A DNA stretch of 63,227 nt, counting the filler, from Parasitella parasitica NRRL 2501 (taxonomy: Eukaryota; Fungi; Mucoromycota): NCBI GenBank assembly GCA_025201805.1. It is 9 parts of 9 records of this genome, joined end to end, with 100 filler letters (N's around TTAATTAATTAA, not from the genome) between each part and the next. Parts side by side here need not be neighbours in the genome. Positions count along the whole stretch, not along the records: positions 4,899 to 33,209 come from MU619244.1; 8 more parts are not named here. The stretch is one strand, 5' to 3'. The first letter of the stretch is position 1; each line of letters opens with the position of its first letter. The notes under the pieces were generated by a model that was not told where the DNA came from, made no database searches, and saw only the letters and a program-made list of their open reading frames with translations. A program made the position numbers and the translations under genes. Below, piece after piece: positions 1-63,227 of the stretch.

Positions 1-291
1 CTTTCATTGTTTGATGAATTGTTCCTTTTCAGGCTTTAGTTTGTGGCACAACATGCTATTTTGACATATGTCAATTTCTATCCCTGCTATATTTGTTTAT
101 CTTTGTAGTCATAGCTTCTATTGTTGGGAAGATGACAATCTAGTCTTGTTCACTTCAGGTGGAAAGAAATTTCTCGCAAGAATTACTTGAGACCGTCAGA
201 ACAAAATAGGAAATGTCATTACTGTGCTAATCCAGAGTCTGAAAAGGTATCAGAGGCATCAAAATATTCATTGTGACCTGAGAAATTGATT

Positions 292-1487
292 TCACTGATA
301 ATGGCGAACAAACGTTTCGGACGAAGCCCAGTTACCAAGAGCCGTAATGCTATCCAGCGAAACACCGAGGTCCAAAGCACGTGAAGAGGCCAACGACCGA
401 ATAGAAACTCCAGGTTCGTTAGTACATAATGAAATGAAATTACGGTGAAGCCAGGTAGATATTGTTGACGAGGTTAAAGATTGGTTCACATATTGTTGGA
501 CTTGATAAAAAGAGCATGGAATTGGCTGGGCGAGCTTGTAGTCCTGGATGATCCCGGAGTGCCTTGAAGCATTGAATGGGGCACAATTCGACATTCTCCG
601 CATGGGGATGAACCGTAAATGGTTTGATGATGCGCCTTTTACCCCGAGTTTCTTTTGGAGCCACCACCTGAAAGAGCAGACGATTAGTATCCGAAATTTA
701 GCAAATTCAAAAGGGATTCGAGTCAAGTCCGAGGGTCTCAGAAAAGCTGCCATAGCTAACAGAAAAGCCAGTTTTTCTTGCAGTAGTTTGACGGATGTAG
801 TAGGGCGAGAAGCAATCGAACAAGCAAAGACCAGGGCAGGTGAGACGTCAATTGTTAGCCGATGAATCAACGTTGGGGGATCTAACTTAGCTAAAGCATC
901 GAGGTAAAAATTGATTAATGTATTTTGTTGAAGACACTATTAGGTTCGAGATGAAGATGAGAGATAGCTGCACGGGCGGTTTTCAACGTCGATGTTTGAT
1001 GGTGTTGTTGAGTATCCCGCATTGTTGAAAGAAAATTAACTACATCTAGAGAAGTAAACCTGTCGAAGGAAATCTGATTCTTCACAGCGAAATCCAAAAA
1101 GCGCAATTGATGTTTCTTGTAACACTTGATAGTCGCCGAAGGATGAAGATGTTGATGAAACAAGTCCTGAGTAGCTGTAGGATTGAGACCTAATGCGTTA
1201 ATCCGGTTGCGGATAACTTCCAAACGAAGAGCGTCCAGTTGTTCTGTAGTAAGGGATGTGTTGTCATTGGAGAGGTCGTTTGAACCTGATGGCTGTCCAG
1301 AATGAGAGGAGGGCAAAGACGTAGAGCTTTCACCATGGGAAAACAGATGGCACTCGGTCAAAACGAGATTACGAGAACTATGTACGGAATTTGTTCTAAC
1401 CGGATCTTCTGAAGCACCCGAGAAATTAAGTTCCAAGGTGGATTTGCATATAACAGCCCTAGATTCCTCCATGTCATGGTGAACGCA
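292..1487 (-). mobile_element. Degenerate DIRS-type tyrosine-recombinase retrotransposon (3' part: methyltransferase-like domain plus YR ORF), frameshifted
   Basis: YR motifs LRPSDL and SIRSLASSRALDLGVSLDSITALGNWASSETFVRHY. An overlapping frame at about 1330-1487 reads AFTMTWRNLGLLYANPPWNLISRVLQKIRLEQ, the DIRS MT-like NPPW motif. Several frameshifts and stops. Confidence 0.85.
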
Positions 1488-3115
1488 CACCATGGCTAAC
1501 TTCAGTGCTATTTTTTTTCACATTTATCATCAGTTCTAATGACTAGTGATTAGGTGTATTACTGGATGACTGGTGATAAACCATTTTATCACTAGTGATG
1601 CTTTTATCACAAAGACTAAATTCATGACCAGTGATAAATACGATAATCGCTTGCGATTAGCAATTAGCAGCNNNNNNNNNNNNNNNNNNNNNNNNNNNNN
1701 NNNNNNNNNNNNNNNTTAATTAATTAANNNNNNNNNNNNNNNNNNNNNNNNNNNNNNNNNNNNNNNNNNNNGATGCTGCCGCTTTTTCTATACCTCCTCC
1801 TATTCCGCGCAACGACATTACTAGAAGAAGAAGACGTAGTTCGGATGATGAAGGAGACTCTTACAGAGTAGCAGGAAGAGGTAGAAGGCGGGCAAATTAG
1901 TGTTTTTTTTTTTCATTTATAATAAATGTTATTCAATTTTGGCACCTGCGAGCTCATATATGTTTATCTCAGTAAATAAATTTGCTGTATTCGGAAAATG
2001 GCAAGCAAACTTCAGTAATCACTAATCACCATTTCAATCACAACAAAATTTGTACAACAACCACACCAAATACTTACGGATATCCTCGTTGCTTCGACTT
2101 TGCCACTAATTTGAAAACTATAAATATGTGTACATTTTGGATCTCTTTTTTATTTTTTCTCTCAAATATCAGTTTTCTTACAAATATTAGATACTATCAA
2201 CTGTCATCAACACACAGATGGGGCTCTTTTTATGAAGGTACAGCAAGTCTGATTAGTATTCCGTGGGTGTTAATATGTTATGTGCTAAATTTTACTCACT
2301 GTGATATTTCCATCGTAGATTTCTCCTACCTTGTATAAGTTTAATGATGGTAAGCTGTTATTCTTTCTATCGCATAATGCATATAGCTAATTACCATTGT
2401 GTATAGGTATAATACTGCTGCTTTTCGTTTGTAATTTTTTCAGTTTGTTGTCTTAATATTTCTGTATAAAACAGTTTACAGGCCTTTATTGCTATAATAT
2501 CTTCTTATAAAGTGTCTTATCCTATACATATAGCAGATATATTACTATATAAAAAATATAGCACCTTGTCATATGCGGACAACATCATATATATATGTAT
2601 ACAGCTGCCATGAACATTTATCATAATAATAATATCTTTTGTGTCAGTTCCTCTATACTCCAATAATTTTTTCAGACAAAAATATATGCCTATTTTCAAA
2701 TAAAATAGATTTTTTTCTATCTATAATAACAAAAAGAAACATAATCCAACGTGATATGTAATTGCTGCTGAAAGTTTTTTGGATAATTTTGAATAAATGT
2801 TTATTACCGTGATTTCATAGCAAAACGTACCAGTGCTATAATGAATTTTGTGATTAGGGCTATTTGTTTTTACCCAGTGATTGTTCTATAACTAGAATCA
2901 CTGTTTATTCTCCAGTGATTAATTTATCAATGCTGCTAATTGCTAATCACAAGCGATTATAGTATTTATCACTGGTCATCAATTTAGTCTTTGTGATAAA
3001 AGCATCACTGGTGATAAAATGGTTTATCACCAGTCATCCAGTAAAACACCTAATCACTAGTCATTAGAACTGATGATAAATGTGAAAAAAAATAGCACTG
3101 AAGTTAGCCATGGTG
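1488..3115. mobile_element. Long-TIR DNA transposon ends, CMC/CACTA-like (about 184-bp inverted repeats at 1488-1671 and 2932-3115), with an assembly gap between them
   Basis: CACCATGGCTAACTTCAGTGC at 1488 is mirrored by GCACTGAAGTTAGCCATGGTG ending 3115. Repeated palindromic ATCACTRGTGAT subterminal motifs. An ORF tail ends at about 1900. No clear TSD. Confidence 0.7.
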
Positions 3116-4486
3116 TTGTGGTTGACACAGGCAATGATGGAAAACAGTGCGAGGTTACCTATTACACGATTTGAAATTGAAGCAACTGCTGAGGTATTTG
3201 CTATATACAAGAAAAGTGCATCAGTAAAATAAATTTTGTTGGAGACAATAACAAATAACCACCTACATTAATTGTGAAAAGAGATGATACACTACATCAT
3301 ATAAAATACTTGAAAAAAGAAGCAAGGAGGCAGCATCTTGAAAAAAAGTAGCAAGGTTTAGCTTCATAACTTCTAGAATCAAGGGCAAAAATGAACAGCA
3401 AACCTCTCATATTATCATATATGTTCAGATACTGGGCACAAAATTATACCTGTAGCATGCCTAAATAATAGAAGAGATCTAGTTTTAGTGTATATTAATA
3501 AAGCAAAAGAAGCAAGCCAAAAAGTATTCAATACTACCTTGACATTGACACCCAAACGACGTAATGCAAAAAAGTGATTCATACATAGCATTATCTTTAG
3601 CTAGTGCCTATATATATAGCAGTAAAAGAAGTCAGTCATTTAGTAGCTACAAACAATTTAATGCACATAGCAATACCATGCTCTCATATGAAAGATTGAG
3701 CTGAGTAGAGCCTCTATATATTATTGACAAAAGGATTATTAATAGTTCATTAGAATAAGCTGGAATACATACCATAATGATAGCAATACACAAAAAATAT
3801 GTTTGCGTATGATTTATTTATTCCAAGCTATACTGCAAGCTTTTCCTTTATAATAAAAAATAAGCTACAATTTCTTGTGATGAAACTACAGATACGTGAA
3901 GATGTTAGTACTCTGTATAGTGTACTTATATTTGGCACAAAATGTGCTAATATTGTCTGTTTTTTAAAGTTAAAATACCAGTTTATAAAGTTGTAAAGTT
4001 AGTGAAAACAAAAGAAAAAGACCAAGGAGAAGCTAACAAAGAAGCTAAAATATGCATTCGGTCATTACAATATGCAATGTTTGCGCTAAGCATACAGTAA
4101 AAAGCCAATAGAAAAACACCACTACAAGGTCATCTCAACATTTGAAAGCAAGGCATGTACAAACAAAAATATACTTTATTCAAGTATATTGCTACTGGTG
4201 CAAGCATTATCATCACCAGCGGCTTTTTTTTTCATCATCTTCTACAACACTTTGGTTAACAGTAGGTACTTCTTCGTCACTTTTTGCTCTCGAGTGAACA
4301 TTAGTTTGATCGTGCGAGCGTAAATAAACTTTTACTCAAAATAGATGCGATCTTTGCAATATCTCAACGAATATTTGGTAACAAATGTTACTACAAGCAC
4401 AAAAAAAATCGAAATGTCTCAGGAATAATATTATACAATTAAAAAATGAGCCATCTCAACTTTTTTTATAAATGTACATTTGGGCT

Positions 4487-4798
4487 TGTGAAATACATTC
4501 ACTATGATGATCTGCATTCCACTTCTAGATTCATCCAGTTACCTTAAATTGATATAAACTACATATGCGCACAGATAATAAGATGTGCAATACAGATTTA
4601 TACTATATAAGATATAAGCTAGAGACGGCACCATTAGGATGGATGACGCTATAGACTGATACTTATATCTCGACACAAGCCTTAGACATTTACTAGATTT
4701 AGTATATGCTACGAGCTTATGCTATATAAGATCTATGCTTCAGATACGTATCCCCAGTTTCCAGATACGCACTACAAGACATATACTTATATTCATGA
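4487..4798 (+). repeat. LTR-like repeat, family D (copies at 37332-37794 and reverse at about 49850-49911)
   Basis: Starts TGTGAAATACATTCAC and is nearly identical to the copy at 37332. Truncated by the gap. Confidence 0.7.
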
Positions 4799-4898
4799 NN
4801 NNNNNNNNNNNNNNNNNNNNNNNNNNNNNNNNNNNNNNNNNNTTAATTAATTAANNNNNNNNNNNNNNNNNNNNNNNNNNNNNNNNNNNNNNNNNNNN

Positions 4899-5760
4899 AG
4901 ATACTGGGCTGCGTCGTCGTGAGTTATCCACAAAGTCTTACCGTAGGCTGTGCAGTCCGTCGATAACTGAAAAACCGCTTCTCCCGCTCCCTTTCAGCCC
5001 TCATATTCCAGTGAATTGGTTTGATTTCTGGCTACTGCCGATATCTCATTCCTATCGCAATATTTGGTATCGCTTTCTGCACCAGAAAATTCCTCACAAA
5101 TCGCTTCTTCATCGTTTTGTTCCTGCTTTCTTCCCGACTTCTGCTTGCGTCCTCTGCTCTCACCCTGACGACACTCTGGATCATTTCCTTTTCTCGTGTC
5201 CCGTCAAACTATCAGTATGGCATACGATTCAATATCGTCACCTCCCATTCCTTTCCAATCCTTGGACCTCTTTTGATCTCCATCTACTCCTCACTACTGT
5301 TCGCTTTTCAACTGATTTTCCTTCATCAGCGCTCCTCGTAATCGCGGCCACACTGGAGTCTATTTGGATTTCTCATTGGTCTTTTGTCTTTTCTGACACC
5401 CCTTTTACCTTGGACTCTGTACTTTCGCTTGTGGAAACAAAGATCCTCAAGTATCAACAAGAGACTTTCATTGCAGCTGGAATTCCTCATTGTCCTCCGC
5501 CGTTCTTTTCTGTGAATTAGCTCTGCTTTTTCTTTTACCTTCTAGTCCACCAACAATCTTCAAAACGTAAAACATCCAGAAAAAAAAAAAAATTATATAA
5601 TGCAAAAGCCCAAAAACATCAAATAATGCAAACGACCTAAAAAACTCGATCCTCCTCCCCCTCATCTAGCAAAACAGAAAACCCCAAAAACACATTTGTG
5701 ACCTTTCAATTAACTGTTCACTCAATAAAATACGAGACCTAGTCTCCTTATAAACAAAAA
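4899..5760 (+). mobile_element. 3' fragment of an L1-like LINE (zf-RVT C-terminus, 3' UTR, short A tail)
   Basis: Almost identical to the reverse complement of 37895-38756. Contains CVLCSHPDDTLDHFLFSCP and ends ...CCTTATAAACAAAAA. Confidence 0.93.
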
Positions 5761-6829
5761 TTCTCTGTTAAGGTATAAATAGGAATGAGTAACTGGTTAA
5801 GAAATGTATTTAATGCAAGAGCACATACAACTAAAGATATAACTGTTGCTAAATAGTCAGCAACTGACGCTCCCTCTTGATCATTATTGGGAATTCTGAC
5901 TTCCCTTAGGACTGAACTAACAGTAACACCAGCAATGAACTTTGTAGCCGCGATTTGAAGCGTAAGCTTATTGAATTGGCATGTTACGGCAGTGATATGC
6001 TCAATACATTCATTGTACGGCAAGAGAGATACCCAGTAGTTCAATGCTTGCTCTCTTAAATATCTGGTCTTTTTGATGTCTTTTGAAGCACGTTCATTAG
6101 GCTTGTCTTCACAATAAAAAGCATCGTTTAGACCACTACTGTTCGTAAAAATGAAATCAAGCCTGACATTTTTTGTGTTTGCATCTAGAAGACCCATTTT
6201 TCGTAACGACTTAACAATTGAAGAGTGACATTCAGATCTGTAAGAGAAAAGAAGAAAGTTAGAATAACTATCTTAATGATACACATTCGTCTAAGCTAAT
6301 TTCCTTTGACACTCATTGATATACAAAAAATGAGATATAGGATTATTGCTTTACGTCTGATATCACTATATTTCATACCTTCTTGTTTCATAGCCTGCTT
6401 TTCCATTGAATATAAAATCAAAAAGATCTCCGTATACGTTCACACGATACTAATCTTCATTATGATGACCATTTAAGATATTACGATGCCAGAGGTTACA
6501 TCTAACATGAAAAAGTAAAACTATCAGTAGATAGCTTACAAAAGTCAATAAATTAACAATACTTACAGCTTTTGCACCGCCAATTTGATATACGGGAGTT
6601 CTGAATCATTACAGAACGGATCAATTTTGTCAACGGATTGGTATAGATCTTTCTTTGTGCGGCAATTGCTGATGACATTTAAAACATTGTACTCTTCATT
6701 CTTCAGTGTCATTGGCAGCGAAAGACGATAGTGTTGGCAAATACCATCAACCACAGCTCATAATCGTTTGGGAATTATTGATGTTCGTGTCAAGTCCAAT
6801 ACGGCATTAGTACCACTGTTCTAACATGA
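5761..6829 (-). pseudogene. Decayed multi-exon Mucorales orphan gene with a PD-(D/E)xK-like C-terminal motif, interrupted by the LINE and a TIR element
   Basis: Exon fragments 6563-6754 and 5748-6197 (RLDFIF...FYCEDK), with in-frame stops. The fold assignment is inference. Confidence 0.45.
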
Positions 6830-8048
6830 TTAATAGAGACCTTGCTAGGTTATAAATTTTTCAGATTTCTAAAACAGTACGATTTGTGTAATACCTGTAC
6901 TACGACAAGTTCTTTATAGAAATTACGTGAATTGGAAAGAAACTTGTAAAATTTTGTGCATGTCATAATTATTACATTTTTTCCCCGTTATCAATACACA
7001 AAGCAAAATAATTACTAAAAATATGGACTACACTACTATTGAAAATGATTTGATCCTTTTAATACATGCTAGAAGCATGCGTGAATCTACCAAAAGACAA
7101 AGAGTAAAGTATTGAGCGTTTAATTTTGGAGGGATTGACAGATCAAAACCGCCTACGGCCTCTTCTTGGTTCGTTGAGCAAATGATTGCTATAACAATCC
7201 AGTAAAGTCATCACCTCTTCTTTCAATGACTGGACTAGGTGAAGTAAAGACGGGAGTCTTCATTGTCCTAATATTATTAATACTGTCATTTCCTTTGTCT
7301 TTATCCTTTGTCTTCTCGCTGTGATGAATTTCTCCTTCCAAAGACATCTTCTGCAACATCTTAGCGGCATCCTCTTTATCTTTCAACCCTTGAGCTCTCT
7401 TGCTTTTGTGCGCGGCAGCAGCGCCTTTATCATCGCTTCTCTACATGAGAATGTGAAAATTACTGTATCGTCTTATTTGTTAACATCGCATTTACCACCT
7501 CCAAGCTTTGCGAGCTGCTTCATCCATCTCAGGAGTAGAGTTACCACTACTTGACTTGTTGTTCTAAGTTTTTCCGTAAAGGTGCTCATCAATTTTTTAC
7601 ACCTTTCTTGAACAGCTTGTCTCTTTAGACTATTTGGTCACTATCTATACTGTTCACATCCTCAGCAACCTTCTCCCGTTGTTGTATTTGTTCACCGTGG
7701 ACTACACGACGTGGTCGAAATTTCACATAAGCCCGAAGCAGCTCTAGTGTCGTTGTGCTTGTCCATACACCTCTCTACATTAATGCAACGAGGAGTCTTG
7801 TTTGCCTTCACTGTTGTTATCAACACATGGCTACTGGTTCCTGATCTTTGACGTTTTCTTCTGCCATCAGTTTCATTATGTTGAGGGTCTATTCAATAAA
7901 ACTTGCTTTTGTTTTGTTCATTTTAGGGCACATATTGTTGATTTTTGCTTTTAGTAGAGAAAAGACGGCTTGAATACAATTTTTCATCAAAATTTTGGCC
8001 TAAACCCAAAATTTTATAAATTGCAACATTTCATACCATTTTGTTATA

Positions 8049-9744
8049 CACCTTTTCTCAAAATGATGTCGCACAATAAAAATTTAAGTTGTCGCACTTT
8101 TTTGAAAAAAGATGACGTATTTCCGAGAAAAAAAGTGTCGCACTTTCAAGAAAAAATATGTCGCAATTTTCAGAAAAAAGATGTCGCATTTTCAGGGAAA
8201 AAGATGGCGCATCGCATTTTTATTAAATAGGAAGACAATTCAAACAGTCATCAAAACGTCTCACAGAATAACGAGCGAAGCCTTCGAAGGATGATGGCAA
8301 TACACCGTTGCAAGCATCGCCAATCTTAGCAGGAAGCGTGTCTTTCTTGAGAATAAACTCCCTTTTAACACCACTCTTGACAACTGACCAAAATTGTTCG
8401 ATTGGATTTAGCTCAGGAGAGTAGGGTGGTAAATAGATACATTTATACCCACGAGACTCAATAGCAACTCTAATCAACTTAGATGTGTGGATGGGAGCAT
8501 TGTCCATCAACAAGTAGTGGCCCTTCATTTCAGGATATTTATCCATCTCTTCGAGAATATCATCAATAAACCTCAGGTAATGGTTAGTTATGGTTCCTTT
8601 TGTTTGTGCTTTAGCCCCTCCTGCTAGCTTTCGTTTTTTGGAAGGGGGTATAGGCTTTCTCAAACAAACCTTGATCAAGCCTTTACTTGATATAGCACCC
8701 AAGATTGAAATCAAGTTTGCTCTTGCCGTAAGTACCTTCACAATAGCTGGCTCTCCCTTCGGGGCCCATCCCTGAGTTCTTCTCAAATTTGCATTAAATC
8801 CTGCCTCATCAATGAAGACACAGTTACTCATGTAGTCTACGCCCATATTCTTCATCTCCTCCACCCATTTCTTTCTCGCCTGAATCCTCTCTGGAGTGTT
8901 TCGCTCTAAAGGCTCCAGTTGCACTTTCTTCAAACTTAAAATCCAAAGATCATTCAAATAACGATACAGTGTGGGTTTCGAAAGCGATAAACCCTCAAAA
9001 GTACTAGTCAATCGATCAAGTAGCTGGTCAGCTGTGGCGGTTGGCTGCTTGTAATAAAACTCTGTAACAGCGTTCCTCGTTGCTTCTGCCAATTCACCTT
9101 CTGCTTCAATAATTCTTGGTCGGCCAATAATTTTGAACAAAGAGTCTGGGTCTTTCTTCCAGGTACTATACCACCGTTGTAAACTTCTTGGTTCTAAACC
9201 CAAATCCAGAGCGACTGCTCTAGCGCTATTCTTTGGGTGTATATCAACCAAGTGAACGGCATGTGCCTTAACTTCATTACTGACTCGTTTGTTCTTGATA
9301 ATGTTATTTTTTGCCTCTTTGGAATCAGTTTTTTTATTTTTGGTAGCTTTGTGTTCCAAAAAGGTTGAATCCTGATCAACTTCCATCATCCCTTTCTCTC
9401 TAGCCTCGATATAAGCGCTATAGGATGCAAGTTCCTCTAACTTGTACGGATCATCATTCCCAGTGATATCCATTGGGTCATTTCCATCCTCATCCAGGAC
9501 ATTTCCTTGTCCATCCTCAAAATAAAATGAATAGCTCATCATTGTAAATGTACTTCAAGAAAAAAAAGTACTGAAATTTAGGCGACATCTTTTTCCCCTA
9601 AAAATGCGACATCTTTTTTCTGAAAAGTGCGACATATTTTTTCTTGAAAGTGCGACACTTTTTTTCTCGGAAATACGTCATCTTTTTTCAAAAAAGTGCG
9701 ACAACTTAAATTTTTATTGTGCGACATCATTTTGAGAAAAGGTG
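8049..9744 (-). mobile_element. Complete Tc1/IS630-family (DD34E) transposon with about 160-bp TIRs and a TA target-site duplication
   Basis: TA|CACCTTTTCTCAAAATGATGTCGCAC...GTGCGACATCATTTTGAGAAAAGGTG|TA. The TIRs span about 8049-8210 and 9582-9744 and contain repeated TGTCGCA motifs. Confidence 0.95.
8223..9542 (-). CDS. Tc1/IS630-like DDE transposase, 439 aa, intact
   Basis: HTH region, FIDEAG, and MDNAPIH followed 34 residues later by the Glu of SPELNPIE (DD34E). Confidence 0.95.
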   Translation of the reverse strand: MMSYSFYFEDGQGNVLDEDGNDPMDITGNDDPYKLEELASYSAYIEAREKGMMEVDQDSTFLEHKATKNKKTDSKEAKNNIIKNKRVSNEVKAHAVHLVDIHPKNSARAVALDLGLEPRSLQRWYSTWKKDPDSLFKIIGRPRIIEAEGELAEATRNAVTEFYYKQPTATADQLLDRLTSTFEGLSLSKPTLYRYLNDLWILSLKKVQLEPLERNTPERIQARKKWVEEMKNMGVDYMSNCVFIDEAGFNANLRRTQGWAPKGEPAIVKVLTARANLISILGAISSKGLIKVCLRKPIPPSKKRKLAGGAKAQTKGTITNHYLRFIDDILEEMDKYPEMKGHYLLMDNAPIHTSKLIRVAIESRGYKCIYLPPYSPELNPIEQFWSVVKSGVKREFILKKDTLPAKIGDACNGVLPSSFEGFARYSVRRFDDCLNCLPI

Positions 9745-10242
9745 TAATATCCTACTTTCTTTAAATGGCAATGTTACATTTTTTTTACAAAAATGGCATG
9801 ATTTTTACAAAAATATTGTAAAAATTTCAAATATTTATAACCTAGCAAGGTCTCTATTAAATGAGTCTTTAGTTAATCTAACTGAATCGCTTTTCAAGCT
9901 GCTTGCTTTCTACTGATATTCCGTAATTCTATTATAAAGCACGTAGAAAATAACACCGAAGATAGTCAAAAGCAAACATAGAAAGGTAAAATATAAAATT
10001 TATATGTCTGGAAGGATGATGGATCTCTCGCCTTTGTAAGTTGTACATCGCGGCCGTGTATCGTTGTTCCCTCACTGCACAGGTATCTCATTTTTGCGGA
10101 AACTATTCGGGAGGCATTATCTTTGCATATGTCTGGGAGTAGACCTTCAGCTTAAATGAGGGAATGCCTTAACTTCCTGACTTTTTTTTTTTCTTTTTCT
10201 CTCTAATGTCATTGACTAATACTTTCCGTCGATGTACCACGA

Positions 10243-10851
10243 CTACTCTAACATTCTTGGTAATGAATGTGCAAATAATGAGCCTATATAGGTAATTCTG
10301 GTAGCGTATTCCACCAAGTTGTCAATTGATTTCATGAATGTTGTATTTGTGCATGTGATTTTAAGTGAAGACTTGATGGTGAAAGCTTCTATCTCTTCGT
10401 CATCATTGTGTTGAACCACCTTCTTTTCTTTTCGATGTGGACAGAGTTTACTGGTAGACCTTGCATGATCTGTCTTTTTACATGAAGGACACAGCATTGG
10501 TTTGTTGGATTTGTTTTGTTTCTTGAACTCCTCTAAAGCAACTTTTTTGTCTTCTTTCTGTTGGACTTTCTTAGATAAAGTAAGAGTTTTGCTGGAAGAA
10601 GAACTTATATCAATAAATGAGCTAGCAGTCTTTTCTGTTGAGCTAGAAGCCTTTGCTGTTGAACTCGAAGCATCGTTGGTGGTGGGAATGCCTGGTGTTG
10701 TCAAATCATCCTCCTCTTTTTGGTGATTCAAATCTGCACCTAAAACATAGTAAGACATATATTCTTTTCACAATGTATGTGTTAGATATTTACTTCTTAT
10801 AGCTCTCTTTCCTTTCCTATCTAGTGGATCGTCTTTATGTTTACGCTTCAT
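10243..10851 (-). pseudogene. Truncated N-terminal part of a probable Mucorales Fanzor1-like (TnpB-related) protein
   Basis: Short first exon MKRKHKDDPLDRKGKRAIR (ATG at 10851), an intron, then CPSCKKTDHARSTSKLCP and FTIKSSLKITC...LVEYATRITYIGSLFA, recalled as the N-terminal pattern of Mucorales Fanzor1 proteins. No RuvC follows. Confidence 0.55.
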
Positions 10852-11311
10852 ATATGTGTGAGGAGTAAATTCAGGAAAGAAAAAGAAGGGATGAACTTAC
10901 AACATTCTGTGATGTATTATGTTGAATTTGAAAAATTAGGCTCAATACAAAATCTCAAAGTGCATTACGATCAACACAGTGGATACTCGAAAAAAAAAAG
11001 GGTATAGTGTATAAAGTTTAACTATCTATACAAACTTTATTAACATTTTCTAAAATGGCCAGTATTTCTGTCCTGAATGCTCATATTAATGTTAGAAGTG
11101 TGAGGTTTATAGTATAAAATATATAAATGTGGGTTGAATAAAAGTAGTGAGCACCAGCTCCTGTTTTGAAAGTAGAACGACTTTGCATAAAGAAGAAAAG
11201 AGAAGAGTAAAATAGTAAAAGAGAATACAATCGATGGAAGAGCCAAGGGAGTAATTCAAAGAGCTTCAGAGACAAAAAAGCAAAGCAACAGTTAGCAAGC
11301 AGAGACAATTA

Positions 11312-11411
11312 CCAAAAAAGCAGACAAAACATTTCCGGGTTGTAAATAAAAGGGGGTGCTTTAAATGGCTTTTTTTTTTACTACCCGAAAATTTTTTGTC
11401 TGCTTTTTTGG
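11312..11411. repeat. About 100-bp imperfect palindrome/hairpin
   Basis: CCAAAAAAGCAGACAAAA...CGGGT mirrored by ACCCG...TTTTGTCTGCTTTTTTGG. Confidence 0.8.
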
Positions 11412-12103
11412 AAGTGCTAATTTGAGACGAAAATTTTAGTCATTTTCTTTGGAAATTTTGATATGATATTTGGTCAAAAGTAGTTAAGGGTGTGTAATAT
11501 CTAAAATTATGTAATTGCGGTTTTCTGGAATAATATGAAATTCGAACTTGATAAAAGTATTTATACTGTCTCAAATGTAGGGAAATATTCAGTTATTACC
11601 TTCTGAATTAGGAAGGTTTTCGACTTTTTTGCATTTTTAATTGAAGGAAATATAATATTTTTATTTCTAAAAATATTTTTTTTAGTTATGATACTGTTTG
11701 ATATTCGATTATAATGATATGCTTTGGTTATTCGGTTACATATACAGTATTTGATATGATTAAGAAGGACCTTGATACCAGAAAGGTAATGGTAGCTACG
11801 CACCAGCCTTTGTTTACAGTTAGGCAATCATCTTTAAACACTTAGAAAATTATCCAACACAAATTTCAATATAGCTTTTTCAACATGACGGCCAAATTTG
11901 GCTTCCTTGCAATCTTATTTTACTTTTTGTTAAATATAGCACCCTGTTTACCTGGTCCGTTGGAGACCGTTTTTATTTATTTGGAGGTATTTTGGAAATT
12001 AGCATCTCCACGGAGATGCTCTAACCAAATCATTATCACAATTGACAAAAAAAAAGAAATTTAGACGCAACGTCTCACGTTAGTTAATAAATTTGAGAAA
12101 AAT

Positions 12104-12176
12104 TGAGGCTACCAGGGGTCGAACCTGGAATCTCCTGATTCGTAGTCAGACGCCTTATCCATTGGGCCATAGCCCC
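12104..12176 (-). tRNA. tRNA-Arg (anticodon ACG)
   Basis: GGGGCTA/TAGCCTC acceptor stem, D-loop TGG, anticodon arm CTGACT-ACG-AATCAG, T-arm GGTTCGA, and a downstream T-run terminator. Confidence 0.95.
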
Positions 12177-12541
12177 TCACTTAATTTATAACATTTGAAG
12201 TTTTTATATAGTGCAATTACTATACGTTTTATATCCAGTCACGTGATTTCGCTAATTTTGGTTGAAGTAATCATCATTACTCTGTACTATTTCTTGGCAC
12301 CATAGAAACTCAAGTATTTGTCATCTCATGTTATGTGACTCTAGTAAAGAAGCTTCTTTATTATATTACATGGTACGAGAATAATGTTGTGGCACTCCAT
12401 CGAATAGTTGATCTAGTATGGTAAAAGGATTAACGATTGAAACAAGTTACTAGCAGATTTTAAAACATGGTAGTAATGCAAATGATTTAAAAAAACAATT
12501 TTATGTAGTACCGTATAGCAGACTTGGAGGGGTAAATAGAA

Positions 12542-13193
12542 TTAATAGTTATAGTTATCACGAGAAAAGTTTGGGTCTTGAATAAAAGCAGCAAGTACTT
12601 TACTACCAGTTTGCAATAAAGGATGCCCAGCAACACTATATTGAACAATCATATTCAGTCTATAGATCTATAACACCCTCAAACAAACCTACATTTGTAA
12701 AAATCTCTCTAAACCCTCTCTGCGTTGTTCAATAACACCATCATTAAATCTTTTCGTGAATACCTTTCCTGGTAAAGGAGGGATGTTGACTCTTGTTGAT
12801 TCACGTTCCAAAACATCTCTGAACCATTCAAAATCACTATATCTTCTGCGAACCGCAGACTGCTTCAACTTGAAAGCTGGGATGTTTGTCTATACTATCA
12901 TAAGTATATTCGAATTTAACGAGAATTTTCTCAAAAGATTTACCCTACAAATGATTTCATAATCGGTGTACATTTTACGATCGAAACCTATAAAAATTGA
13001 TTACATATTAATACGTTTACACCGTTGTTTCTTGGCAACAGGATTAAAAATACAAACCATGTGTTTGAGGATTTTTGACTTCAATTTCTAAAAAATTCTC
13101 AGGGATACCATACCGTTCCTCGATTGTTTGGTCTCGGGTTGATGCCCCTGTCATAGTCTGAAAAGACTGAAATTTATGTTGACCTGTTGACAT
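12542..13193 (-). CDS. SNX3: Sorting nexin-3 (PX domain), multi-exon; not in the ORF track
   Basis: Exons read MSTGQHKFQ...[47 protein letters not shown], and [28 protein letters not shown]. Confidence 0.9.
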
Positions 13194-13336
13194 GTTTTTT
13201 GTTGAAGATAGAAAAAAGAAACGTAAAGAAACAGAGAAAAAAAAATGAAAAAGTGAAGACGAGAGAGATTATGGACAAGACGGGATTTGAAAAATCAAAC
13301 AGCATTATTAGGATGGCTCGATTTTATTACAAACTA

Positions 13337-15127
13337 TTAGAAGACCTGTTCATCAGTTTTTCTCTTTTGACCAGCTCTAGCTTTAGGGCCCCAGTTAGTG
13401 GTTGGGTTAATCTGGTAACGCACTAAATGTTCAGATTTGGACTCGGCTATCGCCTTGGGATGCCTTGTGAAATCAACGTCAATTGTAGATTCTTTGGCAA
13501 GAATCGTTCTCGCAGGTGAGTTTTCTGCAATGTTATCCATCACAACAGGATTCTTCTTGACCCAAGCTCTCATGATATCCCAAACAACAGTCGATGGAGC
13601 ATCGGTTTTAATAGACTGCTTACCAGCATGGGATGCAGACACTTGATAACCAGCATTTAAAATAGCAGAAAAAAGATCTACAATGGGGATACTATTACAA
13701 TGGAGAGTACCACACAACCTTCCTAATGTCCAATAAAAGGGGACATGGATTTCTTCCTTGATAACCGATAACATGCCTCTCATACGTTTAGCAGTACCAT
13801 AGTTTGATTCGTTTTCCTCTACATGTTTCAGCATCTTGACTACAAATTCATCATCGTGGATTTTATCACCCCAAATGGGGCCACCAATATGATGTGTGTT
13901 GTTACAGTTTTCACAAAGACTGTTAACAGAGGGACCAGTAGCAAGAGTATACTTTTCACCACCATTGTCTTTTACACTCATTCTACCAAGGGATTGTGTA
14001 GAATAAGCATGGCAGCCTAGGCATTCGTAAACAATCGCCATTTTGCTGGCAGACTTTTTGACTTCTTTGGGAGATGTATACACACGGACAAATACTCGCA
14101 AGTAGAAATCGATGCTACAAGATACAAGGGGAACGATGTGGCGCTTATAACGACCAGCTGAAGTTTGCAGCATTTGCAAGACTAAACGAAGTGCCATTTC
14201 GTGAGGGAACATGTACTTCAATGGCATACCACCATATTTGCCGAAACTTTTTTTTTTTAAAAAAAAAAAAGGTTGGTAAAATATCATCATATCAAGGCAG
14301 CTACATCTTACCAAGTTTCCGGATGCATAGAGCCAGCAAGAATAGCTAGATCAGTACAAGTAACACATAATAAACCACCTTCCGCGACAGCTTGAACGGC
14401 GCCGTCGACAAAAGGTGCAGCACTTCCATAAGGATCCAAATCAACAACATCAAACTTTTTATCAGTACCAACACAATCATACATGACACGCATAGCATCT
14501 CCATGATTAGGCTTTACTAAATCCTCAGTCAATCCATTGTATTTCACGTTGCGTTTGATAGCCTCCATTGCGTCCAATTCGATATCGTTACAAACTACTT
14601 GTTTCAATCTAGGAATTTCTTTGGCATAGCGGATAGACCTCAGACCGCTGGCAGCAAGTGCTTCAAGGATTACCAAATCATTGGAAGTTTTAACATGATC
14701 CAAAGACTAACGACTAGTTTAATAATTTTTGGCAGTTTTTGATCCCACTCGTTTGTTGCTAACCTTTTGCAATTTCTCGATAGATTCCTCGTCTAAATCA
14801 ACGCTTAATCACTATTTTACAGCCCAAAAATATCACGCAAATACCTTTAGCATTTGCAAGCTTTTTCTCAATACGATTAGCTTTTTCTTGATTGTAAATC
14901 TCACTCCAGGTACGGATGGCAGCAATCGACATGTCACGATTAAATTGTTGGACAGGATTATAGAAGACTTCATTTTTCTTTGGGAAAAGGATTGTAGCTT
15001 TTCCTTCTGTCACGGTGTTGTATTGAGTGATATCAATTTCATTAGTTGCTGAAGACATTGCTTTGAGAGTGTTATATCCAATGGTGCTATTATGAGCAAG
15101 ACGAACTAGAGTCCTTTTCATATACAC
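13337..15127 (-). CDS. TRM1: tRNA (guanine-26-N2)-dimethyltransferase, multi-exon
   Basis: [54 protein letters not shown]. Confidence 0.95.
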
Positions 15128-15196
15128 TTGCTTAAAAAACTTTTTTTTTTTATTAATTTGTAGTCCCTCGATTTCCCATCAACGCTTTTGGACTGC

Positions 15197-15755
15197 TTAT
15201 CTGTATAGGGAGCAGGATTTCTTGAAGGCCTCCAAAACTTCTGGGTCTCTGGATCGCAAAGGAGCTGTAGCCAACGCAGTTGCGATATTTTCAGGTTGTT
15301 CAATCCATTTTTTGAACGGGATTTGGTGTTTAGTAAGAACTGTGGCCAGTTTTTCCAATGAACCCTCGTTTTTGGTCTACATTTTCAACTGAGAAAATGT
15401 CATTACTGTTAGAAATGTAAAACTCTACCTCTAGTACTACTTTGTGCATATTGTCTAAATCTGAAAGATACTCTTTGGTTGACTCATCTTCGCGCGTGAT
15501 GTGCAAAACTGCAGTAGCGGCATGGCAAGCTTGTGTCATTACACTTTTATTGTTGCATATTAGTAAAATGCTTACAACGTCAACCAGGCTTTTTTTTTTT
15601 GTCCAATTTACCTCCCAGTTGGCCATTGAAGCTTCTATAAACGAACGATTTATCATATAGTAACCAGTAAAAATAAATCCAACATCCTTCTATACCTTTG
15701 CAAGATCCTTTCGGACGACAATAAACATGGTCAAGGGTTCTACCACAGCAGCCAT
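15197..15755 (-). CDS. Putative peptidyl-tRNA hydrolase, PTRHD1/Pth2-like, multi-exon
   Basis: Spliced reading MAAVVEPLTMFIVVRKDLAK...QACHAATAVL...MHKVVLE...KWIEQPENIATALAT...CSLYR*. Confidence 0.85.
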
Positions 15756-15891
15756 AATCCTCTAGGTTCAATTTAATATGCTAAATGTTTAGAACACAAA
15801 GGAAAAAAAAGGATATTGGATGTCACAGCAATGCCATTCCTTTTAATTCTCGCGTCAGTGTTTACGTGTTTAATATCTCTTTCAAGCTGCA

Positions 15892-16152
15892 ATGAAAACT
15901 TACGAGGAAGCCATTATATCTGAAACAGAACGTCTCGTAGAGAATATCAAGAAGCTGAATGGACTAGTTGAGAGAGTGAATAATCAAGAAGTGACTCATA
16001 CGATTGAAGTTCTTCGACAAGTTGAACAGAAGATATCACTTGTGGACACCTTTTTCCGGTCATCCATGTACAAGAACAAATTACACGAGAACGAAGAGAT
16101 ATTAACAAATAGACCTAGCTTTAAAGATTTGCCAAATAACACTTCTTCATGA
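15892..16152 (+). CDS. DAD3: DASH/Dam1 complex subunit Dad3-like small coiled-coil protein
   Basis: LRQVEQKISLVDTFFRSSMY resembles the Dad3 motif LRxLExKxxLVxTLxKxSVY. The 3' end could be spliced differently. Confidence 0.6.
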   Translation: MKTYEEAIISETERLVENIKKLNGLVERVNNQEVTHTIEVLRQVEQKISLVDTFFRSSMYKNKLHENEEILTNRPSFKDLPNNTSS

Positions 16153-16352
16153 AAACTACAGAATGATACATAATAATGAAGCAGTAGTGCACCACCCTTA
16201 CTTAAAGATATACCAAGTGATGCCAGTACCAGTTCAAGCTAATCAATAAAGTTAAACAATGATATATGGCATTTTAGCTTACAAAAAGCTGTTATTTATT
16301 TAAGAAAAAGAAACGCATTGACAGAAATATGTAAAGGTTTTCAGAGATGTGT

Positions 16353-17022
16353 TTATTTCTCTTCAGTAGCCTCAGCTTTGTCTTCCTTCTTGTCTTCCTT
16401 CTTTTCGTCCTTGTCTTCTTTCTTTTCGTCCTTCTTGTTCTTAGGGTTTGCAGGAGATTTGCTCCAGTTTTGGGCCTACAGAAAGGAGAAAAAGCTTTGG
16501 TTAATCCTCACGCTGTAGAACGTGTTCAGTGTGTTATATTTACAGCCTGCTTAAAAGCCTATTGTAAAAGAAGAAGGGGTATTAGCGACTGTTTAATACC
16601 AATGATTTAACAATAAAATTTTTCTCATATTTTGAAAAAAAAAAAAAAAAAAAAAGAAAAATACACGCGAAGTTGTGAAAAAGCGCAACATTCTAGGGTT
16701 AACAAGAATGCTCCCATTCAACACACTGAGAGATGTAGTAAAAGGTTGTCAATTGAGGGTAAAGAAACTTACATCCTTGTGAGTAATACCAGTTTGTTCT
16801 GCCTTAACCTTGGCAAGTTCAGTCTAATAAACCATTTTGATTAATATCAATTGGCCATTAAAAACCTTCCCATATTACCTTCATGAACTTATTGTAAGGG
16901 GACATCTGCTTGGCTATTATCCAAGAGTGGGGAGTTTTTTTTTTAGCGACACGCTTTTTTGGCGTAAAAAGTAGGTTATAATAAAACTTACCAGGCTTCT
17001 TTGTAATCTTCTCTTTGGCCAT
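16353..17022 (-). CDS. Small YABBY/HMG-box-like protein with an acidic/basic tail, five short exons
   Basis: MAKEKITKKP|APKMSPYNKFMK|TELAKVKAEQTGITHKD|AFKQA|AQNWSKSPANPKNKK...EEK*, with GT-AG introns. Confidence 0.75.
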
Positions 17023-17249
17023 TATGATAAAAGTATATTTAGAGTTTTATGGTTTGATAAATGTAGTTTTTAAATAAAAAGAATATGTTTTTTATATAAA
17101 AGATTAACAAGTAAAAAGGAAGATTATATGAAAATTTCTCGTTTTTAACCTTGGCTATTTTAAAAAAAAAAATACAAGCTAATCGTTTTGCCACCAACTG
17201 GGGAAGTAGCCAATAACCTACGGGTGTTCCCTAAAAGTGAATCTAATTT

Positions 17250-18697
17250 TTCACAAAAGCCGTCAGTTTATTATGACATGGGAAGTTGGTTCATGCTTGT
17301 GAAAAGGATTTGCACTGCAACACTTGAAGTGACTTAAGGAGTCAATCAGCTTTTTAAAACGCTTGTTACAAACATTCAATATTACTCTCCATGAAAGAGT
17401 ATGACTAAACTGAGGCGAAAGCATTGGATGTTGAAATAATTCGGTGGCGAAATATGTTCAGAAGATAAGTATACTTACCTCCCAAGCCGTATTGGAGGCA
17501 TTTTAACAGCCCTCGTGTTCAACATAATGTTCCTCTTTATGCTTTTATTATAGATATATCATCATCCCATCTTTTAGGCGTCTAAGACTTTTAGATGTAA
17601 ATCTTCTGCTCTCCGAATTACGCCAAATAAACATAACGACAAAGCAGCCACTTTAAATCAAGGCCAAATGTTCATCTCGTCTTTTAGAGAAATATTCTGT
17701 TGTACGTTCAATTTTTTAATCTAAACCTGTAAAACTATATCAATAATGCACACATTTGATTGTAAATGCATAAAAATTGGGTTTTACTGACATGACTAAT
17801 ATTGCCTCTTAAGTTCCTGTTAGAGATTGAAAGCCTCCAAATACTATGAAATGGCAACATTGTCTTCACATTTTAAAGTATTGAAAAATTTTCATACCTG
17901 AAGCTTTTCAGGAGACCCGAGATGCTTGCATGATAACAAACCCACACACAGAATTTAAAGCGGGATTTAATTTTTATATAGTTGAGGTTGATGATCAATG
18001 GTAAAAAAAAGCTGGCAATGATTGGGTATTGTGTTGGTAAGTTGGTAAGTTAGTTCGCAGTCCTAGGGCTTAAAAAGCAAGAATTACTGCTAAAATAAAA
18101 AGTTATCGAGTTACGTTGTACGGTCACATCTATATTGTAAGCATTCAGGGCGAAAAGCCTACTTCTAATCTTTGAGAAATCATTTTTTAAATTATGATTT
18201 ATTACTTCGCCTTTACAAGATATGCTCCGAAGCTGCCATTGCTATTGGCTCAAACAAAGGTGATATAGGTCTGATGCCGAGAATCAAGTTCATCAGCTTG
18301 GTCACCGAAAGATTATGCCCAGTTGACTTTCAAAGGGGTGATTTCCCATAAGATTAGCATTTGGCATGGCCATTAACAAGGCACAAGGTTCAACACTCAG
18401 CTCTGTAAGTTTATATTTGCCATGCCATGTTTTTTGTCATGGTCAACTGTATGTACCTTTGTCCTGTGTCTTGGAAGTTGTTGTCTTCTGAGAAGTTTTT
18501 GTACAATCCCATTAAATAAATAAGTGCTTGGCATGTAGAATGAGATTTTGCTTATTTTGTTTAATTATCTTTGTGTTAAATGGGAGCCCGCTGCAGGCGC
18601 GAATTGTGCACCCTCCCCCCCCCCCCTTGGAACGAAGGTCGAAAAGATCACCGCGAAGATCGAGTCTTTTTCACCGTTGTTCAGCGAAGACAGCTCG
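17250..18697 (+). mobile_element. Degenerate Helitron remnant (PIF1 helicase C-terminus plus structured 3' end)
   Basis: About 18270-18470 encodes PRI...FP*RLAFGMAINKAQGSTL...VFCHGQLYVPLS (PIF1 motifs V/VI). It is followed by stem-loops and a CTCG|T end. The 5' boundary is uncertain. Confidence 0.75.
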
Positions 18698-19259
18698 TAT
18701 CTTAGCCACATGATAATGCTACTTATTTGATTTCATATCTAGAGGTATAAAATTTAGTTGAGTAATCTGCGATCAAAAGAAAATGTGTTTCTTGGCTAAA
18801 GTCCATGATCTGTCTAGTCTTACCTAATCAAGACAATTTAATATTGATTTCGATGCAAAATGGAATGTTTTCAACTTACATAGATTAGTAAAAAGTTTGC
18901 AATTCTTTAACTTTTAATTTGAGAAATTGCGTTTTTAATCCGTTTGCCGTGTGGATCTTCTTGAAGAATTGCTGAAAATCGATGATTATTAATCACGCAT
19001 TTTTTTCAGTTAGCAAGTACGAATTCTTGGAAAACATCTTATGCAGTCTTGAGCATTTGAATTGACTAAAAAGGCCATCAACCATACTACGTTAGTTGTG
19101 AAAAGAGGCCCGTTGACCATAATAATCTGATATATGGGCGTTTTGCAAAAACACTCTGGCAGCAGCTGTACAATCAGCAGAGTTTTGGAGTTATGTGTAG
19201 TAATATCTTGGTTGAAGTTTTTACTTTTACCATGCGGCTGCTATTTTTTCCTGTTATGC

Positions 19260-20460
19260 AGGTAGTACCAAATAGATAACTATATTAATCACCAAAAACT
19301 GCTGAACACAAGAAAAATCTTGAAACACATCAGAACAAGTTTACTGAATGGAAGTATTGCTTCAACATGCTCTGCTAGAGCCACAATTTTTATTTGAGTG
19401 CGTCTTTTGATCAACTTGGAACATTTTTCTGACGTATATGGTATATGGGGGATAATGAACTTTAGATGTACCAAAAACATTTTATACATCAATTAGTGGA
19501 ATCGCTTGCTTGTGTTTTTTTTTGTTTTTTTTGTTTTTACAAAAGTCTGTAACATGAGGTGATCTGCAGAGACGAGCTCACTGAAACCAATCAAACCAAT
19601 ATTTGTTGCCACTTGGAGATCACAAATCATAGTTGTCTTGCCACCATTCAGATTTTGAGGACAGCAGACAATCTTGCACACGACAGTACTCAAATTTCAT
19701 TTCAAGACACCATTCTTATCACAAACCAGTTGCTTTTCTGTTCTTGGAAGCAGCTGCGATACCTCTTGGTCTAGTTGCATTCATATGCTAACATATCGTT
19801 GCTTGTTGACGCTAATGTTGCAAGAAATTGTTTTAGACTGCGCATGGCTTGCTTGCGAACGTGCCAGGCATTTGTACGCCAGTTTTTAATGAAAAAAATC
19901 ATGTTAGTGGACTTGCAACAAGAACAAACAGTGAGGAAACTGATTTGGCCTCTTTACAAGATGCTGGTGGCACTTCTTTAGCCTCCTTTTTCGTGTCACT
20001 CTCTCCTTTTGTCGTTGCTTCAATGTCTTTGTGTTTGCTGTCTTCTTTCTACTGGATAACAAGGCGTTGTCCATCAAGTCAGATTTTAATTCATATCTCA
20101 GAATCTTGTCATTCCTACCCTGCTCCAGCTTCTCAAGTGAAATGTCACTATCACTCAAGGCAGCGAGAGATTGGAAGCGGTTTACTGATGAAAAGAGCGT
20201 TTGATTTGAACATCACACGCTGCTTGCAGTAGTAAATATTCCTGGATTCGTCCTTTAGGATACCTTGTCTTCACTTGCGTTATTTTCGATCGGTTTGAAA
20301 CTTTGACTAACAGTGCTATCAGTATTGTGGTTCCCAAGCTTCAATGTTTTCTCTTTTCATTAAATGAGCGACCTGTTTCACCCAATTCATTGCTATGATG
20401 TGCATTTATCTTTTTCTTTCATCACTTCCATGATTTGAAAATAATTCTAGTAGAAATGCA
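19260..20460 (-). pseudogene. Degenerate orphan/TE-derived coding sequence
   Basis: Broken minus-strand ORF fragments (19289-19492, 19493-19693, 19904-20158) with no recognisable intact domain. Confidence 0.3.
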
Positions 20461-20921
20461 TGAGTTATTAAGCGAGTCTTGATTGTTGAGGTGGCCTAAC
20501 CCATGCCTGTTGTAACTGTGCATAGATCTAGAAGAGTTGTACCGTAGTAATGGGATCATTTTTTGGCTTGAATATTTTATATTCAGGTCTTGAATTGAGG
20601 TTTGTTATTGGCCAACAACAGACGCATAGTGTCTTCGACGGATGTCACAGCCAGAAAAACTCGCTATATACTTTATCAAAAAACTTCCTTGCAACAAAGA
20701 AAAATGCACACCAAATACACCATTATGCATTGATTTTTCCCAGTACTAGGGCCGTCCGTACCACATTGGACATCAGAGTAAGTATATCACATAACCAAGA
20801 CAACCAGAGTACCAATGAAATCTAAATCTTCAAATGACGCAAATCTGGCTTCACTCACCGCATGTGAGAAAAAAAGGTGATTCAAGCTGAATTCAGTTTG
20901 TCACTCTTTTATTTTCTCGAC

Positions 20922-22321
20922 ATGATGAATGAGTTGGACGTCGACCTGAGAACTATTCGTTTTGTCAATACCATTAATGACAACTTGATATGCTGCATAT
21001 GCCAAAACCCCTTCATTGACCCAGTTATATCTCGCTGTGGGTAAGTAGTATTGTTGGTGTTTCTTTTTCTGTGGTGTCTGAATGCATTTTTATTAGTCAT
21101 ACTTTTTGTCAGCATTGTATTTTCCAAGCATTAGAAGCCTCGTCTGTATGTCCTATCGATAGGGCAGCACTTGAAAAGGACGACCTTGAGCCAGCGGCCA
21201 AGATCATTTGCAACATGGTGAATGAATTGCCTGCATACTGTCCTCGACATGAACAAGGATGTTCTCATATAGGACAGCGACAGTTTATTGAATTACATGT
21301 AAAAAAAGATTGTGAATACACTGTTGCACCGTGCGAATTAGAGGAATGCAAAGAGTTGTTATTGAAGAAGGATTTGCAAATACATACAGAAACCTGCAAG
21401 TATAGAATTATGGAATGCAATATGTGTAAAAAAAAGCTGCGTGCATTTGAGCTTGATGTAGGCCATTCGCTTCCCATGCATCAGTGCGGACTATAGCTAA
21501 TTCAACTTGAATGTAGGATCACTTTAACCTCTGTCCTTCCGAAATCATTACATGCCAGTACTGCGAAACCTCACGCCCGAGATCTGAACACGTTTCACAT
21601 ATCGACGATTGTCCTCAATTCAAAGTGAAGTGCACCCATGAAGAATTTGGGTGTCTCTGGTCAGACCAACGACAAAAATTGCCAGCCCATTTGGCAACAT
21701 GTCCCTTTGAATCTATCAAAAACTACCTGCGTATACAGAAACAATCTGAAACGATGCTTCTGAACGAACTACGGCATGCGCATCGGGAAAACGAAGCATT
21801 GAAAAGACAGCAGTCTGAGTCACGACAGCACATTGAGACACTTACACATCGCTTAAATGTGATGTTTCCTGGCCATTTTGTGACAGATCCAGATATACCA
21901 GAGGAAGCGCTCAATGAATCAGTCTTAGCGGAAAATCAACGCCTGAATAATGAGTTGGAGACATTGTCTGCTAACATTGCTTCTCTGGAATTAAAGCAAA
22001 ACATGGCTCTAATGACAGAAACTTTCCGTCTTCAAGAGGAAATGCAGAGTCTGAGAGGGATATGTCATGGGCTTCGAATGCAAATGCATTATATTATGAT
22101 GGATCGCAAGACATCTGCTACTACCAACGCTTCGGCGAGCGGTGCTGCTGGTGGCACTGGAAACACTGCGAGAGGTGGGAGCGATTCTAGTGGGACGAAT
22201 GCAATGAATAGGATGCGGACATGGCTAGGTTTGTGTTATTATCATATTTATCTGTTCAATCTAACTCTATTCGAATTTAGATCCCACTTCGTCTGGCCCA
22301 AAACAAGAAACCAAATTATAA
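20922..22321 (+). CDS. RING finger plus TRAF-type zinc finger coiled-coil protein (putative E3 ligase), multi-exon
   Basis: LICCICQNPFIDPVISRCG|HTFCQHCI...CPIDR (C3HC4 RING), repeated TRAF-type Cys/His motifs and a coiled coil. Confidence 0.88.
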
Positions 22322-22540
22322 GCATATTTTTCGATTTAATTACAAATTACAATTTCTCTTAATCAAATACCCATCAAATAAAGCATTATCCTGTATTAGT
22401 AACATCAAAATACTTGACACTGAACTGTGAAGCAAATGACAATTAAAAGCAGGGTCATCAAGCCACCCCGCAAAATTATCCAGGTCCCAGAATTAAAAAA
22501 AAAGCATGCCTTTCTTTATTTCTATTCCACATACAAATTA

Positions 22541-23506
22541 ATGGCAACTGCAGAAAAAGCTACCCTTGTGTTGGGAGGTGCTGCACTTGGTGTAGTTTCC
22601 TTTGCAGCCTACCAAAAGTTTACACAAAAGCCTGTTGCCGTTCGACCAGCTGTTGTTCCTGTCAGCAAACCTCCACCACCACTACCCACTACTATAGGCC
22701 CATCCGTAGGCAACATGGAAAAAGCCAAAACCATCCTGCCATTCGGCTTTCCCGGGCCTGTCAATGACATTATTTACCGGAGTGCCTATGTTACTTCATA
22801 CAATCGTCGTGATCGTAACCCCAACTGGGTCGCCGAGCATTTGACTGCAGCCAGTCTAAAAAGAGGAGATGATGTAGATCGCCAGAAATCAACATTCAAA
22901 GAAGACGGTCAAATTCCTGCACAATTCCAAGCAAAACTCAATGATTACTTTAGAAGTGGGTTTGATCGTGGTCATATGGTGCCTGCTGCTGATGTTAAAA
23001 ATAGCCAAATTTCCATGAACGAAACCTTCTTTTTAACCAATATTGCACCCCAAGTAGGCGAAGGGTTCAACAGAGATTATTGGGCTCATCTCGAGCACTT
23101 TTGCCGTCAACTTACTACGAAATTCACTGATGTGTACGTATTTACTGGACCCTTGTATTTACCTCACCAGGAAGCAGATGGCAAATTCTATGTCAAATAT
23201 CAAATGATTGGCAACCCTCCTAACGTTGCCGTGCCAACGCATTTCTACAAGGTCATTTTAACACATCATCAAGGCAAATACAGTGTTGGCGCATTTGTGT
23301 TGCCCAACCAGCCAATTCCTGATCAAACACCTTTGACTGCATTCCAAGTTCCTTTGAATGCTGTCGAAAGAGGCGCTGGACTTACCTTCTTTGACCGCAT
23401 GGATAAGAATGCTTTACCCAACTTGTGTCATGAAACAGAATGTAAACTTGTCATTCGCCAATTTGATAATGCTCAAAAAAATGTACAAAAATTGCCATCC
23501 AAGTAG
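22541..23506 (+). CDS. NUC1: Mitochondrial endonuclease G / Nuc1
   Basis: NPNWVAEHL, SGFDRGHMVPAAD (DRGH), NIAPQVGEGFNRDYW, and an N-terminal hydrophobic anchor. Confidence 0.95.
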   Translation: MATAEKATLVLGGAALGVVSFAAYQKFTQKPVAVRPAVVPVSKPPPPLPTTIGPSVGNMEKAKTILPFGFPGPVNDIIYRSAYVTSYNRRDRNPNWVAEHLTAASLKRGDDVDRQKSTFKEDGQIPAQFQAKLNDYFRSGFDRGHMVPAADVKNSQISMNETFFLTNIAPQVGEGFNRDYWAHLEHFCRQLTTKFTDVYVFTGPLYLPHQEADGKFYVKYQMIGNPPNVAVPTHFYKVILTHHQGKYSVGAFVLPNQPIPDQTPLTAFQVPLNAVERGAGLTFFDRMDKNALPNLCHETECKLVIRQFDNAQKNVQKLPSK

Positions 23507-23525
23507 ATAAAGACTCAACAAGAAA

Positions 23526-26294
23526 CTAAAGACACAAGAATTTACTCTTTTTATTCAACAAGTCTTGTAGCCGTTTTTCGAGAATGGTATTAGCCTTCTC
23601 TGCCTTTTCCCTTCGTCTTTTTTGGAAATCAAGGTCTTTTATGATAATGCTATAATTTTGTTCCATACTTTGCTCTTTGCTTTCTGCAGATTCAATTTGG
23701 TATTCTAGTTTCCTGATGTGGGCTTCATGTGCTCGAACCTGATTCTCTGCAGCTTCAACCTTTTGCTTGTAGGCTTTTAATTGATCTGTTGATGGAGAAG
23801 GGATAGGGGGTAAAGGCTGATTGGGAGGCTCACTAGGCGGGGGCGCATTGAAAGTGATAGAGCGGTACTGGCGTGATTGAGAGGTCGCCGCAGTAGGTCT
23901 ACCCTTGCGTGGTTCGATTTGGCGCTCTAGTTGGCCGTTGAGCACTGTAAGATTCATTATATCACACTCCAAAGTCTTTACTTGCTGGGACAAGTGAAAC
24001 CGCTGGGACATCAATTGAGTTTCCAAATCATCTACCCATCGTGCCAATTCCATATTCTCATCTGCTAGATTAGATACTTTCTGCAACACATCCACAGTAT
24101 CGGAGGTTCTCAGTTTTTCTTGCATCCAGTTCATTAATTGAGGCTTCTCGGTAATGGACAATGTATTGAGTGTTTTTCTCTTTCTATAAACGGATTCTGT
24201 CGATGCAATTGATTGTCTGTTTGATGATGGCTTTTTCATTGTTCGCATTTCTTGGCCCATCATCTCTGGATCCCGCTGTACAAGCTGCTGGTATGCTTCT
24301 GCTAGTGCGGATTCTAACTGTTTGGTTTGTTGCGCTTGTGCCTCGTAGTTTTTCTTGAGCTCTCCCCTTTCTTGCTGTAACCGAAGGACATGCTCTTCAA
24401 GATTGACAACTAGACCAGATATATCGCTATCTCTTGCTGCCTTGCGATACACATTGAGCTCATTCTCCAAAGAGTTTACTCTAGCTTCCAAATTTTTTGC
24501 TTTAGCTGATTGAACCAGTGCAGAGTGCCTCCATTTTTCCACTTCGCTATGATGATCTTGTTGTACTTGATTTTTTTCGATACTCCAGTCTTGACTTTTC
24601 AATACTCGAGTATGCTGTGTACTGGGTGCATCACCATCAGGATTTATATCTCTTGTGCCATCTCGCTGCTGCTCAAACTGTCGTCTTATTATTTTTAGCT
24701 CTTCCAATGCGTTCGACACTTCATCATCTTGATACAATGCCAAGTTTTTAACCACCTCCATATTTTTCTCTATTTCGAGTCGTTCCATATCAAGCTTTTG
24801 CATGCCTCGTTGAATATTCATTGTATTGTTGATTGTATTATCTTGCATGTGGTCTAATTTTGACTCCAGTACATCGATGAATGCTGATTGCTTATCGCTC
24901 AACTCCCAAAGCTCCATATTTGTATGTCGTATTGCCACTAGCTCATGCTCTACATGTTCATTGCGTTCTTTGGTTACTGTCATTCGGTTTTCAAGCTCTT
25001 CAATTTGTCGATGAAGATCTGCCAAAACATGCTCCTTTCGATCTTCTGCTATATCCGGCAACGTTACGCTGGTTGAGTGAGATATGGAAGAAAATATGGA
25101 ACCATGTTTTGATGATTGTGTGCTGCTAGCTGAATGGGAGCGAAGCAGATTGACTTCGTTAGATAGCTTAACAATCAAGCTTTTTAAATATTCGGGATTT
25201 TCTTCAGATGCAGTCGCTATAGTTGTGTTTCTTTCATTCGAATTCTGCTTCTTTTTGAGGTTTAGCCGATTAAAAATAGTTGAAGTGTACGTTAAAGTTT
25301 GTTGAAGCTCCAACATCGAATCCAGTGGGGATATACAGCCAATAAATATACATGATTCACTGTTTTCTATCAGTTGAGTGAATGGTAGTTGAGTATTCTG
25401 ATTTGTGCAATAAGCTGAAAATTGCATCAATGTTTCGTGAGGACATCCTGACAGATTTATCAAATTGAACTGCGTTGTTTTTAATTGGTCTTTCAAGAGG
25501 ATTGAATATATAGATGATGTTCCTCTTGTGTGCTGCTCAGATCCAAGTACATAGTATCTACACGGTAACAATAATTAGTCGTACGTTGCTTGATCATTCG
25601 AGCACACATCACTTACTTCAAAGCGAGGTCTATTGAGTCAATACGGTATGATTTGCGAGGTCTGCTTTGTTCGGCTGATATCAAATCTTGAGTGTGTAGA
25701 CCATTAAATTCAATAAATTCAACATATATCTCAAGGTCTGGTAGCTCAAATAACTGTGCAAGTTCCAAAATAATTCGAGTGTCAAATCTATTGTTTACTG
25801 CCAAAGAGTCCTTGTGTAACTCGTTAATACCCAAACATGATCAAATACTAGTATCTAATTAGCTTACATAGAACAGGATACTGATATCATGGCCTACAAC
25901 ATAAATTTTTTGTTAGCATTTTTCAAATGAAACACGTTCAAACGAACATACCTTGAGCAAGGCGATCTGCAGTCGATTTTGGCAATTCATGCAGTAAATA
26001 TTGGTCGTATTGCTCTTTTAATGTGTTGGAATTTAAGACAAGATCAAACGAGAAAACGGGTGTTTTTGGTATATGCAGTTTAACCTGATTGTCCGTGGAT
26101 TCAATTATATGGGGTATAGTTTGTTGCTGTGGTAGCAATGGTAAAATCTGTAATACTGAAGGGAAAAAAGCAATATAGCAGAAAAAAGAGAAGAAAAAAA
26201 AGAGAGAGAGAGAAAAGCATGGCCATATTAGAGACTGAATTAAGCATACACAAACTAACGATTTTTTACCAACTAGAATATTATTTGAGGGCAT
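23526..26294 (-). CDS. Divergent kinesin-like protein with a degenerate motor domain and long coiled coil, multi-exon
   Basis: Kinesin-like segments FSFDLVL, GHDISILFY, FNLINLSG and IFIGCISP...QTLTY. Coiled coil, proline-rich segment, and the end KKSKFLCL. Confidence 0.65.
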
Positions 26295-26690
26295 GCTTCG
26301 ATTGTTTTTTGATTGAAAGAGAGGAAGGGGTGCTCACTTGTATTTTCTTTTCTTTTATAAGTTTTTTTTTTTTTTGTGTCAATTGATTGTGCTCGACCCC
26401 CTTAAAAAATAGCAGATGTGAAAACAAACAAAAAACAAGTTAAAAGAGAAAAAAAAAAAAGCTTGTATTTCATAATGATGGGTTTAGATGTAAAATGGTG
26501 TATACGGTTGAATCATGAGTGACAATCTCCGTTATTTTGCCCCTAAACCTGGAGACATACTTTTGGTTGGATTGACCCAGCCTTGTTCAATCTATACTTG
26601 GCATAAAAACTCATTTACTCCATAACACGTTTCTCGATTGACACAAGATATCCCAAAAACATGCATCTGATGACCCAGTGGTTTAATCAA

Positions 26691-27796
26691 TCACTTCAGA
26701 ATCCGTACTGCATCCTTTGAAAATAGATAACTGGCACCAGACCAAAGAGTTGTTCCTCCTACAACCCATCTAGGGTGAAAGAATTAGCAGATTATATCGG
26801 GAGGCTGGTCTAGAACTTACTGTAGCGCTGTCATAGCTTCAGCGCTAGGTAGTCCTATGCTAACAGTTGTCAAAGAGAATCCCATTAAAACTAGCTGCAG
26901 TGCAGTGTTGATCTTGCTGATTTGAGTTGGCTTCACTTCTGCCGAAGGTATTGAGCCATCAAAATAGCGTGCGATTGTTTTCTAAAATGATACAGTAAGC
27001 AGCCAAAATGCAGTCTGCATTATTAAAATATACCGGTTCAGGAAGCGAAATGTAGCGATAGTAAAATGCTGATAGGATGAGCCCTGCATCTCTGCCCAAG
27101 ATGATGGCAGCTAATGGAACTTTTTCATGTCGGAAAGTTAGTCTTGATAATCAACGAATTTTAGCGAACAAGACCAACCTGGTAGAGTCCCTTCCATGGC
27201 TAATGTCACTGTCATCACTGTCATCAATACTTTATCTGCTAATGGGTCAATGATAGTCCCTAAAAGTGTCTTCATGTTGTATTTTCTCGCTATATGGCCA
27301 TCTAGCTTTTTTCAAATGTCAATGATGAAACCTTGTTTGGCCCAGTGCCCAACTCACTAAATCAGTAAAACCGGCCAATGCGAATAACGTCAACGCCCCA
27401 TCATAGTTTTGCTGTAAAATCATATACCCCACACATGGCGCTGCAGCTAATCTACCGAATGTCAGTAGATTTGGAATCGTGTATATGTCTTCTTTTAATT
27501 CCTTTTTGAAGAGCTTTTCATCTTTCTCGTCTTTCATTGGCTTTTTTATATGTGGGTTGGAGTTATAGCAACGTTGTAGAGGTCTAGATGCGTTAATTCT
27601 AATGCAATAGTATAAGTTCAGTATTCCGTCACATTAAAAAAAAACGTATATAATACCTAGAGACATGCTTTGGAAATGCAATAAGTTTCACAAAATTTGC
27701 GTTAAAAGGTCGAGACATTGGCCTTACTGTCAATAGTTTCATTCTTGAGGCCGTGGCAAGCAGGGAGCGCGTTTGTTGATGTTGTAGTCGAAACAT
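26691..27796 (-). CDS. CRD1: Cardiolipin synthase (CDP-alcohol phosphatidyltransferase), multi-exon
   Basis: IYTIPNLLTFGR, AGFTDL|LDGHIARKYNMKTLLGTIIDPLADK, EVKPTQISKINT, and a mitochondrial-type N-terminus. Confidence 0.92.
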
Positions 27797-28142
27797 TCAG
27801 TATAGGTGGTAAGTCTAGCGAGATAGAGCCGTTAAAAAACAATTCCTCTTACAAGCTGTGACGCCCCTTGCAGTACCGTTTTGTTGCTTCTTGTAGAGCA
27901 TTTCAAATTAAGCTTGAGATCGACATGCTTACAAAAGCTTCAATGCGTAAAGCACAGTAGGTTGCATATGAGACAAGTTATGCTATTGCTAGGAAATAAG
28001 TGAGGCTCTTTTGCAGATATTTTTGAACATACAAATCGAAATGTAAACTTTATTTGTTTGATGACGATGTGTAAATACAGAGGAGGAAAACAAAAATTAG
28101 GTATTATTGTATGTAAAGTCTTTAATGTGTGCTACATGACAT

Positions 28143-29621
28143 CTAATTTTTTTGTTGGCCTGCAACTGCAGTCGTTGATTTCCAAAACATCCAAGATTTG
28201 CGCTTACTTAGTTTCTTTTCAGTTGTAGGTTTCTTTTCTTGGATGATGGGCAGCTCGGGAGTCTATGATTATTATGCGTTGTTAGTAATCGTGATGTGAG
28301 TACTGCTCCGCAGTTTGCATAGTACCTTCTCGCCGCCGCGTTTGAATAGACTTAAAATCTGTGATTTTCTCTTCGTGAGTCTCTTGTCTTTGTTGAATCC
28401 AATGACACCTCTGCTCTTGTTTAGAGAGCTTTTGGGGGTAACTATTTCTTCGTCGTTGATGGTAACATCTGTATTGATACTAGTGAAGATACTTTGTGAT
28501 CGAACTGTAGGTGTATCTTCTTTTTCAAATGATGCAGTGCTAGCAAGAGGGGTGTTTTCCTTTTCTATTTGAGCTTGATCAAGATCGTTAGCAAGGACGG
28601 CAGGAGCAGCTGGGGCATCTTGCTGCTTTGATTGTGTGGTTGCTGCAGCACCATGAATTTCGATGGGATCTTCGACAGTAAAAGCCTTATGGTTCCTCTC
28701 TTCATTATCAGGCAATTGAGAGGCCACCTCTACATCGGTAGAAGCAGCGTGCTCCAGTTCATGAGGTTCTTGTACATTTTTGGCTTCGTTCTCTGTTGCT
28801 TGTTGCACAATATTTCCATATTCCTTTTGGTCAGGTACTTGCTCGTTTTCATGAGAAATTGCCTGCTCATTCTCTTGGAGCTGTTCCTTGGTTTTCGGCT
28901 TTGCTTCGTCTTCAGCAGTAGCAGCGGCGGTGACAATAGTTGCACAATCTTCTTTTTCGTCAACAATCTGCTGCACTGCAGTTGATTGATCCTGGTGAGT
29001 AGTAGATACTTGCTGTTTCTCGGTACTCGAAGGCTCAGACTCGGAGACTACCAAGACAACAGGTTCTTGACTTTGTTTCTTTTCTTGAAGTAAGGGCAAG
29101 TTTTCTGTTTCGACTTTAGGCAAATCAGCCAAAACCTCTTCAGGCACAGGTTCCACACTGATGGCTGGTTGATGCTCCTCAGGAATGACTGATTTCTCCA
29201 ATGTGATGACGAGAGGTTGTTCAATTTGGGCTGGAGCGTCTAAAATGACAGCTACAGTGTCAGATTTGACTTCAACATGAGGGGGCTCTTCCAACGTCTC
29301 TTTTACCTCGAGCGACTCGATGACATTCTCAGATGTTGATGCTAATGCTTCCTCAGATGCATTAGACAGGTTAGATGACTCTTCTGTATCTTTGACTTGA
29401 GCGTCTTCCTTCTTGGTCTCCTCGATCTGATACTGTTCCTTGGTAACATCTTGCACGATGGAGCCTGCCAAGACATCAGCTTTATCATTGTTGAGCGCGT
29501 TGACAGGTGTAACGGGCGAAGACTCTTCAGGTGTTGTGGGAATAGCAGGAGGTGTAGTGACGACCTTCTTTTGGTTCTTGCGAGCGCTGGACTTTTTCCT
29601 ATTACCTCCTTTCTTGGCCAT
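28143..29621 (-). CDS. Hypothetical low-complexity acidic protein
   Basis: MAKKGGNRKK start, a long E/Q/T-rich exon, an intron near 28265-28326, and a last exon ending KRKSWMFWKS...KN*. Confidence 0.7.
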
Positions 29622-29775
29622 TTCTTTTATGTTAAATGAAAAGGAAAAGAAAGAAAAAAAAAATGAAAATGGTCTTATATGTTGAAACAACAAATGAACT
29701 ACTTTTCTATTTTTTTTAAGGAGTATCATTACTTTATTTATAATTGTATAGGAGCAAATGTTACACATGTTGTAC

Positions 29776-31047
29776 TTAACATGACAAAAATAAACACCAC
29801 ACACCGAGTGTAATGATTATATGTAATATTAATTTTGATGGTTGAGATATATTAGTGGTGGCGTCGCTTGCTTTTTTTGCTGTTGCGCTGTCATTTGTAG
29901 AAGTGACCCATGTTGTGGTCCAAAGAACTAAAGGTGATGTGATTAGAAGAAAAAAAAAAAGCGAGTGTTTGGGGAAATTACTCTGATCAATGCTATGAAT
30001 CAACGCATTTTCTGCTATAATGTCTTTGATGATAATGTTTGCTGTATTATTATCAATTGAAACTGTGCAAAGAAGCCCGTTAGTTGCATTAAGATTAAGC
30101 AGAAGTGCACCAACCTTGATTATTATGAATAGTTATATTTGATCCAGCAAAATTTTGCATAGTACTATTAGGCTTCTTCAAGTCGTGGCTGGTATGAAGT
30201 CCTTGAATAGCGTGCACGTTATAAATCATATCATTAATATCGAATCCTAAGGTGCTGGGATCTACAGTGCCAAATGCTTGATTATTTGGCATAAATAACG
30301 TTACCATCTGCTCAAGTATCAATTATTGATAAATTCTCTTGATTATTATGCGTATATTAGTATATGCTAACCTCGATTGCATTATCACTATTGTTTTTAT
30401 GCTTGTGAATTTGGGAGATCATGTCTTTTGCTTTTGTAAACTTCAAATTTTCGAGCGTCGTCTCTATATCAAGAGGCACAACCAATACTATCAGAGTGTT
30501 AGTGATTCAATACAAGGGGCATAAAGAGGGAGGGATGTGTTTATTCATTGTATTTACTTGAGTCTATAATATGCACAACACTTTGTTGTGAAGGGACTTG
30601 TATAGAGCTTATTACAGCTGCAGATTGCATGTTCCCCGACTCTATTTGTTTCGTGTTTTTGTTATGGTTGGTCCATAGCTTCATGTACGCTGTTGATTTG
30701 TACAGAGATCCGTCGTTCCAACAATTATCCAAGCATAATTGAGGTAAAATGTGATACTTTGTTGTGTTTTGATTTAATAACAATGTTTGATGAAAAGCAT
30801 CATTATGTGGCGCAAACACAGTGATGTTGGTATGATTCTGCAAATACACTCGAGTCTCTGAATCCAATAATGAAGAGAACTTAGAAGTCTCTGGTAAATG
30901 CGTCAGCAATTCGTACGCATTTAACAGTGGTGTTACAGGATGTTGATTCTGTGCTGTTGATGACAATGCCTGTTGAGCTTGTACGTCAAGAACTCCAAGC
31001 GACAGGCATAAATAACCAACAAGAATGCTGATGATGTTATAAAGCAT
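29776..31047 (-). CDS. Secreted, probably GPI-anchored fasciclin (FAS1) domain protein, multi-exon
   Basis: Signal peptide, ITVFAPHNDAF and VTLFMPNNQAF (H1), VVHIID and LIHSID (H2), and a hydrophobic C-terminus. Confidence 0.85.
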
Positions 31048-31850
31048 TTAGCTGTTTATAAAGGAAATAAAGGGATGCGCAATTATCAGAAAGCGAGACT
31101 ATTTATCGCCATTACTTTATGCATATGATCTGCATAACAGGGGCTGTGTGGCATATGCTACATGAGAAAAATAAAGGGAAATGTACTCTATGTATATTTA
31201 TTATTTACTGAGGGAAGTCTAAAATCATTTCAATACAAAAAATTGTATATCAAAGAAGCCTGTCGACGTTTAGCAAGAAACTGCAGACATTGCATAGAAA
31301 GTTGGCTGTAGAAGGGAGACGGAATCCTAGTACAGTCTATATATGTCAAACGAATTCACTGTGAATTACTGGTAGTATGACTCGAGTGCTTTGCTATTAG
31401 CCCCTGAAAATTGAAGAGGGATCAACCTTCAGTAATATGTTGACAAATCAGGGCATTTACAGTGTACTCACTAATTTTCCTTAGATACCACACAGAAAAT
31501 GAGAGCATGTATAAATAACAGAAGCTTTAGCATAATAACCTTTCGTATCTCTTTGCATCTTGGTTTATTACACTCACATTGGCATCACCTTTAAATCAAC
31601 TGCCATTATATACTTCTTGCCACACGTTTCGTCAAGTGCAGACACACATGTGCATTTCCCAGTTAAATTCAAATTCTTCAAACCAAGACAATAGTGTTAT
31701 TGTGTTACTGAACTATTTAAACCAGATGAGAAAAAAGAATACTGACAATACAAAATCTTTTTTTTTTTTTTTTTTTTTTAATACACTCTTTCCCTTATTG
31801 CTTCATTTCGCTTCACTGATTTAAATTTTACTCCATTTTACTTTGCAGAA

Positions 31851-32357
31851 ATGATTGCTAAACATTTATTACAAGCATTTATTGCAGTCTTTGTATTCAT
31901 TACTGCATGTTCCGCCCAAATTGGCACCCAAGTCAATTTCCCAATCACAAATAGTACAATTGAACCTGGGCAAAAAATCGATATTGCTTATGGGTATCAA
32001 AACATGGGCAATGGTTCTTACGTGGTCGACATTGATCTCTGGCAAGATAATACTCTGACTTTGTTGGCCAAAAATATCGATACAAATGTACCCATTCCAT
32101 CTGGAAACTCAACCGGCACTCAGCTTAACTTCTTCTTGAACTCTACTTATAGTTGGTCTGTCCCCCGTGGATTGAACAAAACTGTTTACTTGACTGTCAC
32201 CACGAAATCAAAGCTTTCATACTCCAGCGTCGATTTAAGTATGCGTTCCCGTGCTATTGTACTTCACGTAAATGCTGGTATTATGAATTCGCCTATGCAA
32301 AAAATTAGTTTGGTCGCATTGTCGATGCTTATTATACGCCTTACTGGAGTTTTCTAA
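31851..32357 (+). CDS. Small secreted, possibly GPI-anchored protein (beta-sandwich-like)
   Basis: 168-aa single ORF with a signal peptide, several N-glycosylation sequons and a hydrophobic tail. Confidence 0.75.
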   Translation: MIAKHLLQAFIAVFVFITACSAQIGTQVNFPITNSTIEPGQKIDIAYGYQNMGNGSYVVDIDLWQDNTLTLLAKNIDTNVPIPSGNSTGTQLNFFLNSTYSWSVPRGLNKTVYLTVTTKSKLSYSSVDLSMRSRAIVLHVNAGIMNSPMQKISLVALSMLIIRLTGVF

Positions 32358-32715
32358 TTCTTAGATGTGTTAAATAAAATAAAAATATACTAATAAATCC
32401 ATCATCTATATGGGAGCTCGTAATAAAGTTAATGTTACAATGACAATAATTTCAGTTACACATTTATGTTACACGCGCTCAAGTTACCTGTATTGCCTCT
32501 TTCAAAATTACCAAATAAACGGGCATGATTTAGTGCAGTTCAACCCAAAAAGGTCAATCAAATGGGTAAGCTAACATAAAAATATCAGTCTAAAAAGAAA
32601 GGCCATGAGCTTGGGTCAATTGCAATCACACAGTCAGGTTTGATGAGACAGTGAGTAAAGAATTCGTGAGGGGACCATCAATTTCTATATTAACGACAGT
32701 AGCAAGCTTCTGATA

Positions 32716-33209
32716 CAGTTTTTCTACTTTAAATTCAGACGATGTTAATTTTTTTCTGGACGAATTGAAATTCATATTTAGACAAAAAGCTTACCTATTT
32801 TGGAAAACAAAATAATTATTTTCAGATAAAAAAGAAATTATTTTAGACGAATCAGAGTTAATTATTGGACCATTATCTTACCTATTGTGGAAAAAGTAAA
32901 AATGGAAATTAGACAATTTAAGTTGGTTTTTGATGGTATTATAGTATGATCATGAATTTACCTTAGAAAAGCAGAAAAACTTGGGTAAAAAGAAAATAAT
33001 GGTTAGGATATTGACTAAAGTTTAGAATGTATATATACTTACATCTGTAAGGAGTATGAGAGAGTTATATCAATCATACGGGTGAGGTGTGTCGCTTAAA
33101 TATGTCTGGACGCTCGTTGTTATTGAATACAGCGAAGAGAAAGATGTCCAATATGTTATTTGCAGCCATTATGTCGCGATTCCATACCGTATTACAAGTG
33201 TTTTGCTGA
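32716..33209 (-). mobile_element. 3' end of a TA-flanked DNA transposon carrying a Fanzor-type gene
   Basis: TA|CAGTTTTTCTAC terminus. Nine YRGAH motifs at 32736, 32757, 32779, 32801, 32823, 32844, 32866, 32888 and 32910 (21-22 bp period). The Fanzor C-terminus lies upstream and is cut by the gap. Confidence 0.7.
33074..33208 (-). CDS. C-terminal fragment of a Fanzor/TnpB-family RNA-guided nuclease (end of zinc ribbon plus RuvC-III), truncated by the assembly gap
   Basis: Reads QQNTCNTVWNRDIMAANNILDIFLFAVFNNNERPDIFKRHTSPV*. The pattern C-x3-W-N-R-D-x2-AA-x-NI...RP is the TnpB/Fanzor hallmark. Confidence 0.8.
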   Translation of the reverse strand, partial: QQNTCNTVWNRDIMAANNILDIFLFAVFNNNERPDIFKRHTSPV

Positions 33210-33309
33210 NNNNNNNNNNNNNNNNNNNNNNNNNNNNNNNNNNNNNNNNNNNNTTAATTAATTAANNNNNNNNNNNNNNNNNNNNNNNNNNNNNNNNNNN
33301 NNNNNNNNN

Positions 33310-33450
33310 GACAGGGTACAATGTAAGATTATACAACAAGGGCTACACGTCTTTGATCTGACAGTGCCTTAACCTTTATCCTGGTGCTCAGATCTGTGTT
33401 ACTTGCAGGAATAACCTCTTGATTTGAAACAGGGACTTTATTCTCCAGTC
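33310..33450 (-). repeat. Fragment of the LTR family seen at 45622-46031
   Basis: Reverse-complement match to about 45716-45857. Confidence 0.75.
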
Positions 33451-33564
33451 TATAATTATGGCAGACCAAAATGGTAAACAAAAATAGACGCTATATACGG
33501 ATAAAAAGGCAAAACCTTATTTTTTTTTCGTCTCGAAATGCTGGTTTCAATGATACGAACAAAA

Positions 33565-34545
33565 TGATGTTCTGTATACGCACTGCTACATCTTCACCCA
33601 AGCACTACGCTTCCAGGTTTAATGCAAATATATTATATATATGATTGTATCAAATACATAATATGTCATGAACCTGTCGAGCCTTCAAGCCCAAACAATT
33701 ATACATCTTGATCTAAAAATATATATCACCTCGTTCTTCCCTAATCAATCCACATTGCATTCTTGCCTCTCTGATTCACACTGTCATTCTTGCCTTACTC
33801 ATCCACATTATACTATTGGCTTATTGATCCACAATATCCTATTTACCTAATTGATTCACGTTATAGTAAATAGTCTAGTTCACATTTCAGTGAATTAGAC
33901 AGCTCGCAAAAAGTATAAATAGAGGCCATTTTGACCAGCAAAGAAAAGTTTTCTTCGTCAGATCTCCTCATCGAATTCCCTTATTAAATATCCCTAGCAA
34001 TCTTCTTATCTCTCTCCACCTTTGCCTTATTAAATCATAGCCTCCTTATTTGAAATAAACTTCTGCATATCTTCTCTTAGTACTCTGTCCCTGATTATCT
34101 AATAAGGCCGTAGATCCCTGATATAATATTAGTATATTATTTCAACTGTCACTAGATATCGTAATATCTCGGCTGCCATGACATCAACAAGATATGCGGA
34201 CTTATTCAAATGTCAAGAGGTGCAAACAAACTATATGATATATATTATATCAGCTCATATTTTTCGATCAATCTCAAAAATGAAACATATCAAAGCAATT
34301 GCCATGGCGGACACGGTTTTTTCTCTATTCGTTCATCGAAACTGACAACATACTATCATCACGTTTATCTAAATGTTTTATTACAGTTACCATCTCACTC
34401 GTAGTAAATAATTGAAGATATAGATACCCTCTATTTATTATATCTTCTTAACAAATGATATAAATCTTTTATTGCTCGGATACAGTTGAAAGCTGTGAAT
34501 TATCACAAGTCTTTTATTGTATTTAAATATCTGAAATATACATTA
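33565..34545 (+). mobile_element. Solo LTR family A containing a nested solo LTR of family B (33664-34123, TSD TAATA)
   Basis: The outer element matches 44903-45259 on both sides of the insert. The inner TGTCATGAACC...GATCCCTGATA matches 47829-48211 and is flanked by TAATA. Confidence 0.8.
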
Positions 34546-34549
34546 GGAT

Positions 34550-36055
34550 GATAATATTGCTCAATGAAATTATTGAAGAAAGACCTATGAGATGAGCTTG
34601 TTGATATAACATCTACCACCATTACGTACTGATATATACAAATAATTGCTATACAAAAATATATATAGTTATAAATTGACAGATAGTATGTTTGCCGACT
34701 GTAAAAACAAAGAGATACTATTCAATAATATAAAGTTCGTATAAAAGGACTAGTGCTCTGTAATATAAATAAATATACACGAGAGAGGAATGTATGTAAA
34801 ATAATATAAAGTTAAGTTTACGAGAGAAAAAGGTTCTTTATTATCAATGTTGACATATGCAAAGCATATGCAACTTGCAGTAAGATCGATCAATTACTAT
34901 ATAAAGATGTGTAACCAAAAATGTACACTACAACTACTTGCACATATCAGTACAGTATATGGTCCGATTCAAAATTCAAAGGCTGCTAGCAAAAACACTT
35001 TGTAAATATATCCTAAATAACAGCAGGTAATTTTTGTTGTGCCAGGTCTTGAAATTGAGCACAGCAGGTGATTGTATGTAATATAAAGATATAAGAATGC
35101 AATAAAGACTTAGTTTACCAGATACAAAACTATCGATTTATTGATTGACAAGAAGCTGTGTATTTATAATAGAATAAATCTATCTAAATCAATCTATAAN
35201 NNNNNNNNNNNNNNNNNNNNNNNNNNNNNNNNNNNNNNNNNNNTTAATTAATTAANNNNNNNNNNNNNNNNNNNNNNNNNNNNNNNNNNNNNNNNNNNNG
35301 GTACTACCTCGGGTGAAGTCTATCTCCTCACTCAGATAGATTTAAGTTATCTTGAGTCTGCTGATATGTAGGTTAGCACAAAGTTAAGATGCTATTTACG
35401 CAGTATTGTCGTACATGTTAAATCGCGAGAGAAGAACATTTTTCCATAGTGATTTATCAGAATGAGAAATTATTCAAATAAAACGGCTGTGAATTAATCA
35501 GGTAAAGATCCCGTTTATTACATGAAAAAAATGATGGTTTAAATACTAGTGAATCTAAGTGGACTGATGGGAGGATAAGATACAAGTGTGAGACATGGTG
35601 TGATTTAGAGAATGGAACGATAGATTGTATCTATTGTCCATGAACATGTCATGTTGAGTTATAAATAAGGAACATGATTCATTGGGATATGTTCTTGAAT
35701 TGTGTTCAGGATTGATTTTACTTGAGTTTGACTTCCGGTTGGGAAATTGACACATCACACCTGTCGATTTGATAACAAAACCTATACCTTTATCAAGCTG
35801 ACATTTTTTGTTTTTTTATCTAATTTTTTTCCGTGAATCTGTACACATTTTATATACCAATATTCCACACTTTATTATATTGAAAAATAGAGGTTGTATA
35901 TACATTTTTTACGGACTGAGAAAAGTGACATGATGAGATCCGAGAGATAGGGTAGATTGTATGTCATGTCATAATCATTTTATGGTCTGATGTTTTACGC
36001 TTTTGTTTACGTCTATGTTATACGAACATCCCGATTTCAGAATTGATACATCAGT
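34550..36055. repeat. Mosaic of LTR fragments
   Basis: Short matches to 46195-46340 and 48660-48820, including AGGTAAAGATCC(C)GTT, GAATTGATACATCA and AGATGTGTAACCAAAAATGTACA. Confidence 0.55.
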
Positions 36056-37331
36056 GCTGATTTAAAAAATATTAATTTTGGGCGATGATGGAATAAATGA
36101 AAGTGTAATTTACATGAATATAATAAATTATATGTTTGTTGTAACCAGCTTTACGTTTCAATATAAGTACGGGCATGCTGATTGTCTATATGCAAATAAA
36201 GTGCGTGGGAAGATTATGATGTGTATTTTTTAGTTGTATTTATTATGTTTTTATCTTTGTTTTTCTCATAAAATCACGATTAATTTGGCTAAGTCAACAC
36301 CAAAATCCTAAAAACAAAAAAACAGGGTTTCCCCCTGTTTTGATGTTAGGCGGAGCTTGAAATTCGACCAAAAATAGAAATTGGTAGAATTTCAAGGAAT
36401 ACCACCCCTAAATAGCCGAAAAATGCCTTACCACACTTCAAAGCTTAGGATAAAATGGCCCATCTCAAGAACTGCTAGAGTAAGCACAGCAAATGAGTAG
36501 AAACAGCCTACATGCTCCTGTATGACCCGGATAAAGACCTAATGTCAAGTTTCAATGATAGGCCATCCACTTGACATGAAGAGAGAACCAAAACTACAAA
36601 TGCATAACAAAGAATTTTCAATTAGTAAAAAAGCTCTTATAGATATATAGAAAAAATAATAATACCTGAATGCGCTGCACACGAAACACGCCATCCTACT
36701 TAATGTTTTCTTGTGATAGGTACTATGAAAAACGAATACGAGCATATTAGTTACGTATTTTGAAAAGCGCGTGTAATATATACCTTAAAAGAATCGACTT
36801 TACCCAGAATCAAAGAGGTGTGAAGTGCCATATACCACCAATAATGAACACAAAGTGCACGCGTTTGCATTGTAGACAATCAAATATAATAGTATATAAT
36901 AATAAAATAATAATGTAATACAAGTGTGTAGAGAAGCAGCAAAAAAAAAAAAAGGTGGTTGCCAATTTTTAATAAGCCTGTGACCGTATTTTTGCGCAAA
37001 CAGCAAATGCATGCAATATAGCAAACCATATAAAGTGACAAAACTAAGCGAAAAACTATAATCTAGTGCACCGAAGCTATATGATAAGTTAAAATTGATG
37101 TTGTGGAATATGCTACTTTTTACGATTTGAAAATTGGTTGCTTGGATGAAAAGTTATTTCAATTTAAAGTCTTGATGAAAAGAGGAAAAAATGGGAAAAA
37201 CATTTATTTCAAGTTACATAGCTCTTCTCTCGACATCTAATTATGACAGCCAATTTTGAATACATTGTAGCATTTGAATAGTATATCATAATCAACATTT
37301 GGGTGGTTTCTCTTGTCTCTACAATGCTCAG

Positions 37332-37794
37332 TGTGAAATACATTCACCATGATGATCTGCATTCCACTTCTAGATTCATCCAGTTACCTTAATAAATTGA
37401 TATAAACTACATATGCGCACAGATAATAATATGTGCAATACAGATTTATACTATATAAGATATAAGCTAGAGATGGCACCATTAGGATGGATGACGCTAT
37501 AGACTGATACTTATATCTCGACACGAGCCTTAGACATTTATTAGATTTAGTATATGCTACTACGAGCTTATGCTATATAAGATCTATGCTTCAGATGCGT
37601 ATTCCCAGTCTCTAGATACGCACTACAAGACATATACTTATATCCATGATACTAGCTACAGATACATCATGTACTACAGACTTGTTCAATATGTGCAATG
37701 CTATAGATATGCTTATGACATGCTATAGACGTGCTACATATACCGATATATGCTAAGATGAATACCAAGTGATATACACTCAGACATGTACTAT
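37332..37794 (+). repeat. LTR-like repeat, family D
   Basis: Near-identical to 4487-4798. Confidence 0.75.
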
Positions 37795-38134
37795 NNNNNN
37801 NNNNNNNNNNNNNNNNNNNNNNNNNNNNNNNNNNNNNNTTAATTAATTAANNNNNNNNNNNNNNNNNNNNNNNNNNNNNNNNNNNNNNNNNNNNTTTTTG
37901 TTTATAAGGAGACTAGGTCTCGTATTTTATTGAGTGAACAGTTAATTGAAAGGTCACAAATGTGTTTTTGGGGTTTTCTGTTTTGCTAGATGAGGGGGAG
38001 GAGGATCGAGTTTTTTAGGTCGTTTGCATTATTTGATGTTTTTGGGCTTTTGCATTATATAATTTTTTTTTTTTTCTGGATGTTTTACGTTTTGAAGATT
38101 GTTGGTGGACTAGAAGGTAAAAGAAAAAGCAGAG

Positions 38135-41100
38135 CTAATTCACAGAAAAGAACGGCGGAGGACAATGAGGAATTCCAGCTGCAATGAAAGTCTCTTGTTG
38201 ATACTTGAGGATCTTTGTTTCCACAAGCGAAAGTACAGAGTCCAAGGTAAAAGGGGTGTCAGAAAAGACAAAAGACCAATGAGAAATCCAAATAGACTCC
38301 AGTGTGGCCGCGATTACGAGGAGCGCTGATGAAGGAAAATCAGTTGAAAAGCGAACAGTAGTGAGGAGTAGATGGAGATCAAAAGAGGTCCAAGGATTGG
38401 AAAGGAATGGGAGGTGACGATATTGAATCGTATGCCATACTGATAGTTTGACGGGACACGAGAAAAGGAAATGATCCAGAGTGTCGTCAGGGTGAGAGCA
38501 GAGGACGCAAGCAGAAGTCGGGAAGAAAGCAGGAACAAAACGATGAAGAAGCGATTTGTGAGGAATTTTCTGGTGCAGAAAGCGATACCAAATATTGCGA
38601 CAGGAATGAGATATCGGCAGTAGCCAGAAATCAAACCAATTCACTGGAATATGAGGGCTGAAAGGGAGCGGGAGAAGCGGTTTTTCAGTTATCGACGGAC
38701 TGCACAGCCTACGGTAAGACTTTGTGGATAACTCACGACGACGCAGCCCAGTATCTGTGGTAGAACAGAGATTGAGAGACTCGACGAAAGGAGTGATATT
38801 GACAACAGTGTGATCCTCTACCTGTGGAAAGGGGAAGCGACCCAGAGACGAAAAGCGAGAGTGGATGAAAGCACGAATACAGAAGGGAGCGAGCTTGATT
38901 TCGTCCCGCCTAACTAATTTCAAAAACTTCTTTGCAAGGTTGGGATGATAAGAGAATTCCGCTGCTTGTTTCGGACGAAGGCAGGAATCTGTATCAGAGC
39001 CCAGGGTGTAGGCAACCGAGCTAGGTAACTGAGCGAGTGAACGACCAAGTTCAAAAGAGGAAGAAGATGGAAGTATTACAGATGCCAGAGGGATCTCCAG
39101 ACAGGTGGAAGCGCTAACGATGATGTTGGTAAAGTCCTTGGGTAGTCGGTCAATAGCTTTGAAAAGCAGAGACCAAGAACTTTCATTGTGACGAAGCGAG
39201 TTCGGGCGACGACAAGGGAACAGCAAGGAGAAACGATGATCTAATTGCTGAGGAGGAGATCGGTATAAGTTGGAGGAGGGAGGCTGATGAGCCAGCAGGA
39301 ATCCGACAAGACGAGGTAAAACGATCGACGGACAGGACAAGATTTGAGCAGTGGACTGACCGAGAAGCGGGCGAAGCCAACGCAACTGTAAGGCACTTTG
39401 CTGTAGTTGAGGGCTAATTAAGCCTAGACCGCCTTGTGACCGAGATATACACGCAGTATTGACACTGATCCGTGGAAAGATGCGGAAGTTGATGAAAGCT
39501 GATATAACAGAGTTGATTGAATTGAAGAAAGAAACAGGCACTGTAACAACGCGCAGAACATGCCAAAGTTTGCTCAATATGAGGGAGTTCAGGACGGTCG
39601 ACCTGCCTCGCACAGACAATCCACGCTGTTGATGGATGAGACAACCTTGACGCACCTGTTCGAGGAGCTGCTCTAGAAATACGTTCCGTTGTGCAATGGA
39701 AGTATAAAGAGGAAAGCCCAAATAACGAATAGGGGAAGGTGAGCGAGCATCATGCCAACTAGTAATGTTATGATCGAGTAGAGCGGAACGCCATGTGGAT
39801 CCATATATCAAAGAAGAGCCGGAAAGAGAAATAGCTTCAGTCTTATGATAGTTGACCAGAGCATTGGAAGCCGCAGAATAGACTCGTAGATGAAGTTGTA
39901 ACTGTGCGAGATCGGAAGGAGAGTTCAGCAAACAAACAATATCATCTGCATAAGCCAGCATTTTGACTGCCATGGTTGCGTCGTTGGTAGGAATCAAGGT
40001 CGAACTGGGGGAAGGTAAAGAAAATCCCGCCAAAGATGAGTCGGCCAAGATGCGCCGCAACAGGGGCTCAAAAGCCAAATTGAACAGAATTGGGCTTATC
40101 GGATCGCCTTGTTTCAGGCCTCTAAGTTGAGGAACACGAGGAGACAAGAAACCATTCACATTAATGACCATATGCGTGTCGAAAAAGAGGTGAGAAATAC
40201 AATTAACCAAGGCAACAGGGTAGCCGAAGCGTAAAAGCACCGCGCGAAGATATGTCGAGTGAACCCGATCATAGGCTTTTTCCTGGTCGAGAAGCAAGCC
40301 GATGCTGGAAGAGCGAGTGGTCTTGGCATGTTCCATGACGAGCTTCATCAACATTCCGTTGTCAGCAATAAAGCGACCACAAACAAAACCAGTTTGGAAC
40401 GGGTTGATGAGGGTGGAGGCTGTTTCAATCATTCTAGCGCTGAGAATTCTGGTAAACACCTTGGCATCGGTGTTGATTAACGCAATCGGGCGCCAATTCT
40501 TCAGGAGTTCCAATGCGCCTTTCTTGGGAAGTAAGGAAACACACGACTCGAGCCAGGAAGGTGGGATATCAGCAAAAGACAGGGCATTGTTAAATGTGGC
40601 CAAAGTGATTTCACGGCAGCCTGGATGTAGCACGATGAGGCGAACAAGTTGATAAGGCAGACCGTCTTTGCCAGGAGACGATTTATCTGGAGCATGGGAG
40701 AAGGCTTCAACCAAATCCTCAAATGTGATGGGAGCGACGACAGAATTTGCGGCAGCATCCGAAAGACGAAGTGAGGTAGGCAGCGCATCTAGCAAGTCAG
40801 ATATAGCCTGAGGATCAATGGCATCGGGAGAATACAGGTCTGTGTAAAAGGTGGCTGCAGCGTCAAGCATTTCCTCTTTGGTTGTGCAGCGAGACAACGA
40901 TGTGGGATGAATCAACGGTGGAATCAGCTTCTTGGAGGCCCTGGAGTCAACAGAGCGTTTCAAAAAACCGGCCGATGTCTCGCCACGTTCACGCCAACGA
41001 ATGCCAGAGCGTAATGCTAAGGTATCAACGTGGTACGATTGCAGTGAAGCTAGTTGAGCCTCGACAATTTTCAATTGTGGATTCAGGACTGGATGAAGAG

Positions 41101-42211
41101 AAGGATCCGCGTTTAACTTTTGGGACAACCCTGAGCGCTTTTTGTGAAGAAGATCTTCCGCACGCGACAATGTATATGCCTTACGTCGGGAAAACGACTT
41201 TGCGACATTTGCAGTGGTCAATTTGAGGTGTTCCCATTTCTGAGCTGCTGACAAGGATACATCGAGTGTGCCAAGACATTTCGAGAGAGCCTTATACAGT
41301 AGTTGTTTGAAAAGAGGATTATGGGCAAGGTGAGGATGAGCTCTCCACAAACCTTTACCCACAGCAGAAGCAGATGAAGCATCCGAAGCTGGATGTAGCC
41401 GCACTTGCGAAGAGATCAAAAAGTGATCCGACCAAGCAGGCTGTATATACGATGTATGGCAATGATCAAAGTCGATAGACGAAGCCAAGTCATGCGAAAA
41501 CAGGATATAGTCAATACAGGATTGAGAGACTCCACGTTGGAAAGTAATAGAAGAAGGTTTTCCTGGTGGGGTCACACCGTTGAGAAAATAGTCATCAATA
41601 TACTGAAGCCAACTGGGAGGAGCTTGACGATTCCTAGACGAGGATGCATTTGAATAGGTATAATTGAAATCACCCAAAATGATCGAGCGTGAAGGAGACG
41701 ACGAAAATACTGAGCGAAAGTCAGTAAGAATGGTAGACAAGAAACGGAATCGTTCAGATCTGGAAGCGGGAAAGTACACGACCGTGATAGAAAACGGTTC
41801 GAATGCGTCAGAAGAATGCGATATCGTTGCCGATATGATCCGCCCGCAGATGCTGACGATAGAGTCTGTGATAGAGATGTCAGACGAAAAGGAAACCAGC
41901 CCGCAATGTGGAGACCAGATACTGGATTTGGCCTGAAATTGTGAGTGGAACATGTCTTGTATAGATGATGAGGAAGCATGGGTCTCTTGAAGTGCTAGCA
42001 AATCGAGAGAACGAGTCCTTAAGTAACGTATAAACTGCGAACGAGTGGAGCTGGCAGCTGTCTTGGTTAGACCGCGACAGTTAAGAGATCCAATGTTGAG
42101 TTTAACAAAAGAAGAGGTATCCGGGGGGTTCAAAGTTGAGTGAGTGTGGTTAGCCGTGGTGTGAGATGAATCAATTGGATCAATAGTAGGATATGGATGC
42201 AATAAACTCAT
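38135..42211 (-). CDS. LINE ORF2: AP endonuclease, reverse transcriptase and zf-RVT, 1358 aa, intact
   Basis: LQETH, GDFN and SDH (APE). DQEKAYD, QGDPISP and YADD (RT). CVLC...HFLFSCP. Confidence 0.96.
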   Translation of the reverse strand: MSLLHPYPTIDPIDSSHTTANHTHSTLNPPDTSSFVKLNIGSLNCRGLTKTAASSTRSQFIRYLRTRSLDLLALQETHASSSSIQDMFHSQFQAKSSIWSPHCGLVSFSSDISITDSIVSICGRIISATISHSSDAFEPFSITVVYFPASRSERFRFLSTILTDFRSVFSSSPSRSIILGDFNYTYSNASSSRNRQAPPSWLQYIDDYFLNGVTPPGKPSSITFQRGVSQSCIDYILFSHDLASSIDFDHCHTSYIQPAWSDHFLISSQVRLHPASDASSASAVGKGLWRAHPHLAHNPLFKQLLYKALSKCLGTLDVSLSAAQKWEHLKLTTANVAKSFSRRKAYTLSRAEDLLHKKRSGLSQKLNADPSLHPVLNPQLKIVEAQLASLQSYHVDTLALRSGIRWRERGETSAGFLKRSVDSRASKKLIPPLIHPTSLSRCTTKEEMLDAAATFYTDLYSPDAIDPQAISDLLDALPTSLRLSDAAANSVVAPITFEDLVEAFSHAPDKSSPGKDGLPYQLVRLIVLHPGCREITLATFNNALSFADIPPSWLESCVSLLPKKGALELLKNWRPIALINTDAKVFTRILSARMIETASTLINPFQTGFVCGRFIADNGMLMKLVMEHAKTTRSSSIGLLLDQEKAYDRVHSTYLRAVLLRFGYPVALVNCISHLFFDTHMVINVNGFLSPRVPQLRGLKQGDPISPILFNLAFEPLLRRILADSSLAGFSLPSPSSTLIPTNDATMAVKMLAYADDIVCLLNSPSDLAQLQLHLRVYSAASNALVNYHKTEAISLSGSSLIYGSTWRSALLDHNITSWHDARSPSPIRYLGFPLYTSIAQRNVFLEQLLEQVRQGCLIHQQRGLSVRGRSTVLNSLILSKLWHVLRVVTVPVSFFNSINSVISAFINFRIFPRISVNTACISRSQGGLGLISPQLQQSALQLRWLRPLLGQSTAQILSCPSIVLPRLVGFLLAHQPPSSNLYRSPPQQLDHRFSLLFPCRRPNSLRHNESSWSLLFKAIDRLPKDFTNIIVSASTCLEIPLASVILPSSSSFELGRSLAQLPSSVAYTLGSDTDSCLRPKQAAEFSYHPNLAKKFLKLVRRDEIKLAPFCIRAFIHSRFSSLGRFPFPQVEDHTVVNITPFVESLNLCSTTDTGLRRRELSTKSYRRLCSPSITEKPLLPLPFSPHIPVNWFDFWLLPISHSCRNIWYRFLHQKIPHKSLLHRFVPAFFPTSACVLCSHPDDTLDHFLFSCPVKLSVWHTIQYRHLPFLSNPWTSFDLHLLLTTVRFSTDFPSSALLVIAATLESIWISHWSFVFSDTPFTLDSVLSLVETKILKYQQETFIAAGIPHCPPPFFSVN

Positions 42212-42260
42212 TTTTCCTTATTTGTTTTTTTTTTTTTTTTTTTTAAGAGAAAAAGTAAGT

Positions 42261-42530
42261 TTAATCCTGCATAGAAGCAGAATCAGATTCAACGTCAAGC
42301 ACAACGTCAAGATCGGAAGAGTGAGCAGCAGAAGTCTCAATACGATCCATATTCACGTCTTCATCTGGATGAAGTTGCTTGTGAAGGTTTTTAGGGTTTT
42401 TCAAACAAGCATGGTGAGTTGGAAGTTTATGCCCAGGCAAATTACAATGTTTACAAACAGGAGTAACAGGTGCACTGTTTGCAGTGTGCTGGGGCTTGGA
42501 AGCAGATTTGGATCTGGTGTTGTGATGATG
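42261..42530 (-). CDS. LINE ORF1 C-terminal fragment with a zinc knuckle
   Basis: Open frame ...VCKHCNLPGHKLPTHHACLKNPKN...SASMQD* ending 49 bp before the ORF2 ATG. Confidence 0.75.
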   Translation of the reverse strand, partial: HHHNTRSKSASKPQHTANSAPVTPVCKHCNLPGHKLPTHHACLKNPKNLHKQLHPDEDVNMDRIETSAAHSSDLDVVLDVESDSASMQD

Positions 42531-43479
42531 NNNNNNNNNNNNNNNNNNNNNNNNNNNNNNNNNNNNNNNNNNNNTTAATTAATTAANNNNNNNNNNNNNN
42601 NNNNNNNNNNNNNNNNNNNNNNNNNNNNNNAGCTTGAGGGTATAACGCGATTGCCTCTCATATTCGAGTTTGCTATGTTTGTAATAGCCGTTAATTGAGC
42701 TATTGGTCGTGCAATGCAGCGAATTAATCTGTTAGAATTCTCAATGTTATATATTTACAATGTTTCGAGGTTATTACCTGTAGCAGCTGCTTCCTCTATT
42801 TCAGTACTTGCGCCATATATATTCGTTGATGGTGGAAACAAAGGTGCTATCAACTTGATCAACTCGAGATTCAAATCGTTGGATTTGACTTGTTTTTCAA
42901 GAACATCCCTGAGCAGACATTGAGCCTTCTTGTGGTCCTCCATTAACTTTTCCAAAGCAGTCTTATGAGACATGGCGTTGGCGTGATTTACTCCTCTGCT
43001 AGTCATCTTAAATGTATTATTAATAGTATTTGTGTATAGAAAATATGTCAAAACTGATTTCTAACTGATACTCGATTTTTATAAAGCCGTAGATTGGTTT
43101 TTGCATGATTATTTTCTATCCAACTATATAGAATTTTCGATGGCCAGATCCAAAAAAAAAAAAATACATTCTCTCTCAAAACGTTTGCATAAAAAACAAA
43201 TCACAAAACATACACATGTAAGTAGAGCGACTTTAGTTTTCCATCACTTTATTTCATTTTATTATATCAAAATACTCTCTTATTTTAACTATGCCCCCCT
43301 GTATCATATCCTTGCCAAAGAGGCTGTAACCGTACCTTTCATGCAAGCAAAGATCGAAAGAATCATTACCGACGAAACCACCTACAAAAAGTCAAGCATC
43401 GTGCTAATTCCCAAAAACAAGATGATGATGCTCGTATACAATCCCCTAGCTTAGATGAAAGTCAGTAATTATGTATAAT

Positions 43480-44346
43480 GCTTGTAAAATAACTGATTTT
43501 CTAACTTCCCTATCATAAAAAGCAGATCAAGATCAACAAACACAAGCCGTTGTATGCCAGGTGCCATCTGACGAAGTAACACTCCAACCGATCTGTTTTC
43601 AATCAAGTATGTCAATATAACAGACACATACGGGATTTCCAGAGAAGCAGTTAGAGAGAGTGTGTATCTCTTTAGATCTCTATTGAAGCATAACACCGTT
43701 AAACACCGCCATCAAGGTAAGTCCTAATCGACGAGCTGTTTGTATGTATATTTTATGGCACTTGCTGATCTTTTTTGCGCCATTCAAGATTGCAAAGAGC
43801 CGCGATATAAAGCTGATGGAATTACCCCAGTTAGACAGATGAAGATGTTTACATTGACCAAGGTCGTTTCATTGATGCTGGCTAATGACGCAACAAGAGA
43901 ACTGACGAATTTATGGACATTAGTATGAATACAACCGGGATGGCTATTCTGACATATTCGATGGTGAACGCTACAAGGCTCTTTTAGAAGGTGGCTGCTT
44001 CACCAGTTCTATTGACGTTGCGCTGGCGCTTTTTATTGATGGGTTCGCGGCAACAAAGTTGAATCAATCTGCAAAGATGTGAATCATTCATCTGATCAAT
44101 TACAACTTGGATCCACAAATTCGATACAAGGATGAATACACTCGCCAGATTGGTATAATTCCTGGGCCAAACAATCCTATGATTGAAATCTTTCTAGAGC
44201 CCATAATGAAGGAAGCTGACAAATTGGCACAACACGGCCAGGTTGTAATGAAGAACGACATGAGAGTCTGCATAAGTCATGTGTATATTTTGATTGCTGA
44301 TGGTGATTTGCCTGCTGCTGGAGACGTAATTTCATTATATAACCAT
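43480..44346 (+). mobile_element. Degenerate CMC/CACTA (EnSpm-like) transposase, with a divergent accessory ORF fragment at 42755-43051(-)
   Basis: DIFDGERY...ALALFIDGF...NYNLDPQIRY...IIPGPNNP...FLEPIMKE...GDLPAA, with stops and frameshifts. Confidence 0.8.
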
Positions 44347-44902
44347 NNNNNNNNNNNNNNNNNNNNNNNNNNNNNNNNNNNNNNNNNNNNTTAATTAATT
44401 AANNNNNNNNNNNNNNNNNNNNNNNNNNNNNNNNNNNNNNNNNNNNTTTTTTTATTATAATTTTTTTCCGTGAATCCATATAACAATTTATACCGATTCC
44501 ACACCGCCAAAAACATTGTATATCTCTTTTGGTACACACTGGATATACACAAGACATTCTGAACATCTGTGCCACAGAGGGTATCCATTTTATCACTGAC
44601 TTCAACCCTATTGCTGGAACAAATTTAGGTGATCCCAAGCTGCGGCTCAACTCCGTGATCCTCGCCTCGGTCTCACTATTCTTAAGTCTTTTAGCACTGA
44701 AGATAGTACTGATAGCCATTCAATCCCTGATGTAATTGTTGAACAATTCATCAAACTGAAGCCAGCTGCTGTTCGTAAGATCGGTGAGGCAAACACGGTC
44801 GACACTGTACTCAAAGGTTTCGCTGCTGCTAAGCTCTTTGATTCCTTGTCGCAGCCGACTACAACTTTTCTACTTACGATGCCTCTAATTAATTTGACCA
44901 TA

Positions 44903-45259
44903 TGATGTATACGCACTGCTACATCTGCACTACTATATCAATTCCTACAAGTACTACCCTTGCTGATTTTCTGCAAATATATTATATGATTGTATCAGAT
45001 ACGAATCAGTATAATATCTCAACGGTCACTGGATATCGCAATGTCTCGGCTGCCATGACATCAACAAGATATNNNNNNNNNNTCTATTGGTTATTACAGC
45101 TACCATCTCAGTTGTAGTAAATAATTGAAGATATAAATACCCTGCATTTATATCATAATAAACGAGATACTTCTTTTATTGTTCGGATACAGTTGAAAGC
45201 TGTGAATTATTACAAGTTTCTTTTTATTGTATTGAAATATATATCTGAAATATACATCA
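44903..45259 (+). mobile_element. Solo LTR, family A
   Basis: TGATGTATA...TATACATCA termini and near-TSD CCATA/TCATA. Confidence 0.75.
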
Positions 45260-45314
45260 TCATACCTGATTCTTCTACGAATGAGTCTTTCCTGGGAACG
45301 CCGGGATCAGACCC

Positions 45315-46168
45315 TGTTGAGATCTGCAAGACCGAAATAAGAAAAGTTTAAAATAAAACGTTGAATAAACGAGATACAAAAACTTGAGACTACTTTATTA
45401 AAGATTCAACTTTGCATCTGCCATTTAATACTTTTTACAACTACATAAATTTTTGGCGACTTATTTAAAATACTAGTTGATACTAATCGATAAGAATAAT
45501 TTGCAAGCAACAACATCATATCCTTAACAGGGTACGATGTATTATGATACTACAAGGCTATTGATCTTTGATCTAACAGTACCTTATTGTTTGTCAATCA
45601 TACAGATCTGTGTTACAAATATGATCTGCCATAATTATAGATAGGAGATCATGGCAATGTACTTCAATTGAAGATTGAAGATTGTCCAATGATGTGATGT
45701 GATACGCTTGTGTAAATTGGAGAATAAAGTCTCTGTTTCAAATCAAGAAGGTTATTCCTGTAAGTAACACAGATCTGAGCACCAGGATAAAGGTTAAGGC
45801 TCTGTCAGATCAAAGACGTGTAGCCCTTGCTGTATAACCTCATATCGTACCCTGTCAAGTAGATTGTCACTGTGAATTAGTCTTGTCAATTAGTAATCTA
45901 AATAAGTCACCATAAATTTATGTAGTTGTAAAAAGTATAAATAGCAGATGCAATTTCGATCTTAAATAAAGTATCTTTAGTTTTCGTATCTCGTTAACCT
46001 TTGGTTTTTTTATTATCTTTTTGATCCAACAAAATAACCGCCTTCTTGATTTGAAACAAAGACTTTATTCTCCTGTTTCGACAAGTATAACAACACATCG
46101 TTGGAAAATCTCCAATCTTTAATTGAAGTACACTATCATGATCTTCTAACTTACATTATGGCAGATCA
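45315..46168 (-). mobile_element. LTR with an antiparallel solo LTR of the same family inserted (45622-46031, TSD AAATA)
   Basis: The inner TGATCTGCC...GATCCAACA is flanked by AAATA. The outer halves are reverse complements of the inner copy. Confidence 0.8.
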
Positions 46169-46940
46169 TTATTAACCCTCTATTTTTTTTGAATGTAATA
46201 AACGGATCTTTACCTGATTAATTTCTATTTTTTGAACTCTTCTGAAAAAAAAAATCACTGATCACTAAGGCCTTTACTCTCACATCTTCGCCCTAATATT
46301 TTCAAGTAGCTGTAATGTACATTTTTGGTTACACATCTCAATATAGTGATAGATCTGCAATGGAATGGTATAACTAAAAGCGCTTAACTGAAAAAAATAA
46401 GACTCAAATGTCACGCATAGTCAATTCATACCATTCAAGTTCGCATAACATATAAAGTTATATAAATTAAATCAAAATGTTATGTCAAAAGTCTGATAAA
46501 ATAAATCTGCCAAAGAATTACACCTTTATTCATAATACATCTCTCGATGTATTATATACACATTCATTACACTAGGGTTCTACTGTCTAGCTGCATAATG
46601 TAAATCATGACTACCCATGATTTACTGTAAGACCCTGGGACTGATCTGAGATCCTGATGTGAGACCTTGCCATGTTATTGATATAACACAAAATACAAAT
46701 ACAATTTAAGACCTTATCAATGAATGTCGTGTGAAGAAAAAAACTCCTGATCAAAGTGCTTTCCCTTACATAATAAACATTCAGAATAAGAATAATAATG
46801 ACAAAGATATCATCAATTATGGCAGCTCGTCATTCAATGAGTTTTTCCCATCATTCTAGACAAGGATATCTTTATTAACACAATAACTAAATTATGACGA
46901 TAGCCACCCTAACACGGCCAAATAATATTAGGCAAAACTC

Positions 46941-47217
46941 CATCAATGGTGAAAGCATTCAGCATAATTTGCTTCTCCTTAAAAACCTAAAATAAAACAA
47001 CGACAAATTAACGCCTTGACTCTCGGATCAATGCTTCATCCATGAGAACTGATGTCCAACAATTCAAGTCCCATAAATACTAAGATGTTTTTCTCTAGAT
47101 AAAACTTCAGGACACTTTTATAATAAAGAACCCCAAACTTGATTATAATTTTAATTTCATATCGCTTTTATTTTTGTATTTTTTTTTTTTTATTCGTAAA
47201 TCATTCAAATTTACTGC
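46941..47217 (+). repeat. LTR-like repeat, family C (copy at 61365-61640)
   Basis: Direct repeat CATCAATGGTGAAAGCATTCAGCATAATTTGC... Confidence 0.75.
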
Positions 47218-47828
47218 AATCACTAACAAATCAGACGTTATACATTCAGTTATACTAGAAATACGATGAAAAAGACCACAGAATAATCAAAAAACAGGTG
47301 ACTAAATTTCAAACTCCGACACAGAAATCCGAAAAACGTTTGATCCAGATAACTTTTGATAGAGACATCGCCCAGTAAAAAGCAAGTTATGCTCAGATAG
47401 CGATGATCATGCCTGTTCTTGTGGCGCACAACACAGTGTTTATTTTGTTCTTTATCGAAGCCTATCATCGATTATATGCAATTCTGATATGAAAATTTGT
47501 GATGTCATCTGATAACTCTATAGAAGATATCGATGAAAACATGGACGCAATTGTTGTTTCCAGATAGCACCAAGTCAATGCTAACTTTTCCAAGTTAGAT
47601 CTCGGTTCTACGGTGATTTTAGCACAAGTTATGAGCAAATATCTGATATTTATGATACATTGTTTGATAGCTATTTCAAATATATATAGTCAATAAAAAG
47701 ATAATTGTAAAAACTCTAAACTTTCAGCCTTATCCGAGCCCTAAAAGAAGTTGTGTATTTACATCTTTAACCATTTACTAAAACTGAAATGGTAACTGTA
47801 AGACCCAGTAGATCAATGTGATAATATC

Positions 47829-48211
47829 TGTCATGAACCAGTCAAGCTATAAATTAAAAACAATCATACCTATTTCCAAAAAGACAATTATTGCCTAACT
47901 GATCCACGTTATAACTATCACTTTATTATTCCGGACTAGATAAACACCTAATTGATCCACATTATTGAATATATTCTCGTTCACATTTCAGTGAACTAGA
48001 TAGCTCTCATAAAGTATAAATAGAAGCCATTTTGACAGCAAAATGAGTTCTTCTTCGTCAGATCTCCTCATTACATCCCCTAGCAACCTTTCTTATCTAG
48101 TTCCCTACTTTCCTTTATTAATAATAATCTCTTTGTTTGAAAAAACTAAGCTGCATATTCTCTATTATTTATCTGTCCCTAATTATTTAATAAGGCCTTG
48201 GATCCCTGATA
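47829..48211 (+). mobile_element. LTR, family B
   Basis: Homologous to 33664-34123. Confidence 0.7.
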
Positions 48212-48699
48212 CCTTCATTTTTGGATAAAATAAATACCACCAAATCTGAAATATTACTTCTTTTCCTGCTTAAAGGCCTATAATGCAATCTTAGATATCT
48301 TTACAAACTATCAAGTGATAGAGACACAAACTTCAGCCAAAATATTCTTTCTTTATACAATTCTACAGCATATTCGAATTTCACGCATCTCTATGTTTGG
48401 ACCCCAAACCTCATATTCGATTTTCAATTTTTAACTTTGAGTCAGCCTTCAGAGTCGTTTTTAGGTACGGATTTGGAGTCCAAACTAAGAATACATCCTA
48501 ATGCTACTTCATTAAGCGTATCTCACTACTTCTTTGGAATCTCAATATTTATCTTTATTGTCAAGATACTTCTAAAACAAGATTTTGCTGATTTCTAGGG
48601 CATATGGGCCTATCGCAAGTTATGTGGATAATGATTGATGAAGACATATGATTTATCAGAAAAATTTGACAGGTAAAGATCCGTTCATTATATTCAAAA

Positions 48700-49911
48700 T
48701 AGAGAGTTTATACACTTTCGGCGAACTGATGATTTTAGTGATGAGAGCCAGGAGATGAGGTAAATTTTAGCTATCTCAAATATCATTATGTTGACATCTG
48801 GTTTTAGAATTGATACATCATTACCCCTCCAGCCTGTTGGCCACGGGTATAAGACGATAACCAAATTAGATGCATATCTTGAACAGTGAAAGTAATGTTG
48901 AAATGATAAACCGTGAAAAAGAAAAAATAAAGTGAATATCCTGATGAGTTGAGATGTTGTTGTAATTCTTGAATTGTTGCAATAGTATTGAATAAATCGC
49001 CAATAAAACCTCTGCATATTCAGAACACCAAGTTGGAAGAAAACAAATATAGTTTGCAAGGGAAAAAAGCAGAATTAAGCTTGTTAATGAAGTTAAGTGG
49101 TGTTGTTGTTGGTCTTCGGTTGCTGACCTAGCGTGCAACTTTTCTTCTGGTGAGAGATTTTGCAGCTCTCTTTACTTTGTTATTCGAGTCTTTGTCAGAT
49201 GCTCCAAGTCGAGACCAATACAACTTAATAGGCTCTTTTGAGTCAAAGTTGGATGGAACCTCCCATGTATCCCAAGATGAATCATAACCTTTCCAACGAA
49301 CCAAATACTCATAATGCGTGCTTTGCCCTTGGATTCAGGATAGCTTGTACCTCATATTCAGTTTCTGCTGTGTTGTCCTGTGGATTTGGAGATTAGTCTA
49401 TTAATTAATTTGTGATGTAAGAATATCTCTTGAACGGAACGTATCGGTTTTGTTCTTCAGAATATATCTACCGTTCTTTGTATAGCCATGAGTATAGAAG
49501 ATGCCTTCACACCTAGGATCTGTCTTACTATTATTGCTCTCTACATTCTTTATTATAACCGATGCGCCTATGGGGAGGGGCTATTTTGGTATCTTATGTC
49601 TTCTAAAAAAAGTATGCATTGTCAGCTTTCTGTATTCGAACAATGTGTTCTTGAATAGTGGGTAGGAGGATTTTATCAACTCGCTTGATTTCGTCTTTCA
49701 ATGCTTTGACATCTAGTTCTTGATCTGTTAAGAATACATTTTCTTTGGAGCAACCGTTTAATTCATTTGGAGGTCTTGCAAACATGGCTACAAATCGTTT
49801 CATTCTATGTAATGTAGTATTAACTGTGCGCATTTGTAGCTTATATCAGTTCAAGGTAACTCGATGAATCTAGAATTGGAATTCAGATCATTATAGTGAA
49901 TGTATTTCACA
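48700..49911 (-). mobile_element. Chromoviral Ty3/Gypsy remnant: integrase tail, chromodomain, PPT and start of the 3' LTR
   Basis: About 49240-49315 reads HYEYLVRWKGYDSSWDTWEVPSNFDS. An integrase C-terminal ORF lies at 49603-49833. The PPT GGCTGGAGGGGTAA precedes TGATGTATCAATTC at 48820. Confidence 0.85.
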
Positions 49912-50515
49912 ATCCCTAGTAGGTCAACGAGGTATAGCATACTCTCATTCACTAAACAATTATTTGAATCTGATCAAAGACTTCTACAAAGGGATGCTCT
50001 CAGCTCAAGGAATTTAGGACGCTTAGAATAATGTTCTGCATAGTGATTTGCGAGGCCTTTTGCCCTAATTCTGCATCAACATGGTAGTTATGTTTCGACA
50101 GGCGACTACTTTAATATGACGGCACACTTTGTGCTAGAATTTCACCGAAGAGTGTCTCAATACGTATATTTAACAGTTCCATTTAACCAGAACTAGAATT
50201 CTTTTAAGTCTCTTAAAAGAAGAATGCTATGTGAAGTTGATATAGTTCGCAGTGATTATTCTGGTGCTTAAAGCGAGCAATAGCTTGGGTTTTGTGTTTG
50301 CCGATAAACAAAAAGCAGATATATCATTTTACGTAACTTCCAAGTAATAATAATACTAATAAAATAAAAGATCGAGACTTTGCAAGTCTCTGTATATGAT
50401 TAAGTTATCTCCAAAGATCCTTTTTATTTTTGATACACACACACATCTTTATGGCGTTTTTGGTTTTTTTAAGATTTTTTTTTTCAGAAAACTAAAATGG
50501 TAGCTATATATTATC

Positions 50516-52234
<1,719 letters not shown>

Positions 52235-54171
52235 TTTTCTTAAAGTTGTAGAAGAAGAGAAAAAAATAAACAAAATCTATACCCCATAATAAAGCTTATT
52301 CGGTGCTTTAATAAGCATGGGGTTGACGTAAAAAGTCACTGTTTAGAATGTCGAATACAGGACCAGCAATCAAGGCCTTAAATCATAGAGCCCAATGTCC
52401 ATGGTATATTGATGGGTACTGTGTTCAGAGATCGGCACTGTATTTATATAGAAATTTACTATTGAAATTGCAGTATATGCTAAGCTTAAAGACGTGTTCA
52501 GGCACGGAAGCATTGATGATTTTCAGGCACACAACAAGAGCACAAAGCTGATCTATTTCCCTATTACTGGCTAAATATGTATGCACATGATATATTCAAT
52601 TTTTACTTTCGAATTCAAAGAGACAAAATCATATAGAGGGGTTCTTTTTTATTGTTATTATAAACCTAAATGATAGATGAAGCTTATAGACCAAGTTAGA
52701 GTATCTTTACAAATGACAATAGCTGAGTTATACCAACTATGGTCGGTTATTACATATCGACTTGAAATATTTTAAAAGAAAAATATGTTTTATTCGACCA
52801 AAAATTTTGCTTTTATTTCAAAAAATATATATATTGATGTACGTTACATAACTATATACGTATGTCAAATAACAATTGTATATTTTTATAGAATCTAAAG
52901 TGCATATAAATCCTTCAAAGATCACGTTTGTATCAGTTTTACAGTAACAAACTTTTGATTTAATCCCAGCATTGGCTTCTCTTTTTCCAGGTCGATCGTT
53001 TGCCATTTTCAGAATATTTTGGACACAAAATCGTAAATTACACAAAAAAACTCAATACAAACCATGTGTCTCTTACTAATAGTCATGAATTCAGCTTTTA
53101 GTTCTGTATTTATGAAGCTATTCACAAAGAAAAAAAAAGCATTTGAAGTATTGAAAAAACTGAAAAACTAAACTTTCGGGTGAAAGTCAATATTTCTACC
53201 ATACAGCATAAATTTGGAGCTCTACGTTGTAATAAGTTTTTCAATTTTTAGGGCAAGAAACACGACTCAGTATTATGATGGATTTTCCCCTGTAAGTAGC
53301 AAGGGCAAAATGGTGAAAAATCAGGTGTTTTTCAATAACCTAAAAAACACTATTAAATGCATTAAGGAAAACTACCCAAGCAGGGGGGAAAGTTTTGTTC
53401 ACTTCCGGGGCTTCATAGACGCTTGAAAGTGCTGTTTCAGGAGAGTTGAAATTGCCAATTTGCGCCTTTTTTTTAAAACAAATGTGTGCTAAGAGTGGCG
53501 TGAGTTAAGTATCCATATACATTTGTAATAAATCATGTCCAAATTTTTATTAGAAAACATATTAATTGAATGTTGATGTATTTCAGAATTTTTCGGCCTA
53601 AATTCATTCAAAAATGTCATGATGTAGGCCTTGGTGCCCTCGAAAACAGCAACTCTTCTACTAGTAACATCATAATCAGTCCTATAATTTGATGTATACG
53701 AAACAACGTTTTAAACGAATTTATTTGTAATTTTTGATTAAATGTGGTTGCCATTAACATTATGATAGCATGAGCATCATTCAGTTTTATTAGCAACGAT
53801 TGCAGGTGGCGGTTTCAGCTATTTTTTTTTCTTTGGTCCAACAGCCATTAAATAATTAACATTGAAAAAACTGTATTGACAACTAAGCAATCTATAGCAC
53901 AATTTCATCATAATTAATGCATTTACGATAATGTTGTTGACGATGATAATGAAACCTGAAATTAAATAGCCGAAAAAACTACCATCATTCCATTGACATT
54001 AGGTCTGTGTACATATACAACTGCAACATTCTTCCCGTCAATGGAACGCATATTGTCAGAACCTCCTAGGAAACCCCTCCTTGCTATATAGACAATTCAC
54101 AACATATTTTGATAACATTACTCTTCTCTTTTTATTCATCTCTCTCTTTTTTTTTTTTGTTGTAAAGAAAC

Positions 54172-55897
54172 ATGAAGATTTCGGCAATCATCGTGCTGCT
54201 TGCATGTGCAAATAGTTCAGTATTTGCATTGAATCCCATTGTGATCAAAGGGGCCAAATTTTTTGATTCAGTGACCAAAGAGCAGTTCTTTATTAAAGGG
54301 TAAGATTCGCTGTAGGCAAATGTATACAAAGAATATACACTAAAATGATGATATAGCGTCGCATACCAACCTCGAGGTCAAATAGCAGATAATACAACTG
54401 ATCCCTTGGCTGATCCTACTGCCTGTGCACGAGATGCGCCGTTGATGGCAGACATTGGAACTAATGTTCTCCGTGTTTATGAAGTAAAATCACATAATTC
54501 ATTCTTTTTCATGCTTTTTTCTGACTATCTGATGATAATTATAGGTTGACCCTAGAAAGAATCACGATGCCTGTATGAAATCATTTGCAGATGCAGGCAT
54601 TTACTTGCTACTGGACATCGCCACACCTCACTTCTCCATCAATCGCAAGTCACCTGAGTATGGCGTTAATCTGTACAAGGCCTACAAGGGAACAATCGAT
54701 GCATTTGCAAAATACGACAATCTGATTGGATTTATCGCTGGTAACGAAGTAACTAACGATAAAACCAACACACAGGCTTCTGCCTACGTTAAAGCAGCCC
54801 TCCGCGATATCAAATACTACATTAAAAACTTCAAGCAAAGACAGATTCCAGTTGGCTACGCAAGTAATGACGACGAATACATTCGCGATTCCATTAAAGA
54901 CTATTTCAATTGCGGCGATGTCGAGTCTCAGGTAATGTAAACAGCTTGTACTGCGCTCGTGCGCCAAGCTCATTCCTTGAATTAGGCCGATTTCTTTGGT
55001 GTTAATCTGTACGAGTGGTGCGGTGTATCTACCTTTCAAAAGTCTGGATTCAAGGACCGCACCAAAGAGTTTGAAAACTACAGCAGACCAGTATTTCTTT
55101 CGGAATATGGATGCAATCTGGTTACGCCAAGGGGCTTTACTGAGGTTGCTGCCATCTATGGACCGGATATGACCGGTGTTTGGTCAGGTGGTGTAGTATA
55201 TGAGTGGACTCAAGAAAACAACAGATACGGTCTAGTCAAGGTGTCGGCCTCAGGAGAAGCAGAATTACTGCCTGATTACACAAATCTCAAGGAACAGATG
55301 GACAAGGTAAATCCCCAGGGGGTCAAGATGGACTCTTACAATGAGCAAAGGCCTGCGTCCAGCTGTCCTTCCATCAGTGCTAATTGGAAGGCATCCTCAG
55401 AACTGCCACCAACGCCCTCTGATGGTGCCTGTGAATGTATGGTGCAGAACATGAACTGCGTTGCATCTGATAAAGTCAGTAGTATTCCCGGTCAGACAGG
55501 CAACAGCACACTTGGTAGCCAGCTAGATACCATGTGCGGCCTTGTGTCATGCACGGAAATTGGCGGCGATGCTGAAAAGGGTGTATATGGCGCATTTTCA
55601 TTCTGCTCTCCCAGAGACAAGCTCAGTTGGCTTTACAATTTGAAGGCCAAGGAATTGATGAAATCATCTCCCACAAACTTTTGCAATTACAATGGCCTTG
55701 GGCAAGAGATTTCTCCCAAGCGAAATGATCTCACTGCTTGTGCAAAGATTGCCCCTGATTTAGAAGGTTCTGCTGATGATGGCACCTTTAATACTCTTTC
55801 CTCATCTGGTGCACAAAAGGCCACTCGTAGAATGATTTACGGCGATGCGTTTGTGGCGTCTGTTGTATGCGTACTTGCTGCTACTTTTTTCATGTGA
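54172..55897 (+). CDS. GAS1: GH72 1,3-beta-glucanosyltransferase with X8/CBM43 domain and GPI signal, multi-exon
   Basis: Signal peptide, FFIKG|[29 protein letters not shown], a Cys-rich X8 domain and a hydrophobic tail. Confidence 0.92.
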
Positions 55898-56587
55898 ATT
55901 AACCCTCCTATTACATAACAATAAAACTTGCTTTTTTTTTGCAATACATGGCAACAGATTTGTATACAGTCTATGCGTTGGATGCTCTGTCAGAGTGCGT
56001 ATATAGAATTCGTTGTGTTTATATATATTATCTTGATTATGTATGTGCATGTAAAAGAGATGTAAGTAAGCAGAATGCCCATGAAATTAAAAAAGGTACA
56101 TCATGTTGGATTTTTCTTGTCTTTCTATAGTCTGTTGGATGCAAAATGACGTTTCGCTCCAGCAATATAAAAGAAATTGTTGTCGTTTGGGTGCTGAAAG
56201 GATGGGGGTTGTTTCAAGGGATATATGATAATAATAAGGCTGCCGTTTTATTGCAGCATTCAAAAGACCATTGTTAGCTANNNNNNNNNNAAAAAAAAAA
56301 AAAAAAAAAAAAAAAAATGTAGAATTTTATAGAAGGAAAGGCGCTCAAGCAAGATCGGCCCTGAGGAAGCACGAAATCAAATTTTCCCCTATTTTACTTT
56401 CAGCGTTTTGGTACAGCACATATTAGACACTCAAAACTCCCTTTTACATCATGGTGTATATATACTCCTTCATTTTCCTTGTTTTTTTTAGATTTCGCTT
56501 TCATACATTTTTTAACAGAGGCACCTCTCTCATTTGTCTTTCTTTCTTTTTTACTTGTAAAATAAATACGTTCAAAAGTGTCACAGC

Positions 56588-59500
56588 ATGACAAGCCTCG
56601 TATCAACCACAGCTCAACCTTCGCCAAAAAGGCCGGTGCAAAAAAAGCAGAATAAATTAGGCCCTTACAACTTGCTACAGACGCTGGGAGAAGGTGAATT
56701 TGGCAAAGTCAAATTAGGAATTCATATTGAAACCGGCCAAGAGGTGATGTAGCTTAATCTCAAGTTGGTTGCTGTAGCGATGAATTGACACTGTTGATGC
56801 TTAGGTTGCCATCAAACTGATAAAAAAAGAGGGCACTGGATCAGACACTCGAATCAACAAAGTAGAAAGGGAGATATCGGTGCTCAAGGTCCGTATTAGT
56901 ACATTTGCAAGCACTGGTTGTATAGTATAATAACTCTTTTGCAGACACTGAACCATCCTTACATTGTCAAACTGTACAACGTTGTAGAAACTGAGAAATA
57001 TATTGGAATCATATTGGAATACGCTTCGGGTGAGTAGCTACACACACACATCTCTTGGTCCCTTATTCAGCTCTTGCACATCTTTTGTAGGCGGCGAATT
57101 GTTTGAATACATCCTAGCTCACAGACATCTGAAAGAAAAAGACGCAAAGCGATTCTTTGCCCAGCTGATCAGCAGTGTTCAGTATATGCATAAACGCAAA
57201 ATAGTCCACCGTGATTTGAAATTAGTGAGTTGTCCCAAAACCATGATTCAGGAGAATCAAAGATCTTTCCCCTTACTTACACATGGATATACGCTAGGAA
57301 AATCTATTGTTAGACAAGAACCGAAATATTATTGTCACTGATTTTGGCTTTGCAAACCAGTTTGCGTCTGCTGCTGATGATATGATGGCAACCACATGCG
57401 GTTCGCCTTGCTACGCTGCCCCTGAGCTGGTCGTAAATGCTGGTCTTTACGCTGGATCTGCGGTCGATATTTGGAGCTGTGGCGTTATCTTGTATGCAAT
57501 GCTTTGCGGATTTCTTCCTTTCGACGATGATCCTTCCAACCCTGACAGCGATAATATCAACCAGCTCTACCGCTATATTTTGTCCACCAATCTCATATTT
57601 CCGGCTCATGTCAATTCAGATGCCAGAGATCTGCTGACAAAAATGCTGGTACCTGATCCCACAAAGAGGTGTTCGCTTGACTATATCGTCAAACATCCAT
57701 GGCTAGAGACCTATCGCCAGTTCCTGAAAAAAGATGCCGCCCAGCTCGAAATGGAAGTATTAGCTGCATCGAGATTATCAAGCATGCCCGATACAAGTCA
57801 TAAACCAGACCTAATTGTAAACAGTAGCGTATCAACTTCGTTACCCAGAAAAATGACAGCGGCAGGGGCACATGCATCTCCAGCAAGAAAAACACACATC
57901 CCTGTCATAACACGGGATCGCTTTGCTCCTGTCGCAAACGACAAATACTTTGTAACTAATCATAAACTAAGTAATGCAATGACTGAGAAGCCGCTATCCG
58001 CCACACCTAAAACCACCTCTAATCCCCAGCAACAAAAGGCATTCAAGCACTTTTCAATTGGACGCTCGCCTGCTACTTCAACGATCGTGGAAAAGCCAAT
58101 CCATGCGACCAACGTTAAGACATCGAAAGTACCCAACATCATTACGAGAAAGCCCGTAAAGATGGAAGACGAACCAGCCTCCAATGATTCCGCTGTTACA
58201 GTAGCCTCTGCTGCTGATGCTGTCAGTGTGCTAGATGATTTACACTTTGAAAAATCTCTATCGTCTCCTTTGTCTACTCAAGACAGCCCTGCGTTAGCTT
58301 CCATTGCAAGTACGAGGAAAAGCCAGCGACGTGGAGCTGATAAATTTTTGAGTTTCTTTACTGGGGGTAGAGCCTCTCATATACCTGTAGTTTCCCAGAA
58401 AGACAATGAAGACGAGGCTGTTGTCAATGAGGAAAAAGAGAATAGCGTTATCGCTGCAACCTCCATTGTTACCAGCAATGAAAGCTACCATGAGACTTTG
58501 GAAGAAGTCGTCCAAGACGATCCAGTCCAAGATTCTGCAATCAGCAGTGTCGCAGAACTGAACAGCAATTACGCACAAGAAGAGAATGACCAGAAGTTGC
58601 TGCACTCCTCCTCTGAAGCTTCAACTGTGGGTGGATCACTACCACCTTCATGCTCATCTCCGGTCAATGTCACTACATCTCATAACAATACATATACTGC
58701 AGACGATGACAACGAAACCCCTTCTGAGCAAACATTAGCCCAAGCTATAGACGACGTAAACGCCCTAAAAAGCAGCTCATCAACGATTGAAGAAGATCAA
58801 GAAGGTGAAGCAAATGCCTCCAGTGGGTCTCTGTGCGATGGCACAGCTTCAATTGTGTCTCAGCGTCTATCGTTGGAACGAGAGCGCGGCGGCAGCATCA
58901 GCAACGCCTCTGTCTTGTCGGAGCAAGGCATAGATTCCTCGCCGCATAGCAGTAGCATAGTATCATTTAAAGATGCACCACGACGCGCACCGCCTATATT
59001 CAACTCTCAACTGGCTGGCTCATCGTCTTTAGCTATGCGCCATCAGCAGTATAATAATAACAATCATGTTCGTATTGATACTAGCTCTTCTGTCGTCTCT
59101 TCATCCGCTGACGGCTATGTTGATAATGCTTCATTATCTTCTGCAGGCACTTGTCCTCATCCAGAAGTCTCCAATTCGACTCGCTTAACCGCTAAATTTG
59201 TTGTTTCTAACGCTATGGGTGATGGTGGAAGAAAGGCTATGGCTGCTGTTCGCCGCAGTATTTACAGAAAGCACAAGAGCCAGCCTCCTCCAGCTGGCAC
59301 TAATGTCCAGCAACAACAGGCAGTATCCAACAGCTCTTTACGTTCAAGTAGCCAAAGAAATTCCGCACCTGCAAGTGAGCAAAAAGAACCCCTGATTTCA
59401 TTTGCGAAAAGCAGATTTGAAGAGACAAACACACAAATTCCTGAAAAAAAGCAGCAGCAGCAACAGCAACAACATCATGCAAAGAATAGCAGTTCAATAA

Positions 59501-60634
59501 TGGCGGCATCTGCTTCTGAAGCAACAGCAACCACGGCAGCAGCTAAAAGCAATACTGGCAAAAAAATGATGGACTGGATCAAGAAGAAATCGCATGGTAT
59601 GGCTAATCTAGATGTTGCTACATCGAGCAATGTATATCTAAGGTTTAATTAATTGTTTTGTAGGTAAAGAGAGCAGAAAGGAGGTAAATGCACATGTAAC
59701 AGCCAGAGCAGCGATTGCAACAAATAAAGTGCCATCAAGACCGCCTACCCAAATATTGACTAGATCTCGAAATATCAGCGGCAAGAAGGAGGCCAACGCT
59801 CCTGCAGCTCAAGCTAAAACATCCCGCAGTACTAAAAACGCATCAGCAGCAGATAGTGCGCCAACTAAGAAGAATAGTAAAATACCTGCTACCACACAAA
59901 AAACTAAAAAAACCGTGATATCGATCCTGGCTTCCCCTACTTTGCCAAAGCATACACTTGATTCACCCATAGTCTCAGCAATAATAGAGCCAAGGAAGCA
60001 GCAGGAAAAAGAAGACATCAGCATACCCGAACAGAATAGCATTCGTGTAAGACACCGTGCTCTTAGTGGAAGCGAAAATGCAATTGCAGAATTAATCAAA
60101 AAGCAAGATACCGTTGATCAGCGCATCCAGGTGCATCAAGGGGCAATTGACAGAAAAGCACTTACGTCGCAATCGCCTGCACTTGTAATTAAAGATGCTG
60201 CTCGAATCTTGCATATCCTTGGCATTGATACCACTTTGGAGTCTCCTTATATACTCAAATGCTGCCGTAGAAAAGCAAAGTCATTTGTTGCTGCTGAATT
60301 GCTCAACAAACAGGGTCAAAATAAAGAAGATGACGAGGAAGAGGAAGAGGAAGATTTGGTTATCGATGGCTCTTCAGCTACTTCATCTGGTATTTCAGCT
60401 GCTACTGCCGTGGTAAGAGGAGAAGATCCAATTTACGGCGACGCTTCAATTGATAACGGTGATGAAATTCGATTTGTGGTGGAAATGTGCCGATTCAAAA
60501 ATTTGCCTGGATTATACATTATCGATATTCGTAGAGTCAGAGGCAATGCCTGGGCTTATAAATTTTTGTATCATAAGCTCATTGATTTCTTGGATTTGGG
60601 TAAAGACAACTACATGCATTCCATAAAAAAATAG
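56588..60634 (+). CDS. KIN4: KIN4-like CAMKL Ser/Thr kinase with a C-terminal KA1-type domain, multi-exon
   Basis: [46 protein letters not shown], and a C-terminal IRFVVE...[11 protein letters not shown]. Confidence 0.85.
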
Positions 60635-60736
60635 ATATATTCAACACTTAATAAAACACATCATATGCTTTTTTTTTGCCAACACAAAAGCAACTAATTT
60701 ATTGTTCGGTACCAATATTGTCGATTTTTTCATAAA

Positions 60737-61264
60737 TCTCCATATTCTTAAAATGATGAGAAGTTACGAGTTATTTTGCGGTCACAGTAAATTTACAGCT
60801 TAAATAAAAGTTATTTTACGGCCACAGGAAATTTACAGCTTAAATAAAAGTTATTTTACGGTCACAGGAAATTTACAGCTTAAATAAAAGTTATTTTACG
60901 GTCACAAGAGTTTTTTAATATACCAAAATAGGCACGCAGCTCAATAAAAACAACAATCAGTAGACTTTAGCTTCAAAGAACCATGAATGAAATTAATACA
61001 AATGTATGCCGCTTCTGTGGAAGAAAAGGCCACTCAAGACGATCACATAGCAACTGCGCTCAGAATACTTCCGTAACAGCTATCTCTGATTCCGTCGACA
61101 TGACAATTGTTTCTGATCCTGTCGATGCAACAACTGTCTCTGATCCTGTCAACATAACAAATGTTCCTAATGTTGTCACATGTCGTTTTTGCGGAAGAGA
61201 AGGCCACTCAAGACGATCACATAGCAACTGTGCTCAGAATACTGCCGTAATAGCTATTTCTGAT
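60737..61264 (+). mobile_element. Probable Helitron 5' end: A|TC start, 40-bp tandem repeat and an ORF with duplicated zinc knuckles
   Basis: A|TCTCCATATTCTTAAAATG start. The ORF from 60983 has CRFCGRxGHSRRSHSNC twice. Truncated by the gap. Confidence 0.55.
60769..60907. repeat. 40-bp tandem repeat, about 3.5 copies
   Basis: Units of AGTTATTTTACGGTCACAGGAAATTTACAGCTTAAATAAA at 60769, 60809, 60849 and 60889. Confidence 0.95.
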
Positions 61265-61364
61265 NNNNNNNNNNNNNNNNNNNNNNNNNNNNNNNNNNNN
61301 NNNNNNNNTTAATTAATTAANNNNNNNNNNNNNNNNNNNNNNNNNNNNNNNNNNNNNNNNNNNN

Positions 61365-61640
61365 CATCAATGGTGAAAGCATTCAGCATAATTTGCTTCT
61401 CCTTAAAACCTAAAATTAAACAACGACAAATTAACGCATTGACTCTAGGATCAATGCTTCATTCATGAGAACTGATATACAACATACAACTCAAATCCTA
61501 TAAATACTAAGATGTTTTTCTCTAGATAAAACTTCAGTATACTTTTATAATAAAGAACCCCAAACTTGATTATAATTGTAATTTCATAACGCTTTTATTT
61601 TTACTTTTTTTTATTTCGTAAATCTTTCAAATTTACTGCA
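61365..61640 (+). repeat. LTR-like repeat, family C
   Basis: Homologous to 46941-47217. Confidence 0.75.
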
Positions 61641-62540
61641 GTCTGATCTCTGATAATGGTTGGCTCAATCAGCTGTTAATGTCCCACTTGCGTGTTGCGG
61701 CTCCTGACTTACCTCAGGTTGCTGTCCTTTTGGATCAAGAAAAGGCGTATGATCGGGTTCATCCTGAGTATCTTCGTCTTGTTTTGCTTCGGTTTGGTTT
61801 CCCTGCTGGTTTGGTGTCTTGCTTGTCGTCTTTGTTCTTTGGAACAAAGATTAATGTTTCTATCAATGGTTGGCTTGGTGCTCCTGTTCCACAGTTGAGA
61901 GGGCTTCGACAGGGTGATCCTCTGTCACCTTTGCTGTTTAATTTGGCGTTTGAGCCCTTACTTCGTTCTCTGCTTGCTTGTCCTGGTCTTTCGGGTGTTA
62001 CTCTGTCTCCTGTTACTATCCCTCGCCAATGGAAGCCTTCTCCGGCCGAAGTTGGGGACAGTCCCTTTAACTGGCCTCTGGACTACGTGAGTAGCACTGG
62101 TGCTCCCGCTCCTGTCAAGATACTCAGCTATGCGGATGATTTAGAGGTGTTTTTGTCTTCCCCAGATGAGTGGCCAGTCTTGTTGTCTCTATTGGATATG
62201 TATGGCCGAGCGTCTAACGCGAAGGTCAATCTTAGCAAGACTGTGCTGGTGTCTCTTTCTGGTAGGCCGCATTCCGCTTGGGTTGCTTTGGCGCATGCTG
62301 CTGGTATCCAGTGGCATGATGCTCTATCTTGCGGTGCGGTCCGATACTTGGGTTATCCCTTGTATCATACTGATAGTCAACTGAGTGATTTTCTAAATGA
62401 CTTATTAGTAAAGGTCCAAAGACACTGCAACTTGTTGAAGCAAAGAAATCTCTCCGTTCGGGGAGCTGGACTTGTGGCTAACTCGTTGCTGTTGTCCAAG
62501 GTCTATCATGTGTTGCGTGTTGTTCCTGGTGGCCCTGCTA
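61641..62540 (+). mobile_element. Internal RT fragment of a second, diverged L1-like LINE family
   Basis: DQEKAYDRVH, QGDPLSP, YADD and RYLGYPL. Truncated at both ends. Confidence 0.9.
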
Positions 62541-63227
62541 CTATATCCGTTTCATCACTTTGAGAGGATTCCAAACGGACCATTTCGACACGAGCCTTCT
62601 TAGGACGACCACGGCGAGCTTTTTGAACCGAAGATCCACTTTCTTCGGTGCGAACCACTTTCTCAATTGGCAAAAAGGTAGATTCAAGTACTTGTTCTGA
62701 ATCCGAGCTAGATTCAGGAGTATCACGCTTAATGAGACGCATCTTCCGTTGAGTAGCTGGTAAAATTGGTTGCATAGTTAGGATTGAAAAATAAATAAGA
62801 AGTTAAAAGTAACTTGTAGATAGTTTACAGGCTACCCAGCATTTATACTTTTTTTGATTTAATAATACTGAAAAGTTAGAGCTATCACATTGGTTCACTG
62901 TCCGGATTTCAGTATTATTAACTTTGTTTATCTTTTTTAATTTCATAATACCAGTAGATTTTCAGTATTGTTAAGTGGATTTCAGTATCATTAAGTGGTA
63001 CAATCCTTATATGGAAACTATTTTGGACAATTCCTCAATTTTAATTGGAGGAAATAAATACTTTATTTCTAAAAATATTTTTTTTAGTTCTGATACTCTA
63101 TGTTGTGCGAACTCGAATGGCATGAATTGACTATACGTGAAATTTGAGTCTTATCTTTTCAGTCATGCGCTTTTAGTTATACCATTCCATTGCACTAAAT
63201 TTCAAATTGATAACTTAATTTTTTAAC
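62541..63227 (-). mobile_element. End of an unclassified DNA transposon with an AT-hook ORF start and subterminal repeats
   Basis: ORF from 62775(-) contains RRGRPKK. TTTCAGTAT repeats occur in both orientations at about 62860-62990. About 63035-63100 matches about 11630-11700. Confidence 0.45.

What the first reader, a model, noticed from the sequence alone, without database searches (positions are those of the whole stretch)
32694..33209. Fanzor-type RNA-guided nuclease C-terminus inside a TA-flanked transposon end: candidate omegaRNA plus guide locus
Seen: a minus-strand frame missed by the ORF track, CNTVWNRDIMAANNI...ERPDIFKR*, stops at 33074. About 360 bp further on, the element ends at TA|CAG (32714-32716). 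Established: this motif is the zinc ribbon/RuvC-III end of TnpB/Fanzor proteins, and their omegaRNA runs through the transposon's right end into flanking DNA that acts as the guide. Inference: this is a Tc1/mariner-type element carrying a Fanzor1. The scaffold would lie in 33073-32716(-), and the guide would be the flank starting TATCAGAAGCTTGCTACTG. The catalytic Asp of NRD is retained.
Basis: partly seen in the sequence, partly recalled or inferred. Interest (0 to 1): 0.85.

Follow-up and report, generated by a model that had tools for sequence, protein, structure and literature searches.

The report
Fanzor1 nuclease in Tc1-like transposon
This is the tail end of a Fanzor1 gene (a eukaryotic RNA-guided DNA cutter related to bacterial TnpB) inside a recently active, TA-flanked cut-and-paste transposon of the fungus Parasitella parasitica; the kind of element is already known, so the find is correct but ordinary.

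Summary
On the minus strand, a frame ending in ...CNTVWNRDIMAANNI...FKRHTSPV* stops at 33074-33076. Similarity to at least 7 other genomic copies (91-100% identical) ends at 32713/32714, so the element ends at TA(32714-32715)|CAG. The last exon passes Pfam's cut-off for the TnpB zinc-ribbon domain. Its best solved relatives are Fanzor1 proteins (GtFz1, SpuFz1). A readable sister copy carries the Fanzor fingerprints: DPG, Glu six residues before CxxC, and WNRD. The element is 3.6-3.8 kb, has about 190-bp inverted ends with internal direct repeats and TA on both sides, and encodes no transposase, so it is a non-autonomous Tc1/mariner-type carrier. The genome is Parasitella parasitica, whose PpFz1 is already solved; this is a different Fanzor1 family. 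RNA contigs show the mRNA is expressed and that RNA covers the transposon end. No small RNA, conserved fold or covariation supports a specific omegaRNA. The gene-upstream flank is AA(A)-TA in 9 of 9 insertions, against 1 of 9 at the other end. That fits a TAM and agrees with PpFz1's ATN. The interior of this copy is withheld, so its intactness is unknown. Verdict: a new member of a known kind.

The parts
33074..33209 (-). Last 44 codons plus stop of the Fanzor1 gene: second half of the zinc ribbon (C-x4-C), the RuvC-III WNRD motif and the C-terminal tail. The frame is cut by the piece's edge at 33209.
   Evidence: Translation. Pfam PF07282 is above its cut-off on the whole last exon of sister copies. 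Alignment to GtFz1 and SpuFz1. A 2606-nt RNA contig lies on 33084-33209 with no differences.
32906..33073 (-). Non-repeated part of the 3' untranslated region, between the stop codon and the inner edge of the right inverted repeat.
   Evidence: Copy alignments. RNA contig depth continues through it. No significant fold.
32716..32905 (.). Right terminal inverted repeat, about 190 bp, terminus CAGTTTTTCTAC. It contains two copies of CTTACCTATTKTGGAAAA (32790-32807, 32877-32894) and four YYRGACRA motifs (32734-32742, 32755-32763, 32777-32785, 32842-32850). The outer ~100 nt (32716 to ~32812) are also conserved in related families and are the most likely omegaRNA scaffold.
   Evidence: The same 190 bp lies inverted 3.6-3.8 kb away in every full copy. 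Repeat coordinates. Conservation in related families L019, L020, L021, L029, L033.
32714..32715 (.). TA dinucleotide flanking the element; inferred target-site duplication.
   Evidence: TA sits on the outside of 17 of the 19 family termini found in the genome; the other two read CA.
32694..32713 (-). Unique flank just outside the right end (minus strand TCAGAAGCTTGCTACTGTCG): candidate guide segment of a read-through omegaRNA.
   Evidence: Similarity among copies stops here. An RNA contig runs from 32725, 12 nt inside the element, through this flank. Its role as a guide is inferred from Fanzor literature.

Best explanation
SHOWN. Window 32714-33209 is the gene-downstream (right) end of a 3.77-kb non-autonomous cut-and-paste DNA transposon. 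The element spans G000:C8:382705-386472 with a TA on each side. It has ~190-bp terminal inverted repeats and CAGT termini, and so is Tc1/mariner-type. Its only gene is an intron-containing Fanzor1 of roughly 840 aa on the minus strand. Fanzor1 is the eukaryotic branch of the TnpB/Cas12 RNA-guided nucleases. The host is Parasitella parasitica (Mucorales). The family has at least 8 copies in this genome, some 100% identical over the visible 500 bp, so it moved recently. It is transcribed.

INFERRED, by analogy with characterised Fanzor1 systems. Transcription runs through the right inverted repeat and the TA into the flank. The last ~100 nt of the element plus the TA would form the omegaRNA scaffold. 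The next ~15-20 nt (here UCAGAAGCUUGCUACUG...) would be the guide. The Fanzor-omegaRNA complex would then cut a transposon-free copy of the same site: an A-rich motif ending in the target TA (about AAATA; compare the ATN TAM of PpFz1), followed by the guide-matching flank. Repair from the occupied copy would restore the element.

The confidence of 0.8 is for the whole statement. The identity part alone is about 0.93; the omegaRNA/guide/homing part alone is about 0.5.
For: Family membership:
- Pfam PF07282 scores 29.7/28.6 bits against a cut-off of 26.3; NCBIfam guided_TnpB gives a weak hit.
- The best PDB matches are GtFz1 (E 2.3e-4) and SpuFz1.
- The Fanzor fingerprints defined in PMC10711439 are present in the readable copies: IFAIDPGIRD, IDEYLTSQVCNIC (Glu six residues before CxxC), C-x4-C, and WNRD 7 residues later.

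Element:
- Copy boundaries, TIRs and TA flanks.
- No transposase ORF in the readable copy.
- The element is absent from the orthologous locus of strain CBS 412.66.

Organism: P0004 is annotated Parasitella parasitica on a 512435-bp contig, the length of G000:C2.

Expression:
- Run X1 is spliced RNA.
- A 2606-nt contig lies on 33084-33209.
- Contigs cover the UTR and TIR.
- One contig runs 32725->31816 with two minus-strand GT..AG introns.

TAM-like asymmetry:
- The gene-upstream flank is AA(A)-TA in 8/8 insertions in this genome, against 1/8 at the downstream end (Fisher p 0.0014). The background frequency of AA before TA is 0.11.
- An 80%-identical relative in the other strain has AAAA-TA as well.

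Literature:
- Fanzor1-only elements with Mariner TIRs and TA TSDs (PMC3627910).
- TIR and TSD form part of the Fanzor1 guide-RNA scaffold, and RNAs extend ~15 nt past the TSD (PMC10711439).
- PpFz1 has TAM ATN and a 75-nt omegaRNA (PMC11423790).
Against: - No small-RNA data, so no omegaRNA has been seen.
- The boundary-crossing contig has only 12 nt inside the element, below the tool's 31-nt rule for bridging. Contigs are strand-blind, so part of it may come from the convergent TRAP-beta mRNA.
- The 3' region folds no better than shuffles: z = +0.42 for the TIR and -0.71 for the whole 360 nt.
- The consensus fold of 9 related ends has about 0 kcal/mol and no compensatory pair.
- There is no Rfam match.
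- Conservation between the two 80%-identical families is flat across exons, introns, UTR and TIR, so nothing marks the end as an RNA gene.
- The interior of this copy, and of the other youngest copies, is withheld (N), so its reading frame cannot be judged. The readable copies are broken by a 25-nt deletion, a stop codon, frameshifts and a Cys->Tyr change in the zinc ribbon.
- No autonomous partner with these termini was found.
- No exact empty site was recovered, because the intergenic DNA of the other strain is too diverged. The TA duplication is therefore inferred from the flanks.
Confidence: 0.8

Rival explanations
1. This particular copy is a dead relic. The gene is broken like its readable sisters. 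The end is conserved only because the copies are young, so no working omegaRNA/guide pair operates at this site.
For: Every copy whose interior can be read carries lesions. L016 has a 25-nt deletion at 2173, a stop at 3662 and Cys->Tyr in the zinc ribbon. L008 and L018 have frameshifts. L017 has many indels. Element lengths differ: 3583, 3721, 3772 and 3809 bp.
Against: The visible 500 bp of this copy are 100% identical to two other copies. A 2.6-kb mRNA contig matches the window's 126 coding bases without a difference. The family is absent from this locus in another strain, so the insertion is recent. The interior cannot be read either way.
Confidence: 0.3
2. The conserved end is only a transposase-binding inverted repeat. 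The RNA over the flank is host transcription: an antisense non-coding RNA and/or the 3' end of the convergent TRAP-beta gene. It is not an omegaRNA precursor.
For: The TIR has the repeated short motifs typical of transposase binding sites, as does the autonomous Tc1/mariner in the same window. There is no fold or covariation signal. TRAP-beta (31851-32357, + strand) ends 357 bp from the element. A + strand GT..AG joint inside the Fanzor 3' UTR shows that transcription enters from that side.
Against: All characterised Fanzor1 loci encode their guide RNA at this end, overlapping the TIR (PMC10432273, PMC10711439, PMC11423790). The flank RNA is spliced on the minus strand, the Fanzor strand, and carries no ORF. 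The one-sided AAA-TA motif is hard to explain without a TAM.
Confidence: 0.2
3. The AA(A)-TA motif at the gene-upstream end reflects the insertion preference of the unknown transposase, or belongs to the element itself. It is not a Fanzor TAM.
For: No empty site was recovered, so the exact limits of the left end are inferred. Tc1/mariner transposases do have weak AT-rich target preferences (general knowledge).
Against: A symmetric transposase dimer should give a palindromic preference, with TT after the downstream TA. That is seen in only 1 of 8 cases here, against 8 of 8 upstream. The motif ends in A-TA, which equals the ATN TAM measured for PpFz1 of the same species. The right end does not carry the complementary TATTT, so the A's are not part of the inverted repeat.
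Confidence: 0.3
4. It is a bacterial TnpB (contamination) or an IS607-type Fanzor2, not a Fanzor1.
For: The Pfam and NCBIfam models that hit are built mainly from prokaryotic TnpB.
Against: The gene has spliceosomal introns that fit homologue alignments. It lies on a 407-kb fungal contig beside conserved Mucorales genes. It sits in a TA/TIR element rather than an IS607. The closest solved proteins are Fanzor1s. Homologues occur only in Mucorales fungi.
Confidence: 0.02

Closest known systems
PpFz1, the Parasitella parasitica Fanzor1 solved by cryo-EM (PDB 9CF0-9CF3; Xu et al., Cell 2024, PMC11423790)
   Same: Same species, same protein class (Fanzor1), and the guide RNA is taken from the transposon's right end. 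Its measured TAM, 5'-ATN, agrees with the A-TA found upstream of every insertion of the present family.
   Different: It is a different family. The N-terminus and the 71-nt omegaRNA in Table S3 do not resemble this element. That omegaRNA is not found in this assembly. None of the exons searched retrieved the PpFz1 chains from the PDB even at E<=10. Whether this family has the cyclophilin-binding FRI insertion is unknown.
SpuFz1 (Spizellomyces punctatus) and GtFz1 (Guillardia theta), biochemically proven Fanzor1 nucleases (PMC10432273, PMC11423790)
   Same: They are the best sequence matches among solved structures, over RuvC-II, the zinc ribbon and RuvC-III. The locus plan is the same: one gene between inverted repeats, a TAM at the left end, and omegaRNA plus guide at the right end. 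SpuFz1's TAM, CATA, also ends in TA.
   Different: Similarity is only about 30% and is limited to the C-terminal ~75 residues. This protein is larger (~840 aa against roughly 650-730, by chain length minus the MBP tag). Its TIRs are much longer (~190 bp) with internal direct repeats. GtFz1 has Asn where this protein keeps the canonical Asp.
Fanzor1-only Mariner-type elements of Bao and Jurka 2013 (e.g. PUl-4; families in Mucor circinelloides, Rhizopus oryzae, Phycomyces; PMC3627910)
   Same: The architecture is the same: a non-autonomous element that encodes only Fanzor1, carries Mariner-like TIRs and is flanked by TA. The host order (Mucorales) is also the same.
   Different: Parasitella was not in that survey. 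The Mucorales examples named there (ROr-4, PBl-3, MCi-4) were assigned to MuDR with 9-bp TSDs, whereas this family has TA. No confirmed autonomous Mariner with matching TIRs was found here.
Bacterial TnpB of IS200/IS605 (e.g. ISDra2)
   Same: RuvC nuclease plus zinc ribbon. The guide RNA is derived from the transposon's right end and reads into the flank. The TAM lies at the left end. The proposed role is homing/retention of the element.
   Different: TnpB has D-hydrophobic-G and the canonical Glu ~50 residues before the zinc finger. This protein has DPG and the alternative Glu 6 residues before it. The carrier is a eukaryotic TIR/TA element and the gene has introns and NLS-like basic stretches.

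Membership tests
TnpB/Cas12 superfamily | C-terminal zinc-ribbon (TNB) domain recognised by the curated profile PF07282 | tested here: met
   29.7 bits (L016 last exon) and 28.6 bits (L014 last exon, 100% identical to the window over the shared 44 codons), against a cut-off of 26.3. The 44 codons in the window alone are too short to pass on their own.
TnpB/Cas12 superfamily | RuvC (RNase H-like) fold carrying the D-E-D triad | tested here: inconclusive
   All three motifs are present in sequence. The AlphaFold model of the last exon alone had pLDDT 40.5 and could not be used. No full-length unbroken protein was available to fold.
Fanzor (PMC10711439 fingerprints) | RuvC-I motif is D-P-G | tested here: met
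   IFAIDPGIRD in exon 4 of the readable copy L016. VDPGI/IDPGI in Rhizopus, Mucor and Parasitella homologues. Not visible in the window's own copy, which is withheld.
Fanzor (PMC10711439 fingerprints) | Alternative RuvC-II glutamate six residues before the first CxxC of the zinc finger | tested here: met
   IDEYLTSQVCNIC gives E-x6-C-x2-C. It aligns with EHYTSQECPSC of GtFz1.
Fanzor (PMC10711439 fingerprints) | Second cysteine pair, then the RuvC-III Asp 4-8 residues later | tested here: met
   CQQNTC, then WNRD with D 7 residues after the last Cys. The pair is C-x4-C and lies 23 residues after the first pair, outside the published regular expression (CxxC, 12-18). GtFz1 shows the same looser spacing.
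Fanzor1 (as opposed to Fanzor2) | Carried by a eukaryotic non-IS607 transposon; enlarged protein; closest to Fanzor1 proteins | tested here: met
   TIR/TA element with no serine recombinase. About 840 aa from the exon map. The only significant PDB hits are Fanzor1s. No phylogeny was built.
Tc1/mariner superfamily element | TA target-site duplication | tested here: met
   TA lies outside 17 of the 19 family termini in the genome; the other two read CA. No exact empty site was obtained, so duplication is inferred from the flanks.
Tc1/mariner superfamily element | Terminal inverted repeats with Tc1-like CAGT termini | tested here: met
   ~190-bp TIRs, 96-98% alike within a copy, starting CAGT. 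That CAGT is Tc1-like comes from general knowledge.
Tc1/mariner superfamily element | DD(E/D) transposase, in the element or in an autonomous partner with the same termini | tested here: not met
   No transposase in the readable copy. The genome has >=171 DDE_3 hits, but none lies within 5 kb of the 19 matching termini. The six best DDE_3 loci and the window's own Tc1/mariner have unrelated ends. The element is therefore filed as Tc1/mariner-type and non-autonomous, with its partner unknown.
OMEGA system (omegaRNA-guided) | A non-coding RNA spanning the right end, with a scaffold inside the element and a guide in the flank | tested here: inconclusive
   RNA contigs cover the UTR and TIR, and one crosses the end by 12 nt into the flank. 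They are assembled, strand-blind contigs of long RNA. No small-RNA run exists here.
OMEGA system (omegaRNA-guided) | Conserved RNA secondary structure of the scaffold | tested here: not met
   z-scores +0.42 and -0.71. The consensus fold is ~0 kcal/mol with no compensatory changes. No Rfam family matches. Known Fanzor1 scaffolds are small and variable, so this lowers the claim only weakly.
OMEGA system (omegaRNA-guided) | Transposon-adjacent motif next to the left end | tested here: met
   AA(A)-TA in 8/8 upstream flanks against 1/8 downstream, p 0.0014, and again in the other strain. That it acts as a TAM is not testable with these tools.

The most novel reading that the evidence does not exclude
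The strictly one-sided AAA-TA motif, found at the gene-upstream end of every independent insertion (three sub-families, two strains), would be a natural footprint of Fanzor activity. Only insertions that land with a TAM on the correct side can be re-copied by omegaRNA-guided cutting of the empty site. On this reading a cut-and-paste Tc1/mariner-type element survives by RNA-guided homing. The biological role of Fanzor1 in its native host has not yet been demonstrated, so this would be in-genome evidence for it.
Probability: 0.35. Interest if true: 0.55.

Novelty: new member of a known kind. Interest (0 to 1): 0.3.

Why it matters
Fanzor1 nucleases are the eukaryotic counterpart of TnpB/Cas12 and are being developed as compact genome editors. 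Their association with Mariner-type elements has been known since 2013, and a Fanzor1 from this same species has been solved, so the find itself is not surprising. It contributes three things. First, it describes a second, distinct, recently mobile and transcribed Fanzor1 family in P. parasitica with unusually long repeat-rich TIRs. Second, it gives a sequence-only TAM prediction (A-rich, ending in the target TA) that agrees with the TAM measured for PpFz1. Third, it offers a set of independent insertions whose one-sided flank motif could be used to test whether Fanzor promotes retention of cut-and-paste transposons.

Tried and rejected
2. PDB searches with exon 3 and exon 4 gave nothing. A profile built from patchy annotated homologues also gave nothing.
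3. AlphaFold on the last exon with a 7-row alignment gave pLDDT 40.5, which is unusable, so no fold search was run.
4. RNA folding of the TIR and of the whole 3' region, the consensus fold of nine related ends, an inverted-repeat search and Rfam gave no support for a specific scaffold. A 14-nt complementarity between 32717-32730 and 32968-32981 is absent from the related family L019, so I dismissed it.
5. The bacterial promoter/terminator scan is irrelevant to a fungus and came out at background level.
6. The PpFz1 omegaRNA pattern is not in this assembly.
7. The search for an autonomous partner failed. The DDE_3 hit next to the C35 copy looks like a nested insertion and runs into withheld sequence. 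The best DDE_3 loci have unrelated ends.
8. The exact empty site could not be aligned, because the other strain's intergenic DNA is only ~80% identical.
9. Identity by region between the two 80%-related families is flat, so it gives no constraint signal.
10. Exons were searched one by one by reference.
11. The withheld interior of the copies was left as it is.
Full report
**Observation**

Reading window 32400-33209 on the minus strand and translating 33208-33074 gives QQNTCNTVWNRDIMAANNILDIFLFAVFNNNERPDIFKRHTSPV*. The stop codon is at 33076-33074. The frame is still open at 33209, where the piece ends. Beyond that point the genome reads N because the stretch is withheld (L013 has N at 1401-4505, which is C8:383200-386304). 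I did not try to rebuild it.

**Repeat structure**

- A search of the window's own genome (32.8 Mb, 450 contigs) with 32600-33209 found copies on C188, C46, C104, C25, C4 and C158 at 98-100% identity and on C2 at 91%. All alignments begin at query base 114/115, which is window 32713/32714.
- The same first ~190 bp recur in inverted orientation 3.6-3.8 kb away in each full copy. These are terminal inverted repeats.
- Full-copy lengths are 3583 bp (C188), 3721 (C46), 3772 (C8, this copy: C8:382703-386474 including the flanking TAs) and 3809 (C25).
- Termini read TA|CAGT(T/G)TTTCTAC...GTAGAAAAACTG|TA. A pattern search found 19 such ends in the genome and none for the reversed control.
- In the window, TA is at 32714-32715 and the first element base is 32716. 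The stop-to-end distance is 358 nt.
- The TIR carries two copies of an 18-nt motif and four short YYRGACRA motifs. The autonomous Tc1/mariner at window 8047-9746 has a similar layout.

**The gene**

One copy, L016 (G000:C25:18700-24400), is fully readable. Mucorales homologues aligned to it by tblastn, together with canonical GT..AG sites in the sequence, give this exon map:

| Feature | L016 coordinates |
|---|---|
| ATG | 1680 |
| Intron | ~1740-1794 |
| Intron | ~3318-3361 |
| Intron | ~3767-3819 |
| Stop | 4360-4362 |

- The last exon passes Pfam PF07282 (Cas12f1-like TNB): 29.7 and 28.6 bits against a cut-off of 26.3. It gives weak NCBIfam TnpB hits.
- Among solved structures its best matches are Guillardia theta Fanzor1 (E 2.3e-4) and SpuFz1.
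- Yoon et al. (PMC10711439) define Fanzors by a DPG RuvC-I motif and an alternative Glu six residues before the zinc finger. Both are present: IFAIDPGIRD and IDEYLTSQVCNIC.
- These are followed by C-x4-C, and then WNRD with the Asp 7 residues after the last Cys.
- WNRD aligns with WNRD of SpuFz1 and WNRN of GtFz1. The latter is the documented Asn variant of the third catalytic residue.
- Exon 2 has a C-x2-C...H...C knuckle and basic NLS-like runs.

**State of the copies**

- L016 is broken. It has a 25-nt deletion at 2173 relative to the C2 and C35 copies, a stop at 3662, and Tyr for the third zinc-ribbon Cys.
- Other readable stretches have their own frameshifts.
- The youngest copies (C8, C188, C46), which are identical over the visible 500 bp, are masked inside. 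Whether any copy is intact is therefore unknown.

**Organism and relatives**

- Homologue P0004 is annotated Parasitella parasitica and sits on a 512435-bp contig, exactly the length of G000:C2.
- Relatives occur in Rhizopus microsporus, Mucor, Cokeromyces and Mycotypha.
- The genome has at least 41 TNB-domain hits and at least 171 DDE_3 hits.
- P. parasitica already has a solved Fanzor1, PpFz1, with TAM 5'-ATN and a 75-nt omegaRNA (PMC11423790). Its N-terminus and omegaRNA (Table S3) are unrelated to this element. Its omegaRNA pattern is absent from this assembly. None of the exons searched retrieved PpFz1 chains. This is a separate family.
- Fanzor1-only elements with Mariner TIRs and TA duplications were described in 2013 (PMC3627910).

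**Carrier element**

- The readable copy has no transposase.
- None of the 19 termini lies near a DDE_3 hit, and the best DDE_3 loci have unrelated ends.
- The element is therefore a non-autonomous Tc1/mariner-type element whose partner is unknown.
- Related families with 78-85% similar ends also carry Fanzor1. L019 is interrupted by a non-LTR retroelement. L021 is an internally deleted 1.1-kb derivative.

**Insertion polymorphism**

The neighbouring + strand ORF at 31851-32357 is the TRAP-beta orthologue, 168 aa across Mucorales. In strain CBS 412.66 (LN733710.1, L037) the two flanks of the C8 element are collinear and contain no element sequence. The intergenic DNA is too diverged to give an exact empty site. 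That strain has an ~80% identical relative elsewhere (L038:2648-6722).

**RNA**

The one public run found (X1) is clearly RNA, because its contigs skip canonical introns in the neighbouring genes.

- A 2606-nt contig lies on 33084-33209 without differences. This fits a full-length Fanzor mRNA.
- Contig depth continues through the UTR and the TIR.
- An 811-nt contig runs from 32725 (12 nt inside the element) through the flank to 31816. It has two introns that are GT..AG on the minus strand and carries no ORF, so it is antisense to TRAP-beta.

This fits read-through from the element, but three caveats apply. Twelve nucleotides is below the tool's bridging rule. Contigs are strand-blind, so the stretch nearest the element could come from TRAP-beta's 3' end. 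Near-identical copies cannot be told apart. A + strand GT..AG joint at 33001/2-33053/4 shows that transcription also enters the element from the TRAP-beta side.

**Candidate omegaRNA**

- The 192-nt TIR and the 360-nt 3' region fold no better than shuffles (z +0.42 and -0.71).
- The consensus fold of nine related ends has no energy and no compensatory pair.
- Rfam has no match.
- Identity to the 80% relative is flat across exons, introns, UTR and TIR.
- What is conserved across related families is the outer ~100 nt, from about 32812 to 32716. This size matches known Fanzor1 RNAs (75-150 nt).
- Yoon et al. report that the TIR and TSD form part of the Fanzor1 scaffold and that the RNAs extend ~15 nt past the TSD.
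- I therefore place the likely scaffold in the outer TIR plus the TA, and the guide at 32713->~32694 (TCAGAAGC...).

**Flank asymmetry**

| End | Preceded by AA(A)-TA | Copies |
|---|---|---|
| Gene-upstream | 8 of 8 | C188, C25, C35, C8, C46, C77, C44, C106 |
| Gene-downstream (equivalent position) | 1 of 8 | C8, C188, C46, C104, C25, C2, C44, C77 |

Fisher's test gives p = 0.0014. The background frequency of AA before TA in the window is 0.11.

- The CBS 412.66 relative adds one more on each side: AAAA-TA upstream and none downstream.
- Two orientations (C77, C106) are inferred indirectly, and one further end with AAA-TA has unknown orientation.
- A symmetric transposase preference would not be one-sided, and the A's are not mirrored at the right end.
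- The motif ends in A-TA, which equals the ATN TAM of PpFz1.
- The simplest reading is a TAM of about AAATA. The predicted target is the empty site ...AAAA-TA-TCAGAAGCTTGC...

**Verdict**

The mechanism is the standard Fanzor/OMEGA model. It is supported here by the TAM-like flank motif and by transcription across the end, but no small RNA, structure or activity has been shown. This is a new member of a known kind, in a species whose Fanzor1 is already characterised, so interest is modest.

Noticed in passing
window 8047-9746: An apparently intact autonomous Tc1/mariner. It has a 439-aa DDE_3 transposase ORF (8223-9542, minus strand) between 156-bp TIRs that are 98% complementary and carry repeated ATGTCGCA motifs. 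Its termini (TACACC...) are unrelated to the Fanzor element's, so it is not the obvious partner.
   Followed up: partly
window 10243-10758 (minus): A 171-aa ORF has the same CPSCK..H..CP zinc-knuckle and basic stretch as exon 2 of the Fanzor gene (60% identity over 50 aa). No other Fanzor part lies nearby. It is either a truncated Fanzor relic or a module shared with another transposon protein.
   Followed up: partly
window 31816-32725: A minus-strand, twice-spliced RNA with no ORF runs antisense across the conserved TRAP-beta gene (31851-32357, + strand), starting at or inside the Fanzor element's end. The transposon may be driving antisense transcription of its neighbour.
   Followed up: partly
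window 33001-33054: An RNA joint skips 53 nt with GT..AG on the + strand, inside the Fanzor 3' UTR, at low depth (15). No genomic copy has this deletion, so it looks like a spliced antisense transcript entering from the TRAP-beta side. Transcription over the transposon end is therefore convergent.
   Followed up: partly
L037 (LN733710.1) and L038:2648-6722 (LN719426.1), strain CBS 412.66: The orthologous locus in the other sequenced strain lacks the element. TRAP-beta is only 90% identical between the two assemblies, so the strains are quite diverged. That strain has an 80%-identical, also degraded relative elsewhere, annotated as two separate hypothetical proteins (P0009 and P0014).
   Followed up: yes
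L016:3940-3990 (last exon); homologues in alignment A2: A conserved proline-rich loop (PPxPxD) lies between RuvC-I and the alternative Glu. PpFz1 binds cyclophilin through prolines in a RuvC insertion that has been reported only in Parasitella and Rhizopus. Whether this loop is equivalent was not tested.
   Followed up: no
L019 (G000:C77:43500-49900): A second Fanzor1 family with 80-85% similar TIRs. Its gene is interrupted by a non-LTR retrotransposon fragment on the opposite strand, and its left terminus is degraded.
   Followed up: partly
G000:C8:396623-396817 and G000:C8:352173-352237: Two further Fanzor-like zinc-ribbon matches lie on the same contig within 10 kb of the window's two edges. 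The genome has at least 41 such matches in all.
   Followed up: no
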